DNA of 64,000 bases from Gemmatimonadaceae bacterium (lineage in GTDB: Bacteria; Gemmatimonadota; Gemmatimonadetes; Gemmatimonadales; Gemmatimonadaceae), in the NCBI GenBank assembly GCA_051859245.1, contig JBHYGA010000005.1, positions 288,001-352,000 of the forward strand, in the 5' to 3' direction. The position numbers were made by a program, and so were the translations under genes. Below are positions 1 through 64,000 of the stretch, one piece after another; position 1 is the stretch's first letter, and every line of letters begins with the position of its first letter. Below the pieces are notes generated by a model. It worked only from the letters and a program-made list of their open reading frames with translations. It searched no databases and was not told the DNA's origin.

Positions 1-152
1 ACACCAACGATTACAGCTCGCGAAGTGCCTTTGTTGCTCGCTGTCGTCGGGGTGCCGAGACCACGAGTCCCCTTTTGTGCTTCGGCGTTCGACATGGCCA
101 CGGCCAGGCCGAGTGAACACAAAGTAACGGTTTCAAACAATCTGCTTCGCAT
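1..152 (-). CDS. 5' part of a secreted, probable caspase-family (peptidase C14) protein, truncated by the window edge
   Basis: Not in the ORF track. Manual translation from ATG 152 gives MRSRLFETVTLCSLGLAVAMSNAEA-QKGTRGLGTPTTASNKGTSRAVIVGV: a signal peptide with AEA cleavage site, then RAVIVG resembling caspase strand beta1. It lies directly downstream of the complete caspase gene. Confidence 0.65.
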   Translation of the reverse strand, partial: MRSRLFETVTLCSLGLAVAMSNAEAQKGTRGLGTPTTASNKGTSRAVIVG

Positions 153-188
153 CAGGGCTCTCTTCTTCTGCTGTGCAAGCTATGTGAT

Positions 189-215
189 CGCAACGTGCGA
201 CCGCCGCACGTTGCG
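189..215. repeat. Perfect 11-bp intergenic hairpin CGCAACGTGCG-N5-CGCACGTTGCG
   Basis: Lies between the two caspase genes. No U-tract follows on the minus strand, so it is more likely an mRNA stabilising/processing stem than a terminator. Confidence 0.6.
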
Positions 216-224
216 TACAACAAA

Positions 225-2318
225 CTATTTCCGCTTCGGCACAGTATCGAGAATATCAATGCGGTGCGATAGCGTAGTCCAACCGACAATAGGCTTGGGA
301 TTTGAACGCCACTTGCCGCTATCATTTGGGCCTTTGTCGTTAGGACCGCGCGCGCCGTCGCAGGCGCCGAACGACTCGACGAGCGGCTGGAAGCTGAACT
401 GATCAGAGTTCACAACCATCTTCAGCATTTCACTGCCGACCGGTTCCAGCATTGGAATCGACTCACCGACAAGTATCCATTTGTTCATCTCGATCGGAGA
501 ATGTGGAATACCTGCCGGAGGCCACAGCACAGCTGGATCGGAGGTGTAGCCGCCGATCGCGATGGTCATGTACAACGACGAGATTTCGGCTTGCTGCAGC
601 TGTGCGTCTGCCCGAGCGTACACATCGTAACTTTTGCCCAGGAGAACTGAGTCGGGTATTCCCGCAGGGCGCAGACCACGCGGTGCCCCTGCTCCCGCAG
701 GCACTAAACGTATGTCCAACGTGAGACCTGTTGGCGGTGTTGGATTCTCGATGCTATTGAGCGACGTGATCGAAAGCGCGCGAATCAGCGGGCGGCACAG
801 CGCGTTGCCACGATAGCCCACGATAGAATCCACTCGCACTGCCTCGTCTGGCTGCGGGGCCAGGGCGACGCCGTTTACAAAGACCCGCGCAACGCCGAGA
901 CTCTGAGCAACGATGGCGTCTGCAGACGCGGAATCCACGATCACAAAGCGGCTCGAGTCTCGGCGTACTTCCGTCGCTAACGCCATGGCGCTCTTGTCGA
1001 AGTACACTTTCAATCGATCAACGCGATTCGCGCCGAGCGGAACACGCGACAGGACGGCGCGTGCACTGACCGGCAGCGTCGGTTTGGTGAACGAACTTCC
1101 GGCGGCGCCGAGCACGCTGCCTTGCTCATCGACGTACACGGCGAAAGCTCGTTCGGCAACCACAGAGTCAACGCGTACTCGCGCAATGGGAGCCGAGGAA
1201 AACTGCACCTCGCCAGAGCGATACACGTCGTAGTTCGCGGTCTTTCGCACACCGTGAATAGCGCCGGCGTCGAGGACCAGCCGACCACCCACTTCTCGCG
1301 CCGTGACGAACGGCTGTGCTGCCACGCCTTCGTTGGATTTGAAAATCAGAGCCGTCTGATCACCTTCGAGCTGCGGCACCTGCGGCAGCATTGCGCCGCG
1401 CACGTTCGATCGCAAACGCTGAATGAGCTCGTCGTACCGCAGTCCACGTGTTCCCGCGGCACCGTCAAGGGCGCGCGTCAGATGATACGTCATCGCGCCA
1501 ATCCACACACGCGTTCCGTCTTCATCATACGGAAGCTCCTGCGCCGTTTGGTCACTGCGCGCCGCGGTGATCAACGTGTGTCCACGCGCTTCGGTGAAGT
1601 CCGCGAGGCCGCCCGTATCTGGCAGCGCGATCGTGTCTGGTTTGGGGCCCTTGTCCCGCCCGACGGCATCACCATCTCCACGCGTCACGGTGCCAGAATA
1701 GCACGCATCAATAATGATCGTGACGTTCTCGGTGCCGAGCGCTTTCAGATACGCTCGAATGTCATCATCAAGCACCAGCTGCGACGGATTGTGCGCGTCC
1801 TCCGCATCAAACGGTACAAGTCCCTCGTCACGTCCGTCCGGCTCATCTTTGTCCACACCATCGGGCGCGTGCGATCCGTGACCAGAAAAGTAGATCACCA
1901 CCGCGTCATCTTTGGTCAGCGCGCGCTCAGCCAACCACTTGAATCCAGCCGCGATCCCGGCCTTGGTCGCCGAGGAGCCGAGCAATACGCGCGTGTCTTC
2001 GGTGGCGCCAAAGCCCCAGCGATTCAGGCTGACCTGCAGGCGTTTTACATCGTTCTCCGGGCCCTGCAAATCGGACAGCGGCTTTGTCCCCGCTCCAAAA
2101 TGCTGGTAGTCCGCAATGCCGATCAGCAGCGAAATCTTGCGAGGAGCACGCGTAACCTTCGTTCCGACGACATCCGCCGCGTGGAGACGCATCTCGGCGC
2201 TCGAGGCGCTGGCGAGAGCAACTGGGAGGGGACGCGACCACCCCAGGGAGATGGAAGCGCTTGCCAAGATGGTGGCGACGGAAGCCGTGCGGACAACCTG
2301 TTTGCGCGATGGGCGCAT
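225..2318 (-). CDS. Secreted caspase/metacaspase-family protease (C14) with C-terminal extension domains
   Basis: SLLIGIADY, LQGPENDV, catalytic His in YFSGHGS, catalytic Cys in IIDACYSG, AARSDQTAQE, QVPQLEG. N-terminal hydrophobic signal. LDAGAIHGV segment and DUF4384-like tail. Confidence 0.92.
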   Translation of the reverse strand: MRPSRKQVVRTASVATILASASISLGWSRPLPVALASASSAEMRLHAADVVGTKVTRAPRKISLLIGIADYQHFGAGTKPLSDLQGPENDVKRLQVSLNRWGFGATEDTRVLLGSSATKAGIAAGFKWLAERALTKDDAVVIYFSGHGSHAPDGVDKDEPDGRDEGLVPFDAEDAHNPSQLVLDDDIRAYLKALGTENVTIIIDACYSGTVTRGDGDAVGRDKGPKPDTIALPDTGGLADFTEARGHTLITAARSDQTAQELPYDEDGTRVWIGAMTYHLTRALDGAAGTRGLRYDELIQRLRSNVRGAMLPQVPQLEGDQTALIFKSNEGVAAQPFVTAREVGGRLVLDAGAIHGVRKTANYDVYRSGEVQFSSAPIARVRVDSVVAERAFAVYVDEQGSVLGAAGSSFTKPTLPVSARAVLSRVPLGANRVDRLKVYFDKSAMALATEVRRDSSRFVIVDSASADAIVAQSLGVARVFVNGVALAPQPDEAVRVDSIVGYRGNALCRPLIRALSITSLNSIENPTPPTGLTLDIRLVPAGAGAPRGLRPAGIPDSVLLGKSYDVYARADAQLQQAEISSLYMTIAIGGYTSDPAVLWPPAGIPHSPIEMNKWILVGESIPMLEPVGSEMLKMVVNSDQFSFQPLVESFGACDGARGPNDKGPNDSGKWRSNPKPIVGWTTLSHRIDILDTVPKRK

Positions 2319-2533
2319 TGGTGAGCCTCAAGAGGTGACAAGGTGCAGCGGTAGGCGACCCTCGCGGAAGGGCCAGAGCGCTCCCTCGGCGGGACGAACG
2401 GTGCTCAACAGCACCGACCGCCCTTCGGATCCCACCAGCTGATATCGGTTCGTCCCGTACTTGTCATTGTCCTTCACCGGCAGCAGAATAGGCGATCCCA
2501 AACGCCCAGGCGCTCGGTCGACGCGAGTGCTCG

Positions 2534-3214
2534 ATGGCATTTTCTCCCGGCACCGGCATCTCCTGCATGGATGAACGCTCGTTGAGCGAATTGCTCGTTA
2601 CTCTGCGCGATGGCTACGAGCACGAGCGCGACGTTGCATGGGCGGCTTGCTACAGTCAGTTTCGCGATTTGGTGTGGACCCGGGTGTTTTATGTTATCCG
2701 TACCATTCCGTGGCTCCCGGAGCCGCGCGAGGTCGTGGAAGAAATCACAAGCGATGTCTTCGTCGGGTTGCCGACGGCGGTGCGCGCGTATCGTGACAAT
2801 GGGAAAGGGGAGCAGTGGCTCAAGCAGGTGGCCGTGCGGACAGCGTTGCGGGCGCGGGAGCGTATTACAGGTGATTGGAAAAGACGCGATCCTTCTGCGT
2901 TGTCGGCCTCGCTCGATCGGCCTGGCCGCATCTACTCTTCGTTCGACCATCATGCGAATGACATCGTTGACGCGCTGGATGCGATCAAACGCGACGAGCT
3001 CCTGGAGCTCGAACGTCGGATCGACGTGATGCGAAGCAGTGCCGATCCGCGGCAGCAGCGGTGGGCAACATTTCTCGATTTGTATCGGGAAGGCTTCGGC
3101 TTTGCAGAGATCGGCCAGCGCATGGGGTTAACCGAGGGAACAGCTCGTAACTGGCTCGTGGAAATCAGGCGGCAGCTGGCAACACCGCCCGCCGAGGTGC
3201 GTCTGCATGGCTGA
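2534..3214 (+). CDS. ECF-type RNA polymerase sigma factor (start may be ATG 2567)
   Basis: Region 2-like EEITSDVF...WLKQVAVR and region 4 HTH GFAEIGQRMGLTEGTARNWL. Overlaps the next gene by 8 nt. Confidence 0.85.
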   Translation: MAFSPGTGISCMDERSLSELLVTLRDGYEHERDVAWAACYSQFRDLVWTRVFYVIRTIPWLPEPREVVEEITSDVFVGLPTAVRAYRDNGKGEQWLKQVAVRTALRARERITGDWKRRDPSALSASLDRPGRIYSSFDHHANDIVDALDAIKRDELLELERRIDVMRSSADPRQQRWATFLDLYREGFGFAEIGQRMGLTEGTARNWLVEIRRQLATPPAEVRLHG

Positions 3215-3953
3215 GCGTCACAGCAGCACGTCGGATCCCGACGATGACCCGTTGCGTCCGCTTCATGCGCCGGATGACGAGGACACGCAGCGTGTAGAAG
3301 CGATGCTCAGCTTGTCGAGTCGCGCGCCCGTTTCACTCGATGCCCGCGTCGCTTCTCGGCGTGAAGCCGGAGACCACGTACTGCTTCCGGTGCCGGAAAC
3401 TGAGCCCACGTCCACGCGCGAACATCGCTCTCCGGCGCGGCGATTCATTCTGCCCGCCGGCATCGCGGCCGCGGCTGTGCTCTCGTACTTCCTGTTCCCC
3501 CAGACGGAGAAGAGTTCGGCCGGTGATCAGCGATTGGCACAGAGCGATTCGAGTGTGCCCGCGAGCGCTTCCGACTCGGTCCACGAACCGGCGTCTCACC
3601 GCGACTCGTCGTCATCCCGCGCGGACCGACTGCCGAGCACCACGCCCGAACGCGGCGATGTTGCGCTGGGTTACCGTGGCGCGGGAACGGCGATCTTCAC
3701 GGCACGAATGCGCGACTTTCGCGAGACGACGGTGGATTCGGTAGCCGACGCCACACTGCGCGACACGACGTACAACATCATCATCTCGCATCCGACGGGT
3801 AACGCCGAACTCGCCGCGCTGGCCAAACGGATTGGGCAGGCGCTGACAGGTCGTGGTGTGAAGTTGTCAGCCGTGCACATTGACGAGGGCGGAGCCGCCG
3901 CTTCCATCGGCGCAGTAACCATTGAGGTTCGATCGGCAGATCGGATCCCCTGA
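3207..3953 (+). CDS. Putative anti-sigma factor: single TM, low-complexity linker, degenerate OmpA-like C-terminal domain
   Basis: Coupled to the sigma gene. TM segment FILPAGIAAAAVLSYFLF, Ser-rich linker, LGYRGAG, and C-terminal AKRIGQALTGRGV...G...VTIEV pattern. Confidence 0.7.
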   Translation: MAERHSSTSDPDDDPLRPLHAPDDEDTQRVEAMLSLSSRAPVSLDARVASRREAGDHVLLPVPETEPTSTREHRSPARRFILPAGIAAAAVLSYFLFPQTEKSSAGDQRLAQSDSSVPASASDSVHEPASHRDSSSSRADRLPSTTPERGDVALGYRGAGTAIFTARMRDFRETTVDSVADATLRDTTYNIIISHPTGNAELAALAKRIGQALTGRGVKLSAVHIDEGGAAASIGAVTIEVRSADRIP

Positions 3954-3997
3954 CCGATCCACGCGCCGCGCACCTTCTCCACGAAAGTTGACGCTGA

Positions 3998-5431
3998 CTA
4001 TCGACCGGGAATCCGGTCCGCAAACGGTGCCCAATCGAACACCGAGAGCGCGAAGTACAACTTCGGTTTTCCATACCCGTCAACAATGCGCACCTGCGAC
4101 GCATCGGCCACAACGTCACCAACGCGCGCGCCCACGAGCGATTGCTGCCGCATCCACATTGCGCCAGCGCTGACCTTCAGAAAACCGAGCGACACCGCAG
4201 TACCAATGCCGGCTCCGGTCACATCACCTGCGGCAACAACAACCTCAGGTAGCCACACCGCAAGGCCACTGCCGTCGCGGCGATCGAGGCCCCTCCAGGT
4301 GAAGCCCAGTGTGCCGCCGAGTCCAAAGCGACGGTCCGTCCGTCCGCTTTCATAAACGCGTGCTCCGCCATCCACATCCTCGGTCGCGTACGTCGGAAAC
4401 CGTCCGCCCGGTGCAGCGATGCCAGCAATCGCCACCGCCGGTCGAATGAACGGCTGGGGCTGCACAATGACCGTGTACTCGGCCACCTCACGACTTGCAA
4501 TGCGAGCCAGTTCGGCCTCGGTGCGCGGCTCTACGCGGATCGTGACGGACCGTCCGCTCGTGCGGCTCCCTTTCGCAACACCTGCGCTCCATTTCGAGCA
4601 GGAGTTCGCAACAATGCCAACGAGTCGTTCCGCACGATAGGCGCTGGCCAGCAGCGATTCAAAGTCTGCCAAGGCAGACTGCGCACGCACATCGAGCACG
4701 CGCACCGAATCGCGCAGCGCTTGCCATCGCGCGTCTTCGTACGATTGCCCGAGTGTGGCGACTCGCATGTTCTCCGTGGCACCACTCAGGGCAACCAGAG
4801 ACGAGAGCAACGACTCCGCCGTCGGCAGACGCACCGGCTCTTGTGCTCCGCATGACTGCCCCACACTGAGCCGGCGACGCAGCGGTTCCGCTGCCACTTC
4901 CGGTGCAACGTTGCGTCGCATCTGTTCAAGCGCGAGCAGTGTGGTTGTGATCGTTGGCTGCAACCCGCGCTCACCAAACACCGCTTCGTCGATTTGCATC
5001 AGGCTTCGCTCCGCCGTGCCCAGCGCGAGCGCGAGTGCCAGGCGCGCGTCAGCGACATTCTGTGCGGGCTCGATGAAGCCTGCGCCACGCGAACCCGAAA
5101 GTGCGGACCGTAGCTCGGGCACATACGGCGTGAGTCGGCTCGCGAAACCCGACAGCGCCTGCGCCTCCGGCAGTGGGACCGACGCGCTGGTCCGACTGAA
5201 GTTGTACAGCGCCGTGTTGGTGTTCACCACGTCGATCTCCACCGGTACATTATGCGGCAATCGGACCACCGCGTGACTTCCGAGCGCACTGGTGTCCGCC
5301 CGTACGCCGCGCTGTACAATCAGTCGCAGTGCTCCGGTCCCGTGATCGATTTCAACGCGCGCGCGCTGCGCGCGTGCATCAGTGGCGACGAGAGCAATCA
5401 GGACGAGGAGTATGACGGATCGCAAGCGCAT
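3998..5431 (-). CDS. Secreted/outer-membrane hypothetical protein, paralog A
   Basis: Signal peptide MRLRSVILLVLIALVATDARA-Q, beta-rich N-domain, helical middle, amphipathic beta-strand C-terminus (KLYFALSVFDW). Confidence 0.75.
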   Translation of the reverse strand: MRLRSVILLVLIALVATDARAQRARVEIDHGTGALRLIVQRGVRADTSALGSHAVVRLPHNVPVEIDVVNTNTALYNFSRTSASVPLPEAQALSGFASRLTPYVPELRSALSGSRGAGFIEPAQNVADARLALALALGTAERSLMQIDEAVFGERGLQPTITTTLLALEQMRRNVAPEVAAEPLRRRLSVGQSCGAQEPVRLPTAESLLSSLVALSGATENMRVATLGQSYEDARWQALRDSVRVLDVRAQSALADFESLLASAYRAERLVGIVANSCSKWSAGVAKGSRTSGRSVTIRVEPRTEAELARIASREVAEYTVIVQPQPFIRPAVAIAGIAAPGGRFPTYATEDVDGGARVYESGRTDRRFGLGGTLGFTWRGLDRRDGSGLAVWLPEVVVAAGDVTGAGIGTAVSLGFLKVSAGAMWMRQQSLVGARVGDVVADASQVRIVDGYGKPKLYFALSVFDWAPFADRIPGR

Positions 5432-5635
5432 GATGCTGGTTGGTTGGTGGGAACAAGGAGCCAGGCACAGAATGCCGGTGACGGTCATTCCGTGTCATTG
5501 CGCGCATCGCGTCAAACGGTGACGTTCCAGAGGTTTAGCGGCATTCAAAGTACAACGTGGTCAGACGCGAGTCCCGCAGCACCGAAGGGTCGCTTTGGGA
5601 TGCCAGACGAAGACACACACTATCACCGACACCAG

Positions 5636-7114
5636 ATGTCGCTTTCCCGCAAGCTTCTCACGGCGATGTTTCTCGCGACGGCGCTGCCAACACTGGCCCC
5701 CGCGCAGCCAACCACGGCTACCCGCGCGGCGGCAGTCGACACGTCGCGCGCTCGCACGCGACCCGCCCGCGTGGTGTCGTCCCGAGATCCGTGGACGGTT
5801 GTCTATGATCACGTTACAGAAACGATGAAAGTGAGCGACCATCGAGGTCGCATCCAGTCATCTTTTGCTGGCGCATCGTTGATTGATGGTCCGGTGGTCC
5901 GCATTCCACCCGACCGTCCGGTGGAAGTACGCATCACCAATGCGAACCCCATGTTGTACCGGTACGATGTTACAGGTCCGGTGGTACAGGAGCGTCGAGC
6001 GCGAAGCTGTCGTTCGGTGCTCGGGACATTTGCGCAAGCGGGCCTTCAGTTCAGCGCCGCGAACATTGCTGGCGTGCAAACCAAGTGGACCACCGACACG
6101 CTGATGCGCAGGGTGTTCTCGGCGTCTGACCTCGCACGGCTTGGTGGGACCGCCGTGCGCGGTGAACCGCTCAGCGACGCTGATCGTGCGCGTACGATTA
6201 GCCTCGTGCAAGAGCGTGTGGAGTCGTACGAATCACGGGCCGAAGCAATCGGTGATTTTGCCTCCACCATCGATGACTCGCTGGCACGAATCGCTGAACT
6301 CTCCGATGCGACGCCCTCTGGTACGATGCTCGACGGCCTCGCGGGTACGATTCGCAAATTCCTGCCCAGTGCAAACCGCTCTGTTGATGTTCCGCTGTCA
6401 CTTCGCGCACTCGAACAAGAGGCGCAGCAACCGGCTACGGTGCTGATGCAGCTTGCTGCGACCGGCGACAGTGATGTACGACCGCTTCGCATTCGTTTCG
6501 ATAGCGCGTTAACGCAGATCGCTGCAAGCTACCGAAAGCTGCAAGCGCAGCTGTATCAGATCGAACAATATCAACTTGGCGTTGATCAGCGTTGGACGCT
6601 TGACCCGAGCGCCGACTACCGCGCGGTACGCATTCGCATGGAGGCGACGTCAGGCTTTGCCGAGATTCCGCGCTTTAAAGCGGGAACAGTGGAGGCCTTG
6701 ATCAACCCGATCAGTCGAGTGGCGTGTAGTCTGGCTCCCGGCTTGACGATCGCGAACGCGCCACGTGCGTTTGCCCTCCGGAACGACACCATCGTGAGTG
6801 CCAATAAATCAGATCAGCGTGCGGCACCGGCCCTGCAGTTGCACCTCGACATCGTGGATTTTCCATTGCCGGTCGGCGTGCTCGCCGGAGTGGGACTGGG
6901 CGTGAATCAGCGACCGGATTGGTATCTCGGTGGGAGCTTTCGACTGACTGACATTGTGCGCCTGAATGCCGGTACGCTCTGGCAACGGGAAGAACAACTT
7001 GGCAGTGGTCGCGAGCTCGGTTCCATAGTGCCACCGGCGCAGCGCCCCGCATTTGATGCGAGGACGCAGAAGTTTGCGCCGGCGTTTTTCTGGGGAATCA
7101 GTTTGGTGCCGTGA
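5636..7114 (+). CDS. Secreted/outer-membrane hypothetical protein, paralog B
   Basis: Signal peptide MSLSRKLLTAMFLATALPTLAPA-Q. VVRIPPDRPVEVRITNANPMLYRY matches paralog A VVRLPHNVPVEIDVVNTNTALYNF. Ends in a beta-strand, AFFWGISLVP. Confidence 0.75.
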   Translation: MSLSRKLLTAMFLATALPTLAPAQPTTATRAAAVDTSRARTRPARVVSSRDPWTVVYDHVTETMKVSDHRGRIQSSFAGASLIDGPVVRIPPDRPVEVRITNANPMLYRYDVTGPVVQERRARSCRSVLGTFAQAGLQFSAANIAGVQTKWTTDTLMRRVFSASDLARLGGTAVRGEPLSDADRARTISLVQERVESYESRAEAIGDFASTIDDSLARIAELSDATPSGTMLDGLAGTIRKFLPSANRSVDVPLSLRALEQEAQQPATVLMQLAATGDSDVRPLRIRFDSALTQIAASYRKLQAQLYQIEQYQLGVDQRWTLDPSADYRAVRIRMEATSGFAEIPRFKAGTVEALINPISRVACSLAPGLTIANAPRAFALRNDTIVSANKSDQRAAPALQLHLDIVDFPLPVGVLAGVGLGVNQRPDWYLGGSFRLTDIVRLNAGTLWQREEQLGSGRELGSIVPPAQRPAFDARTQKFAPAFFWGISLVP

Positions 7115-7151
7115 CTTTCGAACTGACGTGAGCCTCTTGTGCACCGAAGTA

Positions 7152-7901
7152 TCAGTTTGTTGTCAGCCGATATCGATTGTAGTACACGTCGTCCCAGTTC
7201 TTGATGACCAGCCTGTGCGTGCTCGTGGTCCTCGGATACCAGTCCAATACGCAGAAGTCAGTATCGTCAACATCGCGTGCAACGACTCGGCCGTTCTGGT
7301 CATACACCCAGCAGTCAAGGTCTGTATCTCCGTCGCCATTCACGCGAATTGATGCCAGTACACCACCCTCAAACGCAATGCGAAACGTGTCCGTGCTGTT
7401 GGCGTCGACATCAAAGACACCTGATTTCGGTCCGTTGACGGCACCGCGTGATCCCGATGCGTTACGCTGCTGCAGCTGCGCCACCACCAAGGTGAGATTG
7501 GCATTGTCACGACCAGCTGCCTGAGCGGATGCCAGGAGTTGGCCGACGTCGAGAGAAGCCTGAGCTCCAGCCTTCTGAGGCCTCGGACCCGGCGCGCCCG
7601 CCTTGTCCGATTCAGGAACAAGGGAAAGCGGCCGCGTAGGGTTGTCGAGGAGGAGCTGCGCGGCGGCAGCGAGTGCCAATCCAGAGTTAGTGCGCTGACC
7701 ATAGTCCGCGAGCTGCGCGGCGAGCGAGACTGCTTCCACAGCGTTCTGCGTCTGGGGTGTACTCGCAGGCCTCGGACGAGCAGTGGCGCTTTCCTTTGAC
7801 GAAGGTATGCCTCCGGAAGTGGTGGCGCAGCCAGCTGCAGCGGCCGATAGCAGTACCAACGTTGAGTTGCGAGCAAAGCGGGTAGAAAACGAGTGCATCA
7901 T
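7152..7901 (-). CDS. Lipoprotein with helical N-domain and PPC-like beta-sandwich C-domain
   Basis: Lipobox AAAG-C, GSRGAVNGPK linker, GDGDTDLDCWVYDQNG motif typical of pre-peptidase C-terminal (PPC)-like domains. Confidence 0.75.
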   Translation of the reverse strand: MMHSFSTRFARNSTLVLLSAAAAGCATTSGGIPSSKESATARPRPASTPQTQNAVEAVSLAAQLADYGQRTNSGLALAAAAQLLLDNPTRPLSLVPESDKAGAPGPRPQKAGAQASLDVGQLLASAQAAGRDNANLTLVVAQLQQRNASGSRGAVNGPKSGVFDVDANSTDTFRIAFEGGVLASIRVNGDGDTDLDCWVYDQNGRVVARDVDDTDFCVLDWYPRTTSTHRLVIKNWDDVYYNRYRLTTN

Positions 7902-8146
7902 GCGCCTCAGAATGTGTGTGGAGCGTCAAAACATGCGCGCTGTGAACTGGTTACTTATGGCGGCTCGCAGTCGCGATGTCATTGGCCTCGGCTTGGGGCA
8001 CCACCGCGTTGACAACAGCTGCGGCATCGCGGTCCGTTCCGGCCGCGAATGAGCTTCGCAGCAAGCAGTACCATTTGCACTTTCGACGGCGTCGCACGCG
8101 CGCAGGAAACCTTTCCGGCGCGTGTCGATCGAGCTGCAGACTTTCG

Positions 8147-10405
8147 CTATCGCTTTATGGTATCGTTCCCGATACGTGCTCTGGGCGAACTCCTGAGACC
8201 GAGCGCAGACCACGCAGCCATAATCTCCTTGTAGCCTTGTGCATTAACAGGCGCGCCTTCGTTACTATTTCTCACCAGTTGAGACGCTCCGGCCGAGTCG
8301 CTCGCGAGTGCGCGCAACGCGGATTTCGTCGCGATGCGCGTTTCTGAATCGTACGCACTGTTCGGTGCGTCGATCAGTGCCATAGCCTCTCGATGATCTC
8401 CCGCGCGAGAACGAGAGAGCGCTGCCAGCGTACGCGTCATCACGTTCTGTGGCTCCAGCGCTAACGCTCGCGCGTGCAGCACGCGGGCGTCGTCAACGCG
8501 TCCCGCCAGATCGAGCGCGTGCGCATACGCCGATATTCCGTCTGCAGAGAATGAATCTGCGGCATACGCCCGACGCCCCGACGATACGGCTTCATCAATG
8601 CGCCCCGACGCAACGAGCATTTCCGAATACCAACGAAGTGTTGTGGGTGATGCGGAATCAAGTTGAATCGCTTGACGGAACTCGGCGTCCGAACGAGCAA
8701 GCTGCCCGCTTTGACGATACAAGAGCGCGAGTGCAGCGTGAGGTTCGGCGTTGAGGCTGTCGAGACGGAGCGCGCGGGAGGCTGCAGTGCGCGACGCTTC
8801 ATACACCGAGTCCAGCGAAGTACCCGACCAGAGAGGCAGCTGCGCCAACGTTGTCGACAGCGCCGCCCACGCGCGTCCAAAACTCGAATCACGCCGCACC
8901 GCTTCGTTAAACAGGGCTGCGGCCTCCGCAAGACCATCGTAGCCGCGTGACCGAGCGTGCAAGCCGCGAAGAAACGCGTCATACGCAGCGATGTCGGCGG
9001 CGCCGTATTGCACGGCTTTATAGTCACCGTTCGCGAGTTGTATGCGCAGCGCTCCCACGATGTCGCGAGTGATGTCGTCCTGCAGCTCAAACACGTCACG
9101 CATCTGCCGCTCAAACTGATCGGCCCACAATACGTGATCATCAGCGGTGCGGGTGAGCTCCATCGTGACACGCAGTCGGTCCCCGCTTCGGCGCAGCGTT
9201 CCGGAGAGCACGGTGGCAACGCCGAGGCGTTTCCCGGCATCACGTCCGCTGAGGCCATCGGTGAGCATGCGCGACGCCGCAGCGCGCGCAGCCACGCGCA
9301 ACCCAGGCACTTTCCTGAGCGCGACCGTGAGCTCTTCAGACAATCCGACGCCAAGAAAGATGCTGGCGGAGTCAGCGGCGAGTGTCTCAAGTGGGAGCAC
9401 GGCGACCGAAGGATCGATCTTTACATCGCCGTCTGACAGCACCTTCCACGTGGCTCCGACTGCTGCGACAACGAGTGCGGCGACTGCGAGCCAGCGGCGT
9501 TTGGTTGACCGCTCCGAAACCTGGGATGCCACACCATGCTCGCGTGACACCGGGATATTGTCCAGCAATCGAAGCACGTCCAGCGCCTGTGGTGGACGCG
9601 CTGCAGGATCCTTTTCAAGACACTGCATCACAAGTGCGTCGAGCAGCGGCGGAACGTCCGGCCGTAGCTCAATCAGCGCGCGCGGCCGCTCCACCACGTG
9701 TGCGGCGATCAGCGCTGCGGTCGTCGAGCGCGTGAACGGCGGCATGCCCGTGAGCATCTCGTAGGCCGTGCAACCGAGCGCGTAAATATCGATACGATGA
9801 TCGGCTGTTGGGTCAGCTGTCGCCTGCTCGGGCGCCAGATATTGCGGTGTGCCCACCACAACGCCAACGCCGGTTCGCTGTGATGCATCGCTGTCGTCAC
9901 CAAGTGTCGCCGCTGCGAGTGCGCGGGCGATGCCAAAGTCGCTCACGGCAGCACTGCCGCCAGAAATCAGAATATTGTCGGGCTTGATGTCGCGGTGAAC
10001 AATGCCCTGCGCGTGCGCCGCACTGAGCGCGCGCGCGACGTCGCGAAGAATCGATACCGCTTCGCTCACCGAAAAGCGATCGCCGCGGGCGATGCGCCCG
10101 CGGAGCGATTCTCCCGGCACAAACGGCATCGTGTAATACGCGACGTCTTCCACAACACCCGACGAGATCACGGTCACCACGTGCGGGTGCGATAGACTCG
10201 CAGCTATGCGCGCTTCGCGGGCGAATCGTTCCGCATTCATCCCACTGGCCAACTCGGCGGGCAACGCTTTGACAACGATGTCGCGCGCAAGCGCCGTGTC
10301 TCGGGCGACGAACACCCGTGACATTCCGCCACCGCCCAGTTCCCGTCCGAGCACACATGACGGGCCGAGCGCAGATTGAAGTTGATCGCGGAGGGTGTCT
10401 CTCAT
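8147..10405 (-). CDS. Hanks-type Ser/Thr kinase with TM, TolB-N-like domain and TPR repeats
   Basis: LGGGGMSRVF, VVK, HRDIKPDN, DFG, GTPQYLAPE, TM, SVAVLPL...GLSEEL, TPRs. Confidence 0.92.
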   Translation of the reverse strand: MRDTLRDQLQSALGPSCVLGRELGGGGMSRVFVARDTALARDIVVKALPAELASGMNAERFAREARIAASLSHPHVVTVISSGVVEDVAYYTMPFVPGESLRGRIARGDRFSVSEAVSILRDVARALSAAHAQGIVHRDIKPDNILISGGSAAVSDFGIARALAAATLGDDSDASQRTGVGVVVGTPQYLAPEQATADPTADHRIDIYALGCTAYEMLTGMPPFTRSTTAALIAAHVVERPRALIELRPDVPPLLDALVMQCLEKDPAARPPQALDVLRLLDNIPVSREHGVASQVSERSTKRRWLAVAALVVAAVGATWKVLSDGDVKIDPSVAVLPLETLAADSASIFLGVGLSEELTVALRKVPGLRVAARAAASRMLTDGLSGRDAGKRLGVATVLSGTLRRSGDRLRVTMELTRTADDHVLWADQFERQMRDVFELQDDITRDIVGALRIQLANGDYKAVQYGAADIAAYDAFLRGLHARSRGYDGLAEAAALFNEAVRRDSSFGRAWAALSTTLAQLPLWSGTSLDSVYEASRTAASRALRLDSLNAEPHAALALLYRQSGQLARSDAEFRQAIQLDSASPTTLRWYSEMLVASGRIDEAVSSGRRAYAADSFSADGISAYAHALDLAGRVDDARVLHARALALEPQNVMTRTLAALSRSRAGDHREAMALIDAPNSAYDSETRIATKSALRALASDSAGASQLVRNSNEGAPVNAQGYKEIMAAWSALGLRSSPRARIGNDTIKR

Positions 10406-10511
10406 TTGCCAAGGGTAGTCAACCGGCGCAATATAGCGCTGGGCGAGTGTACAGCACCGCCTGCGCCACACACTCTCTTGCCAACATATGACTTCAGGAC
10501 CGCCGGATGTC

Positions 10512-11039
10512 ATGCACAGCTACTCCCTGATCCTCCAGGAAATCCTCCGCAGCTACACAATCCCCCGGAACGGCTACCACGGCGTAGTCCACTGGGCTCG
10601 TGTGCTCGAAAACGGCCTGCGCATTGCCGAGTCCAACGGCGCTGACACCGAAGTCGTCACGCTGTTTGCACTGTTTCACGATTCGCGTCGCATCAACGAA
10701 CACCGCGATCACGGCCACGGTCAACGCGGCGGTGAGTTCGCGCGCTCGCTGCGCGGCACGCTCGTACATCTCGACGACTCGCGCTTTGATTTGCTCTACA
10801 CCGCGTGCGAGTTGCACACCGACGGGCACACCACCGGCGATCCAACAATCCTCGCCTGCTGGGACGCTGATCGGCTGGACCTTGGGCGCGTGGGCATCAC
10901 GCCGAGGCCCAATCGACTCTGCACGGACACCGCGCGCGATCTGCTGGATTGGGCGCACTTCCGTGCGACAACGGCGCACGTACCAACGGCCGTGCTGGAG
11001 TCGTGGAACATGTCGCCCAAACTTGCCCCACTCAGGTAG
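10512..11039 (+). CDS. HD-domain phosphohydrolase
   Basis: HGVVHWARV, LFHDSRR, HG, CWDADRLDLGRVG. Confidence 0.85.
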   Translation: MHSYSLILQEILRSYTIPRNGYHGVVHWARVLENGLRIAESNGADTEVVTLFALFHDSRRINEHRDHGHGQRGGEFARSLRGTLVHLDDSRFDLLYTACELHTDGHTTGDPTILACWDADRLDLGRVGITPRPNRLCTDTARDLLDWAHFRATTAHVPTAVLESWNMSPKLAPLR

Positions 11040-11114
11040 GCAATCAATCAGTTCTGTTGCGTCACGGGGATGTTATGGCGGGGGATAAGATGCGTCGGTA
11101 TAAGATCGACTGAC

Positions 11115-11153
11115 TTGACAAGGCTGGCATTCATGCCATACCTATAGCCATAC
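11115..11153 (+). promoter_or_regulatory. TA1 promoter/operator region
   Basis: TTGACA at 11115-11120, inverted repeat TGGCAT-TC-ATGCCA at 11125-11138, GCCATAC direct repeat at 11135 and 11147. The -10 element is not clear. Confidence 0.5.
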
Positions 11154-11211
11154 ATTTTGAACTGCTGCGAAACCTGATTCGCCAGCAGTACCGTCGACCA
11201 GAAGACAGAGA

Positions 11212-11532
11212 GTGCCCATGGGAACAGCCGCCGCTCCTCGTGCACCGCTCCGGCGACGGTCCACGCAGTCGGACCCGCTCAAAAAGGTGACCCTTCGTCT
11301 GCGCACCCGCGTGGCCGAGGCAGTTCGCGCCATTGTCGACGCGGGCGACGCGCCAAGTTCAGACGCCTTTATCGAAGACGCGGTGATTGCCGCGCTGCGT
11401 GAGCGCCGCCGTGTGCACCTCTACGCTGCCTATGCGGAAGCGGCACAGGACCCGGCATTTCAGATCGACATGGACGAGACAGCGCGCGCCTTCGATGTGA
11501 CGCTGCGCGACGGCGATCAAGCGGCTCGGTAG
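11212..11532 (+). CDS. Antitoxin (ribbon-helix-helix-like)
   Basis: KKVTLRLRTRVAEAV...FIEDAV, and YAEAAQDPAF tail. Immediately upstream of a PemK/MazF toxin. Confidence 0.75.
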   Translation: MPMGTAAAPRAPLRRRSTQSDPLKKVTLRLRTRVAEAVRAIVDAGDAPSSDAFIEDAVIAALRERRRVHLYAAYAEAAQDPAFQIDMDETARAFDVTLRDGDQAAR

Positions 11533-11538
11533 CCAAAG

Positions 11539-11934
11539 GTGGCCTACAACGGACCGGTGCGCCGATGGGATCTGTTCTGGGTTGATCTCGAACCGCGCGT
11601 TGGACGTAAGCAGGGCGGAGATCGGAGACCGGCCGTCATCGTTTCCAATGACGGCGTCAACGCGCAGCTCGCAGTGGTCACGATGTTGTCGATAACAAAA
11701 GCTGACGGCAAGAAGCGAAAGCCGTACCCGTTCGAAGTGCTGTTGCCGGTTGATACGATTACCGCGGAGCACGCGAGCATCGTCATGCCGCAACAGATCC
11801 GAACGATTTCGAAAATGCGATTGCTGGAAAAGATCGGTCAGCTGACCGACCCATCTCAGCAAGCCGAGATCGAGAGCCGTATGCTCGAGCATCTCGGGAT
11901 CCAGTTCGAGGCTGAAGGGCTCGACGATTTGTGA
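11539..11934 (+). CDS. mazF: PemK/MazF-family toxin
   Basis: WVDLEPRVGRKQGGDRRPAVIVSND, QIRTISKMRL. Confidence 0.9.
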   Translation: MAYNGPVRRWDLFWVDLEPRVGRKQGGDRRPAVIVSNDGVNAQLAVVTMLSITKADGKKRKPYPFEVLLPVDTITAEHASIVMPQQIRTISKMRLLEKIGQLTDPSQQAEIESRMLEHLGIQFEAEGLDDL

Positions 11935-11963
11935 TGATCGCGGCGCGGGGATACTTTCGCCCC

Positions 11964-13589
11964 ATGACTATCCCTCGCGTCCTTATTGCTGCCTCGCTCG
12001 CCTCCGCGCTGCTCGCCCCAGCGCCCCTCCGCGCCCAATCGTTCGACATCATGGAAGCCACCGTGTCGAGCGTGCACGACGCGCTCGACAACAAACGGCT
12101 CACCTGCCGAGCACTCGTGCAGCAGTATCTGGATCGCATTGCCGCGTACGACAAAACCGGGCCCACGCTCAACTCGATTCAGCATGTGAATGCGCGGGCG
12201 CTCACCATCGCCGACTCGCTCGACGCCGTGCAACAGAGCGGTGCGAAACGAGGCCCGCTGCACTGCGTGCCCGTGCTGCTCAAGGATCAGGTGGAAACGA
12301 GCGACATGCCCACTACCTACGGCTCCATCCTCTTTAAGGATTTCATACCGCAGCGCGACGCCACCATCGTCAACAAAATGAAGGCGGCCGGCGCGATCAT
12401 TCTCGCGAAAACCACCATGGGCGAGTTTGCATCGCGGTACGTAGGCTCGGCGTTCGGCATTGTGCGCAACGCCTATGATCCCACGCGAAACCCCAGCGGC
12501 TCTTCCGGCGGTTCGGCGAGCGCGGTTGCCGCCAACATGGGACTCGTCGCAATCGGCGAAGACACCGGCGGCTCCATTCGTGGTCCTGCCGCAGTGAGCA
12601 GTCTCGTGGGCCTGCGACCCACGCTGCAACTCGTGAGCCGCTTCGGCATGATGCCGGCCAACCCAACACAAGACGTACTCGGCCCGATCACGCGTACCGT
12701 GACCGATGCTGCGCGTGTGCTCGACGTGCTTGCAGGCTACGATCCCAACGATCCGATCACTGCCGTAGGTGTTGGTCGCATTCCTGCGTCATACGCTGAC
12801 TCGCTCAATGCGAACGCACTGCGCGGCGCACGCATTGGCGTGATCCGCGCACGTCGCGACACATCTACGAAGCCGCCCGTACGTCCATCAACAATCCCGG
12901 CTGACTCCGCCGCGAAACTGGACTCCGCGCAGGTTTATCGCGCGCGAGAGTTTGCAAAGGCTCTGCCGGTGATTGATCGCGCGATCGCGCAACTGCGCGC
13001 CCAGGGCGCAGAGATTGTGGATTCGATCGTGATTCCCACCGTACCAGGCCGCCGTATTGGCAACGACTTCGAGACGGAGCGCGCGACGGACGAATATCTG
13101 GCGCAACATCCAAACGCACCGGTGAAAACGCTCAAGGAGATTCTGCTTGCGGGTTCGGTGAATCCGTGGCGTGCGCGCGGGCTGATGAGTTACGTGGGCA
13201 AAACGCCGGATGACGATGACTTCGCAGCGCTCATGCTGCAGCGTGACGCGCAGCGGGTCGCGGTCCTCAAACTGATGGCTGACTATAAGCTTGATGCGAT
13301 CGTGTACGCCACGTACGACGCGGGTCCGACGCCGATTGCGGCCGACGTGCTCACCAATCCACGTCCCAATGATGACTACGGACTCGGTGACAATCGTGGC
13401 CTGAGTCCTACGCTTGGTTTTCCCGCGATCACTGTGCCGGCTGGATTTACGAGCGACAACTTACCGATCGGTTTGGAGTTCCTTGGCCGACCGTTTTCAG
13501 AGCGCGAGTTGCTCGGCTTCGCGTTTGCGTTTGAGCAGAGCACAAAGCATCGCAGGCCGCCGGCGAGTGCGCCGAGGCTGGCGCGGTAG
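11964..13589 (+). CDS. Secreted amidase-signature family protein
   Basis: Signal peptide ending LRA-Q, VLLKD, PSGSSGGSA, GEDTGGSIRGPA (Lys-Ser-Ser triad motifs). Confidence 0.92.
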   Translation: MTIPRVLIAASLASALLAPAPLRAQSFDIMEATVSSVHDALDNKRLTCRALVQQYLDRIAAYDKTGPTLNSIQHVNARALTIADSLDAVQQSGAKRGPLHCVPVLLKDQVETSDMPTTYGSILFKDFIPQRDATIVNKMKAAGAIILAKTTMGEFASRYVGSAFGIVRNAYDPTRNPSGSSGGSASAVAANMGLVAIGEDTGGSIRGPAAVSSLVGLRPTLQLVSRFGMMPANPTQDVLGPITRTVTDAARVLDVLAGYDPNDPITAVGVGRIPASYADSLNANALRGARIGVIRARRDTSTKPPVRPSTIPADSAAKLDSAQVYRAREFAKALPVIDRAIAQLRAQGAEIVDSIVIPTVPGRRIGNDFETERATDEYLAQHPNAPVKTLKEILLAGSVNPWRARGLMSYVGKTPDDDDFAALMLQRDAQRVAVLKLMADYKLDAIVYATYDAGPTPIAADVLTNPRPNDDYGLGDNRGLSPTLGFPAITVPAGFTSDNLPIGLEFLGRPFSERELLGFAFAFEQSTKHRRPPASAPRLAR

Positions 13590-13644
13590 CTCGCCGCGTG
13601 CAACGCACATCAAAATGCCGACTCGTGACCCAACAGGGTTATGC

Positions 13645-13673
13645 TTGACCAATCTGGTCAAGTTGGCTAGCTT
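13645..13673 (+). promoter_or_regulatory. Sigma70 promoter with overlapping operator for TA2
   Basis: TTGACC-N17-TAGCTT. Inverted repeat TTGACCA-ATC-TGGTCAA at 13645-13661. ATG lies 6 nt after the -10 element, with no SD. Confidence 0.7.
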
Positions 13674-13678
13674 GCACC

Positions 13679-13945
13679 ATGTCTCGCAAACCCTCCAGGA
13701 ATGTCGTGCGCGAACCGGTTGCGCTCTACGACGCGAAAACGCATCTGTCGTCTCTCGTGGATCGTGCGGCCGCAGGCGAAGAGTTTGTGATCACCAAATC
13801 CGGACAGCCGCTCGCGCGTCTCATGCCGCTTGAACAGGTGCCGGCGGAGCGTGTTCCGGGGCAGGGCAAGGGTCGCTGGCGTGTGTCAAAAGATTTTGAC
13901 AGTCCGCTACCTGATGACATACTCGACGCGTTTGAAGGTCGGTAG
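13679..13945 (+). CDS. Phd/YefM-family antitoxin
   Basis: DAKTHLSSLVDRAAAGEEFVITKSGQPLARL. Confidence 0.9.
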   Translation: MSRKPSRNVVREPVALYDAKTHLSSLVDRAAAGEEFVITKSGQPLARLMPLEQVPAERVPGQGKGRWRVSKDFDSPLPDDILDAFEGR

Positions 13946-14316
13946 TGCGACTACTGCTCGACACGCACGTCGCCATCTGGTGGGACACGGGTGCACCACT
14001 CGCAGCGGCGGCGCACCGGGCCATTCGCGAAGCGGACGAGGTGTTTGTCAGCGCGGCGTCCGCATGGGAAATCGCCATCAAGGCTGCCCTTGGCAAAATC
14101 AAGTCTGATCGAACACTCGCCGAGCTGTGTGTTGACTCGGGATTTATCGAACTGCCCGTACTGATGCGGCATACCGAGGCGCTGCCAGCGCTCGAAGCGT
14201 TGCATCGCGATCCCTTCGATCGGCTGCTTGTTGCGCAGGCGATGCAGGAACAACTGGTGTTGGTCACGCGAGACGATACGATCACGCGCTACCCGGTTGC
14301 AACACTCCGCGCCTAA
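13945..14316 (+). CDS. vapC: VapC (PIN domain) toxin
   Basis: LLLDTH, SAASAWEIAIK, HRDPFDRLLVAQA, LVTRD. Confidence 0.92.
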   Translation: MRLLLDTHVAIWWDTGAPLAAAAHRAIREADEVFVSAASAWEIAIKAALGKIKSDRTLAELCVDSGFIELPVLMRHTEALPALEALHRDPFDRLLVAQAMQEQLVLVTRDDTITRYPVATLRA

Positions 14317-16271
14317 CGCCCCCCGTTGTTCAACACCTCGCGCACCTTGCGAGCCAGTGATCGCGGTGTGTACGGCTTCTGCAAAAACGCGACGTCGTCA
14401 CGCAGAATGCCGTGCCGGATCACCGCGTCGTAGGTGTAGCCGCTCAAAAAGAGCACCTTGAGATGCGCGTGACGTGTCGCGAGTTCTTCCGCGAGCACAC
14501 GTCCGCTCATGCCCGGCATCACCACATCGGTGACCAGCAAATGCACGTGGCCTGGCGACATCGTCAGCAACTCGAGCGCCTGCGCGCCACTTGAGGCCTG
14601 CCACACCGTATATCCCTGATCGGTGAGTGCACGCAGCGCGATGGCGCGCACGGCATCGTCGTCTTCCACGAGCAGGATCGTCTCGTTCCCACCAATGTTG
14701 GTGGCTTCCGTACGCGCAGCCGAAGCTTCACTGACCACCACATCGACCGTGGGAAGGTAGATCGAAAACGTGGTGCCGATGCCCACTTCGGAATACACGT
14801 GCAGACTGCCACCGCTCTGCTTCACGATGCCATGCACGGTGGCGAGGCCGAGTCCCGTGCCTTTGCCTACATCTTTCGTGGTGAAAAACGGCTCAAATAC
14901 CCGCGCGCGCACTGCCGGCGACATGCCAAATCCATTGTCGCTGACATCGAGCTTGAGGTGCTGGCCTGGTCGAAAGTCGGCGTGTTGTTCGGCGTACTCT
15001 TCATCCAGCAGCACCATCGACGTTTGAATGGTCAGCTTACCACCGGCGGGCATCGCATCTCGCGCGTTGACTGCCAGATTGATCAGCACCTGTCCAAACT
15101 GCCCCGCATCAATGTTCACTCGGCGCAGCTCGGCGCCAAGCACGGTGGCGAGCAGAATATCTTCGCCGAGCATGCGGCGCAGCAGCAGTTCGGCGTCTCG
15201 CACCACATCATTGATATCGGTAACGCGCGTTTCCAGCACTGTCTGTCGGCTGAAGGCCAACAACTGACGCGTCAGTCCGGCGGCTCGCTCTCCGGCTTCG
15301 CTGATCGCCTTGACTGCTTCGGTGGTGGGATCATTGTGAGGTAGCAGCATCAACAGCATTTCGCTGTAGCCGGAGATTACCGTGAGCAGATTGTTGAAAT
15401 CATGCGCAACGCCGCCCGCGAGCTGTCCGACCGCTTCCATCTTTTGCGCCTGCCGGAACTGTTGCTCCAGTAGTCTGAGCGACGACACGTCAGATAGCAC
15501 GCCCACAAAGTGCGTGACTTTGTCAGTGAGATCGCGAATTGGCGAAATGCTCATCGCGTTCCAGAAATGCGTGCCGTCTTTCCGATAGTTGATCATTTCA
15601 ACTGACACTGCACGCTGCGACGCAAAAGCCTCGCGCAACCGTTTCACAGCGTCCACCGAGGTGTCGGGCCCCTGCATGAACCGCGCGTTCCGGCCAATGC
15701 ACTCGTCGCGCGTATAGCCGCTGATTTGCAGAAACGCGTCGTTCACATAGCTGATCGGATTGTCGGGTAATGCGCAATCGGTAATGCACACGCCTTGTGA
15801 GAGCGATGCCAGCGCACGCTCGCGAATGTGCAGCGCCTCACCCGACTTCCGCTGCGCCGTGAGGTCTCGCGTGACGTTCGCGTAGCCGAGATGCGTTCCG
15901 TGCTCGTCCTCAATGCGCGTAATGACTACCGACGCCATATAGGGTGCCGCGTTCTTGCGCAGGCGAAGGCCTTCTTCTTCGAATCGCCCATCGCGTAGTG
16001 CGTCATGCAGTCCGCGCTCAGGCTTTCCGGCTGCCACATCGTCGGCCGTGTAGAGCATTGAGATGTGCTGCCCGATGACTTCCACAGACGTGTACCCGTT
16101 CGACTTTTCAGCGCCTGGATTCCAGCTGAACACCAGACCGTCGGGATCGATCATGAAGATCCCGTAGTCGTGCACAGCTGCAACCAATACTCGAAATCGA
16201 TCATCCACAGCGGCGCTCAGCGATTCCGGCGCTCGTGCTGCCGCGCCGCGTTCCGCTGGTGGACGGATCAC
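14313..16271 (-). CDS. Hybrid sensor kinase: PAS - LOV-like - HisKA - HATPase - REC (start uncertain, GTG 16271 chosen)
   Basis: PAS SWNPGAEK, LOV-like DNPISYVNDAF...GRNARFMQG...NYRKDG, H-box AHDFNNLL, NLAVNARDAM, FFTTK, GTGLGL, receiver LLVTDVVMP. The 16565 ORF start overlaps the pemK gene. Confidence 0.88.
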   Translation of the reverse strand: MIRPPAERGAAARAPESLSAAVDDRFRVLVAAVHDYGIFMIDPDGLVFSWNPGAEKSNGYTSVEVIGQHISMLYTADDVAAGKPERGLHDALRDGRFEEEGLRLRKNAAPYMASVVITRIEDEHGTHLGYANVTRDLTAQRKSGEALHIRERALASLSQGVCITDCALPDNPISYVNDAFLQISGYTRDECIGRNARFMQGPDTSVDAVKRLREAFASQRAVSVEMINYRKDGTHFWNAMSISPIRDLTDKVTHFVGVLSDVSSLRLLEQQFRQAQKMEAVGQLAGGVAHDFNNLLTVISGYSEMLLMLLPHNDPTTEAVKAISEAGERAAGLTRQLLAFSRQTVLETRVTDINDVVRDAELLLRRMLGEDILLATVLGAELRRVNIDAGQFGQVLINLAVNARDAMPAGGKLTIQTSMVLLDEEYAEQHADFRPGQHLKLDVSDNGFGMSPAVRARVFEPFFTTKDVGKGTGLGLATVHGIVKQSGGSLHVYSEVGIGTTFSIYLPTVDVVVSEASAARTEATNIGGNETILLVEDDDAVRAIALRALTDQGYTVWQASSGAQALELLTMSPGHVHLLVTDVVMPGMSGRVLAEELATRHAHLKVLFLSGYTYDAVIRHGILRDDVAFLQKPYTPRSLARKVREVLNNGGR

Positions 16272-16401
16272 GAGGCGTAAGGCGTGACATGATATTTCAT
16301 TTCGAATGCTAGCGCACGCGGTTTCGCCCAACCATCCGCCGTTTGGATGAGACGCTGGCATCGCAGCGGTGAATGTCAGCGACTTACTGCGGCTCGAATG
16401 G

Positions 16402-16734
16402 CTAGAGTGATACTGGCTGCCGGGCTCGGCAGGTCGCGCGGTCACGGGTCGATAGTGCGCCAACTCGTCGCAACACGAGCGAATTGTCAAGCGTAAACAA
16501 CTTCCAGCGCACAATCGAGGGCGCAGGTAGTCCCGTTTTCTCAAGATCGCGAATAGGCACGTCACCCGGCCACTTGGTGTGCGCCGCCGTTGTGATCATC
16601 GCCAGCACGAGGTGCCGCGACGCGGTGTTGAATGCAGCGCTCGAGCACACAAGGGCGGGGCGACGCTTTGTGGCGTGTTGATCGGAGAACGGAAAGGGCA
16701 CGACCACTACGTCGCCGGGCTTATAGGCTGGCAT
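16402..16734 (-). CDS. PemK/MazF-family toxin
   Basis: GDVVVVPFPFSD...KRRPALV...MITT...GLPAPS. Start overlaps the antitoxin 3' end. Confidence 0.88.
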   Translation of the reverse strand: MPAYKPGDVVVVPFPFSDQHATKRRPALVCSSAAFNTASRHLVLAMITTAAHTKWPGDVPIRDLEKTGLPAPSIVRWKLFTLDNSLVLRRVGALSTRDRATCRARQPVSL

Positions 16735-16945
16735 ATCCCGCATCATCTTGCGATGAGTCCCATTCCGGTGCCAGTGTGGCCTCGAGCGCCTGCAGTTCGC
16801 CGCTTTCCGGACGTGCTCGGCGTACCCGAATGCCGTCCGGTTCAATGGTGAACTCAATGCGGTCGCCTGCAGTCAGCGCGAGCGCGTCGCGAATCGCACG
16901 GGGAATCGTGGCCTGATACTTCGTGGTCAAGGTGGACACGTGCAT
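16721..16945 (-). CDS. AbrB/MazE-family antitoxin
   Basis: STLTTKYQATIPRAIRDALALTAGDRIEF, EWDSSQDDAGYASL tail, GGGGGAG SD. Confidence 0.88.
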   Translation of the reverse strand: MHVSTLTTKYQATIPRAIRDALALTAGDRIEFTIEPDGIRVRRARPESGELQALEATLAPEWDSSQDDAGYASL

Positions 16946-16956
16946 GCAACTCCCCC

Positions 16957-16992
16957 GTAATAAGGTATCGAGTAATACGTATTACGGTAATA
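16957..16992 (-). promoter_or_regulatory. TA3 operator
   Basis: Perfect 14-bp palindrome GTAATACGTATTAC at 16972-16985, plus GTAATA half-sites at 16957 and 16987. Confidence 0.7.
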
Positions 16993-17149
16993 GTGTGATC
17001 CAGCCGTTTCAAGCTCCGATGGGCTAGCTTAGGCGCAAGCGCCACCATACGTGTCATCGTTTCTTGGCCGGCGACGCCATTTTTTTACATGCAACTCACA
17101 TGGCACACACCGCGTATTAACCGCATCCCTCTCATCACGGAGTGAAGGC

Positions 17150-17902
17150 TTGTCCGCTGCTGATCCCTTCCTGTCCGTTTCGAACGTCCGCAAACAGTAC
17201 GCCACCGTACTAGCCGTCAACGACATCTCCTTCCACGTGTCACGCGGCGAAATCGTCGCACTGCTCGGACCCAATGGCGCCGGTAAAACGACACTGCTGC
17301 GCATGCTGGTGCGCATCACGCGACCAGATTCGGGCACGATCAAATGGGACGGCGCCGATGCGCCAATCTCACCAATGGCGCTCGGCTACCTGCCCGAAGA
17401 CCGTGGTCTGTATCAGGACATTCCCATACGAAAGACACTCTCGTACTTCGCACGACTGCGCGGGGTGCCCGCTCCGCAGGCGACACAGCGCGCCGACGAA
17501 TGGCTGGAGCGACTCGTTCTGGCTGACCGCGCGAACGAAAAGCTCGGCGCGCTCTCCAAGGGGAATCAACAGAAAGTGCAGTTCGCCGCGGCGGTGTTGC
17601 ACGGCCCGCGCATTGCCATTCTCGATGAACCGTTCAGCGGACTCGATCCGGTGAATCAGGAAGCATTCCTCGATATTGTGCGGGAGCTGCGTGACGCGGG
17701 CACGACCATTCTGCTCAGCGCACATCAGATGTCGCTGGTGGAGCGTGTCGCCGATCGCGTGTTCGTGATGCATCGCGGACGGGAACTGTTGCACGCACCA
17801 ACCGCCGAGCTGCTCACAGGTGGCTCGTTGCACGACTTGTATGTGGAACGTGTACGCGCCGCCGATACGGCGTGGGCGGCGGCACAAGGAGTGGCCGCAT
17901 GA
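17150..17902 (+). CDS. ABC transporter ATP-binding protein (NatA/ABC-2-like, TTG start inferred)
   Basis: GPNGAGKT, LSKGNQQK, ILDEPFSGLD. Confidence 0.9.
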   Translation: MSAADPFLSVSNVRKQYATVLAVNDISFHVSRGEIVALLGPNGAGKTTLLRMLVRITRPDSGTIKWDGADAPISPMALGYLPEDRGLYQDIPIRKTLSYFARLRGVPAPQATQRADEWLERLVLADRANEKLGALSKGNQQKVQFAAAVLHGPRIAILDEPFSGLDPVNQEAFLDIVRELRDAGTTILLSAHQMSLVERVADRVFVMHRGRELLHAPTAELLTGGSLHDLYVERVRAADTAWAAAQGVAA

Positions 17903-19095
17903 CACGCGCCCAGCAGACTCTCGAAGTGGCCAAGTGGGAGTTCAATCGTTTTGTGAAGTGGCGTCAGCAGTTCATCGGATTGATTGTGATGGCGGTGTTC
18001 GCAATAGGTGGCGCACTCATCGGCAAGGCGGTCAAGGGGAGCAAATCAAAAGAAGCCCTGGTCGCGGTGGTCGGCTCTGAAAATCTCGGCTTTCCGCTAC
18101 CGGCAGTTGCCAGTGTGCGTTGGGATTCCACACAAGTCTGGAGCGTGGAGCGCGCGCGAGCGGCACTTACCAACGGCGACTTGAATGGCGTACTCATCGT
18201 GTCGTCGCCACGCGAGGCCTCAATACTGGTGCCCAAGCGCAGCGCCTGGACCGAGCCCCTCGGTGTCGCGCTGAACGGTGCGCGTCAGCAAGCCGCGATG
18301 CAGCAGTTGGTCATGACACCCGAACAACGCGAGGCAGTATTTACGCCGCTGTCCGTGACCACAGATTTCCTCACGGCCGGTGGAGCCGCCGTGGCCAAAT
18401 CCACGCGCATCTTTGTGTTCGCAATCCTCGGACTCGGGCTGCTCATGCTCTTCTCGGGCTTCGGCACCATGTTCATTGGCATTACCAGCGAAAAGACGCA
18501 GCGTGTAACCGAGCAGATTGTCGCGATGGTACCACCGCAGACGTGGATGGATGGCAAGATTCTCGGGCTCGCGAGTTCCGCGATGGTTGGGTCGCTGATC
18601 TTCGCGCTCGGCTCTATCGTGATCGTGCTGGTGTTGCCCAAGCTCATGGGCACCAGCAGCATCAGCATTCCACCGATCGCGTCCGACTACGGCACCCTGT
18701 TGCTGATTGTGCTCATCACATTGCTCGGCGTGGCCATGTGGTTCTCGGTGATGGCGGCCATCGCGGCAACCATTGATGACCCGAACAGCTCAACACGTTC
18801 GATTCTGCTCTTCCTGCCCATGCTGCCCAGCGGTCTCGCGCTCATGCTGGTGTCGAAAGCAGAAACGAATCTCGCGCAGATCTTCTCCATGTTTCCGCTC
18901 ACGGCCATGAGCGTACTCCCCATGCGACTCATGCTCACCACGGTTCCGTGGTGGGAAGTGGTTGTCGCGCTGGGTGGGCTTGTGCTTGCTGTCTGGATGT
19001 TCAGACTGCTGGCCGGAAAGATCTTCTCGGCGGCAATCCTCATGCATGGCAAGGAACCAGGTGTGCGCGAGTTGTGGCGCTGGATGCGGGCCTGA
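17899..19095 (+). CDS. ABC-2 type permease (NatB-like)
   Basis: ATGA overlap with the ATPase gene, ITSEKTQRVTE...GKILG motif, multiple TMs. Confidence 0.88.
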   Translation: MTRAQQTLEVAKWEFNRFVKWRQQFIGLIVMAVFAIGGALIGKAVKGSKSKEALVAVVGSENLGFPLPAVASVRWDSTQVWSVERARAALTNGDLNGVLIVSSPREASILVPKRSAWTEPLGVALNGARQQAAMQQLVMTPEQREAVFTPLSVTTDFLTAGGAAVAKSTRIFVFAILGLGLLMLFSGFGTMFIGITSEKTQRVTEQIVAMVPPQTWMDGKILGLASSAMVGSLIFALGSIVIVLVLPKLMGTSSISIPPIASDYGTLLLIVLITLLGVAMWFSVMAAIAATIDDPNSSTRSILLFLPMLPSGLALMLVSKAETNLAQIFSMFPLTAMSVLPMRLMLTTVPWWEVVVALGGLVLAVWMFRLLAGKIFSAAILMHGKEPGVRELWRWMRA

Positions 19096-19132
19096 AGGTG
19101 CTGCCGAACCTACGGGGCAGCGCACGAGCCGA

Positions 19133-19951
19133 TCAGCCCGTGTAGAGCCCCGCCGCGGCCTTCGACGATACGACAATGCCTTTAATCATGGCCGAGCTGA
19201 GCCCTTGATGCTCCATCTCGTTCAGCCCGGCGATGGTGCACCCACGCGGCGTGGTCACGCGATCAATCTCACGCTCGGGGTGCGCGCCGCTCTGTAACGC
19301 CAGCGCGGCCGCACCCTTGGCGGTCTGCGCGGCAAGCAGTGCGGCATCTTCGGGATGAAATCCGATTTCAATGCCGCCTTGCATGGCGGCGCGTACCGTG
19401 CGTAGGAAAAACGCAATGCCGCACGCACACAGTGCCGTTGCCGGCACGATCATTTCTTCTTCGATGACGAGCGTGCGACCCACGAGATCAAACAGCGTGA
19501 TCGCAGACGTGAGCGCACCACCGTCCCGCGCGTGACCGGCAATGCAGGTCATCGATTCGCCAATGCTCACGGCGGTATTTGGCATGGCGCGCACAATGTC
19601 GACGTGATCGCCGAGCACGCGCTGCATGTCGGCGATTGAGGCGCCGGATACCACCGAGATCACATGGTGTCGCGTGGTGTTGATCACAGGCGCGATCTCG
19701 GCCAGCAAGGCTGGCAACTGACGCGGCTGCACCGCCAGAACGACAATCGCGGCCTCCGACACCGCGCGTGCATTGTCTGCATGCACGGCGATGCCGTCTG
19801 CCGCGAGAGCGCTGAGTTTATCAACCTGTCTCCGCGTCACGGTGACCTGCGACGGAAGAAAACGACCCGCGCGCACCCATCCCCGCGCGAGCGCGACGCC
19901 AAGGTTTCCGCCACCGAGAATGGCGATCTGTTCAGAACTTGGCGTCGTCAT
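19133..19951 (-). CDS. proC: Pyrroline-5-carboxylate reductase
   Basis: ILGGGNLG, LAVQP, RAMPNT, VTTPRGCTIAGL. Confidence 0.93.
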   Translation of the reverse strand: MTTPSSEQIAILGGGNLGVALARGWVRAGRFLPSQVTVTRRQVDKLSALAADGIAVHADNARAVSEAAIVVLAVQPRQLPALLAEIAPVINTTRHHVISVVSGASIADMQRVLGDHVDIVRAMPNTAVSIGESMTCIAGHARDGGALTSAITLFDLVGRTLVIEEEMIVPATALCACGIAFFLRTVRAAMQGGIEIGFHPEDAALLAAQTAKGAAALALQSGAHPEREIDRVTTPRGCTIAGLNEMEHQGLSSAMIKGIVVSSKAAAGLYTG

Positions 19952-19974
19952 CTGCTACTCCTTTTGGGGAAGGC

Positions 19975-20103
19975 TTACGGCCCGAACCCCGGCGGCGCTT
20001 TCTCCTCCGCCGGGCTCGTCATCACCTTGTAGAAACACCAGAACGTGCCCACCCACACAAGCGTGAGCGACGAAATCATGAAGATCCAGCCAAGCGTAGT
20101 CAT
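19975..20103 (-). CDS. 42-aa single-TM protein, probable NSS transporter small subunit (MetS-like)
   Basis: Not in the ORF track. MTTLGWIFMISSLTLVWVGTFWCFYKVMTSPAEEKAPPGFGP, with an AAGGAG SD overlapping the transporter stop codon. Confidence 0.8.
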   Translation of the reverse strand: MTTLGWIFMISSLTLVWVGTFWCFYKVMTSPAEEKAPPGFGP

Positions 20104-20115
20104 GGTGCGCGCTCC

Positions 20116-21714
20116 TTAGTCCGCAGGATTGTTGTCATCAATATCTACACCGGCCGCACGCAGACGCTTCTCGCCCACCATGGTGACGACCACGAGATAC
20201 ACCAGAATGCCAGCGATGGTGAGCATGCCCACGCGCGAACCCGTGTTGGCCCACGACGCCTGCAATGACGCGCTGAAGTTCTGAATGGTGAAGCCCACGA
20301 ATACAATGATCAGATACGCCGGGGCCACGAATTTCATGACGAACTTGAAGATGCTCGGCACCTGAATCGACGCGCCCTGATGCAGTTCGCGCCAGCCGCG
20401 ATCAATGCCGAACACCCACGCGAAGTAGATGATCTGCACCATGGCCAGCACAAAGATCAGATACGTACCCACCCAGAAGTCCACCGTGCTCCAGAACGCG
20501 CCGCCAGCGGTGAACCACAGCGTGAGAATCGCACCGAGCGTACCAATGATCGCGATCACGCTGGTTGCTTTGCCGTGCGTCCAGTTGGTGGCTTCCTTGA
20601 GGTGCGCAATCGCCGGCTGATACATGGACAGCGAGCTGGTGATTGCCGCCAGCCACAGCATGAAGAACCACACCGCACCGATGATGTTTTCAAACGCGCC
20701 CATCTGTGCGAAGACCACGGGCAGCGTGTTAAAGCCAAGGCCGAACGAGCCTGTCGCAACAGCCGCTGTCGTGCCGCTCAGTCCCAGGAAGACAAACGCG
20801 GCCGTGAGCGTGATCATGCCGCCAAAGCCCACTTCAAACAACTCGTTCGTTGCGCTGGCCGTGAGTCCCGAGAGCGCCACGTCATCTTTCTTGCGCATGT
20901 ACGACGCGTAGTTGATGATCACGCCGAATCCAACCGACAACGAGAAGAAGATCTGCGAGGCGGCAGCAAGCCAGGTCTTGAAGTTGCCGAGCGCCGCGAA
21001 GTCTGGGTTCCACATGTAACCCAGTCCGTTGATCACATTCTGTTCGGGCAACGCAGGGTCGGGTGTGCCGAGCGTGAGTACGCGAATGAGTACAACGAGC
21101 GCACACACGGCCATAATCGGCATCGCAAACGAGACAAACTTCTCGATGCCCTTGGACAGTCCGCGAAACACGAAGAAGATATTGATCGCAAAAACGACCA
21201 CCCAGCTGATGACCGTGTACTTCGAGTCACCGGTGAACAACACGCCGTCGCCCGATGCGCCGGTGATCGAGGAGTAAAAGCTTGCAGACGCGGCGGTCTG
21301 CTCGGCAATCGGTGTGCCCTGCACAATACCGATACCGCCAGCGAGATACTTCAGGAAGTACGCAAACGTCCACGTTTCAATGAACACGTAGTACGTAGAC
21401 ACACCGAGCGGGATGAGTACGCCGAGCACGCCGAAGTAGCGGGCGAGACGACCCTTACCAATTGCGCCCATGATCATCGGAGCGCCGTGCAATCCCTTCT
21501 TGCCGCCGTAGCGGCCCATCGTCCACTCGGCCCATCCGATCGGAATACCGAGCAGAAAGAGCGCGCAGAAATACGGAATAAGGAATGCACCACCGCCGTT
21601 TTCGGCGGCCTGTCCTGGGAAGCGGAGGAAGTTGCCCAGTCCGACGGCGGAACCGGCCACGGCGAGAATCACGCCGAGTTTTGAGCCCCACTCTTCTTTG
21701 CGTTCTGACGACAT
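20116..21714 (-). CDS. Sodium-dependent transporter, NSS/SNF (LeuT) family
   Basis: AGSAVGLGNFLRFP, GGGAFLIPY, QIFFSLSVGFG, AAITSSLS. Confidence 0.93.
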   Translation of the reverse strand: MSSERKEEWGSKLGVILAVAGSAVGLGNFLRFPGQAAENGGGAFLIPYFCALFLLGIPIGWAEWTMGRYGGKKGLHGAPMIMGAIGKGRLARYFGVLGVLIPLGVSTYYVFIETWTFAYFLKYLAGGIGIVQGTPIAEQTAASASFYSSITGASGDGVLFTGDSKYTVISWVVVFAINIFFVFRGLSKGIEKFVSFAMPIMAVCALVVLIRVLTLGTPDPALPEQNVINGLGYMWNPDFAALGNFKTWLAAASQIFFSLSVGFGVIINYASYMRKKDDVALSGLTASATNELFEVGFGGMITLTAAFVFLGLSGTTAAVATGSFGLGFNTLPVVFAQMGAFENIIGAVWFFMLWLAAITSSLSMYQPAIAHLKEATNWTHGKATSVIAIIGTLGAILTLWFTAGGAFWSTVDFWVGTYLIFVLAMVQIIYFAWVFGIDRGWRELHQGASIQVPSIFKFVMKFVAPAYLIIVFVGFTIQNFSASLQASWANTGSRVGMLTIAGILVYLVVVTMVGEKRLRAAGVDIDDNNPAD

Positions 21715-21871
21715 GTTGCGTGGTGTCAGTGAAATAGATGATCACGTGCACGTGCCTTGTTGGCATTCAACAAACACGGTGCATCGCGCGGCCGCTGCAT
21801 TGCGACCGGTAAAACAAGGGAACTGCCTGGCCAGACGTTCGCCGCCTCAAAGCTCAACGGCGTGAGAAGGA

Positions 21872-22249
21872 TCAGCGTTGCGGCGGCGGCGTGGCGAAGC
21901 CGAGCAGCATGGCACCGCCAAGCCGGCGGCACTGCACCACGTCACTCCAACGCAACGCACTCTTGTGGTGGCCGTTCGCGGGTGCCCGTTCTGCGCTGGG
22001 GCCCGCGGTTGGTGCGCGGACCACACTGCGCATTTCGACCGATACCATTTCCACCTGCTCGCCGGTCTTCAGGCGGTTGGCGGGCAGCTCGCCATGCGAC
22101 TCGATCGTGGGCTGTTCGAGACGAACCGACGGTTGCGAGTCCGGTGTCTGCGCGTGCAGGACCTGTGCGGCTGCGCCGAGCGCGGTCAGCGCCAACCCTC
22201 CGACGACCAGGAGCGCTCGTCCGAGCGCGGCGACGCGATGGAGCAACAC
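21872..22249 (-). CDS. Hypothetical exported leader-like protein ending FATPPPQR (start uncertain)
   Basis: Signal-like LGRALLVVGGLALTALGAAAQVLHA-Q. Fills the gap upstream of the NSS transporter on the same strand. Confidence 0.4.
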   Translation of the reverse strand: MLLHRVAALGRALLVVGGLALTALGAAAQVLHAQTPDSQPSVRLEQPTIESHGELPANRLKTGEQVEMVSVEMRSVVRAPTAGPSAERAPANGHHKSALRWSDVVQCRRLGGAMLLGFATPPPQR

Positions 22250-22401
22250 GGAGGGGCGGGAGGTGGGGCGGGCGCAGGAAACGGTAACGGTGCAATCTTG
22301 GAGGGCGGTGCACAGGGCGCAAGCGGGAGGGCCCACAGGCGAGGCGCCGAGGCGCCAGCGGCGGGTCGGCACTCCGGTCGTTGCGGGCGCGTTTGCCCGC
22401 C

Positions 22402-23916
22402 GTGTCCCTCCAACTCGTCTGGTTTAAACGCGACCTCCGCCTGTATGACCACGCGCCGCTCTCGACGGCCGCGCGCCATGGTCCGGTACTCGGCGTGTAC
22501 GTGTTCGAGCCCGACGTCTTCGGTGCGCCCGACGCCGATGCGCAGCACTTCGCGTTTGTCGTGGAATGTCTGCGTGAGCTCAGGGCACGCCTGCGGACGC
22601 GCGGCAGTGAACTGCTGCTGCGCACCGGCCGCGCGGAGGAGCAGTTGGATCGCCTTGTGAACGCGTTGCCCGTGGCGGCGATATGGGCGCACGAAGAAAC
22701 GGGGAATGCAATCACGTACGCGCGTGATCGCCGGGTGCGCGCGTGGGCCAGACAGCGCGGGCTTCCGTTTCACGAACTGCAAGCCGGCGGTGTTGTGCGT
22801 CGGCTTGGATCGCGCGATGGATGGGCCGAGCAGTGGGAACAGGTGATGCGCGCGCCCAGAGCGCGTGCACCGGAGCGATTTGTGATGCTGCCGTGGGCCG
22901 AGGCGGCGTCGAACGCTGACGCGCCACTTCCCGGCGATCCGCCAACGCACACTGAAATGCCGGTGAAAAGTCACGCCACGCGTGTGCACCGTGTACGCGG
23001 AGGTGAACGTGCGGCGCACGAGACGCTGGCGTCGTTTCTCGCATCACGCGGTGTGGACTATCGGCGTGCCATGTCGTCACCGCTCACGGCGTTTGACGAA
23101 TGTTCGCGCATCAGTCCGCACTTGGCGTTTGGCACGCTCTCCGGGCGACAGGCGTGGCAAGCGGCGCAGCGTCGCGCAGCAGAATTGAAGTCGTTGCCAG
23201 AGGCGGATCCGCGTTGGCGCGGTGCCATTACATCATTTACGGCGCGTCTTGCGTGGCGTGATCACTTCATGCAGAAGCTGGAGAGTGAACCACGCATTGA
23301 ATACGAGCCATTTGCTCGAGCGTACGCAACGCTGCGTCCGCGCGAGGCCGATCCAGAGCGTCTCGCCGCATGGATTGAAGGACGCACTGGCTATCCGTTT
23401 GTTGACGCCTGCATGCGTGCGCTGCGTGCAGAAGGTTGGATCAACTTTCGCATGCGCGCAATGCTCGTGTCATTCGCGAGTTATCACTTGTGGCTGCCGT
23501 GGCAAGCAACCGCGAAAGCGCTGGCGCCGCATTTTCTGGACTACGAGCCCGGCATTCACTATTCGCAGTTCCAAATGCAGTCCGGCACGACCGGCATCAA
23601 CACGGTGCGCATTTACAATCCATACAAGCAGGGACGCGATCAGGATCCTGCCGGAGTCTTCATCAAGCGCTGGGTACCCGAGTTGGCCGATGTCTCAGTC
23701 GACGACGTGCACGCACCGCACGAAATGCCGGCGCTGTTCGCACAAATGTCAGGATTGAGACTCGGTCGTGACTATCCGCATCCCGTCGTTGATCACGCAA
23801 CCGCGTATCGCGAGGCGAAGGAAAAGATGTTCGCGTTGCGGGACACGGCGGCGGCGCGCAAACAGGCGGCGGTGGTGCTTGAGCGGCATGGGTCGCGGCG
23901 GGCGAGGCGCGAGTAA
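22402..23916 (+). CDS. Cryptochrome/photolyase-family FAD-binding protein
   Basis: VWFKRDLRLYDHAPL, SRISPHLAFG, RLAWRDHF, GRTGYPFVDACMR, NFRMRAM, RIYNP. Confidence 0.9.
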   Translation: MSLQLVWFKRDLRLYDHAPLSTAARHGPVLGVYVFEPDVFGAPDADAQHFAFVVECLRELRARLRTRGSELLLRTGRAEEQLDRLVNALPVAAIWAHEETGNAITYARDRRVRAWARQRGLPFHELQAGGVVRRLGSRDGWAEQWEQVMRAPRARAPERFVMLPWAEAASNADAPLPGDPPTHTEMPVKSHATRVHRVRGGERAAHETLASFLASRGVDYRRAMSSPLTAFDECSRISPHLAFGTLSGRQAWQAAQRRAAELKSLPEADPRWRGAITSFTARLAWRDHFMQKLESEPRIEYEPFARAYATLRPREADPERLAAWIEGRTGYPFVDACMRALRAEGWINFRMRAMLVSFASYHLWLPWQATAKALAPHFLDYEPGIHYSQFQMQSGTTGINTVRIYNPYKQGRDQDPAGVFIKRWVPELADVSVDDVHAPHEMPALFAQMSGLRLGRDYPHPVVDHATAYREAKEKMFALRDTAAARKQAAVVLERHGSRRARRE

Positions 23917-23925
23917 GGCGTTCGC

Positions 23926-24192
23926 CTAGCGACGACCAACCCGCGGATCCGGCGTCTCACCGGTAAGCGTGCGATAGAGAAAGTACACCAGTAGCCCCAC
24001 GAGTCCGCCCATGCGCGCGCACCAGAATGCGACGCCCATGGCAATCGACCAGGGCATGCGCGTGGGATGACCCGCCTCCGTGGTCGGAATTGATCCCGGC
24101 AGAAACGCGAGAAATCCTACCGCCGCGCCAATGAGCGCACCGATGATCACAAACTGGACACCCTTGAGCACCACCCGCCAGGAAGGCTTCAT
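23926..24192 (-). CDS. Small two-TM membrane protein
   Basis: Two hydrophobic segments, downstream of the kinase gene. Confidence 0.55.
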   Translation of the reverse strand: MKPSWRVVLKGVQFVIIGALIGAAVGFLAFLPGSIPTTEAGHPTRMPWSIAMGVAFWCARMGGLVGLLVYFLYRTLTGETPDPRVGRR

Positions 24193-24234
24193 CAACCAGA
24201 CGCTACCACTCCCGAACCGCGGTGTCGAGAGGCG

Positions 24235-26589
24235 CTACAAACAAACCCGCGCCGCTTCCTCCGCCGTGCGGCGCATTGGCTCGGCATAGCCTTGCTTGCC
24301 CCGAATGATCTGATCCTGTTCGCGCAGCATCTGGCACGCGGATTCCCGATCACCACGTGCGTATCGCAGGGTGCCAAGCGCCCGCAGCGTGGCGGCCAGA
24401 CTCGAGCTGCGAGACGGGCCACGTCGCTGAATCTCAAGCGCGTGCAGCAGCAAGGATTCTGCCGGCGCCCACTGCTGTGATTCCATGAGCAGTCTGGCGT
24501 AGTGCACTTCATCTTCCGCGACGTCGTCATGATCGCGGCCGAGCAAGCGATAGCGCAAGTCGAGTCCGTTACGCACGAGTGTGCGTGCCGAATCGACATC
24601 TCCGAGCCCGTGCATGGTCAGGCCGAGGTTGATGTAGCCGTTGCCCACTTCCGGGTTATCCTCGCCAACGCGTTCGCGCAGAATGGCCAGCGCTTGCTCG
24701 TACTGGTATTTCGCTTGCGTGTACGCACCTCGTGCACGCAGCGTGTGTCCGAGGTTGCGACGGCTCTGCGCAAGGGACATGCTTTGTGTTGGACGATACA
24801 ACGAATCCATGAAGAGTGCCGAGCGAATCAGACTGTCGGCCTCGAGCGCGTAACCGCGTCGCACAAGATGTACGCCCAGAGCGTTGAGGCCACGCGCCGT
24901 GCTGCTCGCCGTGTCACCTTTGAGGCGCCGAACCAGATCGAGACTCTGCCGCAACTCCTGCTCACCGTCGTTGCCACTGCCGGCGTAACTCAACAAGAGT
25001 CCCAGGTTTTGCAGATGTGCGGCGATTGTGAGCGAGTCTGGACGATCGCTTTTGCTATCGTACGCAAGTGCAAGTCGAGCAGCGTGCACCGCGCCGCCAA
25101 AATCACCCACGCCAAAATACGCGGAGCTGATCTGTGACAGCAGCCGCGCGGCGTCGATTGGAGCACCCACAAAGTCCCGTTCGATCCGCGCGACGGCACT
25201 GTCGAGCATGCGGCTTGGCGTTGGCAAACCGCCCGTTGTCGCGTACGGATACAGCGAGCTAAACATGCTCATCAAAAATCCGTTCACGCGTTCGGCACGG
25301 TCACTTTGCGCAATCGCGATCATGGCTTCGGACCGGATACGTCGTGACTGCACTGCCGTGATCGTGGTGAACGACAGCAGCACAACCGATGCGACTGCGC
25401 CGAGCACCACGGCGCTCCGATGTCGCGTCCAGAATCGTGTCAGGCGATAACCAAGCGTTGCCGGCCGTGCGCGCACCGGTCGATTCGCGAGAAAGCGTTC
25501 GATATCGCTCGCCAGGGCGTCGACCGTACGGTAGCGGCCCGTTGGCGCAAATCGCAGCGCCGTGCTCAGGATCGCATCCAGATCCTCCGAGACGCGCAAT
25601 CCAGAATCACGTACTTGCGACGCGGGCGGGATGTCCTCGCGCTCGAGCACATCGAGCCAACGATGCGGCGGCACATTGCCGAGATCAACCGGCCGACGAC
25701 CGGTGAGCAGTTCATACAGCATGACACCGAGTGAATACACATCGCTCGCCGTAGACACTGATTCACCACGCAGCTGCTCAGGACTCGCGTACGCCGGTGT
25801 GATCAACATCGTTGGTGGACCGTCTGCTGCAACGATCGCGGCATTCGCGCTGTTGTCCGCATCGGCGAGCACTTTGGCCACACCAAAGTCGAGCAGTTTG
25901 ACATTGCCACCGGCGGTTACCAGCACATTCGACGGCTTGATGTCACGATGAATCACCAGATTTTCGTGCGCGTATTGCACCGCGGCGCACGTTTGCAGAA
26001 AGAGTTGCAGGCGCGCCGTCAGCGACAGCTTGCGCGCCGTCGCATGCTCCACCAGCGGGAGTCCCTGCACGTACTCCATCGCGAAGTAGGGACGTCCATC
26101 CTGCGCCACACCGCCGTCGAGGAGCCGCGCAATGTTGGGGTGCACAAGGCGCGCCAGTGTTTGCCGCTCACTCAGAAAGCGCTGGGCAAAGCTGAGGTTC
26201 GCACGTGTGTTCTGCCGGACCACTTTGAGTGCCACTGGCATGTCGAACTGCCCGTCGGCACGTTCGGCATAATACACCACGCCCATGCCACCATCGCCGA
26301 TGCGGCGCGCAATGCGGTACGGGCCCACCAGCGATCCGGCGTCGAGCAACTCGCCATTGCCCTGCTCGGCGAACACGGGCAACAGTGGAGCGGCCAGATC
26401 AAAAGCCGTGCCGGAAAAAATCTGATCGTCATCCCTGAGCATGCGCTGAACGGCGACATGCAACTCCGGATCTTCGCGCGCGCAGCGTGACAGCCACACG
26501 TCTCGTTCGGCGCCGGTGAGTTCGAGCACCGTGTCGAGCGCCGGTTCGAGACGAGCCCAGAGATCTGACGACTCCAGCGGATGACTCAT
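24235..26589 (-). CDS. Ser/Thr kinase with TM and extracytoplasmic TPRs (ECF-associated)
   Basis: IGDGGMGVVY, VALK, HRDIKPSN, KLLDFGVAK, TPAYASPE, TM, kinesin-light-chain-like TPRs. Confidence 0.92.
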   Translation of the reverse strand: MSHPLESSDLWARLEPALDTVLELTGAERDVWLSRCAREDPELHVAVQRMLRDDDQIFSGTAFDLAAPLLPVFAEQGNGELLDAGSLVGPYRIARRIGDGGMGVVYYAERADGQFDMPVALKVVRQNTRANLSFAQRFLSERQTLARLVHPNIARLLDGGVAQDGRPYFAMEYVQGLPLVEHATARKLSLTARLQLFLQTCAAVQYAHENLVIHRDIKPSNVLVTAGGNVKLLDFGVAKVLADADNSANAAIVAADGPPTMLITPAYASPEQLRGESVSTASDVYSLGVMLYELLTGRRPVDLGNVPPHRWLDVLEREDIPPASQVRDSGLRVSEDLDAILSTALRFAPTGRYRTVDALASDIERFLANRPVRARPATLGYRLTRFWTRHRSAVVLGAVASVVLLSFTTITAVQSRRIRSEAMIAIAQSDRAERVNGFLMSMFSSLYPYATTGGLPTPSRMLDSAVARIERDFVGAPIDAARLLSQISSAYFGVGDFGGAVHAARLALAYDSKSDRPDSLTIAAHLQNLGLLLSYAGSGNDGEQELRQSLDLVRRLKGDTASSTARGLNALGVHLVRRGYALEADSLIRSALFMDSLYRPTQSMSLAQSRRNLGHTLRARGAYTQAKYQYEQALAILRERVGEDNPEVGNGYINLGLTMHGLGDVDSARTLVRNGLDLRYRLLGRDHDDVAEDEVHYARLLMESQQWAPAESLLLHALEIQRRGPSRSSSLAATLRALGTLRYARGDRESACQMLREQDQIIRGKQGYAEPMRRTAEEAARVCL

Positions 26590-26636
26590 GTGGTCAAGGC
26601 GAGGTGGCGTGAAAATTCGGTGGAGCGTTCCTGCCG

Positions 26637-27218
26637 TTAAGGCGTCGAGTCGGGTACGTCTCCGGACATCACGGCCGCGAGCCACGCCTTGGCCTTGATC
26701 CAGTCGCGGCGCACAGTGCGTGCGGTCACACCAAGCGCCGCCGCAGTTTCCTCTTCTGTCATCCCAATAAAAAATCGACACTCCACGACCTGCACCAATC
26801 GTGGCGAGAGCGCGCCAAGTCGCGTAAGCGCGTCGTCAAGTGCGATCAAGGTGTCGGCCGACTCATCGACAGACACCGGGAGCTGGTCGAGATTGACAGC
26901 GATCGGAGTCTGACCACGCTTGAGTGCATGTCGTCGACGTGCGTGGTCCACCAGAATGTGCCGCATGGCCGTGGCCGCCACGGCGAGAAAGCGGCTCCGA
27001 TCCTCCCACGGGATACGCGTGGAATCCACGAGGCGAAGATACGCCTCGTGGACGAGTGCGGTCGTGTCGAGGGTGTGTCCCGTTCGTTCGCTGCTAAGCG
27101 CATGTCGCGCGATACGCCGGAGCTCGTCGTACACGAGTGGAAACACGACCTGCGCCAGCGCCGGATCGACGCCGAGTGCCAGCACCTGCTCGGTCAGGTC
27201 GTCGGGAGAATCGGTCAT
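26637..27218 (-). CDS. ECF sigma factor, kinase-associated (TIGR02999-like)
   Basis: LVYDELRRIA, HTLDTTALVHEAYLRL, AMRHILVDHARRR, TVRRDWIKAKAWL. Confidence 0.92.
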   Translation of the reverse strand: MTDSPDDLTEQVLALGVDPALAQVVFPLVYDELRRIARHALSSERTGHTLDTTALVHEAYLRLVDSTRIPWEDRSRFLAVAATAMRHILVDHARRRHALKRGQTPIAVNLDQLPVSVDESADTLIALDDALTRLGALSPRLVQVVECRFFIGMTEEETAAALGVTARTVRRDWIKAKAWLAAVMSGDVPDSTP

Positions 27219-27368
27219 GCGGGTGGCGCGGAGGGCATGCTGGGAAGGTTGGGCGCTGAGCTCGACTACCGGGCGCCACGGAATGTACGGGCGACCATGG
27301 AGCGAGCTCAACCGTGCCACGCCAACGGTTCATGCCTGCGCTTGCCAACCGCTGTACGCGCCCGCCTC

Positions 27369-28304
27369 TTACAGCGCGTTTTGTACGCCGCGCCGCCGCA
27401 CCCAACCGGCCGCGACGATGCCTGCGGCGAGTAGATACAGGGCAGACGGCTCGGGTACTGCTGGTGGTGGCTCAACTGGAGCGGAGGCACCACACACGTC
27501 CCCAAAGTTCGTGAACGTGCCGTCAGCGTCACCAAAACTGGTGTTGGTATCAAGGTAGCGATCGCAAAATGCGGCCACGCCAAAGTCAGCGCCGCTGAAC
27601 TGCGCATAGGTGGTGACACCCACCGTGTTGACCTCATTCACGTCGAACCACGCTTCCGTGAACGTGGAAAAGCGATACAGTCCGTCGCCACACGTCCACA
27701 CTTCGGTTGCGAAGATTGCGTCAATGCTCCCGCTGGCCGCGCCCACCCCACAGCCACCGATGTACTGCGTCGTGGTCAGCGCGGTCGCGTCGTCGTACAC
27801 GCCGAGCACGTTGATGAACGACAGAAAATTGTTGCTGGAGGAGCTGGTGCTGCTCTGCGCCGAGTGCCGCCAGCCGTCGCTGTAGATCGGATCGGGCGCC
27901 GGATAGCTGCTCACGTAGAAGAGCGGCGCGAGCAGTTGCGCGTCGTCGATCACGTCAACGGCACCGACGTTCCCGATCTCCGCGCCAGCGTACGAAAAAA
28001 AGAAGCCGGTGAGCGCGCTTCGGAGCGCCGCGTCAGCGGTCGTGCCCTCATTGTGCCGCACATCTATATCAACGCCGGTCCCAATGCGCGCGCCGCCGTC
28101 ATTGAACAGGGCCGTGGTGGTGAGCTCCAGCCACGTGCACGACTGGACGCCCACCGTGAAGCAGCTTTGAAAACTTCGCGTCTGGGCCTGCGCCGATGCG
28201 GCCGAAACCAGCATTGCAATCGCCAGGCCCAGGCACCGTGCCCATGCGGGCACGTGCATCGATCGGGTCTGCCCGCAATCCGCGGGGTGAGTGGTCGAAG
28301 ACAT
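27369..28304 (-). CDS. PEP-CTERM sorting-domain surface protein
   Basis: Signal peptide (AQA-Q), C-terminal VPEPSALYLLAAGIVAAGWVRRR. Confidence 0.88.
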   Translation of the reverse strand: MSSTTHPADCGQTRSMHVPAWARCLGLAIAMLVSAASAQAQTRSFQSCFTVGVQSCTWLELTTTALFNDGGARIGTGVDIDVRHNEGTTADAALRSALTGFFFSYAGAEIGNVGAVDVIDDAQLLAPLFYVSSYPAPDPIYSDGWRHSAQSSTSSSSNNFLSFINVLGVYDDATALTTTQYIGGCGVGAASGSIDAIFATEVWTCGDGLYRFSTFTEAWFDVNEVNTVGVTTYAQFSGADFGVAAFCDRYLDTNTSFGDADGTFTNFGDVCGASAPVEPPPAVPEPSALYLLAAGIVAAGWVRRRGVQNAL

Positions 28305-28774
28305 CAGCGACCGTCCGTGGGCGACAGATGCTGTCGGACGACCTGAAGGTGCAGCGCCAGCGCGCCCCGATCGGCTTCGTCAATGAGTAATGCACTTTGC
28401 GAGTACTGGAGGGCGAGCTCAGCGTCATACACGGCTGCGGCCAGCGTCTCGCGCGTGCCGTGCTGCAGCGCACGGTGCAGCACGGTGAAGGCCACGGCAA
28501 CGGGCGCGTCGGCCGGAGTGTCGCCGAGTACGCGCGTGCGCGCGTCGCCAATCAGATCCGACAACACGCCGCGTTGCATTGTGAGCAGCGGCAGCTGAGC
28601 CGATACCTCGGCGAGCGGTTCGGGCGCCACCGGTGACGTGTCGGTGCAGGCACCCAGCCCACCTGCGAGCAGGGCGAACGAGAGCGCGAGTCGGCGCGCC
28701 GACACGTGATGAGACACGGCCGCTGACGCCGAATCGACCGGCGGAAGTGGAGCGGGCAATAGTGAAGCAGACAT
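28304..28774 (-). CDS. Hypothetical lipoprotein
   Basis: Lipobox LGA-C. Stop overlaps the PEP-CTERM start. Confidence 0.65.
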   Translation of the reverse strand: MSASLLPAPLPPVDSASAAVSHHVSARRLALSFALLAGGLGACTDTSPVAPEPLAEVSAQLPLLTMQRGVLSDLIGDARTRVLGDTPADAPVAVAFTVLHRALQHGTRETLAAAVYDAELALQYSQSALLIDEADRGALALHLQVVRQHLSPTDGR

Positions 28775-28817
28775 GGGATTCCTGGATAGGGAGTGACGCG
28801 CGTGCGGCCGTGTACAC

Positions 28818-28967
28818 GAACGGCCAGAGGGACGCGGACAAGGTCGTGCGCGCCATCGCCGCCGCGTCACCTGATTCTCACTCCGCTCTCATCCGGAGGA
28901 AAAACAAGCTGGTGATAGGCAGGAGAAGGGCTCGGCGAGCTTGTTGTCCGTTCGCCCGGGCCACTTC
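28818..28967. promoter_or_regulatory. Divergent promoter region with two TTGTCCG-N14-TTC elements and 11-bp-phased repeats
   Basis: Minus-strand element starts at 28841 and plus-strand element at 28944. TCAY occurs at 28867, 28878 and 28889. Confidence 0.45.
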
Positions 28968-29006
28968 CGGCCAGCTCGTTATCACCACTCGTTCAAGGAC
29001 TTCCGT

Positions 29007-30545
29007 ATGTCTTCCAACAGCTCGAAGCAGAGCACGCGATGGTTGTTCGCTCTTTCCGCGTCGGTACTTGGCGCGATGCTGCCGACCGCTCCGGTGTCGG
29101 CTCAGGCCGTGCTCACCGCCTGTTACGTGCCGGCTTCCGGTACCGTCTATCGCATCAAGGTCACGAACACCCCGACCAAATGTTTGCAGCCCACGCATGT
29201 GGAGTTCAGCTGGACCGACGGCGCGGAAGCCGCCGCGTCGCTGCAGAACGCGGTCAAAAAGACAGACGTGGCGGCCGGTGATGTCACGGGTGTGTTCAGT
29301 AACCTCACGGTTGGCAAGTTGCTGGGCCGGACGCTGGCCACGACGCCGCCCACTGATGGGCAGATGTTGGTGTGGAATGCCAGTGCGTCCGCGTGGGAGC
29401 CGAAGACGGTTGCGGCCGGTGGTGGTGGTGGTACGTCAGACCATGGTGCGCTCACCGGACTCGCCGACGACGACCACGCACAGTACCTGCTGAGCAACGG
29501 GGTGAGACAGAGCAGCGGTTTTGCGGTGCGGTCGGAGTTTGGCGATGGGCTTCCCGTGATTGACGGCACGGGCACAGGATCGGGATTCCTGTGGTATGGC
29601 GACAAAGGCGCGTTGCGCGCAGGAGTTTCGGGGGTTAACCCCTGGAGTGCCGCGCTCATTGGAAGGTCGTCGACGTCGTTCGGAGAGTCGAACCTGGCGT
29701 CGGGAGAGGCCTCGGTGACTATTGGTCTGGGCTCGACGGCTACCTCCTTCGCGAGCGTGGCACTGGGTAACAACGCCAACGCAACGGCCGCGAATGCGGT
29801 AGCGATCGGTCGCGCCGCAGCAGCCTCAGGCGAAGAGGCCATCGCGCTGTCGCGCGGTACGGCCAGCGGCTATAGCTCGCTCGCGTGGGGTGACTTTGGT
29901 GTCGCCACCAGCGCTGGGGCGCTGGCGTTTAACGGAAGGGCCACAGGTGCAAGCAGCATGGCGTTCGGATATCGCTCGGACACGGATGGAAAGACGGGCA
30001 GCGTGGTGTTTGCGGTAGCAGGTGGCTTGAACTCATCAATCCGGCCCGCGACTGCCGGCCAGTTCGTAATCTCCGCGCCGCACATTTTTCTCGGTCATAA
30101 CGCCGACCCCGTCGCCACACTTGATCGCTTCATCGAAACCGGCCCCGGCGCATATCTCACCTCGGGTGGCGTGTGGACGAACGTGTCCGACTCAACCAAA
30201 AAGACCGCGTTCCGCGCGGTGAACGGCGAGCAAGTGCTCACCAAGCTGGCCACGCTCCCGGTCTACACGTGGCAGTACGCGGCCGAGTCGGATTCCGTAC
30301 GTCACATGGGCCCCACGGCGCAGGCGTTCCGCAAAGCATTCGGTTTGGGCGACAGCGAGCGCGCCATCAGCACTGTCGACATTGACGGTGTGGCCATTGC
30401 CGGCGTACAGGCGCTCGAGCAGCGTACGCGCGCCTCGCACGCTCGCATCGCAACACTCGAGCGGGAGAACGCCGAACTCGCGGCCCGCCTTGCACAGCTG
30501 GAAGCGCTCGTGGCCAACATGGTCGGCTCCTCCACTCGGCGATAG
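29007..30545 (+). CDS. Secreted trimeric fibre/adhesin with YadA-head-like repeats and C-terminal intramolecular chaperone (peptidase S74)
   Basis: Signal peptide (VSA-Q), repeated ASG..S.A.G motifs, WTNVSDSTKK, HMGPTAQAF, terminal coiled coil. AAGGA SD. Confidence 0.85.
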   Translation: MSSNSSKQSTRWLFALSASVLGAMLPTAPVSAQAVLTACYVPASGTVYRIKVTNTPTKCLQPTHVEFSWTDGAEAAASLQNAVKKTDVAAGDVTGVFSNLTVGKLLGRTLATTPPTDGQMLVWNASASAWEPKTVAAGGGGGTSDHGALTGLADDDHAQYLLSNGVRQSSGFAVRSEFGDGLPVIDGTGTGSGFLWYGDKGALRAGVSGVNPWSAALIGRSSTSFGESNLASGEASVTIGLGSTATSFASVALGNNANATAANAVAIGRAAAASGEEAIALSRGTASGYSSLAWGDFGVATSAGALAFNGRATGASSMAFGYRSDTDGKTGSVVFAVAGGLNSSIRPATAGQFVISAPHIFLGHNADPVATLDRFIETGPGAYLTSGGVWTNVSDSTKKTAFRAVNGEQVLTKLATLPVYTWQYAAESDSVRHMGPTAQAFRKAFGLGDSERAISTVDIDGVAIAGVQALEQRTRASHARIATLERENAELAARLAQLEALVANMVGSSTRR

Positions 30546-30551
30546 TCGCTC

Positions 30552-30983
30552 ATGACCGCTGACCAGATCGCGACGATTCGCTCCACCTGGTCGTTGATCG
30601 GCGCCACCACCGACTCGGTGGCGCCACTTTTCTACGACCGGCTGTTCACGAATGCGCCAGAGTTACGCGCGCTCTTCATACACGCGGATATCGCGTCGCA
30701 GGGCGAGAAGTTGCGTCAGACCATTGCCGTGGTGGTGCACAGCCTCGACGACTTGTCGCGCATCCTGCCAGCCGTCGAAGCGCTTGGTCGCAGACACGGC
30801 GGCTACGGTGTGCGCGACGAACACTACGCAATTGTTGCGACGGCGCTGCTCGATACGTTTGCCGATGTGCTCGGTGACGCGTTCTCCGAGCCGGCGCGTG
30901 AGTCGTGGACGCTCGCCCTCAACACGCTCGCTGGTGTCATGCAGCACGCCACGCACCGCGTCGATATTCCGGTCGTGTCGTGA
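30552..30983 (+). CDS. Single-domain globin
   Basis: FYDRLFTNAPELRALF, QGEKL, LGRRHGGYGV (proximal His), HYAIVATALL. Confidence 0.92.
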   Translation: MTADQIATIRSTWSLIGATTDSVAPLFYDRLFTNAPELRALFIHADIASQGEKLRQTIAVVVHSLDDLSRILPAVEALGRRHGGYGVRDEHYAIVATALLDTFADVLGDAFSEPARESWTLALNTLAGVMQHATHRVDIPVVS

Positions 30984-31393
30984 GCGCCGTCGAAGAACAC
31001 GCGGCGCTTGCCCTGGTTTGTGACGCAGCGGAACAGTTGCGGAACAGCATGACGAGCGCCTGGACTGTTCGGCTCGCGACGCTGCTGCAGTCGCACTCGT
31101 CGGTCATTCCCGTACCGCGTGTGGAGGCGCTCGCCGATGAATGGATGGCGCTCTTGCTGGCAATTCTGCGTCAGCCGTCTGACCACCCGATCGTCGTGGC
31201 TCGCATCACGGAGCTGTTCATGTGGGGGCGTTCGCATGAGATCCCCTCGGGCGTGCACGCGCCGGCCGTACAAGCCCTGGCGTGGGCCTTTCGAGACGTA
31301 CTGCTCGACCGATTCCCGGCCGTTGCGGCCGCGGCCATGCACCACCACGAATCGCTCATCGCGCGGCTGGCCAGTCGCGTGACGCCGCCGTGA
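30980..31393 (+). CDS. Degenerate globin-fold protein lacking the proximal His
   Basis: GTGA overlap with the globin stop. The F-H helix region aligns without gaps to the upstream globin. Confidence 0.6.
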   Translation: MSAVEEHAALALVCDAAEQLRNSMTSAWTVRLATLLQSHSSVIPVPRVEALADEWMALLLAILRQPSDHPIVVARITELFMWGRSHEIPSGVHAPAVQALAWAFRDVLLDRFPAVAAAAMHHHESLIARLASRVTPP

Positions 31394-31505
31394 CCTGCCC
31401 CCTGCACTCAGGCCGGCGGCGTGACTTTCGCCAAGCCGCGCATGAGGTCATGATGTTGTGGCGCCAGAGCATCCGAGCGCGCATTCGACCCGATCACTCG
31501 TGTAC

Positions 31506-34478
31506 ATGAATCGGCTGGTCACGTTCGGCGGCTGTGCCGTCGTCTCTACAACCGGTGAAGTCAAGGGCGCGGCCACGCAGCAGCGTCGTTTGGCGATTCT
31601 CGCGGTGCTGGCGCGCGCGGGTGAACGTGGTGTCTCGCGTTCAACCTTGTTGTCCCTGTTCTGGCCCGATGAGCCGGATGAAGAGCGCGGGCGCAAGGCG
31701 CTGTCGCAGGCCACGTACGCGCTGCGACGCGATCTGGGCGATGAGCGCGTCATTGTCGGGACGCACGAACTTCGGTTGGACACGGAGTACTTGCAAACCG
31801 ATGTGGGAGAGTTTGCGGCGCATATGCGTAGTGGGCGATTCGCTGACGCCGTCGCGCTGTACGATGGTCCGTTCCTCGATGGGTTTCATCTGGTGGGTGC
31901 GCCAGCGTTCGAACGTTGGGCCGAAGAAGAACGGCGCGTACTGGAGCGCGACTTCGGCAAAGCGCTCGAGAAGCTCGCGAACGAGGCCGAGCAACAGGGT
32001 CGACGCGAAGAGGTCGTGCAACTCCGGAGAAAGCTGGCTGCGGTTGATCCGCTCGATTCACGCACCACGCTGCTCCTGATGCGCGCGCTCGCGGCCAACG
32101 GGGAAATGACCGCCGCGATTCGGCAAGCCGCGATTCACGAAACGCTGATCCAACAGGAGCTTGAACTTCCGCCGGATCGCGAAGTGGTGGCGTACGCAGC
32201 CACACTGCGCGAACAGTTGGCGCGCGGTGAGGTGACGGCCGTGCCAGCATCGGCGGCAGCACCGGCGCCAGCATCAGCACCAGCACCAGCACCGGAACCA
32301 GCACCAACACCAGCACCAGCACCAGAGCCGGCGCCGGTATCAACACCAGCACCAGTCACTGCGCCAGTAATTGCGCCGGAACCACGTCACGCCCCGCCGT
32401 CGCGATTTGCCTTTCGCCCGCGCGTCGCCGTGCTCATCGCGATGCTCCTGCTCACGGTTGCATGGGCCGGCTGGAGTAGTCGGGACGCTGACAGCGGAGC
32501 CAAGAGCGATACCACGCTGCGCGCTGTGAACCGCGAAGGCACTGTCCCCAATATTGCCGTCGGTCTCATCGCCGATTTTCGCGAGGGAAGTGCCGGTCCG
32601 GTGCGCTCACTCGCGTCGCTGCTGGCCACGAGTCTGGCGCGCGGCGATGGGTTGCGCGTGGTCAGTGCGGCGCGGTTAAGTGAACTGTTGTATCAGGGTG
32701 GAACAGGCGACAGTACCGAAGCCGCATACATTGCAGCGGCTCGAAAGGCAGGCGCCGAAGAACTCATTGATGGTTCGCTGTACGATCCTGGTGATGGTTC
32801 GCTGCGCCTCGATCTTCGGCGTGTCAACGTGTCGTCGGGCGAGGTGGTCGCAGCGGTCACCATTCGTGCGTCAGATCTGTTCGCATTGGCCGACAGCGGC
32901 ACGGCGCGACTGCTCGATGGACTTGGTGTGCCGCCGCTGCAGGGCTCGGTGCGGGAAGTCACGACCTCATCAGCATCGGCGTTGCGTTTCTTCGCCGAAG
33001 GCGTGCGCGCGAGCGCGGCGTACGATGTGGAAGGCGCGCGTCGACTCTTTGGCGAAGCAATTCGTGAAGACTCGCTGTTCGCGATGGCAATGTACGAGTA
33101 CGCGCGTGCGAATCCGAATCGCGCGGAGCTCGCCGAAGAAATGGAGCGTGCGCTGCGACTGTCCCGTCGCGCCACCGTGCGCGAGCGCTTGATCATTCAG
33201 GCGGGCTGGGCGTCGATCATGCAGCTTCCCGGGCTGACCGAGACCGCCGACTCGTTGCTCGACATCAATCCGAACGATCCGCAGGCCCTGTTGTTCGCCG
33301 CAGAAGGTCGTTTGAACACGGGCGATCCTGAAGGAGCGCATCCGTTACTGCTGCGTGCAATCGCGAACGATTCACTGGCGCTTCGCGCCGAGCGCGGGCC
33401 CAACTGTTACGCCTGCGAAGCCGTGCTGCTGCAAATGCGCGCGTTTCTCGACCAGAACGATCCCGATGCCGCGGTTCGCGCGGGCAAGAAGTGGGTCGAT
33501 GTGCAGCCGTTGTCCGCCGACGCGTGGGGCGCCTATTCTCGCGTACTCGACTTCACTGGTCGGCTTTCGGAAGGCGAGCGCGCATTGCAGCGTGCACTGG
33601 CACTGAATCCCGCGTATCCATCCGGGTTTGTGCGACGCATCAGCAACCTGCTGCGAGGGGCGCGTTTTGCCGAAGCCGAGCAGCTCGCCCGCGAGCAAAC
33701 GACATTGGCCACGGCGGATCAGCGACTCGATGGCTGGTGGCAGCTCACCACGATCTTGCGACATCAGGGTCGCATGCGCGAAGCACTGCAAACGGCCATG
33801 CGATTTCGCGCGCTGCGTGACACGGTCGACGGTGGAAGGATGGCGCTCAATCACGCGTATGTGCCAGCCCTTGTGCTGCATGACGCTGGGCAGACGCGCG
33901 CTTCGATCGCGGTGTTTGATTCCATGGCGTCTGGCGCGATTCGGCCAGGTGAGCATCAGGCGAATGTGCGTCGGCTGCGCACCATCTCACTCACTGCTGC
34001 GGCCGATCTGCTGGCGCAACTTGGTGATACCGCATCATTGTCGGTGCGACTACGTGATATCGAAGCAGCCGGTCGCGAAAGCGGTGTTGCACGTGATACG
34101 CGCGCACATCATTACGTGCGCGGATTGTTGTATCGCGCGAGGGGACAAACAGACCAGGCAATCAGCGCGTGGCGCGCTGCGGTGGCACCGCCGCTGCGCG
34201 GCTATCACTCGCGAATCAATCTGGAACTGGCGCACGCGCTGCTGGCAAAGAATGAGCCAGAGGAAGCGATCCGCGTCATCCAGCCAATCATGCGTGATGT
34301 TGTAGACGGCATTGCGGTGACCCACACCGAAATGCACGAACTACTCGCGCTCGCACACGCAGCGGCCGGCCGCCGTGACTCCGCGATGGTGCATCGGGAT
34401 TGGGTGACCAGAGCCTGGTCGAAGGGTGAACCGGCGTTTCGTACGCGCGCGCAGCGGTTGGCGGAGCGGGTGCGCTAG
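31506..34478 (+). CDS. SARP-like wHTH-BTAD transcriptional activator with TM and TPR sensor region
   Basis: RRLAILAVLA...SRSTLLSLFWPD...ALSQATYALRRDLG, LYDGPFLDGF, BTAD, Pro/Ala linker, TM, TolB-like and TPR region. Confidence 0.88.
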   Translation: MNRLVTFGGCAVVSTTGEVKGAATQQRRLAILAVLARAGERGVSRSTLLSLFWPDEPDEERGRKALSQATYALRRDLGDERVIVGTHELRLDTEYLQTDVGEFAAHMRSGRFADAVALYDGPFLDGFHLVGAPAFERWAEEERRVLERDFGKALEKLANEAEQQGRREEVVQLRRKLAAVDPLDSRTTLLLMRALAANGEMTAAIRQAAIHETLIQQELELPPDREVVAYAATLREQLARGEVTAVPASAAAPAPASAPAPAPEPAPTPAPAPEPAPVSTPAPVTAPVIAPEPRHAPPSRFAFRPRVAVLIAMLLLTVAWAGWSSRDADSGAKSDTTLRAVNREGTVPNIAVGLIADFREGSAGPVRSLASLLATSLARGDGLRVVSAARLSELLYQGGTGDSTEAAYIAAARKAGAEELIDGSLYDPGDGSLRLDLRRVNVSSGEVVAAVTIRASDLFALADSGTARLLDGLGVPPLQGSVREVTTSSASALRFFAEGVRASAAYDVEGARRLFGEAIREDSLFAMAMYEYARANPNRAELAEEMERALRLSRRATVRERLIIQAGWASIMQLPGLTETADSLLDINPNDPQALLFAAEGRLNTGDPEGAHPLLLRAIANDSLALRAERGPNCYACEAVLLQMRAFLDQNDPDAAVRAGKKWVDVQPLSADAWGAYSRVLDFTGRLSEGERALQRALALNPAYPSGFVRRISNLLRGARFAEAEQLAREQTTLATADQRLDGWWQLTTILRHQGRMREALQTAMRFRALRDTVDGGRMALNHAYVPALVLHDAGQTRASIAVFDSMASGAIRPGEHQANVRRLRTISLTAAADLLAQLGDTASLSVRLRDIEAAGRESGVARDTRAHHYVRGLLYRARGQTDQAISAWRAAVAPPLRGYHSRINLELAHALLAKNEPEEAIRVIQPIMRDVVDGIAVTHTEMHELLALAHAAAGRRDSAMVHRDWVTRAWSKGEPAFRTRAQRLAERVR
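32259..32385 (+). repeat. Degenerate (CAGCAC)n hexamer repeat encoding a Pro-Ala linker
   Basis: Encodes APAPASAPAPAPEPAPTPAPAPEPAPVSTPAP. Confidence 0.8.
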
Positions 34479-34484
34479 TAAGCG

Positions 34485-35018
34485 CTATGCTCCACCAAAC
34501 GCCGCCGCAGCAAACAACAGGATTGCCACGAACACAGCGATCGCACTCTTGATCGCCGATGCCATCGCGCGGCCGAGCAGTGCACCAGTGGCCGCGCGCG
34601 CAGGATCGCCGCGTGTCTCGCGTGCGGTGAGCCACTCACCAATGAAGGCGCCAGCAAACGTGCCGATGAATGCGGCCACCAGTGAACCAAGCACCGGCAC
34701 TGGCACACCAATGATCGCACCGGCTATACCACCAACGATCGCGCCCCACGCGGCCCGCTTTGATCCGCCGTACTTGCGCGTGTATCGTCCGGACACCGTA
34801 AACTCGAGGACTTCGGCGCACACCACGAGTACTGCGGCGATCAGAAAGGTCACCAGACCGATGCCTCCGGTTGGCACCAGCATCCAGTAGAACAGACCAG
34901 CGCCGAGCATCACCCACAAGCCCGGTAAGCCGATCGGTACGAGCACGAGTGCGCCAAAGAGACTCGCACCAAGCAGTGTCAGCGCAACGCCGGTCGAAAG
35001 TGTTGAGAGAGCGTCCAT
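34485..35018 (-). CDS. DUF456-family membrane protein
   Basis: GLPGLW, KYGGSKRAAWGAIVGGIAG, GTFAGAFIGE. Confidence 0.85.
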   Translation of the reverse strand: MDALSTLSTGVALTLLGASLFGALVLVPIGLPGLWVMLGAGLFYWMLVPTGGIGLVTFLIAAVLVVCAEVLEFTVSGRYTRKYGGSKRAAWGAIVGGIAGAIIGVPVPVLGSLVAAFIGTFAGAFIGEWLTARETRGDPARAATGALLGRAMASAIKSAIAVFVAILLFAAAAFGGA

Positions 35019-35090
35019 ATCATGCCGTACGTGCGCAGGACGCCCGCGGGTTCAGTTCACAGCCGGCGCGGCTCGGCGATAAGTTGGAGC

Positions 35091-35756
35091 ATGCGTCTCT
35101 CCCTGATCCCACTCGCGGCCATCGTCTTCGCTGCCACGGCGGCGTGCGGCTCGACAGAAACCGGCAACACGCAGTCAGAATCCAATCCCGCAGACGCGGC
35201 GCTGCTGAGCCCCGATCCGGCAGCACTGACCGCCGCAGCACCGGATTCATTCACTGTAACGTTTGTCACAAGCGCGGGCGATGTGGACGTGCTGGTACAC
35301 CGGCGTTGGTCGCCGCGCGGTGCTGATCGACTGCACTATCTGGCGTCGCACGGATTCTTCAACGGTGCGCGCTTCTTTCGTGTGGTGCCGGGTTTTGCGG
35401 TGCAGTTCGGTTTGAGTGGTCGCCCCGATGTGGATGCGGCCTTTGAAAAGCTGGAGTTTGAAGACGAACCCGTGAAGGTCAGTAACCGTCGCGGCACGCT
35501 GGTCTTTGCCACGTCGGGGCCCAACACGCGATCCACGCAATTGTTCTTCAATCTCGTGGACAACGACTATCTCGACGATCAGGGGTTTTCGCCCGTCGGA
35601 GAAGTGGTGCAGGGAATGGATGCGGTGGATCGCATCAACCCGGAATATCTCGAACAATCCAACGTTCAGCGTCGCATATTGCGCGAGGGGAACGATTTCT
35701 TTCGCGCGCGATTCCCCGCACTCGACTCGGTGGTGAGCGTGAACATAAAGCCCTGA
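35091..35756 (+). CDS. Cyclophilin-type peptidyl-prolyl isomerase, lipoprotein
   Basis: Lipobox TAA-C, FFRVVPGFAVQFG, NTRSTQLFFNL, GEVVQGMDAVD. Confidence 0.92.
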   Translation: MRLSLIPLAAIVFAATAACGSTETGNTQSESNPADAALLSPDPAALTAAAPDSFTVTFVTSAGDVDVLVHRRWSPRGADRLHYLASHGFFNGARFFRVVPGFAVQFGLSGRPDVDAAFEKLEFEDEPVKVSNRRGTLVFATSGPNTRSTQLFFNLVDNDYLDDQGFSPVGEVVQGMDAVDRINPEYLEQSNVQRRILREGNDFFRARFPALDSVVSVNIKP

Positions 35757-36283
35757 GGGCTGACGCTGAACTGCACATCGTTCCACGCTTCGTACTTGAT
35801 CAGGGAGCCCACGATCCCGCCAATGGCGAGGCCGGCAACGGTCGCGGTCACGGCTTCCGGGCCAACGGAAATAGGCCCGATCCTGAGCCCACACCGCGGT
35901 TCCGTGTTTGCATCACACGGTCCTTGATTGTTGTTGCGCGGCTCACCGGTAGCGAGCCCTACAAGCACGCCGATCGTGAGGCCAACGCCGACGCCGTATT
36001 TCGTGGCGCGCGTGCGACCGCGACTGATATTGAGTCGTGACACATCACGAAGTGCAAAACGGGTCGAGCCGCCATTTTCCAGCGCCACCTGAATGGTGTC
36101 CGGTGACAGGGCATGGAACAGGCCGATCGTCGGCGTGCCAATCGCACCGCGCGGATCCATGGGCACCACACGTATGCGGTCCCCGCGCTCAAGCGACCAG
36201 ATGGAGACGGGTTGGGCCGAGAGTGGCGTGTGACACCACAGAGCGGCCACCACGAGTAGGCGTATCCGGATTGCGGCTGACAT
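35666..36283 (-). CDS. Hypothetical exported protein with Gly-rich hydrophobic segments
   Basis: Signal peptide (LSA-Q), GDRIRV SH3-like start, GVGVGLTIGVLVG and GLAIGGIVG segments. Confidence 0.6.
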   Translation of the reverse strand: MSAAIRIRLLVVAALWCHTPLSAQPVSIWSLERGDRIRVVPMDPRGAIGTPTIGLFHALSPDTIQVALENGGSTRFALRDVSRLNISRGRTRATKYGVGVGLTIGVLVGLATGEPRNNNQGPCDANTEPRCGLRIGPISVGPEAVTATVAGLAIGGIVGSLIKYEAWNDVQFSVSPQGFMFTLTTESSAGNRARKKSFPSRNMRR

Positions 36284-36507
36284 GAGAGGCGGCTCTGCGG
36301 TATCAGCAGAAGGGGAACACTGCATTGCGCACGCCAAATATTCGCCGCGCTGCATCACCGCGATATAGTGCGGTTGACGTATGCGCCGCCGCCTGATGAC
36401 GTAGCAAGCACGCGATTGCGTCCCAAGCGCTATCTTGGAGTGCGACGCGCTCACCGGCCCGTCCGTCTCCCGCGACATCACACGCGCCTCACGTCAGGAA
36501 ACGTCCC

Positions 36508-36813
36508 ATGTCACACAACGATTCGCACACCGCTGAGCACCGGTCCTGGGAATGGGACCTCGTGATGCAATTCGAAGAAGGCTCAATTCCAGCGAAGGCG
36601 TGGCACGAAGCAACGCTCGCGGTGGTCGCGACATGGTACGCGAAGAATCAACCGCGTGCTGAGGCGGAGGAACGTTACGCCAAGTATTACCACCGCAATC
36701 GTCGTCGGCTGTTGACGCGTCTGGATAATGCGTCCATCGATATGCCGGCGATTGAAGCGGTGGACGCGGTGTGGGAATCGCTGCTCACTCGCGTACTGCC
36801 GAACGTTGATTAG
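36508..36813 (+). CDS. Hypothetical protein
   Basis: AGGA upstream, natural amino-acid composition. Confidence 0.65.
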   Translation: MSHNDSHTAEHRSWEWDLVMQFEEGSIPAKAWHEATLAVVATWYAKNQPRAEAEERYAKYYHRNRRRLLTRLDNASIDMPAIEAVDAVWESLLTRVLPNVD

Positions 36814-36833
36814 TCCGGTGCCGCCCTCTTTAT

Positions 36834-37694
36834 CTATGGCACTCGTCTGAAATCATAGCGCGTGCCCAGTCGCGGCCACACGTTGCCGCTCCGGCTCGCA
36901 ATCTGTAACCGCCCGTCACGAGACATCACAGCACTTGTGTTGTATTGGCTGAGCCACCGCGTGGGAAAGTACGCCGAGTCCGGCTCCACGCGCGCGACAC
37001 CGTTGTACCATTGCACGGTTCCCGACTCTCCATAAGAGGACGTGAGTCCCGTGACCGGATGTTGCAGCAGATGCCTGAGTACGTAACGCGAGTTGTGCAC
37101 CACGGCCTCAACTCCAATCACCTGAAATCTGAAATCGTCCTCCTCGTCATACGAGAACGGCGGCCGACGCCCATCGATGCTATCGAGCACGTATCGGACC
37201 GGCTCGCTGGGCGCAGTGGCGGCGAACACCGCCTCCAGTAATAGCCACGCACCCACATTCGGCCCAAGGGCAATGTCGAGGCGGCTAATGCTCGGCGGCT
37301 CACCGATTTGCCACATCCCCGAAGAGACCAGTCCGATATCACTGTTGATCGAGTTTCTGATGACTAGCAAGCCGCTTCCTCCTGATCGGCTGAAATCTGG
37401 AGTTGCCGATGTAGGCGCCCCCTGCGCGTCGAACGCAAAGACCTGAAACTGCAACGGCTGTTCAACGGGCCAGATGGTATGCCCGACTGCCTCAGTCACC
37501 AGCTGCGTGCGCGCTGGGGCACGGTGGGGTGGTGGCGCGCTGGGAATGAACTCCGGCGGATACGGCGCTGGTGGCCGCGTGACGTTACCCGGTTGCGCGT
37601 CACCGCAGGCGGCGAGACTCATTGCGGCGAAAATCACAACCGGTGTTAAACCTGACGAGCTCGCGAACGATCGCCGAGTGGTCATGTCGCGCAC
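36834..37694 (-). CDS. Hypothetical lipoprotein (start 37694 or 37685)
   Basis: Lipobox LAA-C, Pro-rich linker, beta-rich domains, AGAGG upstream. Confidence 0.7.
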   Translation of the reverse strand: MRDMTTRRSFASSSGLTPVVIFAAMSLAACGDAQPGNVTRPPAPYPPEFIPSAPPPHRAPARTQLVTEAVGHTIWPVEQPLQFQVFAFDAQGAPTSATPDFSRSGGSGLLVIRNSINSDIGLVSSGMWQIGEPPSISRLDIALGPNVGAWLLLEAVFAATAPSEPVRYVLDSIDGRRPPFSYDEEDDFRFQVIGVEAVVHNSRYVLRHLLQHPVTGLTSSYGESGTVQWYNGVARVEPDSAYFPTRWLSQYNTSAVMSRDGRLQIASRSGNVWPRLGTRYDFRRVP

Positions 37695-37747
37695 CTCTGT
37701 TGGTGGTGTGGCCGCTCACGCGAGAATCTCGCATGACAGTGCACAGC

Positions 37748-37778
37748 AACATGTCAGCGAGACGTCCACAAACTGTCT
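37748..37778 (-). promoter_or_regulatory. Putative SARP box and -10 element (AGACAGTTTGTGGACG-N9-CATGTT)
   Basis: The same 16-mer occurs at 39408-39423 upstream of the other flanking lipoprotein gene. Confidence 0.7.
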
Positions 37779-37807
37779 GGACGGCGGCTCTGTACCGATG
37801 AGGACAG

Positions 37808-39337
37808 CTACAGTCGACCGTTCGTGCGCTGCAACTCCGCAAGCGACGCAATCCACTGAGCAAGCGCCGGCCGTTCGGCGCACGCCTGCAGTTGCCAGGA
37901 CTTCACCTTCTTCCACGCGCCCAGCTGGGCGTAGAGCGCGATCAGTCGAACGGTTGGCGGTGCGAAGATGTCGGCCACGGTTTGCGGCCTGCGTTCAAGA
38001 ATTCGCGGCTCAAGCAGCGCAATGGCGCGTTGTATTTCGTCTTCACGCGCTATGGTATATCCGGAGGCGCCGCGTGCTCTCCACGCTTCCGCAAACGCGG
38101 CGGCGCCCTCAAGGGCCGGCGTGCGCAGGCGCTCGGCAACGGCCTCTTCAAGCCGCGCCTGTCGTTCGAGCAGTCGGAGCAATCGCTCACGTGCTGGACC
38201 GTGTTTGGGGTCAAGTACCAACGTTTGTCGCAACGCCGCTTCGCCGCCGGCGTCATCGCCCATGGCAATGCGAGCGGCGGCGAGCGAGCTCAGAATGTGC
38301 GGAATGTCTGGCTCCAGCGCCGCGGCTGTCTCCATCGCCCGCAGCGCGTCCTCATGCCGCTGCATCAACGTGAGCCACACGCCGTAAAATCGGTGTCCCT
38401 CAGCGTACGACGGATCGTTACTCACCGCGATTGCAAAGTGTTCACCGGCACGATCCAGTTCGTCCTTGAGATACATCGCCTCCACCGCCAGATGCACGTG
38501 CGGAATGGCGAGCGTGGGGTCGGCTTCAAGCGCGCGATAACTATACGCGATAGCGTGTGCAAACCACTGATGAAACGGTGTGAGCACTTCGCGACGCGCT
38601 GCCACCGCAAAGAAGTTCGCTAATCCGGCCAACGCTGGTGCATACGACTCGTCGAGCGCAAGCGCGCGTTCGAAGAGCACGCGACTCTGGAGCAGTTCCT
38701 CAGGTGCGCCACCGTGCGCACTGCGAAGAAACAGAAAGTTGCCGCGAATGAACAACGAATACGGATCGACACCACCAGTGCGCGCGTTTGCGGGAATCGT
38801 GCGCACCGTTTGGACGTTCAGTTGCGTGGCAACCACCGCACTGTTCAAGCGATTCTGTCGCAGTGTGTTGAGCCGGTCACGCTCGCGTGACAGCCACCAG
38901 TCGAATGGCGCGGCTTCGTCCACATGGAAACCCTCGAAGGGCTCCCCGAGATCTTGCTCATCGCGTAGCGCTCCCTGCAAGGGCGTGCGTTCGAGCTCAA
39001 GCGCGTCACATTGCAATTGCAAAGGGTCGAGCCCCACGAGACCATCCCCGGCGGCGACGATCAACTTTGGTCCGAGCAGCTGACGAAGACCGTGCAAGGC
39101 GTTGCGCAGAGCACGGCGTCCACGTTGGGCACTATGCTCCGGCCACAGCAGCGCGATAATCGAGTCGCGCGCGTGCAATCCACGCGGCCGCGCGAGCGCG
39201 AGATAGCAGAGCAGCGCCACCTGCCGCGGCTGCGTGACGAGCGATACTTCGGGCGGATCTCCGGCTCGTCGAATGGTGACCGGGCCGAGCACCCGGAGCC
39301 AAAGTGCAGCAGAAGTCACGGCAGCGTCGTCGCGCAT
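37808..39337 (-). CDS. SARP-like wHTH (short BTAD) regulator with TPR repeats, cytoplasmic
   Basis: LRVLGP...PRQVALLCYLAL...RDSIIALLWPE...ALRNALHGLRQLLG, followed by TPRs. Confidence 0.85.
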   Translation of the reverse strand: MRDDAAVTSAALWLRVLGPVTIRRAGDPPEVSLVTQPRQVALLCYLALARPRGLHARDSIIALLWPEHSAQRGRRALRNALHGLRQLLGPKLIVAAGDGLVGLDPLQLQCDALELERTPLQGALRDEQDLGEPFEGFHVDEAAPFDWWLSRERDRLNTLRQNRLNSAVVATQLNVQTVRTIPANARTGGVDPYSLFIRGNFLFLRSAHGGAPEELLQSRVLFERALALDESYAPALAGLANFFAVAARREVLTPFHQWFAHAIAYSYRALEADPTLAIPHVHLAVEAMYLKDELDRAGEHFAIAVSNDPSYAEGHRFYGVWLTLMQRHEDALRAMETAAALEPDIPHILSSLAAARIAMGDDAGGEAALRQTLVLDPKHGPARERLLRLLERQARLEEAVAERLRTPALEGAAAFAEAWRARGASGYTIAREDEIQRAIALLEPRILERRPQTVADIFAPPTVRLIALYAQLGAWKKVKSWQLQACAERPALAQWIASLAELQRTNGRL

Positions 39338-39407
39338 GACCGATAGCTTCGCACTTCCAGGGGAGCGCCGCAATGCAGAGGGCTGGCCGCGCTTGAGCAT
39401 CGCCAGT

Positions 39408-39438
39408 AGACAGTTTGTGGACGGCACGCTCCCAGATT
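39408..39438 (+). promoter_or_regulatory. Putative SARP box and -10 element (AGACAGTTTGTGGACG-N9-CAGATT)
   Basis: Copy of the 37763-37778 box. Heptamers GTAGACA and GTGGACG are 11 bp apart. Confidence 0.7.
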
Positions 39439-39472
39439 CCTGCCAGATGTCACCTCGACTCTGGAGGATCGT

Positions 39473-40771
39473 GTGCGTACCGCCCACCCAATCGCGCTGG
39501 CCGCAGTGATGTTGTGTGTACTCGTCTCGGGCTGTAGGGACGGCGTGGGAGGGCCGGAAGACCCGGGGGAGGCGCTCACACTCGAAGCCCGAAGCGTCGA
39601 CACCATTGCCGTGGCGGGAGAGCGGTTATTCACGCCGCTGGAAGTTCGTGTGCGCCGGAACGGCAAGTACGCGGAGGGCGTGCGCGTGTTCTGGCGAACA
39701 CAATCGGGGCGCGTGCAGCCTGCTGTGTCCGTGACCGATGAACGCGGAATGGCCAGAAGTGAATGGACACTTGGCAACAGCCCGGGACCAGTCTCCGCCA
39801 GCGCTGCGACTGATGAGCAGTCTCCAACAACGGCAGTCGTCTTTCGTACCGTCGCGTACGAGCCTGTCACTGCGACAATCGATAGCGCAACCAACGGACA
39901 GCGTGCCACGGTGGGCTCTGTTCTGCCTCGTCGCTTGCGCGTGCATGTGCGAAACGCGGCGGGACCGCGTGCAGGGGTCACGGTATACTGGAGTGCTGCA
40001 GCAGGCGCGATTGGTGAGCGTTCAGTAACTGACGTACACGGCAACGCTGAAACAGACTGGCGCCTGCCAAACGCAGCTGCATTGGTGCACACCGCGTACG
40101 CATTGATACCCGGTTTCTCACAGCGGGTAATCAGCTTTTCGGCCGAGGCACTGGCGGGGCCGATTGTTCGGCTGACAACGGTGAACGGCGCCACGCGAAC
40201 CGTCATGACCAAAGCATTCTCCGCTGCGCCGCTTGTCGTTGGTGCTGTTGATGCGTTCGGCAATCGTGTCACGAGTGCACCGGTTGTCTGGTCAGTGGTA
40301 GAAGGTCCTGTCACGCTGAAGAGCAGCACCACAAGCGTGACGGACCACCTTGGATTTGCTGAGGCGGTGATTGCTTCGCAGGGCGTTGCAGGAACAGCGG
40401 TGGTGCGGGCCACGGCAGGTTCCGGAACGGTGGATTTCATTGTGCAGATTGTGCCCGGCGTCTTGCGCGTTGTGCTCGACACAGAAACCGGACGAGGGTG
40501 GCGGAGCGCGCAGAACGGAAGTCAACCTGCGCAGGACACTATTCCAGTTGGCGAAACCATTGTGTTCGGTCTGTCGATGTTTGACTACGACAATCACAAT
40601 GTGGTCAGCGTGGGCGAGCCAATGTTCGACGGGGGCGGCGAGTTCCCGTACGCGAACCCCTCCGAGGTGCGCATCACGTTTACCAAGCCCGGCTTGTACC
40701 GCTATCAGGACACGCACACGGGGGCGTTCGGAACTATCCTCGTCCTGGAAAGAAGTTCGTCGCGAGATTGA
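39473..40771 (+). CDS. Lipoprotein with ~3 Ig-like (invasin/Big-1-like) repeats and a cupredoxin-like C-terminus
   Basis: Lipobox VSG-C, repeated SVTD..G.A motifs, HNVVS...FTKPGLYRY. Confidence 0.8.
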   Translation: MRTAHPIALAAVMLCVLVSGCRDGVGGPEDPGEALTLEARSVDTIAVAGERLFTPLEVRVRRNGKYAEGVRVFWRTQSGRVQPAVSVTDERGMARSEWTLGNSPGPVSASAATDEQSPTTAVVFRTVAYEPVTATIDSATNGQRATVGSVLPRRLRVHVRNAAGPRAGVTVYWSAAAGAIGERSVTDVHGNAETDWRLPNAAALVHTAYALIPGFSQRVISFSAEALAGPIVRLTTVNGATRTVMTKAFSAAPLVVGAVDAFGNRVTSAPVVWSVVEGPVTLKSSTTSVTDHLGFAEAVIASQGVAGTAVVRATAGSGTVDFIVQIVPGVLRVVLDTETGRGWRSAQNGSQPAQDTIPVGETIVFGLSMFDYDNHNVVSVGEPMFDGGGEFPYANPSEVRITFTKPGLYRYQDTHTGAFGTILVLERSSSRD

Positions 40772-40784
40772 CCCCGTCGTGACG

Positions 40785-40902
40785 TGCACGGTTCGTGCGC
40801 TGACAATTAGTGCATGGCGCAAAACGTGTGCTGTTTTGCCGAAAATGTGTGATGACGATTACATGAATGTGCACATTCGCGGCCGTGTTTTCATGCACGG
40901 TT
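40785..40902. promoter_or_regulatory. Palindrome-rich region upstream of the 41042 operon
   Basis: GCACG-GTT-CGTGC at 40786-40798, GCAAAAC-N7-GTTTTGC at 40819-40839, perfect GAATGTGCACATTC at 40865-40878, TGCACGGTT repeated at 40785 and 40894. Confidence 0.5.
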
Positions 40903-41041
40903 GAGCTTGCTTGCGTCGATTGCAAAGACGCGCAATCGTCTTCCGCTCACATCGCTGGCGATAGTGCTGAGTTCTCTCGCAGAACACGGCAACGTTGCAT
41001 CGCGATCTTGATGACAACACATCGTCATGAGGGGAATGCAC

Positions 41042-44000
41042 ATGCCATCGCGTCGACCGAATCCACCAAACGATGACTCGTCCGTTGCTGGTGAGTCGTC
41101 AACAAGCGCCGCTGCAACTGCCGCCGCAGTTGCGCGACCAAAGCCTCAGCCCGAGATGTTCGACGCGCCGATCTCTCGACGGTTTCTGCCGGGCTTTGAT
41201 GTCATCGATGCCGACGCGCGCGAACTGGCGGCGCTCTCCAAGGACGAACTCGCGCAACTGGTCGAGAGCAAGGCGTCTGACGTTACACACTTTCGTGTTG
41301 GACTGAGCGCACTACGCAAGCATGTACGTGTTGCACACGAACTGATCCCCGAAATTCGATTGTTGCCGACGCAGCTGCGTGGTCTGTTGGTCAACGCCGA
41401 CGGTTCAGCCGCTGCACGTGTGAGTGTGCAGCCCATGATACCAGGCGGCACGCAACCGCTCGGACGCGCCGCGTTGACCGACGAGCTCGGTGTATTCACC
41501 GTGCCACTTCCCGAAACGGGCGATGTGCAGCGTCGACAGTTGTTGGCGGATGGTCTCAGCTTGCGCGTGACCGGCGGCGAAGCACGTGTCGCTACGGTGA
41601 ACGTCACGATTCCGCGTCGCGGACGGCAGGCACTCGGTGAGCTGCGCTTGAGCACAACACTGGCGCCGCTTCCGCGCAGCATTATCAGTGCCTTGGTGGA
41701 TCTGGTCGAAGACTTGCCCGCTGTCACGGCGCAGCCTGGGCTCACCAACGGGTCGCAAGAACCGGTGCGCATCCAGATTGGTCAGGATGCATGCAACATT
41801 CAGTTCGAAGAAGATGCGCACGTGCGACGCTTTCCGTACCGCACGCTGATTCGATTGGTGGAACCGCGTACCACCACCGTGAATAGAGTGATCGTGTTTC
41901 CGCCGCGTCCGGGCCTGGCAGGCACGCCAGCGGCGACCACCTCACTGATGATGCCGGTGTTCAATACGAATCTCCCGTCGCTGTTAAACCGTACCACCAC
42001 GCGTTTTGTGGAGCGCGTCCCGATCGACAAACCGGTGAGTGTCGACGGCTTCCGGGATCAGTTGATCGGTGTGACCAATAACACGATCGGTGCGCAGCGT
42101 TCGGTGCCAATGGCCGGCACGTTGGGGCTCGGATACGTGCTGAATCTGGCGCAGGTGTGGAAGTACGATGGGCTCACACTCGGCAACTTGTTGTACTCGC
42201 TCCCGCTCGCCCCTGGTGAACAGCAGCGTATCGTGGTGTCCGAGCGTCGGGCGACTGCCTCGGTGCGCGATCAGGAGCAGCTGAGCATGTTCGAGCAACA
42301 GTTCGCGTCCATGCAGGAGGATGCGTCCACCTCTGCCGTGTTCAACTCTGCGTTTAACGAGCGAGTGCGTGCCAGCACGTCGCAAAGCGGCGAGGCCAGC
42401 TCACCTGGTGGCGGAATCGGCGGACTTCTCGGCGCTGTGGCTGGTGGTATTGTGGGCTTTGTAGCCGGAGGCCCTGCAGGTGCGCTTGCCCTGGGGACGG
42501 CGGGTGGTGCGATTGGCGCGTCGGTGGGAGCCAGCATTGGTGGTATCGGCAGCGAGGGCACATCGCGCAGTTCACTCAGTGGCGCGCGTAGTTTCACATC
42601 GCGAGCCGCCGAAGACATGCATCGTTCGGTGGAGAGCCAGGCGTCCGCGCGTCGCTCCGCGAGCCGTACTGCGATTCGTCTGGCAACGACCAGCGAGTCG
42701 GAGTCGGTGACAACGAAAGTGATCACCAATCACAACAAAATGCACGCGCTCACCATTCAGTACTGGGAGGTGCTGCGCAAGTTTGTATCGACCACGGAAG
42801 TCGAAGGCTGCACGCTTGTCTGTTTTGTCCCGCTGGATCTGGTGCGCTTTTTACCCGTTGGACAGCCGCTGGCGCTCACATCGGAAGCGACGGTGGATAC
42901 ACGCGCCAAGGTGATGATTCGATTCTCGATGCTGCAGCGACACGCGGATGCCATCCGTCCGTGGTTGCCACTGCGTCACCGCGAAGGGCTGCGTTTGCTG
43001 GAAGATTTTGCCGCCAACTCGCGCGCAAGCATCAACCTCGCCGGTCCATCGAGCAACACGCTCAACTTCAGACTCTCCGGTCGCTGGTTGCCGTTCGAAC
43101 GTGTGACCGTGCAAGCGATTCTGCGCGACGGGCGAAGGCTGCGCCCGGTGCAACTTGTCTCATCGCTGGCGGCGCTTGACCAGAAGCAGTTCGGAACAAA
43201 AACGGAACTGATTGCAGAACTGGTGAGGCGGCGTGAAGAAGACGCGATCACCATGAACGGCAAACTGCTGCTCCCGCAAACGACCGATCCGAGCGATGTA
43301 GTGGCGTTCGAGCTGACGCGCGCCTTCGACACGCTCAACTATGAGTTCGATCTGGAGAAGATCCCGGAGTATGTGACGATTCAAGCGTTTAATGCGACCG
43401 GGATTGCCAAGTTCGATGTCTCCAAGTTCGAGACGTCAGTCCGCATGCGTCCGGCGGAACTCGAGGAAGTGCTTCGCGGCCCTGATGTATGGGACTTCCG
43501 CGCTACGCTGAACGGTGTGTCTGACAACATCGCTGCCGATGACATTGGCAATCCGTATCCTTTCCCGCCGAGTGGGATAGCCATTCCGGCAGTGGAGAGC
43601 GATCCCGTGCTCGGATTCCGCGATGTCATGAAAATCGAGCGCACACTGCAACATGTGGTGCGCAACACACTGGCCTATTCCAAGGCGGTGTGGATGAGTC
43701 TCACGGCCGAAGAGCGCATCGTGATGCTGGAAGGCTTCACGATTGGACTTCCGGACGCCGGTTTGGACGCCGATGGCCTGACTGATCCAAGTCAGCACGT
43801 GCCTTTACTGAACTGTGTGGCCAATCAAGTGCTTGGCTACTACGGCAACTGCATGATTCTCCCGTTCAGCATTCCAGCGACATTGGCGGTGATGTTGAAC
43901 CGGGATAGTGCGGACACCACCGGCGCGACGGACGATGAGTCTGCGCCCCTCACCACCGCTGCGGTGCAGGATGCGTTGGCTGAGTTTCATCGTGAAGGAT

Positions 44001-44722
44001 TCGCACCGCCGGAGTCGCGCTTCACGCTTCCCACGCGAGGGGTGCTTGGCGAAGCGGTACTCGGGCACTGCGCTGCGGCGGAAAAGATCGATCTCACGCG
44101 GTTCTGGAACTGGCAGGACTCACCGGCGCCGGAAGCAACGGCGATCGAGAATGTGGGACTGCGCGGTGGTGGCGTGTCTGGTCTGAGCGCGCCAACATCG
44201 CTGACTACAGTTCCGCAGATCGTGAACTCAATTGGCGAGGGCACGGCAATTGGTGCATTGGCACAGGCGCTGGCGGCCAAGGGGGGAGATGCGACGCCAT
44301 TCTCCGCCGACTTCGTGACCAAGAATATCGAAGCGGCCACGGGCGCTCGCAGCGGCGCGCTCGCCGCACTTATGCAGTTGTCAAAAGACGCGATGAACAC
44401 GGGCGTCGAACTCGCCAAGGTGCAGAGCGGTGCCGACAAAGCAAAAGCGGAGGCGGAGAAAGGCACGAAGCTCGACGCTGCCGTGAAAGACTTGAAAGAC
44501 AACGCGGCCTCATATCTCGGCGGAGCCGCGCAAGCGGCCACCACAGGCGGCGACACAGCCGCCGGCGTTTTCGCCGCTGCCAAGATTCTCACGCTGACTG
44601 GCGGTGCCGAAATTCCAAAGGAGAAAGCCGAAACACTGCGCGCCGCATTCGACAAGATTGAAGGCGGCAACCGTACGCTGGCCAGCACGGCGTGGCTGAC
44701 CGCGCTCAAACTCATTCCGTAA
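41042..44722 (+). CDS. Large hypothetical protein (~1230 aa), possible beta-pore-forming/oligomeric protein
   Basis: Long ORF with GAGGGG SD and no signal peptide. A Gly-rich hydrophobic segment is flanked by Ser/Thr-rich tracts. Product call is inference only. Confidence 0.8.
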   Translation: MPSRRPNPPNDDSSVAGESSTSAAATAAAVARPKPQPEMFDAPISRRFLPGFDVIDADARELAALSKDELAQLVESKASDVTHFRVGLSALRKHVRVAHELIPEIRLLPTQLRGLLVNADGSAAARVSVQPMIPGGTQPLGRAALTDELGVFTVPLPETGDVQRRQLLADGLSLRVTGGEARVATVNVTIPRRGRQALGELRLSTTLAPLPRSIISALVDLVEDLPAVTAQPGLTNGSQEPVRIQIGQDACNIQFEEDAHVRRFPYRTLIRLVEPRTTTVNRVIVFPPRPGLAGTPAATTSLMMPVFNTNLPSLLNRTTTRFVERVPIDKPVSVDGFRDQLIGVTNNTIGAQRSVPMAGTLGLGYVLNLAQVWKYDGLTLGNLLYSLPLAPGEQQRIVVSERRATASVRDQEQLSMFEQQFASMQEDASTSAVFNSAFNERVRASTSQSGEASSPGGGIGGLLGAVAGGIVGFVAGGPAGALALGTAGGAIGASVGASIGGIGSEGTSRSSLSGARSFTSRAAEDMHRSVESQASARRSASRTAIRLATTSESESVTTKVITNHNKMHALTIQYWEVLRKFVSTTEVEGCTLVCFVPLDLVRFLPVGQPLALTSEATVDTRAKVMIRFSMLQRHADAIRPWLPLRHREGLRLLEDFAANSRASINLAGPSSNTLNFRLSGRWLPFERVTVQAILRDGRRLRPVQLVSSLAALDQKQFGTKTELIAELVRRREEDAITMNGKLLLPQTTDPSDVVAFELTRAFDTLNYEFDLEKIPEYVTIQAFNATGIAKFDVSKFETSVRMRPAELEEVLRGPDVWDFRATLNGVSDNIAADDIGNPYPFPPSGIAIPAVESDPVLGFRDVMKIERTLQHVVRNTLAYSKAVWMSLTAEERIVMLEGFTIGLPDAGLDADGLTDPSQHVPLLNCVANQVLGYYGNCMILPFSIPATLAVMLNRDSADTTGATDDESAPLTTAAVQDALAEFHREGFAPPESRFTLPTRGVLGEAVLGHCAAAEKIDLTRFWNWQDSPAPEATAIENVGLRGGGVSGLSAPTSLTTVPQIVNSIGEGTAIGALAQALAAKGGDATPFSADFVTKNIEAATGARSGALAALMQLSKDAMNTGVELAKVQSGADKAKAEAEKGTKLDAAVKDLKDNAASYLGGAAQAATTGGDTAAGVFAAAKILTLTGGAEIPKEKAETLRAAFDKIEGGNRTLASTAWLTALKLIP

Positions 44723-44740
44723 CGAGGCGTCGAGACCATC

Positions 44741-45718
44741 ATGGAACCGAACAATCCGCAGTTTGTCGACGCACTCGTTGAGCTCATTCGCTCCGGTGTG
44801 CGACCCGATGTCCTCGAGGCACAGCGCGTGTTGCTGCAGCGGTTGTCAACGCAAGGTGATGTGTTTCCATCGAGACTTCCAGCGCCGCTGAACATCACCG
44901 AAGTGGGCGGCTATCTGAATCTGCTTGAACGTGCGGGGTACTCCGATCTTCGTACATCGGCGATCACCAGTGCCATTGGCATTGCGGGACCCGCGATTGG
45001 TGGCGAGGCGCTCGCCGGTGTCGTGCCGGTGGGATTTGTGCAGGTCGCGAACGATCGGCCCGCCGGACCGGCACAGCCATCCATACCGCCGTTGCTATCC
45101 GTGCGCGCAGATTTTCATGCGCCACTCATGGCGGCGCTCGATTCGCTTCGGGCGCTCGGCTGCGCGTTACCACTTCGCGCACCGAGGGCAGTGTTGCCCG
45201 CGAGCATGCCGGGCGCGACAGCGGCCGCGCTAGACGATACGCAGGTCATGGCGGCGTTGGGCCGAACGATGGACGTATTCCCTGGCACGGTGCTGGTGGA
45301 TCCGTCGGTCGATGCCGTCGCGATTGCGCGTCCGTCGTCGCCACCGTCGGAACCGTTCAGACTGGTGCTGCGTGAACTTGATGGCGGTGCGCTGGTTCCC
45401 GAAGCAAGCTGGGAATCAATGCGCGCATCAAGCACCACTGCGGTGACTGACGCAGCGGTGTTGTCGCGCTTTGTAGAGGTTGCGCCGGTACTGGCCGCAG
45501 CCGGCTGGGAACAGCCGCAGCCCGTGGTGCTGCCTACATCACGTACTGCGCGTGGCACCTTGGTCCAGTTCGGGAACACGACTGGTCTGGTATCAGGGGA
45601 AACAACCTTGGGCGACGAGTTGTCATTGTTGTATACGCCGGTCGCCGTCGCGCGCTCTGCGCTGGCGAACTTCGCGGCCGCGGTGTGGGACGGCACGCGA
45701 TTTGTGCCCCCGTCTTAG
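44741..45718 (+). CDS. Hypothetical protein, operon partner of the 1230-aa protein
   Basis: 18-nt gap after the large gene with GAGG SD. No recognisable domain. Confidence 0.75.
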   Translation: MEPNNPQFVDALVELIRSGVRPDVLEAQRVLLQRLSTQGDVFPSRLPAPLNITEVGGYLNLLERAGYSDLRTSAITSAIGIAGPAIGGEALAGVVPVGFVQVANDRPAGPAQPSIPPLLSVRADFHAPLMAALDSLRALGCALPLRAPRAVLPASMPGATAAALDDTQVMAALGRTMDVFPGTVLVDPSVDAVAIARPSSPPSEPFRLVLRELDGGALVPEASWESMRASSTTAVTDAAVLSRFVEVAPVLAAAGWEQPQPVVLPTSRTARGTLVQFGNTTGLVSGETTLGDELSLLYTPVAVARSALANFAAAVWDGTRFVPPS

Positions 45719-45735
45719 TTCGTTCGGCGCGTATG

Positions 45736-45790
45736 ACACTCGTGCGAGGCGGAGCGCCTGGCGGCTCCTGCCTCGCACGTTGTGTGTCGT
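45736..45790 (+). terminator. Strong hairpin after the two-gene operon
   Basis: CGTGCGAGGCGGAGC-N8-GCTCCTGCCTCGCACG followed by TTGTGTGT. Confidence 0.55.
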
Positions 45791-45884
45791 GCGTTGCGTG
45801 TCTTCTGCGCATCCATCCTACCGAACCTTGTGTTCGGTCACTGGATTCGCGGGACCACGCACAACCTACGGGGAGGACGCAGCC

Positions 45885-47135
45885 ATGACGTACGGATATT
45901 CCACACCCAGTTCCCATTCACCCCACGCACGGATTCTCAAACGCGCGTTCACAGCGGTTACTGCGGTCACGGTACTGGCTGCCTGCGACGCAACCGAGCC
46001 CAGTGCGGTTCTCGCACCGCAAGCGTCGGAACCCACGGTATCAACGAGTACCGTTTCGGAACAAAGCACACCGGTGACCATCGTGTGGAATCGTGAATCA
46101 CGTGAGCTGGTCAAGAAGTACGCAACCGGCGCTGCGCCTGCCATGCGAGTGTACGCGCTCGTTTCAATTGCGCAGTACAACGCCCTTGTGGCTGCAGACG
46201 ACGCCAAGGCGCCTCGCAAACGTCCATCGGCACGAGCCGCCATCGCGGCGGCTTCAACCGGCGTGCTGTCGTACTTGTATCCTGCAGAAGCCACGTTGCT
46301 TGAACAGAAGTTCGCACAGTTCAAAGCCACGCTGAACGAGCCTCCGCGAATGAACATGTCCGCCGGCGAAGTAATTGGGCGCGGCATTGCCGCGCAACTC
46401 ATCGCGCGCGCGCAACAGGACAATTTTTTCAAACCGTTCACTGGTGTCATTCCCACAGGACCTGGATTCTGGCAAGCGAATCCGACGCCACCTGCGTTCG
46501 CAACACTCGGGCAAGCCAAAACATTCGTGCTGGCGAGCGGCGATCAGTTTCGGCCGGTTGCACCGCCCGCGTATGGCTCGCCTGCATTCCTGAAGGATCT
46601 CACCGAAGTGCGCACGATCTCTGACGCTCGAACGCCTGCGCAGGATAGCATTGCGAAGTTCTGGTCGCTGCAGGGCGGTACCGTGACACCTCTGGGACAG
46701 TGGAATGTCATCGCGGATTCACTGGCGATGCGCGATCAACTTGATGAGCGTCGCACGGCACGCACGTTCGCGCTCCTGAACATCGCCGGTTTTGACGGAC
46801 TGATTACGAGTCACGATGCAAAATACGTGTACTGGCTGATTCGGCCGTCGCAGGCTGATCCGGAAATCACGTTGCCGATCGCGCTTCCCAGCTTCCCGAG
46901 CTATCCGTCCAATCATGCGCTCATTTCTGCTGCCGCGGCCGTGGTGCTTGGCAAGCAGTTCCCTGCGGACCGCAAGGCGCTCATGGTCCTGGCCGAAGAA
47001 GCGGCGATCTCACGCGTGTACGGCGGCATTCACTATCGATTCGACGCCACGGTTGGCGTAGACATGGGGAAGCGCGTGGGAATGTACGTGCTGTCCAGAG
47101 CACCCAAGGGTAATCGCGCCATCTCACTGCGATAG
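45885..47135 (+). CDS. Vanadium-dependent haloperoxidase / PAP2-superfamily lipoprotein
   Basis: Lipobox LAA-C, KYVYWLIRP, PSYPSNH, SRVYGGIHYRFD, GGAGG SD. Confidence 0.88.
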   Translation: MTYGYSTPSSHSPHARILKRAFTAVTAVTVLAACDATEPSAVLAPQASEPTVSTSTVSEQSTPVTIVWNRESRELVKKYATGAAPAMRVYALVSIAQYNALVAADDAKAPRKRPSARAAIAAASTGVLSYLYPAEATLLEQKFAQFKATLNEPPRMNMSAGEVIGRGIAAQLIARAQQDNFFKPFTGVIPTGPGFWQANPTPPAFATLGQAKTFVLASGDQFRPVAPPAYGSPAFLKDLTEVRTISDARTPAQDSIAKFWSLQGGTVTPLGQWNVIADSLAMRDQLDERRTARTFALLNIAGFDGLITSHDAKYVYWLIRPSQADPEITLPIALPSFPSYPSNHALISAAAAVVLGKQFPADRKALMVLAEEAAISRVYGGIHYRFDATVGVDMGKRVGMYVLSRAPKGNRAISLR

Positions 47136-47166
47136 CTCGGCCACAGCGCACGGCGCGCGTGGGCGT

Positions 47167-49260
47167 TTACACCGCCCGCGCGCCTGCGGCCGCCCCAAGC
47201 GCGACGCGTACGTCACGCGCATAGAACTCCTGTGCCGACGCGCCGTTCCCACCGCGGTGGTCATACGTACCGTCAGCGTGAAGATCCCAGGCCGCCGCGT
47301 CATCGGCGTAGCGATCAAGCAACTCGTCGAGCGTTTGCTGTGCCTTAGCATCACGCACTCTCACGAGCAATTCCACACGACGTCGCAGGTTTCGTGGACG
47401 CAAATCAGACGATCCGATCCAGTACTCGGGCGCGCCGTCGTTTTCAAAGCGGTAGACTCGGGAATGCTCCAGATACCGTCCGGCCACCGACACAATGCGA
47501 AAGCGTGCCGGCGTATCAGACGGTAGCGGTGCAAGAATGCAAATACCACGCACCAGCAACGTGACGCGAACACCGGCGTCGGCAGCGCGGCGAATGGCGT
47601 GCGCCATTTCGTGATCGGCCAGCGCGTTCATCTTGAAGTCGAGGCGTGCCGCGCGACCAGCGCGGGCGTGCTCGGCTTCTCGCGCAATGCGGGCCAGCAA
47701 CGCGTCGCGCAGCTGATGCGGCGCGACGAGCGCGTCACCGGTGAGCGGCGCCGGCGCCTCGGGCACGCCGGTCAGCGCACCAGAGAGCGATGCGAAAAAC
47801 GTGCGCAGGTCATCGGTCACGCTGGCGCGCGCGGTGAAGAGGCTCACATCGGTGTACTGTCGGCCGCTGCGACTGTTGTAGTTCCCTGAGCCAACATGCG
47901 CGTAGGCGCGTTCTCCATCGGATTCGCTGCGCACAATCAACGCGGCCTTGGCATGTACCTTCAACCCCGGCAAACCGTACACCACACGTCCGCCGGCCCG
48001 TTCGATCGCCCGCGCCCAGTTCACGTTATGCTCTTCATCAAATCGGGCCTGCAGCTCGACGAGCGCAAACACCGATTTCCCGCTCTGCGCGGCGCGCACC
48101 AATGCTTCCGCAATGCGGGATGGTGTGCCCACGCGATACAACGTCACACTGATCGCCGTCACTGCATCGTCCAGCGCCGCCTCTTCAAAGAGACGAGACA
48201 CTGACTCGTCAAAACTGTCGAACGGATGATGGAGCAACAGATCGCGTTCGCGCATGGCGTCGAGCATGCGTTCGGAACGAGCCACAACAACACGTCCGTT
48301 GAATGGCTCGTATTCAAGTTCGCCGCCGCGTGGCAACGGCAGGTGCGCAAGGCAGCGTAAGTCGAGCAGGCCATCAACACGCTGCACATCGGTGACCGTG
48401 AGCTCGAGATCGCGTCCCACAGCGTCGCGTCGTAACGTGTCGAGAATGAGCGCGCTCGCGTGGGCGGGCATGTCGCGTTCGACTTCCACGCGTACCGCCG
48501 GATTCAGTGGGCGCAGCGCCGTGGCGCGCTCGACCGCGCCGAGCAGATCAATGGCCGGATCATCGTCAATACGCAAATCACCACCGCGCGTGACCCGAAA
48601 CAGATGCGCGCTCTCGACGAGCACATCCGGATACATCGTCACGATATTTGCACGCAATACTTCTTCAACGGGAATCACGTCCGTCGAGCTCGCGGGCACG
48701 CGCAGCATGCGGGGGACATCGGCTGGCAACTCATGCTCGGCGAGCCGCAGGCGCGAGTCGGTGTGTTCACGGTACACGACAGCCAGCGACAGACCCAGGT
48801 GCGGCAAGTGCGGAAGCGGGTGTCCCGGACTGTATGTAATGGCGTGAGAGCGCAGTGCTGGTTGAATCTCGCGCTCAAACTGGGCGCGAAGCGCGGTCTG
48901 TTGCTCGGCCGTTAACGAACTCCATCGCCGTACCTGCACACCGTACGCTTCGGCCGCACGCAAGCAGACGTCGGCCACTCGCCAGTGCTCGTGCATGAGG
49001 GCCCGCACCGTGGCTTCCACCAGCTCCAGCTTGGCGCGCGCTGGTCCGTCGCCCGCTTCTTCAACGGCGCCGCGTCGGAGCTCCGCCATGCGCAGCATGT
49101 ACAGCTCGTCGATGTTGCTGGTCACAATGCCGAGAAACCGGAGTCGCTCGAGCAGCGGCACGCGTGGGTCGTCGCTGAGCGCCAGGACGCGGCGCTGAAA
49201 CGCCAACAGGCTGAGTTCCGGGTCGAGCAACGTGGAGGGTTCGGTTCCGAGCATGCTCAA
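47167..49260 (-). CDS. ppk1: Polyphosphate kinase 1
   Basis: ELSLLAFQRRVL, LLHHPFDSF, ELQARFDEEHN, LKVHAK, GSGNYN, RYLEHSR, RNLRRRVE. Confidence 0.93.
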   Translation of the reverse strand: MSMLGTEPSTLLDPELSLLAFQRRVLALSDDPRVPLLERLRFLGIVTSNIDELYMLRMAELRRGAVEEAGDGPARAKLELVEATVRALMHEHWRVADVCLRAAEAYGVQVRRWSSLTAEQQTALRAQFEREIQPALRSHAITYSPGHPLPHLPHLGLSLAVVYREHTDSRLRLAEHELPADVPRMLRVPASSTDVIPVEEVLRANIVTMYPDVLVESAHLFRVTRGGDLRIDDDPAIDLLGAVERATALRPLNPAVRVEVERDMPAHASALILDTLRRDAVGRDLELTVTDVQRVDGLLDLRCLAHLPLPRGGELEYEPFNGRVVVARSERMLDAMRERDLLLHHPFDSFDESVSRLFEEAALDDAVTAISVTLYRVGTPSRIAEALVRAAQSGKSVFALVELQARFDEEHNVNWARAIERAGGRVVYGLPGLKVHAKAALIVRSESDGERAYAHVGSGNYNSRSGRQYTDVSLFTARASVTDDLRTFFASLSGALTGVPEAPAPLTGDALVAPHQLRDALLARIAREAEHARAGRAARLDFKMNALADHEMAHAIRRAADAGVRVTLLVRGICILAPLPSDTPARFRIVSVAGRYLEHSRVYRFENDGAPEYWIGSSDLRPRNLRRRVELLVRVRDAKAQQTLDELLDRYADDAAAWDLHADGTYDHRGGNGASAQEFYARDVRVALGAAAGARAV

Positions 49261-49363
49261 ACTTATCCTCGCGCCGGATTTGTCGGGCGCCCGCGTGACA
49301 GGCAGCGTTGGTCGACCCCGCCATTACCCTGCGAGCGGAGTGATCGCCCACTAGTTTTGGGGC

Positions 49364-49846
49364 ATGGCTAACCTCTCTCCCTACCGGTCTCTCCCCGCGG
49401 CAAAGCGCGTGGCACTTGTCGCGCACGCGATCACGAATCACAAGGATGTGCGCGCGAAGTTTGCGCAGCGCCTCGCGTCACGCGGTGGTGGATTTCGCGC
49501 GTCTGCCGTGCAGACGTGGCCCGTTGATCGTTTGTCCAAAGAAGTCGTGCGACTCAACGCAGAAAATGCGACCGACGAGCTCGAGCTCTTGCAGTTGTTG
49601 TACGTGGAACTCGAACCGGCGATTCAGATTGCGTTTCTCGAAGCGGCCGGTGTGAAGCACACCAACGGTGTGATCGAAGAAGAACTCGAGCCGCCGTTTG
49701 CCGACGCCGATGCAGTGGTGCGCGGCGTGCAGGCGGTGTACCCGGCGTTCGGTGAGGATGGCATGCGCTACCTGCACGCGCTGGTGCGCTACAGTGCCAA
49801 CGGGTGGCCTGGTATTGGCGAGCAGGTGAGCGCGCTGCGCGCGTAA
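49364..49846 (+). CDS. Conserved-looking hypothetical protein
   Basis: Clean ORF with typical codon usage, divergent from ppk1. Confidence 0.7.
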   Translation: MANLSPYRSLPAAKRVALVAHAITNHKDVRAKFAQRLASRGGGFRASAVQTWPVDRLSKEVVRLNAENATDELELLQLLYVELEPAIQIAFLEAAGVKHTNGVIEEELEPPFADADAVVRGVQAVYPAFGEDGMRYLHALVRYSANGWPGIGEQVSALRA

Positions 49847-49893
49847 GTTCGCCGCATACGAAACCTTACCCGAGCCAGCGCGTAGGATACCCC

Positions 49894-50244
49894 ATGAACT
49901 TTCTACTCTCCTGGCTCATCCTCGCGGTGAGCGTCTGGCTCACCGCCTATCTGCTCCCTGGCGTCAAGGTCAAGAGCTTTGGCAGCGCGATTCTGGTCGC
50001 CGCGATCTTCGGCGTGCTGAACGCCTTGCTCGGGTGGCTCTTCTTTACCGTCTTTACCATCGCTACGCTTGGCCTCGCCTGGCTGCTGGCGTTTATCACC
50101 CGGTGGATCATCGACGCGATCATGCTGTCCATCACCGCGTCCATCACCGACGCCATCACGATTGACGGCTTCCGCTGGTCGCTGATCGCCGCGCTGGTCA
50201 TGTCGATTCTGGGCACGCTCGGGCAGTACCTGTTCCTTCGCTGA
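49894..50244 (+). CDS. 4-TM 'phage holin superfamily IV'/YvlD-like membrane protein
   Basis: AYLLPGVKVKSFGSAILVAAIFGVLN...TLGL...IDGFRWSLIAAL. Confidence 0.85.
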   Translation: MNFLLSWLILAVSVWLTAYLLPGVKVKSFGSAILVAAIFGVLNALLGWLFFTVFTIATLGLAWLLAFITRWIIDAIMLSITASITDAITIDGFRWSLIAALVMSILGTLGQYLFLR

Positions 50245-50353
50245 TCGACCCGAAGAAAGACCGATCGCGCTGGCACGGTGTAGGATCAGGGGAGCGGCCG
50301 AGGTTGGCCGCTCCTCTCTGTATCGGCTCCCGAGACTGCTACACTTCCTGTAT

Positions 50354-51061
50354 ATGAACGCTCGTCGATCTTCGCCGCTCCCAGGCGTGATGCCGCTGAT
50401 TTTATTGGTGACCGCCGCGTGCTCGAGCGCCGCCCCGCCAGCGCAGGCACCGCAGCCTACACCGCCACCGACTGCTCTCTCGCCGACCCTCGCCGAAGCC
50501 GAGGCGATTTGGCGAGCCCGTACCGATTCGGCGCGCCTTCGCTTCACGCCCGCTGACGTGCGCTTCATGACCGATATGATCGGGCATCACGCGCAGGCGC
50601 TTGTGATGTCGAACCTCGCGCCCACCAACAACGCGAGCCCGACCATTCAGACGCTCGCCGCGCGCATCGTCAACGCGCAGTCAGACGAGATCCGAATCAT
50701 GCGTCGGTGGCTCGAGGATCGCGGACAGCCCGTGCCCGAGGTCAACACGGGACACGACGCAATGCACGGCGACGCGTCGCACGCCGGGCACACGTCCATG
50801 CCAGGCATGCTCTCGCCCGCGCAGCTCGCCGAGCTTGCGGCGGCGAAGGGCCCTGAGTTTGACCGTTTGTTTCTCACCTTCATGATTCAGCATCATCGTG
50901 GTGCCGTGGTGATGGTGGACAAACTGTTTGGCACCGATGGCGCTGGACAGGACCACTCCGTGTTCAAGTTCGCGTCTGATGTGCAGGTTGATCAGCGCAC
51001 GGAGGTTGCACGCATGCAACAAATGCTCGACGCGATGGGTTCGACAACAGACAATCGATAG
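50354..51061 (+). CDS. DUF305-family (ferritin-like) lipoprotein
   Basis: Lipobox TAA-C, FMTDMIGHHAQALVM, FLTFMIQHHRGAVVM. Confidence 0.9.
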   Translation: MNARRSSPLPGVMPLILLVTAACSSAAPPAQAPQPTPPPTALSPTLAEAEAIWRARTDSARLRFTPADVRFMTDMIGHHAQALVMSNLAPTNNASPTIQTLAARIVNAQSDEIRIMRRWLEDRGQPVPEVNTGHDAMHGDASHAGHTSMPGMLSPAQLAELAAAKGPEFDRLFLTFMIQHHRGAVVMVDKLFGTDGAGQDHSVFKFASDVQVDQRTEVARMQQMLDAMGSTTDNR

Positions 51062-51104
51062 CTCAGAGTTTTTCACGTCACCTGCTTTCACTACGGATTC
51101 TGAA

Positions 51105-53117
51105 ATGGCCTTTGCGAGTCTCTCTACGCGCGTATTGAACGCACCTCGCGCTGCGGCGAGCACCGTGGCGAGCGCTGCGGCGCTCGTTGCCGCGTTTGCG
51201 GCGTGTGCACCGGCAACGTCAACCAGCACCGCTCCCGCGCCGCGCATGTCGTCGGGCGCGCCCAGCCCTGATCCGCGTGTGGGACTCAAGGCGGGGTTGT
51301 TTGATGCGGGCGAAGCCATGTGGAACATGAAGCGCGTGTCGTTTACGCAGCCGCCTCAGGCGTTCCTGGGCAAGTGGAACTCAGATCTCGCGTTTCGCGG
51401 CGACTACGTGTTCCAGGGAAATTTCGCCGGCTTCCAGGTGTGGGACATCTCCACGCCGTCGCGCCCCACGATTGTCAAAGAGTTTGTTTGCCCCGCGTCG
51501 CAGAGTGACGTGTCAGTGTACAAAAATCTGCTGTTCGTGTCCGGCGAAGGACTCGAAGGTCGATTGGATTGCGGCGCACAAGGCGTAACGGCGGCGTCCA
51601 GCAAGGATCGTCTGCGCGGTATTCGCATTTTTGATATCAGCGATGTGCGCAATCCGAAGTACATCACGAACGTGCAGACCTGCCGGGGTTCGCATACACA
51701 CTCCGTGTTGGTCGATCCGAAAGACGCGCAGAACATCTACGTGTACGTGTCAGGTTCTGCGCCGGTCCGTCCAACCACAGAACTCGATGGTTGCTCCGGC
51801 GCGCCGCCCAGTGCGGATCCCAAGTCGGCGCTGTTCCGCATTGAAGTGATCAAGGTGCCGCTCGCGAATCCAATGCAGGCGGCGATCGTGAACTCGCCGC
51901 GCATCTTTGAAGGACTGGTTGCACCCAAGTCGCATGGTCTTGCGCCTGACGACAAAGCTGAGATCGATCGCGCGCGTGCACGCGGTGCTTTTATCGTTGA
52001 AGTGCAGGGCGAGACCATGGTGTTGCCGGATGCTTTCGCCAATGCGCAGCTGGCGAACGTCGTGCGGTCGCGTGGTGGCACCGGCGCACCCACGGCGGCT
52101 GACAGCGCCAAGTTCCGTGAGGCACTCCCCGCGATGATCGCTCAGATGGTTGGTCCCTCGGCAAGCGGCGACGGACCGGCTCCAGGCCCGAACCAGTGCC
52201 ATGACATTACGCTCTACCCAGAGCAGGGCATCGCTGGCGGCGCGTGCGAAGGGTATGGTTTGCTGCTCGACATCAAGGACCCGGCCAACCCCAAGCGCAT
52301 TGCGGCCGTATCTGATTCCAACTTTGCGTACTGGCACTCGGCCACGTTCAACAACGACGCGTCCAAGGTGTTATTCACCGACGAGTGGGGCGGTGGTACG
52401 GCGCCCAAGTGCCGTGAGAGTGATCCCAAGTCGTGGGGTGCCAACGCACTATTCACGATTGAAAATGGAGCGCTCAAGTTTCAGAGCTACTTCAAGTTGC
52501 CGGCCGCACAGACCGCGACCGAAAACTGCGTGGCGCACAACGGTTCAATGATTCCCGTGCCGGGCCGCGATATCATGGTGCAGTCGTGGTATCAGGGCGG
52601 CATTTCCGTGTTCGATTTCACCGACATCAAGAACCCGGTGGAAATCGCGTACCAGGATCGCGGGCCGATTGACGCGGCCAAGATGGAGACGGGTGGCACG
52701 TGGTCGGTGTACTGGTACAACGGTTTGCTGGTCAGCTCGGAAATCGCTCGTGGTTTGGACATCTTCGAGCTCGCGCCGAGCGCACATCTCACGCAGAACG
52801 AGATTGATGCGTCCAAGACCGTGCGTCTGGAATACTTGAATCCGCAAGGGCAGCCCAAGTATGTGTGGCCGCCGTCGTTCCCGTTGGCGCTGGCGTACCT
52901 CGATCAGTTGCAGCGTTCCAATGGCCTCGACGCGTCGCGCATCAGTGCGGTTCGCACGTCGCTTGGCGTGGCTGAGCGTGCCATGGGTGGCGCACGTCGA
53001 GATGCACTCACGCAGCTCGCGTCACAGCTCGATGGAGATGCAGGCCGGGCGCGCGATGCGGCGAAAGTCCGTTTGCTGGCCACGGCCGTTCGCGATCTAG
53101 CGGCCGCAACGCGATAA
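51105..53117 (+). CDS. LVIVD-repeat beta-propeller lipoprotein
   Basis: NSDLAF, GFQVWDIS, CRGSHTH, QCHDIT, YWHSATF, NCVAHNG, SWYQGG. Follows the DUF305 gene. Confidence 0.85.
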   Translation: MAFASLSTRVLNAPRAAASTVASAAALVAAFAACAPATSTSTAPAPRMSSGAPSPDPRVGLKAGLFDAGEAMWNMKRVSFTQPPQAFLGKWNSDLAFRGDYVFQGNFAGFQVWDISTPSRPTIVKEFVCPASQSDVSVYKNLLFVSGEGLEGRLDCGAQGVTAASSKDRLRGIRIFDISDVRNPKYITNVQTCRGSHTHSVLVDPKDAQNIYVYVSGSAPVRPTTELDGCSGAPPSADPKSALFRIEVIKVPLANPMQAAIVNSPRIFEGLVAPKSHGLAPDDKAEIDRARARGAFIVEVQGETMVLPDAFANAQLANVVRSRGGTGAPTAADSAKFREALPAMIAQMVGPSASGDGPAPGPNQCHDITLYPEQGIAGGACEGYGLLLDIKDPANPKRIAAVSDSNFAYWHSATFNNDASKVLFTDEWGGGTAPKCRESDPKSWGANALFTIENGALKFQSYFKLPAAQTATENCVAHNGSMIPVPGRDIMVQSWYQGGISVFDFTDIKNPVEIAYQDRGPIDAAKMETGGTWSVYWYNGLLVSSEIARGLDIFELAPSAHLTQNEIDASKTVRLEYLNPQGQPKYVWPPSFPLALAYLDQLQRSNGLDASRISAVRTSLGVAERAMGGARRDALTQLASQLDGDAGRARDAAKVRLLATAVRDLAAATR

Positions 53118-53144
53118 GCCGAGATCGTTCGCTGGAGTACGTGC

Positions 53145-53181
53145 ACAAATCGCCGGTCCCTGCGCGGGGCCGGCGATTTGT
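53145..53181 (+). terminator. Intrinsic terminator-like hairpin
   Basis: ACAAATCGCCGGTCCC-TGCGC-GGGGCCGGCGATTTGT. Confidence 0.75.
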
Positions 53182-53270
53182 AGTTGTGTGTGACGTAACC
53201 GCGACCTGTTTGTCACCCGCTCACCACGCACGAGGCGCGAAGTTTACGCGTACATCACGCGTGAGGTGCG

Positions 53271-54167
53271 ATGTCGGCAGACAAGCGACGGTGCGAAGGC
53301 CCGCGACGTTTTCGGCGGGTAGTGCTGCTGGTGCTTGATGGGTTACGAGCGGATCTGATTGGCAGCCCGCGATTCCCACATCTTCGGGCGCTCCGTGAAG
53401 AGAGCGCCTACACGCTCGACGCCACCACAGTGCTGCCGAGCGTGACGGCAGCTGCGATGACATCACTGTTCTCCGGTGTGGCGCCGAATGATCACGGCAT
53501 TACCAGTGACCGGTTTGGCGTACCAAAGCACATCGCGCGGCTGCGCCCGCTGCCCCGCGAGGTGGCGCAGCATGGACTGCCAAGCACCGGTGTTGTTCGG
53601 CAAGTACCGTGGCCACTGCGACCACTGGCCCGAAAGATTGTGCGCGAACTGGGCATGCAGCAGGCGCACTTTGCGCCCGCCAACGTGCGTGAGCTATTGC
53701 GTGCCGCCATGCCCGCGCTGCGCACGCAAACGGACGGATTGATCGTGATGCATTGGCCGGATTGTGATGCGATTGGACACACGCACGGCTGGATGTCCGA
53801 GCCATATCTGGAAGCGGTCGCGCGCATGGACGCGGCGCTTGGCACCATGCGTGAGTTGATGGATCATGCGGGCACGGAGACGCTGCTGTTGGCGCTCGCG
53901 GATCATGGCGGCGGTGGTCGTGTGCTGAATGCGCATGACAGCGCGCATCCGCTCGACTGCACGATCCCGTTGTTGCTTGCTGGTCCCGGTGTGCACGCCC
54001 AAGTGCTGCCAGACACGCACACATTGCTTGACGCTCCGCCCACCGTGATGTGGGCGCTCGGTTTGCCGGTACCGGCGCAGTGGGCGGGTGCGCCCATCAC
54101 GTCGGCGTTCACCGCCCCTATCGCTGGCGCACCTGAACTTCGATTGGTGAAGGAATACGTCGCATGA
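53271..54167 (+). CDS. Alkaline phosphatase superfamily (NPP/phosphodiesterase-like) protein, no signal peptide
   Basis: LVLDGLRAD, PSVT nucleophile, DCDAIGH, LADHGG. Confidence 0.85.
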   Translation: MSADKRRCEGPRRFRRVVLLVLDGLRADLIGSPRFPHLRALREESAYTLDATTVLPSVTAAAMTSLFSGVAPNDHGITSDRFGVPKHIARLRPLPREVAQHGLPSTGVVRQVPWPLRPLARKIVRELGMQQAHFAPANVRELLRAAMPALRTQTDGLIVMHWPDCDAIGHTHGWMSEPYLEAVARMDAALGTMRELMDHAGTETLLLALADHGGGGRVLNAHDSAHPLDCTIPLLLAGPGVHAQVLPDTHTLLDAPPTVMWALGLPVPAQWAGAPITSAFTAPIAGAPELRLVKEYVA

Positions 54168-55396
54168 CCAACGTACTGATTGCTTTTGCTGACACTGGTG
54201 GCGGGCACCGCGCCGCGGCGAACGCCATTCGTGACGCGCTGCAGCGGCAATCGCCGACGGTTGCGGTCACGATGGTGGATCCCTACGCGATGAGTGACCG
54301 ATGGCCGTTCGATCGTTTGTCGGCGGCGTATCCTCGTGTTGTGGACAATGCGTCGTGGCTGTGGCGCAGCGGGTTTGCGTTAACGAACAGCTCGTCGTGC
54401 ACACACACACTGCAGACACTGGCCTGGCCGGCGCTGCGCGCAACCTTTCGCGGCATTCGCGACGAGAGCACTCCAGATGTGATCGTGTCCACGCATCCGT
54501 TGCTCACAACGCCGCTGCGTCGTGTGTTTCCAAATACGCCCATCGTTGTGGTGGTCACGGATCTCGTGAGCGGTCACGTGTCGTGGTACAATCGACGCGC
54601 GGATTTGCTGATCACGCCAACGGCGGTGGCGAGGGCGCGCGCGATCGAGTGCGGGTTGGCTCCGTCTATGGTTGAGGAACTTGGACTTCCGTTGCCGCAG
54701 GGATGCGAGCGTACGCCGCATGATATCTGGTTGCCGGAGCGCCTGGGCTGGAGCACACTTCGCCCGACCGTGCTGCTCGTGGGCGGTGGTGACGGTGTGG
54801 GTCCGCTTGAGCGCAATGCGGTGGCGATCGACGCAGCGAAGCTGCCGTGTGACATTGCGGTGGTGTGCGGGCGAAACAGTGCGCTCGCGGCGCGCCTGAG
54901 AGCACGTGAATGGAACGGCACGGTGCACGTGTACGAGTTCGTGCACAATCTCAATGAGATGATGCGCGCTGCACACGCGGTCGTGACCAAGGCTGGTCCG
55001 GGAACGATTGCCGAAGCCTTCGCCGCTGCCTGTCCGCTTGTGCTCACCGGGGCCATTCCGGGCCAGGAATCAGGAAACGTGGAATACGTCACGGCGTCAG
55101 GCGCGGGGGTGTGGGCTCCGACAGCACCGCTGGTTGTGGACGCGCTGCGCACGTGGGTGCAGGGCGGGGACGGCGCGCTGCGCCATGCCGCAGCGGTATC
55201 TGCGGCGGTGGCGATGGCACGCCCTCACGCCTCTGCACAAATCGCGGCCCGTGTGCTGCGCAGCGCCCAGACGCGGCGTCCGCGTGTCAGAAACCGTCGC
55301 TTGATTGAACGCGTTTGGCTAAGACGTCCAGTCTTCTCCCCAATCGCCACCCGATGCGTTCATTTCTTCAGGCCGTTTGCGCGGTTCTCTTCATAG
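54164..55396 (+). CDS. MGDG synthase/UgtP-family diacylglycerol glycosyltransferase
   Basis: DTGGGHRAAA, VSTHPL, VVTD, GGGDGVG, VCGRN, TKAGPGTIAEA, IPGQESGN. ATGA coupling to the upstream gene. Confidence 0.9.
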   Translation: MTNVLIAFADTGGGHRAAANAIRDALQRQSPTVAVTMVDPYAMSDRWPFDRLSAAYPRVVDNASWLWRSGFALTNSSSCTHTLQTLAWPALRATFRGIRDESTPDVIVSTHPLLTTPLRRVFPNTPIVVVVTDLVSGHVSWYNRRADLLITPTAVARARAIECGLAPSMVEELGLPLPQGCERTPHDIWLPERLGWSTLRPTVLLVGGGDGVGPLERNAVAIDAAKLPCDIAVVCGRNSALAARLRAREWNGTVHVYEFVHNLNEMMRAAHAVVTKAGPGTIAEAFAAACPLVLTGAIPGQESGNVEYVTASGAGVWAPTAPLVVDALRTWVQGGDGALRHAAAVSAAVAMARPHASAQIAARVLRSAQTRRPRVRNRRLIERVWLRRPVFSPIATRCVHFFRPFARFSS

Positions 55397-57669
55397 CGCT
55401 CGCTTCACCGCTTCCCGCACAACAGGGTACGTCGCCCACAGGCACCATTGCCGGTCGTGTGGTAACCGCGGTGACCGATGCCCCAATCAACAACGCGAAC
55501 ATTCGTGTGCGCGGTCAGGACATCACGACCACTACAGATGAGCAGGGGCGCTTTACACTGCGCGGTGTGACAACCGGCATTATCACCCTCGAAGTTCGGG
55601 CACTTGGTTTTGCGCCCGTGTCGCGTGGTGACATTGCCGTGTCACCCGCGAAACCTGCCGAAGTGCTGGTGGTGTTGCGCCCCGTGAGCACACAGCTGCA
55701 ATCGGTCACGGTGCGTCCCGAGGCGTTTCCTCCGCAGCTGCCGGTGCTCACACCGGTGTCTGCGCAAACGTACAGCGCCGAAGAAGTGCGGCGTCAGCCT
55801 GGCGCGCAGGAAGATGTGCTGCGCGCCGTCTCAGTTGCGCCTGGCGTTGGTGTGACCAGCGGTGCGCGGAACGATCTGGTGATCCGTGGCGGCGCACCCT
55901 TTGAGAACCTCTTTGTGGTGGACAACATTGAGGTGCCCAACATCAATCACTTCGGTTCGCAGGGCTCAACCGGCGGGCCGATCTCGTTGATCAACATTCG
56001 CTTCATCGAATCGGTCACGCTGAGTGCCGGTGGCTTTGGTGCGCGATTTGGTGATCGTGCATCGTCTGCGACGTCGCTCACGCTGCGCGAAGGCAATCGC
56101 GAACGCATTGCTGGTGAAGTCAACGTGGCCGCTACGCAGATCGGCGCGGTGCTTGAAGGGCCTGTCGGTGGTAACGCATCATTTTTTGTGAACGTTCGAC
56201 AGAGCTACCTGGATCTGCTGTTCAAGGCGATCGGGCTCAGTTTCATTCCAGCGTACACCGATGCAACGGTGAAGGCGGTGTGGCGTCCCACGTCTCGCGA
56301 TGCCGTCAGTGCGCTGGCAATCGGTGCACGTGGCACGGTCACCTTCAACAACGACAGCGCGGATGATCGCGTATCGAACGCGCAAGTGCTGGCGCCAGCG
56401 CAGGACCAGTACTTCAGCGGCCTCACGTGGAAGCGCCTGCTGAACAACGGCGTGGTGACCACGACCCTTGGCCGCACCTGGACACGCTTTGTGACGGCGC
56501 AGCGCGACAGTCTGCTGTCGCCAATTTTTGAGAGTCGAAGCACCGAGGGTGAAACGTCGCTGCGAAGTGATGTGTCGTTCACACCCACGAGCTCGCTCGA
56601 ACTCGAAGCCGGTACCATTGTGAAGTACGCGAGTCAGTTGCGCTACGACGCCACCTTGGCCGGCTTTGCACGGCAGGACGAGAACGGTGATCCGCAGCCG
56701 CTTCGCGTTGACACGAGTTTCACCGCACTCCGGAACGGCACGTACGCGCAGGCCACGTGGCAGGCCGCGCCTCGTGTGCGTCTCTCGTTGGGTGTGCGGG
56801 GCGATTGGTATCAGTTTCTGAACGATGCCGTGCGTGTTGCGCCGCGTGCGTCTGCGTCGTTTCAGGCCACCGAGAGAACAACTTTCACGGTAGCCGGTGG
56901 ACGGTACTGGCAAGCGCCGAGCTTTATCTGGTTGGTTGGTGCGCCGGCGAACTCGGAATCGCTCAAACCGTTTTACGCCGATCACGCAGTCTTCGGCGTG
57001 ACGCGCCTCGTCGGTGATGAAGTGAAAGTGCAGTTCGAAGTGTACGGCAAGCGATATGGCGCGTATCCAACGCGTCCGTTCAGGCCGCAAGCGGTACTCA
57101 GCCCGAGTGGTTTTGACGACGCCACAGCAGACATTCCGTTCGGTTTGGAGCCGCTCACCTCCAACGGTACCGGCGAATCGTATGGGGCCGAAGTCTTTCT
57201 GCAAAAGAAACTCGGCATCACACCGTTTTACGGGCAGCTGAGCGCGAGTGTCAATCGCACGCGCTTTACTGGCCTCGATGGAACAAGTCGACGCGGAGCA
57301 TTCGACACGCCCGTGATTGCCAACGCCGTGCTCGGCTGGCGACCCAGCGCGCGCTGGGAGTTTGCCACGCGCATTCGTGGTGCGTCGGGATTGCCGCTCA
57401 CACCGTTTGTGCTCACGGGTGACCAGGCGGGAACGCTTGATTTCACGCGCTACAACCAGGAACGACTGAGCGCGTTTTTCTCAGCCGACATTCGCGTGGA
57501 TCGGCGGTTCTTGCTGCGCGGCAACCAGTTTATCGCCTTTCTCGATCTGCAGAACGTGACCGCACGGGCGAATCAGTCTGCACCGCAGTGGAACCCCCGA
57601 CTGCGCGCCGCGGAGCAAGGCGATGGCGTTGGCCTGCTCCCTACCATCGGCCTCAACTGGGAGTTCTGA
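55354..57669 (+). CDS. TonB-dependent receptor
   Basis: Signal peptide, CarboxypepD_reg-like N-domain, plug VAPGV...IRGG..ENLFVVDNIE, C-terminal GLNWEF. Confidence 0.9.
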   Translation: MRSFLQAVCAVLFIALASPLPAQQGTSPTGTIAGRVVTAVTDAPINNANIRVRGQDITTTTDEQGRFTLRGVTTGIITLEVRALGFAPVSRGDIAVSPAKPAEVLVVLRPVSTQLQSVTVRPEAFPPQLPVLTPVSAQTYSAEEVRRQPGAQEDVLRAVSVAPGVGVTSGARNDLVIRGGAPFENLFVVDNIEVPNINHFGSQGSTGGPISLINIRFIESVTLSAGGFGARFGDRASSATSLTLREGNRERIAGEVNVAATQIGAVLEGPVGGNASFFVNVRQSYLDLLFKAIGLSFIPAYTDATVKAVWRPTSRDAVSALAIGARGTVTFNNDSADDRVSNAQVLAPAQDQYFSGLTWKRLLNNGVVTTTLGRTWTRFVTAQRDSLLSPIFESRSTEGETSLRSDVSFTPTSSLELEAGTIVKYASQLRYDATLAGFARQDENGDPQPLRVDTSFTALRNGTYAQATWQAAPRVRLSLGVRGDWYQFLNDAVRVAPRASASFQATERTTFTVAGGRYWQAPSFIWLVGAPANSESLKPFYADHAVFGVTRLVGDEVKVQFEVYGKRYGAYPTRPFRPQAVLSPSGFDDATADIPFGLEPLTSNGTGESYGAEVFLQKKLGITPFYGQLSASVNRTRFTGLDGTSRRGAFDTPVIANAVLGWRPSARWEFATRIRGASGLPLTPFVLTGDQAGTLDFTRYNQERLSAFFSADIRVDRRFLLRGNQFIAFLDLQNVTARANQSAPQWNPRLRAAEQGDGVGLLPTIGLNWEF

Positions 57670-59464
57670 CCGGCGCGCTTTCGGTGAGCGCCTGCAACTC
57701 TCCCGTTTGCAGGCGCCACAGCGACGCGTACACGCCACCGGCGGCAACGAGCGCGTCGTGCGTGCCACTCTCGACCACGCGGCCAAACTCCATCACGTGA
57801 ATTGCATCGGCGTGTCGCACTGTTGAGAGCCGATGTGCAACCACGAGCGTGGTGCGACCGCGAGACGCCAGCGCCAACGAGCGCTGGATCGACGCTTCCG
57901 TTTCGTTGTCCACGGCACTCGTGGCTTCGTCCAGCACGAGAATGGAAGGATCACGGTAGAACGCGCGGGCGAGCGCAATGCGCTGACGCTGTCCGCCCGA
58001 GAGACTGGTGCCGCGCTCGCCAACAACACTGTCGTATCCATCGGGCAAGGTCGCCACAAACGTGTGTACTTCCGCCGCGCGCGCCGCTTCGAGTACACGT
58101 TCACGACTTGGTGCGCGATCGCCATACGCGATGTTCTCGGCGATCGTTCCGTCGGTGAGATACGCATCCTGAGACACGTAGCCAATGCGTTGGCGCAGTG
58201 AAGCCGGGTCATACTGTGCGATGTCGGTGCCGTCGAGCAAAATGCGACCGCTGTCCGCGTCAAGAAAACGCATGAGCAGCTTGAGCAGTGAACTCTTTCC
58301 GCCACCCGTTGCTCCCACCAGTGCCACCGTGCTGCCCGCAGGCACGTCAAAACTCACGTCCGAAAGCGCAGGCCGTCCCTCGTACGAAAGGTGCACCCGA
58401 TCAAAGGTGAGAGCGGCTCTGGCGTGAGGCGGGAGCGGTTGGGTGGAACGCTGCGGAAGCGGCTCATCGAGCAGCGCCATCACACGCGATACCGACGCCA
58501 TCGCGCGATTGTACAAGTCGGTCATGTCGGCGAGACGCGTGAGCGGCCAAAGCAGTCGCTGTGTGAGATACACCAGCGCCGAGTAACTGCCCACGCCGAT
58601 TTCGCCACGCAGTGCGAGCAATCCGCCGTACAGCAGTGTGGCCACAAAACCCGCCAGAATCGCCATGCGAATCACCGGCGTGATCGCCGCCGAGAATCGA
58701 ATCGCGTCGTCGTTCTTTGAACGAAAGCGTTCCGACGCATCACGCAGGTGATCCGCTTCAAACGCTTCCGCCGTGTAGGCCTGAATCGTGGCCATGCCGT
58801 AGAGATTGTTGTTCAGCCGCGCCGATAGTGTGCCGGCGGCCTCACGAACGGCGGCGTAGCGCGGCGAGAGCCGACGCTGAAACCAGAAGGCACCGTAGAG
58901 AATGAGCGGAATGGGTACCAGTGCGAGCACGGCCAGCTTGGCCGTGATCACAAAAAACACGGCGCCAACCATGAGCGACGAACAGAACACCTGAATGAGA
59001 TCATTGGCGCCCGTATTCAGGAACCGTTCGATCTGATTCACGTCTTCGTTCAGCACCGCCATCAGCCGGCCGCTGCGCTCTCGCTCGATGTAGCTGGGTG
59101 GAAGTCGCTGGATGTGCGTGTACGCGGCCTGTCGCAGTTGATGCTGCAGATTCTGCGCCAGTCCGCGCCATTTGACGGCGTACCGGTACTCGAAGAACGA
59201 TTCAGAGATCCACACCACGATCGTTAACGCGACCAGTGCATAGAGTTGATGGGTGGGTTCCACCAGTCCCTGTTTCGCAAGGAACGAATCTTTGCGGTTG
59301 ACCACCACGTCCACGGCCACACCGATCAGCAGTTCGGGCAGTACGTCGAAAAACTTGTTCAGAACCGAGTACGTGGTCGCCCACACCACATCAGCGCGAT
59401 ACGGTCTTGCAAATGTGAGCAAGCGAGCGAGTGGCGAGTTGGTCGGAGCGGCAGTGCTGGTCAT
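57653..59464 (-). CDS. ABC exporter, fused permease/ATPase (MsbA/MdlB-like)
   Basis: TM domain, GATGGGKS, LSGGQRQR, LVLDEATSAVD, VAHRLST. Confidence 0.92.
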   Translation of the reverse strand: MTSTAAPTNSPLARLLTFARPYRADVVWATTYSVLNKFFDVLPELLIGVAVDVVVNRKDSFLAKQGLVEPTHQLYALVALTIVVWISESFFEYRYAVKWRGLAQNLQHQLRQAAYTHIQRLPPSYIERERSGRLMAVLNEDVNQIERFLNTGANDLIQVFCSSLMVGAVFFVITAKLAVLALVPIPLILYGAFWFQRRLSPRYAAVREAAGTLSARLNNNLYGMATIQAYTAEAFEADHLRDASERFRSKNDDAIRFSAAITPVIRMAILAGFVATLLYGGLLALRGEIGVGSYSALVYLTQRLLWPLTRLADMTDLYNRAMASVSRVMALLDEPLPQRSTQPLPPHARAALTFDRVHLSYEGRPALSDVSFDVPAGSTVALVGATGGGKSSLLKLLMRFLDADSGRILLDGTDIAQYDPASLRQRIGYVSQDAYLTDGTIAENIAYGDRAPSRERVLEAARAAEVHTFVATLPDGYDSVVGERGTSLSGGQRQRIALARAFYRDPSILVLDEATSAVDNETEASIQRSLALASRGRTTLVVAHRLSTVRHADAIHVMEFGRVVESGTHDALVAAGGVYASLWRLQTGELQALTESAPVRTPS

Positions 59465-59552
59465 CTGGTCATCGGCATCGAGTGGGACTGGCGCCCAAAG
59501 CGCCGCGGGCGAGATTGAAACGCATCCGAATGCAAACCTGCATCCCAATGGG

Positions 59553-60086
59553 GTGGACACGATTCAATCCAAACTAATTGTCGGGCTGTGTGTGGCGGCG
59601 TTTTGCTCGCTGCCAGCGGCCACGACGCGCGCGCAATCCGGCGCGTCCGGTGCCGGCTCTGTGCTCCTGGGTGCGGGCGTGTTCAACGTGCTGGATGGCG
59701 GTGACCAGGACCGCACGTTCGTGTCGCTTGAGTATCGCGCACCGTTCAGGCGATGGACCCTCAGTCCAACGGTCGCTTTTGGCCGGGCTGGTGGTGGCGC
59801 CACGTTCACGTCACTGGGCGTGATCAGTGCGATCCCGCTCGGGCGGCGCTGGGAAGCGGCGGCGGGTTTTGCGCCGTCATGGCACACCGCGCGCGGTGAC
59901 TCAGACCTGGGCTCGGCCATGGAGTTCTACTCCTTTGCGGAGTTCGCCTGGCGATCGCCGAGCGGCAAAGGTGTGCGCCTTCGTTTCGGTCATTTCTCGA
60001 ACGCCGGCCTGGGGCCAATCAATCCGGGGGCGGAGATCGGGCAGCTCACATATGTGATGCCGCTGGCCGCCTTGTGGCACCCGTAG
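59553..60086 (+). CDS. pagL: PagL-like lipid A 3-O-deacylase / acyloxyacyl hydrolase beta-barrel (GTG start inferred)
   Basis: Signal peptide, DLGSAMEF, RFGHFSNAGLGPINPGAE (H-x-S-N motif). Confidence 0.75.
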   Translation: MDTIQSKLIVGLCVAAFCSLPAATTRAQSGASGAGSVLLGAGVFNVLDGGDQDRTFVSLEYRAPFRRWTLSPTVAFGRAGGGATFTSLGVISAIPLGRRWEAAAGFAPSWHTARGDSDLGSAMEFYSFAEFAWRSPSGKGVRLRFGHFSNAGLGPINPGAEIGQLTYVMPLAALWHP

Positions 60087-60263
60087 CCGCTGCAGGCGAG
60101 TGCGCCGACCGATCATGACACATGCGGGTAGAACGCCGAGGTGGTTTTCAGGGACGAGACGCCTCGCGGGTATTGCTCCCGAACCACGGTTTCCACAACT
60201 TTCAGGGATTCCGGTGCTCCCGGAGGAGTCCCGCCTCTCAACTCTGCATCGAGACCACAATCC

Positions 60264-60650
60264 ATGACCAAGACTCGCGCCTTTATTTCTGCCGCTGCTG
60301 TGCTGCTCTCGCTTTCAGCCTTCAGCTCGGCCGCCGATCGTTTTATTGCGGATCTCACGGGCACGTGGAACGTGAGCGTGCAAACGCCTGACCAGTCCGT
60401 GACCTCCACCCTGGTTGTTCAGCAGAAGGGTGATTCACTCTCCGGCTCGCTGCAGTCCGAGCTCGGCACGGCGCCGCTCAAGGGCGCCGTCAAGGGCGAC
60501 ACAGTGAACTTCGTGTTCACGCTCGATATGGGCGGACAGGTGTTGAACATCGCGGCGTCGGCGCTCCTGAAAGACAAGGACAACATGTCGGGCTCGATGG
60601 ACGTGTCGGGAATGGGCGCCATGCCGTTCACGGCTGCTCGCGCCAAGTAA
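60264..60650 (+). CDS. Small secreted beta-barrel-like protein
   Basis: Signal peptide, DLTGTWNV...QKGDSLSG...G.VKGD.V.F pattern. Confidence 0.75.
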   Translation: MTKTRAFISAAAVLLSLSAFSSAADRFIADLTGTWNVSVQTPDQSVTSTLVVQQKGDSLSGSLQSELGTAPLKGAVKGDTVNFVFTLDMGGQVLNIAASALLKDKDNMSGSMDVSGMGAMPFTAARAK

Positions 60651-60673
60651 TACCTTCAAGCTCGGCAGGAAAG

Positions 60674-60710
60674 CAGCCGGCGCGAGACGATCTCGCGCCG
60701 GCTGTTTTTT
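60674..60710 (+). terminator. Rho-independent terminator
   Basis: 14-bp stem CAGCCGGCGCGAGA-CGA-TCTCGCGCCGGCTG followed by T6. Confidence 0.9.
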
Positions 60711-60765
60711 GTAAAGTTGCGCCGTTTGCCGCCGAGACTTCCACGGACACTTCATCCGTGGATCC

Positions 60766-62484
60766 ATGCCCGCCGGCACGCCCCTCGAAATCACGCAGAC
60801 TCCAGTCAGTCACCTGAGCGCCGTCGACACCGACGTCGCCGTTCGTGCGTTCCTGTCGCGCATTCTCGAAGGGAGCGATCTGCCGGCGTTATCGCGTCAG
60901 ATCATTGACGCGATCTCCGCACTTGATGACGACGCGAGTTCACTGCAGCGACTCGCCAACGTGGTGCTGCGTGAATACAGTCTCACGGTGAGCGTGGTAC
61001 GCACGGCCAACAGTGTGCACTATCGGCGCAGCGGGCGCCCGGTACAGAGTGCCACGCACGCGATGATGCTGTTAGGCGCGCGCGCGGTGCGCGAGCTGGC
61101 AACCGGCTTGCTGCTGTTCGAGAACTATCAGAAACGCTCGGCCGGTCTGCGTGAGCTGATGCTGCTCTCCTTGCTCACCGCCAACCACGCGCGCGAAACC
61201 GCGATCAAGCTTGGTGCGGTGGATCCCGGAGAAGCACACCTCTGCGGCATGTTTCGCAATCTTGGCGAGGTGCTGGTGGCGTGTCATGCCGCCGATGAAT
61301 ACGCGCAGATTCACGCACGCATTACCGCTGCCGCTGAGGGAGAGTCGCGCGCCTGCGCGCGAGTGCTCGGATTTCAGTTTGTGGATCTCGGTGTGGAGGT
61401 GTGTCGCCAATGGGGCATGCCGCCTTCTGTGGCGGAGGGAATGCGCGCGCGGGCGAACGCGGCATCTTCGCAGGTCGCGGCGATCACATCATTCAGCCAC
61501 GACCTCACGAACGCGCTCTACCGACGTGATGGGGCCGGCACCAATCCGAATGCGTCGGTGACCGAGGTGATGGAGCGCTACGCACCGCGGCTCAAGCTGA
61601 CGCAGGATCAGGCGCGTGAAATCGTGGAGGCTGCGCTGACGGAAACGCGCGAGCTGTTTTTGTCGGCACATGTGTCGATTGACGCACTGCGCATGCAGCA
61701 GTTGAGTGAAGCGGCGCACAGCGCGCTGGGTGTTGAGTCGCCTCCAGTCAAGGAATCGGCCACGGCGAGTCACGCGGATGACGTACCGGCTCGCAACGGC
61801 TTGCGCACCCGATTGGCGCAGGAGCTGGCCGCGAGTGTGGATCCGGCGTCGGGACGTGATGTGGGCGCGGTGCTGTTGCTGGCGCTTGAAGCGGTGCTGC
61901 GCGGTGCGCCGTTTGACCGGGCCATTGCGTGCGTGTTGAACGCGGATCGTACACGACTCACCGCGCGTGCGGGGCTTGGCACCGAGGTCGAAGCGCTCAT
62001 GGCGAAGTTTGATTTTCCGATGACGGCCCGCGGTGGTCCGATCACCGCCGTGCTGCACCAGCGTTCGGCGTTGTATTTGCCCGTGGATCGCGCCATGAAT
62101 CTGGTCGAGCTGCGCTGGACGCTCGGCTCAGGCATTGCGCAGTTTGGAGTCTTCCCGATTGCCGTGAGCGGCACCGTGATCGGCTGTCTGTACTGCGACC
62201 GTCTCTCAATGGCATCTGTGCCGGATCGCGACACGCTGCACTATGTGGGCAAGCTGGTGGAGCTGGTCATGCGCGCCATCGAAGAACGCCGCAAGGCGGC
62301 GAGTGCGTCCACGCCGCATCCACTCGACGCCGCGGCCAAGAGTGCGCTGGTCCTGCGTTTGCTACGTGGTGAAACGGTCGAGACGTTGATGATGGAGACT
62401 GGGGTCACGAGAGCGCAGCTGGAGAGCTGGCGTGCGGCGTTCCTGGAAGGCGCCGTGGCGCGACTGGCTGGGCACCAGGCGTGA
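60766..62484 (+). CDS. HDOD-domain protein with GAF-like domain and C-terminal HTH
   Basis: DLPALS...VVRTANSVHY...AMMLLG, CGMFRNLGE, WGMPPSV, GAF-like PIAVSGTVIGCLYCD, HTH-like tail. Confidence 0.85.
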   Translation: MPAGTPLEITQTPVSHLSAVDTDVAVRAFLSRILEGSDLPALSRQIIDAISALDDDASSLQRLANVVLREYSLTVSVVRTANSVHYRRSGRPVQSATHAMMLLGARAVRELATGLLLFENYQKRSAGLRELMLLSLLTANHARETAIKLGAVDPGEAHLCGMFRNLGEVLVACHAADEYAQIHARITAAAEGESRACARVLGFQFVDLGVEVCRQWGMPPSVAEGMRARANAASSQVAAITSFSHDLTNALYRRDGAGTNPNASVTEVMERYAPRLKLTQDQAREIVEAALTETRELFLSAHVSIDALRMQQLSEAAHSALGVESPPVKESATASHADDVPARNGLRTRLAQELAASVDPASGRDVGAVLLLALEAVLRGAPFDRAIACVLNADRTRLTARAGLGTEVEALMAKFDFPMTARGGPITAVLHQRSALYLPVDRAMNLVELRWTLGSGIAQFGVFPIAVSGTVIGCLYCDRLSMASVPDRDTLHYVGKLVELVMRAIEERRKAASASTPHPLDAAAKSALVLRLLRGETVETLMMETGVTRAQLESWRAAFLEGAVARLAGHQA

Positions 62485-62682
62485 GCTGATCGGGGCGGGG
62501 CACGGTTGCAGCGCCCCTGATGACCGGCGCGTACACTGCGTAAGCGCGGTCGCGTTATCGCCTTGGGCATGATCGCCCGGGCGTACGCCATGGCGAGGTT
62601 GAACCCTCGTTGATAACGTGCGACGTTAGCCCCACCGGCGCGGCCCGAAGCCTCGCCACTTCCCACCCTCCCAGGAGTCAGG

Positions 62683-64000
62683 ATGTCACGCCTGAGCGGA
62701 TCGATGCGCCGTCTTTCTGAATCGGCGCTCGTGCTGTTCGTTGCGACCGCGGTTGCGGCTTCGACGGCAGCAGCCCAGTCCACCCAGAAGATCGACGAGG
62801 AATACACGCGTCGCATTCGCGAAATTCTCACCGACCCGCGCATCAGCACCGAGCTGGTGAACTACCTGCCGGCATCTGATGTGGTGCCCACGCCGCTCAA
62901 GTTTCCCGGCATCGAACGGGTGATTGGTCAGCCTGGCTATCTCACCAAGGCCAAAGACATTCACCGCTATCTCGAAGCCGTCGCGAAAGCTGCGCCAACA
63001 CGCGCGAAGTTCTGGGTGATGGGCAAGTCGGAAGAGGGGCGAGACATGGTCGCGTTTGTCGTGAGCGACGAAGAAACGATCGCCAATCTCGACAAATACA
63101 AAGGCTACATGCAGGAGCTGGCGGATCCGCGCAAAACCAGCGAGCAGCGTGCGCAGGAACTCGTGAAATCAGCTAAGCCGATTTACTACATCACCAGCGG
63201 CATGCATTCCACCGAAACCGGTGGTCCGGAAATGCTGATGGAGATGGCGTATCGACTCGTGGTGGACGAGTCAGAAAAAATCTCGAGCATTCGCAAGAAC
63301 GTCATCACGATGATCACACCGGTGATCGAAGTTGACGGCCGCGAGAAAATTCTCGACGGCATTTGTTATCGCGTGAAGACGGGACAGCCGCTGCCAACGC
63401 CCTACTGGGGCAAGTACGTCGCGCACGACAACAATCGTGACGGCATGGGACAGTTCCTCAAGCTCACGCAGCACGTTCGCAACACCAATCTCGAATGGCG
63501 GCCAGTCGTCATGCACGACCTGCACGAGCAGGCCACGCTGCTGTATGTGTCCACCGGCACCGGCCCGTACAACGAGCAGATCGATCCGGTCACCATCAAC
63601 GAATGGTGGTGGATGGCGCAGAACGAAGTCATGGAAATGACCAAGCGTGGTGTGCCAGGTGTATGGACGTACGGCTTCTATGATGGCTGGGTGCCGAATT
63701 ACATGTTCTTCATGATGCACACCGTGAACGCGATTGGCCGTTTTTACGAAGTGCAGAGCTTTGGCGGTGGTTGCAACGGCACTGCAGCCAACGCGCGTGG
63801 TGGCGCGCCGGCCGCACCCACGCGCGCCAACGAGGCCGAGCTCACACGCGTGCTCGGCGGCACCAACTACAATCAGAGTCGCGAGTGGTTCCGTCCGAAT
63901 CCCACGCCGAATGACATTCGCTGGGGATCGCGCGCGAACACCAACATTCAGCAGTCGGCGCTGTTGCTCTCGCTCTGGAACATGGGCAAGGAGCGCGACC
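62683..64000 (+). CDS. Secreted M14 zinc carboxypeptidase-family protein (partial, runs off the window end)
   Basis: Not in the ORF track. AGGAG SD, signal peptide (AAA-Q), GKSEEGR, GMHSTE (HxxE), HDNNRD, HDLHE. Confidence 0.88.
   Translation, partial: MSRLSGSMRRLSESALVLFVATAVAASTAAAQSTQKIDEEYTRRIREILTDPRISTELVNYLPASDVVPTPLKFPGIERVIGQPGYLTKAKDIHRYLEAVAKAAPTRAKFWVMGKSEEGRDMVAFVVSDEETIANLDKYKGYMQELADPRKTSEQRAQELVKSAKPIYYITSGMHSTETGGPEMLMEMAYRLVVDESEKISSIRKNVITMITPVIEVDGREKILDGICYRVKTGQPLPTPYWGKYVAHDNNRDGMGQFLKLTQHVRNTNLEWRPVVMHDLHEQATLLYVSTGTGPYNEQIDPVTINEWWWMAQNEVMEMTKRGVPGVWTYGFYDGWVPNYMFFMMHTVNAIGRFYEVQSFGGGCNGTAANARGGAPAAPTRANEAELTRVLGGTNYNQSREWFRPNPTPNDIRWGSRANTNIQQSALLLSLWNMGKERD

Follow-up and report, generated by a model that had tools for sequence, protein, structure and literature searches.

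A locus at the left end of the window, a 64,000-nucleotide stretch of a Gemmatimonadaceae genome, encodes what we tentatively read as an extracytoplasmic metacaspase-like module, whose caspases would process both their own chains and the exported proteins encoded beside them at [RK]-G pairs. The locus comprises two caspases, a divergent ECF-type sigma factor, a transmembrane anti-sigma orthologue, two paralogs of a family here termed famX, and a lipoprotein, all of which lie where a preliminary description of the DNA had placed them. In the caspases, both famX paralogs and the lipoprotein, a hydrophobic stretch follows a basic N-terminus, and all are therefore predicted to be exported.

Caspase 1 (225..2318, minus strand; 697 aa) consists of a signal peptide, a C14 domain and a long C-terminal region resembling DUF4384-bearing homologues. 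Only the N-terminal part of caspase 2 falls within the window (1..152, minus strand); its full gene extends 2949 bases to the left and, read from the genome, encodes 1033 aa with a signal peptide, a C14 domain (Peptidase_C14, 2.2e-16) and TPR repeats matched by many TPR families, which confirms its earlier designation as a probable second caspase. Both proteins exceed the curated cut-off of 21.4 bits for PF00656 (Peptidase_C14), with 80 bits for caspase 1 and 60.7 bits for caspase 2, and they are the only two C14 genes of the whole genome. The description of caspase 1 as a secreted C14 protease with an intact His/Cys dyad also stands, since H147 (in an SGHG context) and C206 (in a DxC context) recur without exception in the 13 related caspases. 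Equally invariant among these 13 are D90 and D204, both of which align with AtMC4; D204 occupies the Cys-2 position and D90 lies six residues past the Leu of LQGPEND. An acidic, Arg/Lys-specific S1 pocket formed by an Asp at Cys-2 and an Asp six positions past the Leu found in place of caspase Arg179 is described for metacaspases in the available text of PMC2064784. Judged from their sequences, both caspases appear to be metacaspase-like and would be expected to accept Arg or Lys at P1. The closest solved relatives of caspase 1 are GSU0716 (PDB 3bij, 9.2e-10) and metacaspases, and among the defence models of PADLOC just the generic 'caspase' model matches the two proteins.

The preliminary description had singled out seven RG sites in the locus proteins, all of which are present at the positions given. 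The number of RG dipeptides matches composition (24 observed, 22.9 expected from R and G content; 7/6.3, 7/4.6, 0/1.8, 3/1.4, 4/4.3, 2/3.1 and 1/1.4 observed/expected for the individual proteins), and an enrichment in number was rejected. This chance-level count favours an alternative that we consider somewhat unlikely, namely that the conserved [RK]-G pairs are structural or binding elements, that the caspases have different targets, for instance envelope proteins that are foreign or damaged, and that famX is an outer-membrane or periplasmic partner (an anchor, chaperone or export helper). A partner role of famX would explain its synteny with caspases without any cascade. A two-residue motif such as [RK]G is weak evidence. 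Conservation of position in homologues was found for six of the seven sites, those of famX, the lipoprotein and both caspases, which also upholds for these proteins the earlier placement of RG at linkers or domain boundaries; the anti-sigma site is not conserved and lies in a lineage-specific insertion.

Within caspase 1, R213-G214 (1677..1682, minus strand) stands seven residues past the catalytic Cys, where a variable linker begins. T212 and R213 are present in all 13 related caspases and G214 in 8 of 13. The invariant T212-R213 right past the Cys may have a structural or catalytic role instead of marking a cut site, and this active-site-like appearance again favours a structural role of the pairs. 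R245-G246 (1581..1586, minus strand), where that linker gives way to the next conserved strand, occupies a column with RG in 8 of 13 and R in 11 of 13 related caspases; the pair is not at the corresponding place in the three closest caspase 1 orthologues. It was missing from the RG sites listed in the preliminary description. The third pair, R657-G658 (GARGPN; 345..350, minus strand), lies in the C-terminal region, where RG is found in eight of nine long-form caspases. In caspase 2, the RG at aa 30-31 (60..65, minus strand) follows directly on the signal-peptide cut predicted between AEA and Q, and a [TE]RG at this place is common to all three caspase 2-like proteins (those of the window, L020 and L051; L numbers denote related loci).

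The two famX proteins, paralog A (3998..5431, minus strand; 477 aa from the M at 5431) and paralog B (5636..7114, plus strand; 492 aa from the M at 5636; 9 homologues), are distant paralogs (BLASTP E 6e-6) matched by one profile at 1.4e-163 and 6.1e-76. A homologue search with an E limit of 0.001 gave 192 cluster representatives, and famX has no Pfam, NCBIfam or PADLOC family match. The confident three-domain model of paralog A (pLDDT 87.4) predicts a signal peptide, an N-terminal beta-sandwich, a disordered linker, a helical bundle and a small C-terminal beta-barrel. Its RG (residues 115-116, counted from the M at 5431; 5084..5089, minus strand) falls in the only long stretch of the model below a pLDDT of 50 (residues 103-127). 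The linker is variable in length, low in confidence and otherwise unconserved, which makes a structural role of its RG unlikely. In paralog B, R188 of the corresponding site (TAVRGEP; 6158..6163, plus strand) is R in 9 of 10 sequences and K in the tenth, and G189 is kept in all 10, including a homologue at 31% identity. In the famX alignment of 41 rows, at least 90% retain the G of this pair, and all 5 metagenome copies have a linker RG. Among the 50 closest representatives, 30 have a linker [RK]G, against 17.7 expected from shuffled linkers, while the more distant half shows no enrichment (10 of 49 against 9.6). An unbiased scan of linker dipeptides gave z-scores of 3.47 for RG and 2.8 for KG; only LP, PE and VE ranked above them, and LP and PE belong to a conserved Y-x-P-E motif at the linker start.

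Fold searches with famX yielded only weak or generic matches. Foldseek found no match at E up to 0.001 for the C-terminal domain, nor any in PDB for the whole model, and VIA-align returned generic helical-bundle matches only for the whole model (Z up to 9.1). The C-terminal domain, modelled at a pLDDT of 91.7 as a small up-and-down beta-barrel, matches a designed barrel best (Z 8.8) and natural chains weakly (Z 4-6), small outer-membrane and soluble barrels alike; OmpA/OmpW/PagL-type and surface-lipoprotein barrels are among these weak matches, which would suit an outer-membrane partner of the caspases. The clusters closest to famX in the ESM Atlas consist of hypothetical proteins without a name; PagL, at 0.75, is the first named one and no more than a lead. 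A complex prediction of caspase 1 residues 50-340 with paralog A (score 0.00, mark 0.32) carries no weight either way.

The lipoprotein (7152..7901, minus strand; Cys25 after the hydrophobic stretch) has a helical N-terminal part followed by a domain with an invariant GDGDTDLD, and its RG (7443..7448, minus strand) lies at the boundary of the two parts. The site is [RK]G in 15 of 15 family members, 7 with R and 8 with K. This free interchange of R and K beside a fixed G is what would be expected of a basic P1 residue and argues against a structural role. The pair is part of an extended motif, [RK]GAxGGP, which exceeds a P1-P1' pair in length. Three of eight loci, L044, L045 and L049, retain it amid housekeeping genes, and none of these three has a caspase-fold protease within 6.5 kb. 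Because it is retained in such places, the lipoprotein motif may be structural or may serve another protease. The second half of the lipoprotein has no Pfam match at E up to 0.01, PF04151 (PPC domain) included, and a PDB profile search gave only non-significant matches to subtilisin-like C-terminal domains (E 0.56-0.66); its GDGDTDLD...YD..G pattern is nevertheless reminiscent of the PPC (pre-peptidase C-terminal) domain.

Among 13 informative loci outside this genome, drawn from genomes and metagenomes, 12 have a C14 caspase gene adjoining famX. These 12 include 9 of the 10 genome loci with flanking sequence, in which no more than 7.5 kb separates the C14 gene from famX and the two often abut (L004-L008, L019, L020, L022 and L023), as well as L052, L054 and L057. 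The sole famX locus without a caspase, L021, also lacks [RK]G in its linker, which again speaks against a purely structural motif. The lipoprotein family is found beside caspase 1 orthologues (41-42% identity) in L046, L047 and L051. Caspases are thus conserved neighbours of famX and, less often, of the lipoprotein family, and in part also of the sigma factor.

The [RK]-G pairs could also be genuine processing sites that are cut by another envelope protease, for example an M48-TPR peptidase or a CHAT protein of the same gene block, with the C14 enzymes playing a different role; we hold this to be improbable. An M48-TPR gene that carries the promoter motif shared by the locus lies 4.3 kb to the left of the window start, and M48-TPR genes stand beside famX in L019 and beside caspases in L051. 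In L050, a lipoprotein homologue directly follows a TPR-CHAT protease gene in a genome (93% complete) with two CHAT genes and no PF00656 match. As CHAT is itself a caspase-fold protease, this case is a variant of cleavage by the caspases and not a departure from it. Moreover, the constant neighbour of famX is C14, in 12 of 13 loci, and not M48, in 1 of 13. We know of no Arg/Lys-Gly specificity among M48 metalloproteases, which also counts against them.

Within the phylum, a profile search found famX in 7 of 401 genomes, and a search with paralog A as a single protein matched its own genome alone, with none of 60 relatives' genomes positive. The lipoprotein profile matches 32 of the 401 genomes, about 9 of them over nearly the full length. 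Full-length famX and lipoprotein occur together in G000 only, G163 combining famX with a lipoprotein match restricted to the C-terminal domain; the idea that the two families always travel together was rejected on this distribution. Since famX and the lipoprotein family elsewhere reside in different genomes, the gene combination of the window is not a fixed system. The patchy occurrence of famX is also compatible with an envelope-level conflict or defence island, in which an attack would trigger the caspases, these would unleash famX as a latent membrane-damaging effector, much like gasdermins activated by proteases in the cytoplasm, and the sigma factor would amplify expression, a scenario to which we assign only a small likelihood. 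Related loci contain SIR2-TIR, nSTAND1 NTPase, WD40-caspase, TPR-CHAT and phage-tail-tube-like genes, the gene block around the locus in the window encodes RHS/DUF6531, CHAT and WD40 proteins, and the modelled layout of famX may be that of a cap, a cleavable linker and a body. Nevertheless, famX, the lipoprotein, the sigma factor and the anti-sigma have no PADLOC match, and no gasdermin-like or pore-forming fold was among the weak matches of famX.

The sigma factor (2534..3214, plus strand; 226 aa) exceeds the cut-off of Sigma70_ECF (25.9 bits, cut-off 21.1), but scores below that of TIGR02937 (36.7 bits, cut-off 42.9) and of Sigma70_r2 and r4_2; orthologues with 54-59% identity are found in L004, L006, L046, L047 and L048. 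The start of the anti-sigma (3207..3953, plus strand; 248 aa) at 3207 overlaps the sigma stop at 3214, and a single TM helix spans aa 80-98. A word-based homologue search returned the anti-sigma itself only, and no zf-HC2 match or other Pfam domain was found in it; orthologues were located by their position beside orthologous sigma factors, and it is 31-33% identical to the four anti-sigmas that follow them. The four orthologues have an HxxxCxxC zinc motif where the window's protein has a gap. Its periplasmic part of about 150 aa includes a Ser-rich insertion and no protease domain. The preliminary description had proposed that cleavage at R-G releases the sigma factor. This part of the proposal found no backing in the orthologues: R157-G158 (3675..3680, plus strand) is at the aligned place in none of the four, the insertion that holds it is missing from all of them, and their linkers have no [RK]G at all in L004 and L006, with KG elsewhere in the linker in L046 and L047.

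A promoter-like motif may link the sigma factor to several genes. Strict TGAC-N15-CGnCAT sites occur four times within 14.2 kb here, against 81 times in 4.7 Mb, and all four lie upstream of a gene in the correct orientation. They include TGAC-N15-CGGCAT upstream of paralog B (5520..5544, plus strand) and TGAC-N15-CGCCAT upstream of the lipoprotein gene (7957..7981, minus strand). Elsewhere, strict matches precede the lipoprotein operon of L048 and lie close to the start of the PPC-caspase gene of L004 and L006; the strict pattern was not found at the expected places in L046, L047 and L051.

On the reading that we favour, cleavage by the caspases at [RK]-G, the enzymes would mature by excising the variable linker, which starts between T-R213 and G and whose far end is, in most relatives, a further R-G. 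An active caspase would then cut both famX paralogs in the linker and free their N-terminal domain, and would cut the lipoprotein family between [RK] and GAxGGP, so that the helical part comes away from the GDGDTDLD domain. From the shared promoter, the sigma factor would likely drive two upstream genes as well as paralog B and the lipoprotein. A caspase cut of the anti-sigma that frees the sigma factor would be the weakest step, and sigma release by this route is weakly supported. A bolder form, which we think unlikely, is a periplasmic zymogen cascade with a common signal, small-x-[RK] followed by G, in which the caspases would excise their own linker and cut famX and the lipoprotein, unleashing latent envelope effectors in the manner of gasdermins, while the ECF sigma supplies the substrates. 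In protease-activated gasdermins and the Craspase (Csx29)-Csx30-sigma system, a caspase-fold protease encoded beside its substrate cuts a flexible region, setting free either an effector or a protein that binds a sigma factor. Both operate in the cytoplasm, with phage or RNA as the trigger; at the present locus, we found neither a gasdermin fold nor CRISPR genes.

Caspase homologues are widespread in bacteria; to our knowledge, natural substrates of the bacterial C14 enzymes have not been established and their roles are largely unknown. The locus nominates such substrates, as three exported neighbours each keep a basic-Gly pair in a linker, which makes cleavage assays feasible. The favoured reading would make them a first set of natural substrates open to testing, and the bolder form, if true, would define for the first time which natural substrates bacterial C14 caspases cut and by which motif they recognise them. 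The analysis also adds famX, an uncharacterised exported family of about 480 aa whose constant neighbour is a caspase gene. The window caspases share the His/Cys dyad and the acidic S1 Asp pair with metacaspases and orthocaspases of the C14 family (AtMC4/AtMC9, Yca1, TbMCA2, cyanobacterial MaOC1 and GSU0716), but carry in addition a signal peptide and either a long C-terminal region or TPR repeats, and are genetically tied to an ECF sigma factor and exported families that share [RK]-G. Orthocaspase activity requires autoprocessing, according to the available text of PMC5756287.

Conserved operons of metacaspase and sigma-70 genes are reported from Myxococcus, Anaeromyxobacter, Haliangium, Sorangium, Ralstonia and Fibrobacter in the accessible portion of a survey (Asplund-Samuelsson et al. 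2012, PMC3501461), which also notes N-terminal helices, probably signal peptides, in many prokaryotic metacaspases; the same portion proposes no mechanism, substrates or motif and does not name Gemmatimonadota, famX or the lipoprotein family. Metacaspase-sigma operons have thus been in print since 2012, and the present locus is a variant with famX and lipoprotein partners. CHAT, subtilase or carboxypeptidase genes accompany the ECF54 group, for which proteolytic control has been proposed (PMC8999054, as far as its available text goes). The likeness lies in an ECF sigma with conserved protease neighbours, caspase-fold ones included; as described there, ECF54 has no anti-sigma, whereas this locus has one. 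The window's anti-sigma matches zinc-binding (ZAS, class I) anti-sigmas in overlapping gene order and a single TM helix, and differs in the HxxxCxxC that it lacks. DdvS/DdvA of Myxococcus xanthus, as presented in the available text of PMC11506125, pairs an ECF sigma with a transmembrane anti-sigma that has a periplasmic TPR-CHAT domain. It resembles the present locus in coupling an extracytoplasmic caspase-fold protease to an ECF sigma/anti-sigma pair, with proteolysis proposed before sigma release. In that account, the protease domain of DdvA is fused to the anti-sigma and has an incomplete active site, whereas the C14 proteins here are separate and have complete dyads; unlike DdvA, the window's anti-sigma has a short periplasmic part with neither a TPR-CHAT domain nor a zinc motif. 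With this locus, ECF signalling coupled to a protease would reach beyond anti-sigmas with a fused CHAT domain to include free-standing C14 enzymes.

The block at the left end of the window (G000:C5:288001-352000) encodes two caspases, an ECF sigma/anti-sigma pair and several exported proteins; relatives with named records belong to the Gemmatimonadota. The two caspase genes, casp2 (N-terminus at 1-152 (-); 1033 aa with C14 and TPR domains when read leftwards into the genome) and casp1 (225-2318 (-); 697 aa, Peptidase_C14 at 80 bits), are the only C14 genes in the whole genome. The sigma factor gene (2534-3214 (+)), identified by a weak match, is overlapped by that of an anti-sigma factor with a single TM helix at residues 80-98 (3207-3953 (+)). 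These are followed by two exported paralogs of ~480-490 aa, A (3998-5431 (-)) and B (5636-7114 (+)), which define a family that we call famX, and by a lipoprotein (7152-7901 (-); Cys25). In the two caspases, famX A and B and the lipoprotein, the N-terminus is basic at first and then hydrophobic. Farther left than casp2 are genes for an RHS/DUF6531 protein, an M48-TPR peptidase, a 1311-aa WD40 protein, a PEP-CTERM protein, a 1024-aa CHAT protein and a second sigma/anti-sigma pair. The DUF6531 and RHS-repeat protein (412 aa, exported; 13816-15054 (-) in L001, left of the window) is encoded directly downstream of casp2 and is probably co-transcribed with it, since the two genes overlap by a few bases.

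The preliminary description had proposed that RG dipeptides in the linkers of these proteins are caspase cut sites, including one that releases the sigma factor. All the RG dipeptides that it listed lie at the positions it gave, and its caveat that RG is frequent in GC-rich genomes holds for counts, because the seven proteins contain 24 RG where their Arg and Gly content predicts 22.9. Position is another matter: the motif is conserved at six of the seven sites and fails at the anti-sigma site. Judged from the alignments, the motif is real at these six sites, and the module is real and conserved. A proteolytic cascade is plausible on sequence grounds. Our specific proposal, that exported metacaspase-like enzymes self-mature at R|G and cut famX and the lipoprotein, with the ECF sigma factor supplying substrates, is tentative, and we give it somewhat less than an even chance.

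In an alignment of thirteen related caspases, H147, C206, D90, D204, T212 and R213 are invariant and G214 is present in eight. The variable insert after the R213-G214 site ends in a second RG (casp1 R245) in 8/13, which is missing from the three closest casp1 orthologues. The C-terminal GARGPN site of casp1 has RG in eight of nine long-form proteins, and all three casp2-like proteins carry [TE]RG after the signal peptide. Alignment to AtMC4 places D204 (Cys-2) and D90 at the acidic S1 residues of metacaspases, the two positions that, according to PMC2064784, make the S1 pocket acidic and hence Arg/Lys-specific. Autoprocessing is required for the activity of orthocaspases (PMC5756287). The enzymes described here would mature through R|G cuts in their own linker. 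A rival reading is that another protease does the cutting.

The famX paralogs are distant from each other (BLASTP E 6e-6), and a famX profile finds both A and B in the genome (E 1.4e-163 and 6.1e-76). Paralog B has nine homologues in a set of 5.8 billion proteins; across these ten sequences position 188 is R in nine and K in one and G189 is invariant, the basic residue and the glycine being kept even in a 31%-identity homologue with differing flanking residues. Paralog A retrieved 192 cluster representatives at E <= 0.001, and in 41 aligned rows covering both branches the motif Gly is present in at least 90%, with RG as the consensus. The AlphaFold model of paralog A (pLDDT 87.4, pTM 0.75; residues counted from the Met at 5431) has four parts: an N-terminal beta-sandwich (23-86), the one long stretch with pLDDT <50 (103-127), a helical bundle (131-275) and a C-terminal beta domain (281-465). 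RG (115-116) falls within the predicted disordered stretch, whose length and sequence vary among homologues, and it is within this linker that matured caspases would cut. Among 99 full-length representatives, [RK]G (Arg or Lys followed by Gly) was present in 40 linkers compared with 27.6 expected from shuffles of each linker; the closest 50 had 30 (17.7 expected) and the other 49 showed no enrichment (10 compared with 9.6). A scan of all dipeptides in the closest 50 ranked RG fourth (25 vs 14.7, z 3.47) and KG seventh (9 vs 4.1, z 2.8), with LP, PE and VE outranking RG. LP and PE are part of a conserved Y-x-P-E motif that opens the linker, and LP is the most enriched dipeptide partly because of a second motif in one subfamily (P0023, P0029, P0050 and P0052, for example), approximately [ST]-[ML]-L-P with a Pro-rich stretch after it, some 10-20 residues past RG. 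A rival to the substrate reading takes the motif as structural and famX as a partner of the caspases. No model for famX exists in Pfam, NCBIfam or PADLOC, its neighbours in the ESM Atlas are unnamed clusters, and fold searches matched the middle part to nothing more specific than generic helical bundles and the C-terminal domain weakly to small barrels.

The lipoprotein site has [RK]G in all 15 sequences compared (the window protein, six homologues found in the protein set and eight in genomes of the phylum; 7 R and 8 K), as part of [RK]GAxGGP, ~35 residues ahead of an invariant GDGDTDLD motif. Cleavage by matured caspases would fall here at a domain boundary. The lipobox Cys is confined to the window protein and its two closest homologues; other members have ordinary signal peptides.

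The anti-sigma factor has no homologue by word-based search. Genes following the orthologous sigma gene in four related loci (L004, L006, L046 and L047) encode proteins with 31-33% identity to it, all of which keep an H-x3-C-x2-C zinc motif where the window protein has a gap. The window protein has lost the zinc motif and acquired a Ser-rich periplasmic insertion of ~32 residues. Its RG (157-158) sits in this insertion, which is absent from the four orthologues; in L046 and L047 a KG occurs at another place in the juxtamembrane linker, and L004 and L006 have no [RK]G there. Cleavage of the exposed Ser-rich linker, which holds two RGs, is possible from the sequence and is not backed by conservation, and the case for a sigma-release step is weak. 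The sigma factor would enter the scheme as the supplier of at least part of the caspase substrates. A strict search for TGAC-N15-CGNCAT found four promoter-like copies within 14.2 kb, compared with 81 genome-wide, all upstream of genes and correctly oriented: at 5520-5544 (paralog B), at 7957-7981 (lipoprotein) and, ~6.2 kb left of the window, at L001 11725-11749 (-) and 11813-11837 (+) (M48-TPR and a 180-aa ORF). The copies at paralog B and M48-TPR have almost the same sequence, and looser versions precede paralog A (N16) and casp1 (-10 element CGATAT).

A C14 gene lies within 7.5 kb of famX, often abutting or overlapping it, in nine of ten genome loci with flank (L004-L008, L019, L020, L022 and L023). 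The tenth, L021, has no C14 gene near famX, and its famX linker is without [RK]G. A caspase is next door in all three metagenome loci whose flanks are long enough (L052, L054 and L057), and the linker carries RG in five of five metagenome copies; the neighbour count leaves out short-flank loci (L003, L053, L055, L056, L058 and L059) and two short G142 fragments. The L022 homologue (6644-8168) was matched in two pieces in different frames (residues 30-411 and 427-490), which points to a frameshift or to misassembly. Orthologues of the sigma factor, 54-59% identical, are found in L046-L048 and, following a PPC-caspase and famX, in L004 and L006. The order in L046 and L047 is PPC-caspase, casp1 orthologue (41%), anti-sigma, sigma (58-59%), TM protein and lipoprotein, and L048 shows the right-hand part of it as far as the contig end. 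L051 combines M48, a casp2 orthologue, a casp1 orthologue (42.5%) and the lipoprotein. In L050 the lipoprotein stands with a kinase, a PKD protein and TPR-CHAT, in a genome (G298) with no PF00656 match and two CHAT genes. Lipoprotein homologues in L044, L045 and L049 neighbour housekeeping genes. Among 401 phylum genomes, profiles found famX in 7 and the lipoprotein in 32 (~9 over nearly full length). Since full-length lipoprotein homologues and famX are found in separate genomes of this sample, the module is combinatorial, with the caspase as hub and sigma/anti-sigma, famX and lipoprotein as alternative spokes. Directly upstream of the window lipoprotein gene is that of a Ser/Thr kinase (8147-10513 (-)) bearing TPR repeats and a TM helix. 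Several other loci (L054 5444-7108, L050 171-3425, L044 12816-14513 and L046 3707-4285) have a kinase next to a famX or lipoprotein homologue, or a free-standing TM protein similar to kinase residues 342-548. The TM protein before the lipoprotein in L046 and L047 resembles the sensor part, and the kinase may belong to the module. In L004 (8543-11940) and L006 (13486-16868), a SIR2-TIR protein and an nSTAND1 NTPase come next after the caspase, famX, sigma and anti-sigma genes; both are typical of defence or conflict systems. A further rival reading takes the whole block as an envelope conflict system with famX as its latent effector.

Literature searches on ECF sigma/anti-sigma-linked caspases, DUF4384 and periplasmic bacterial C14 enzymes yielded no account of either famX or a shared [RK]-G signal. 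A 2012 survey had already pointed out metacaspase-sigma operons, as well as metacaspases that are probably exported (PMC3501461). Among known systems, CHAT genes occur in the context of ECF54 (PMC8999054), and DdvA has a CHAT domain fused to an anti-sigma factor (PMC11506125).
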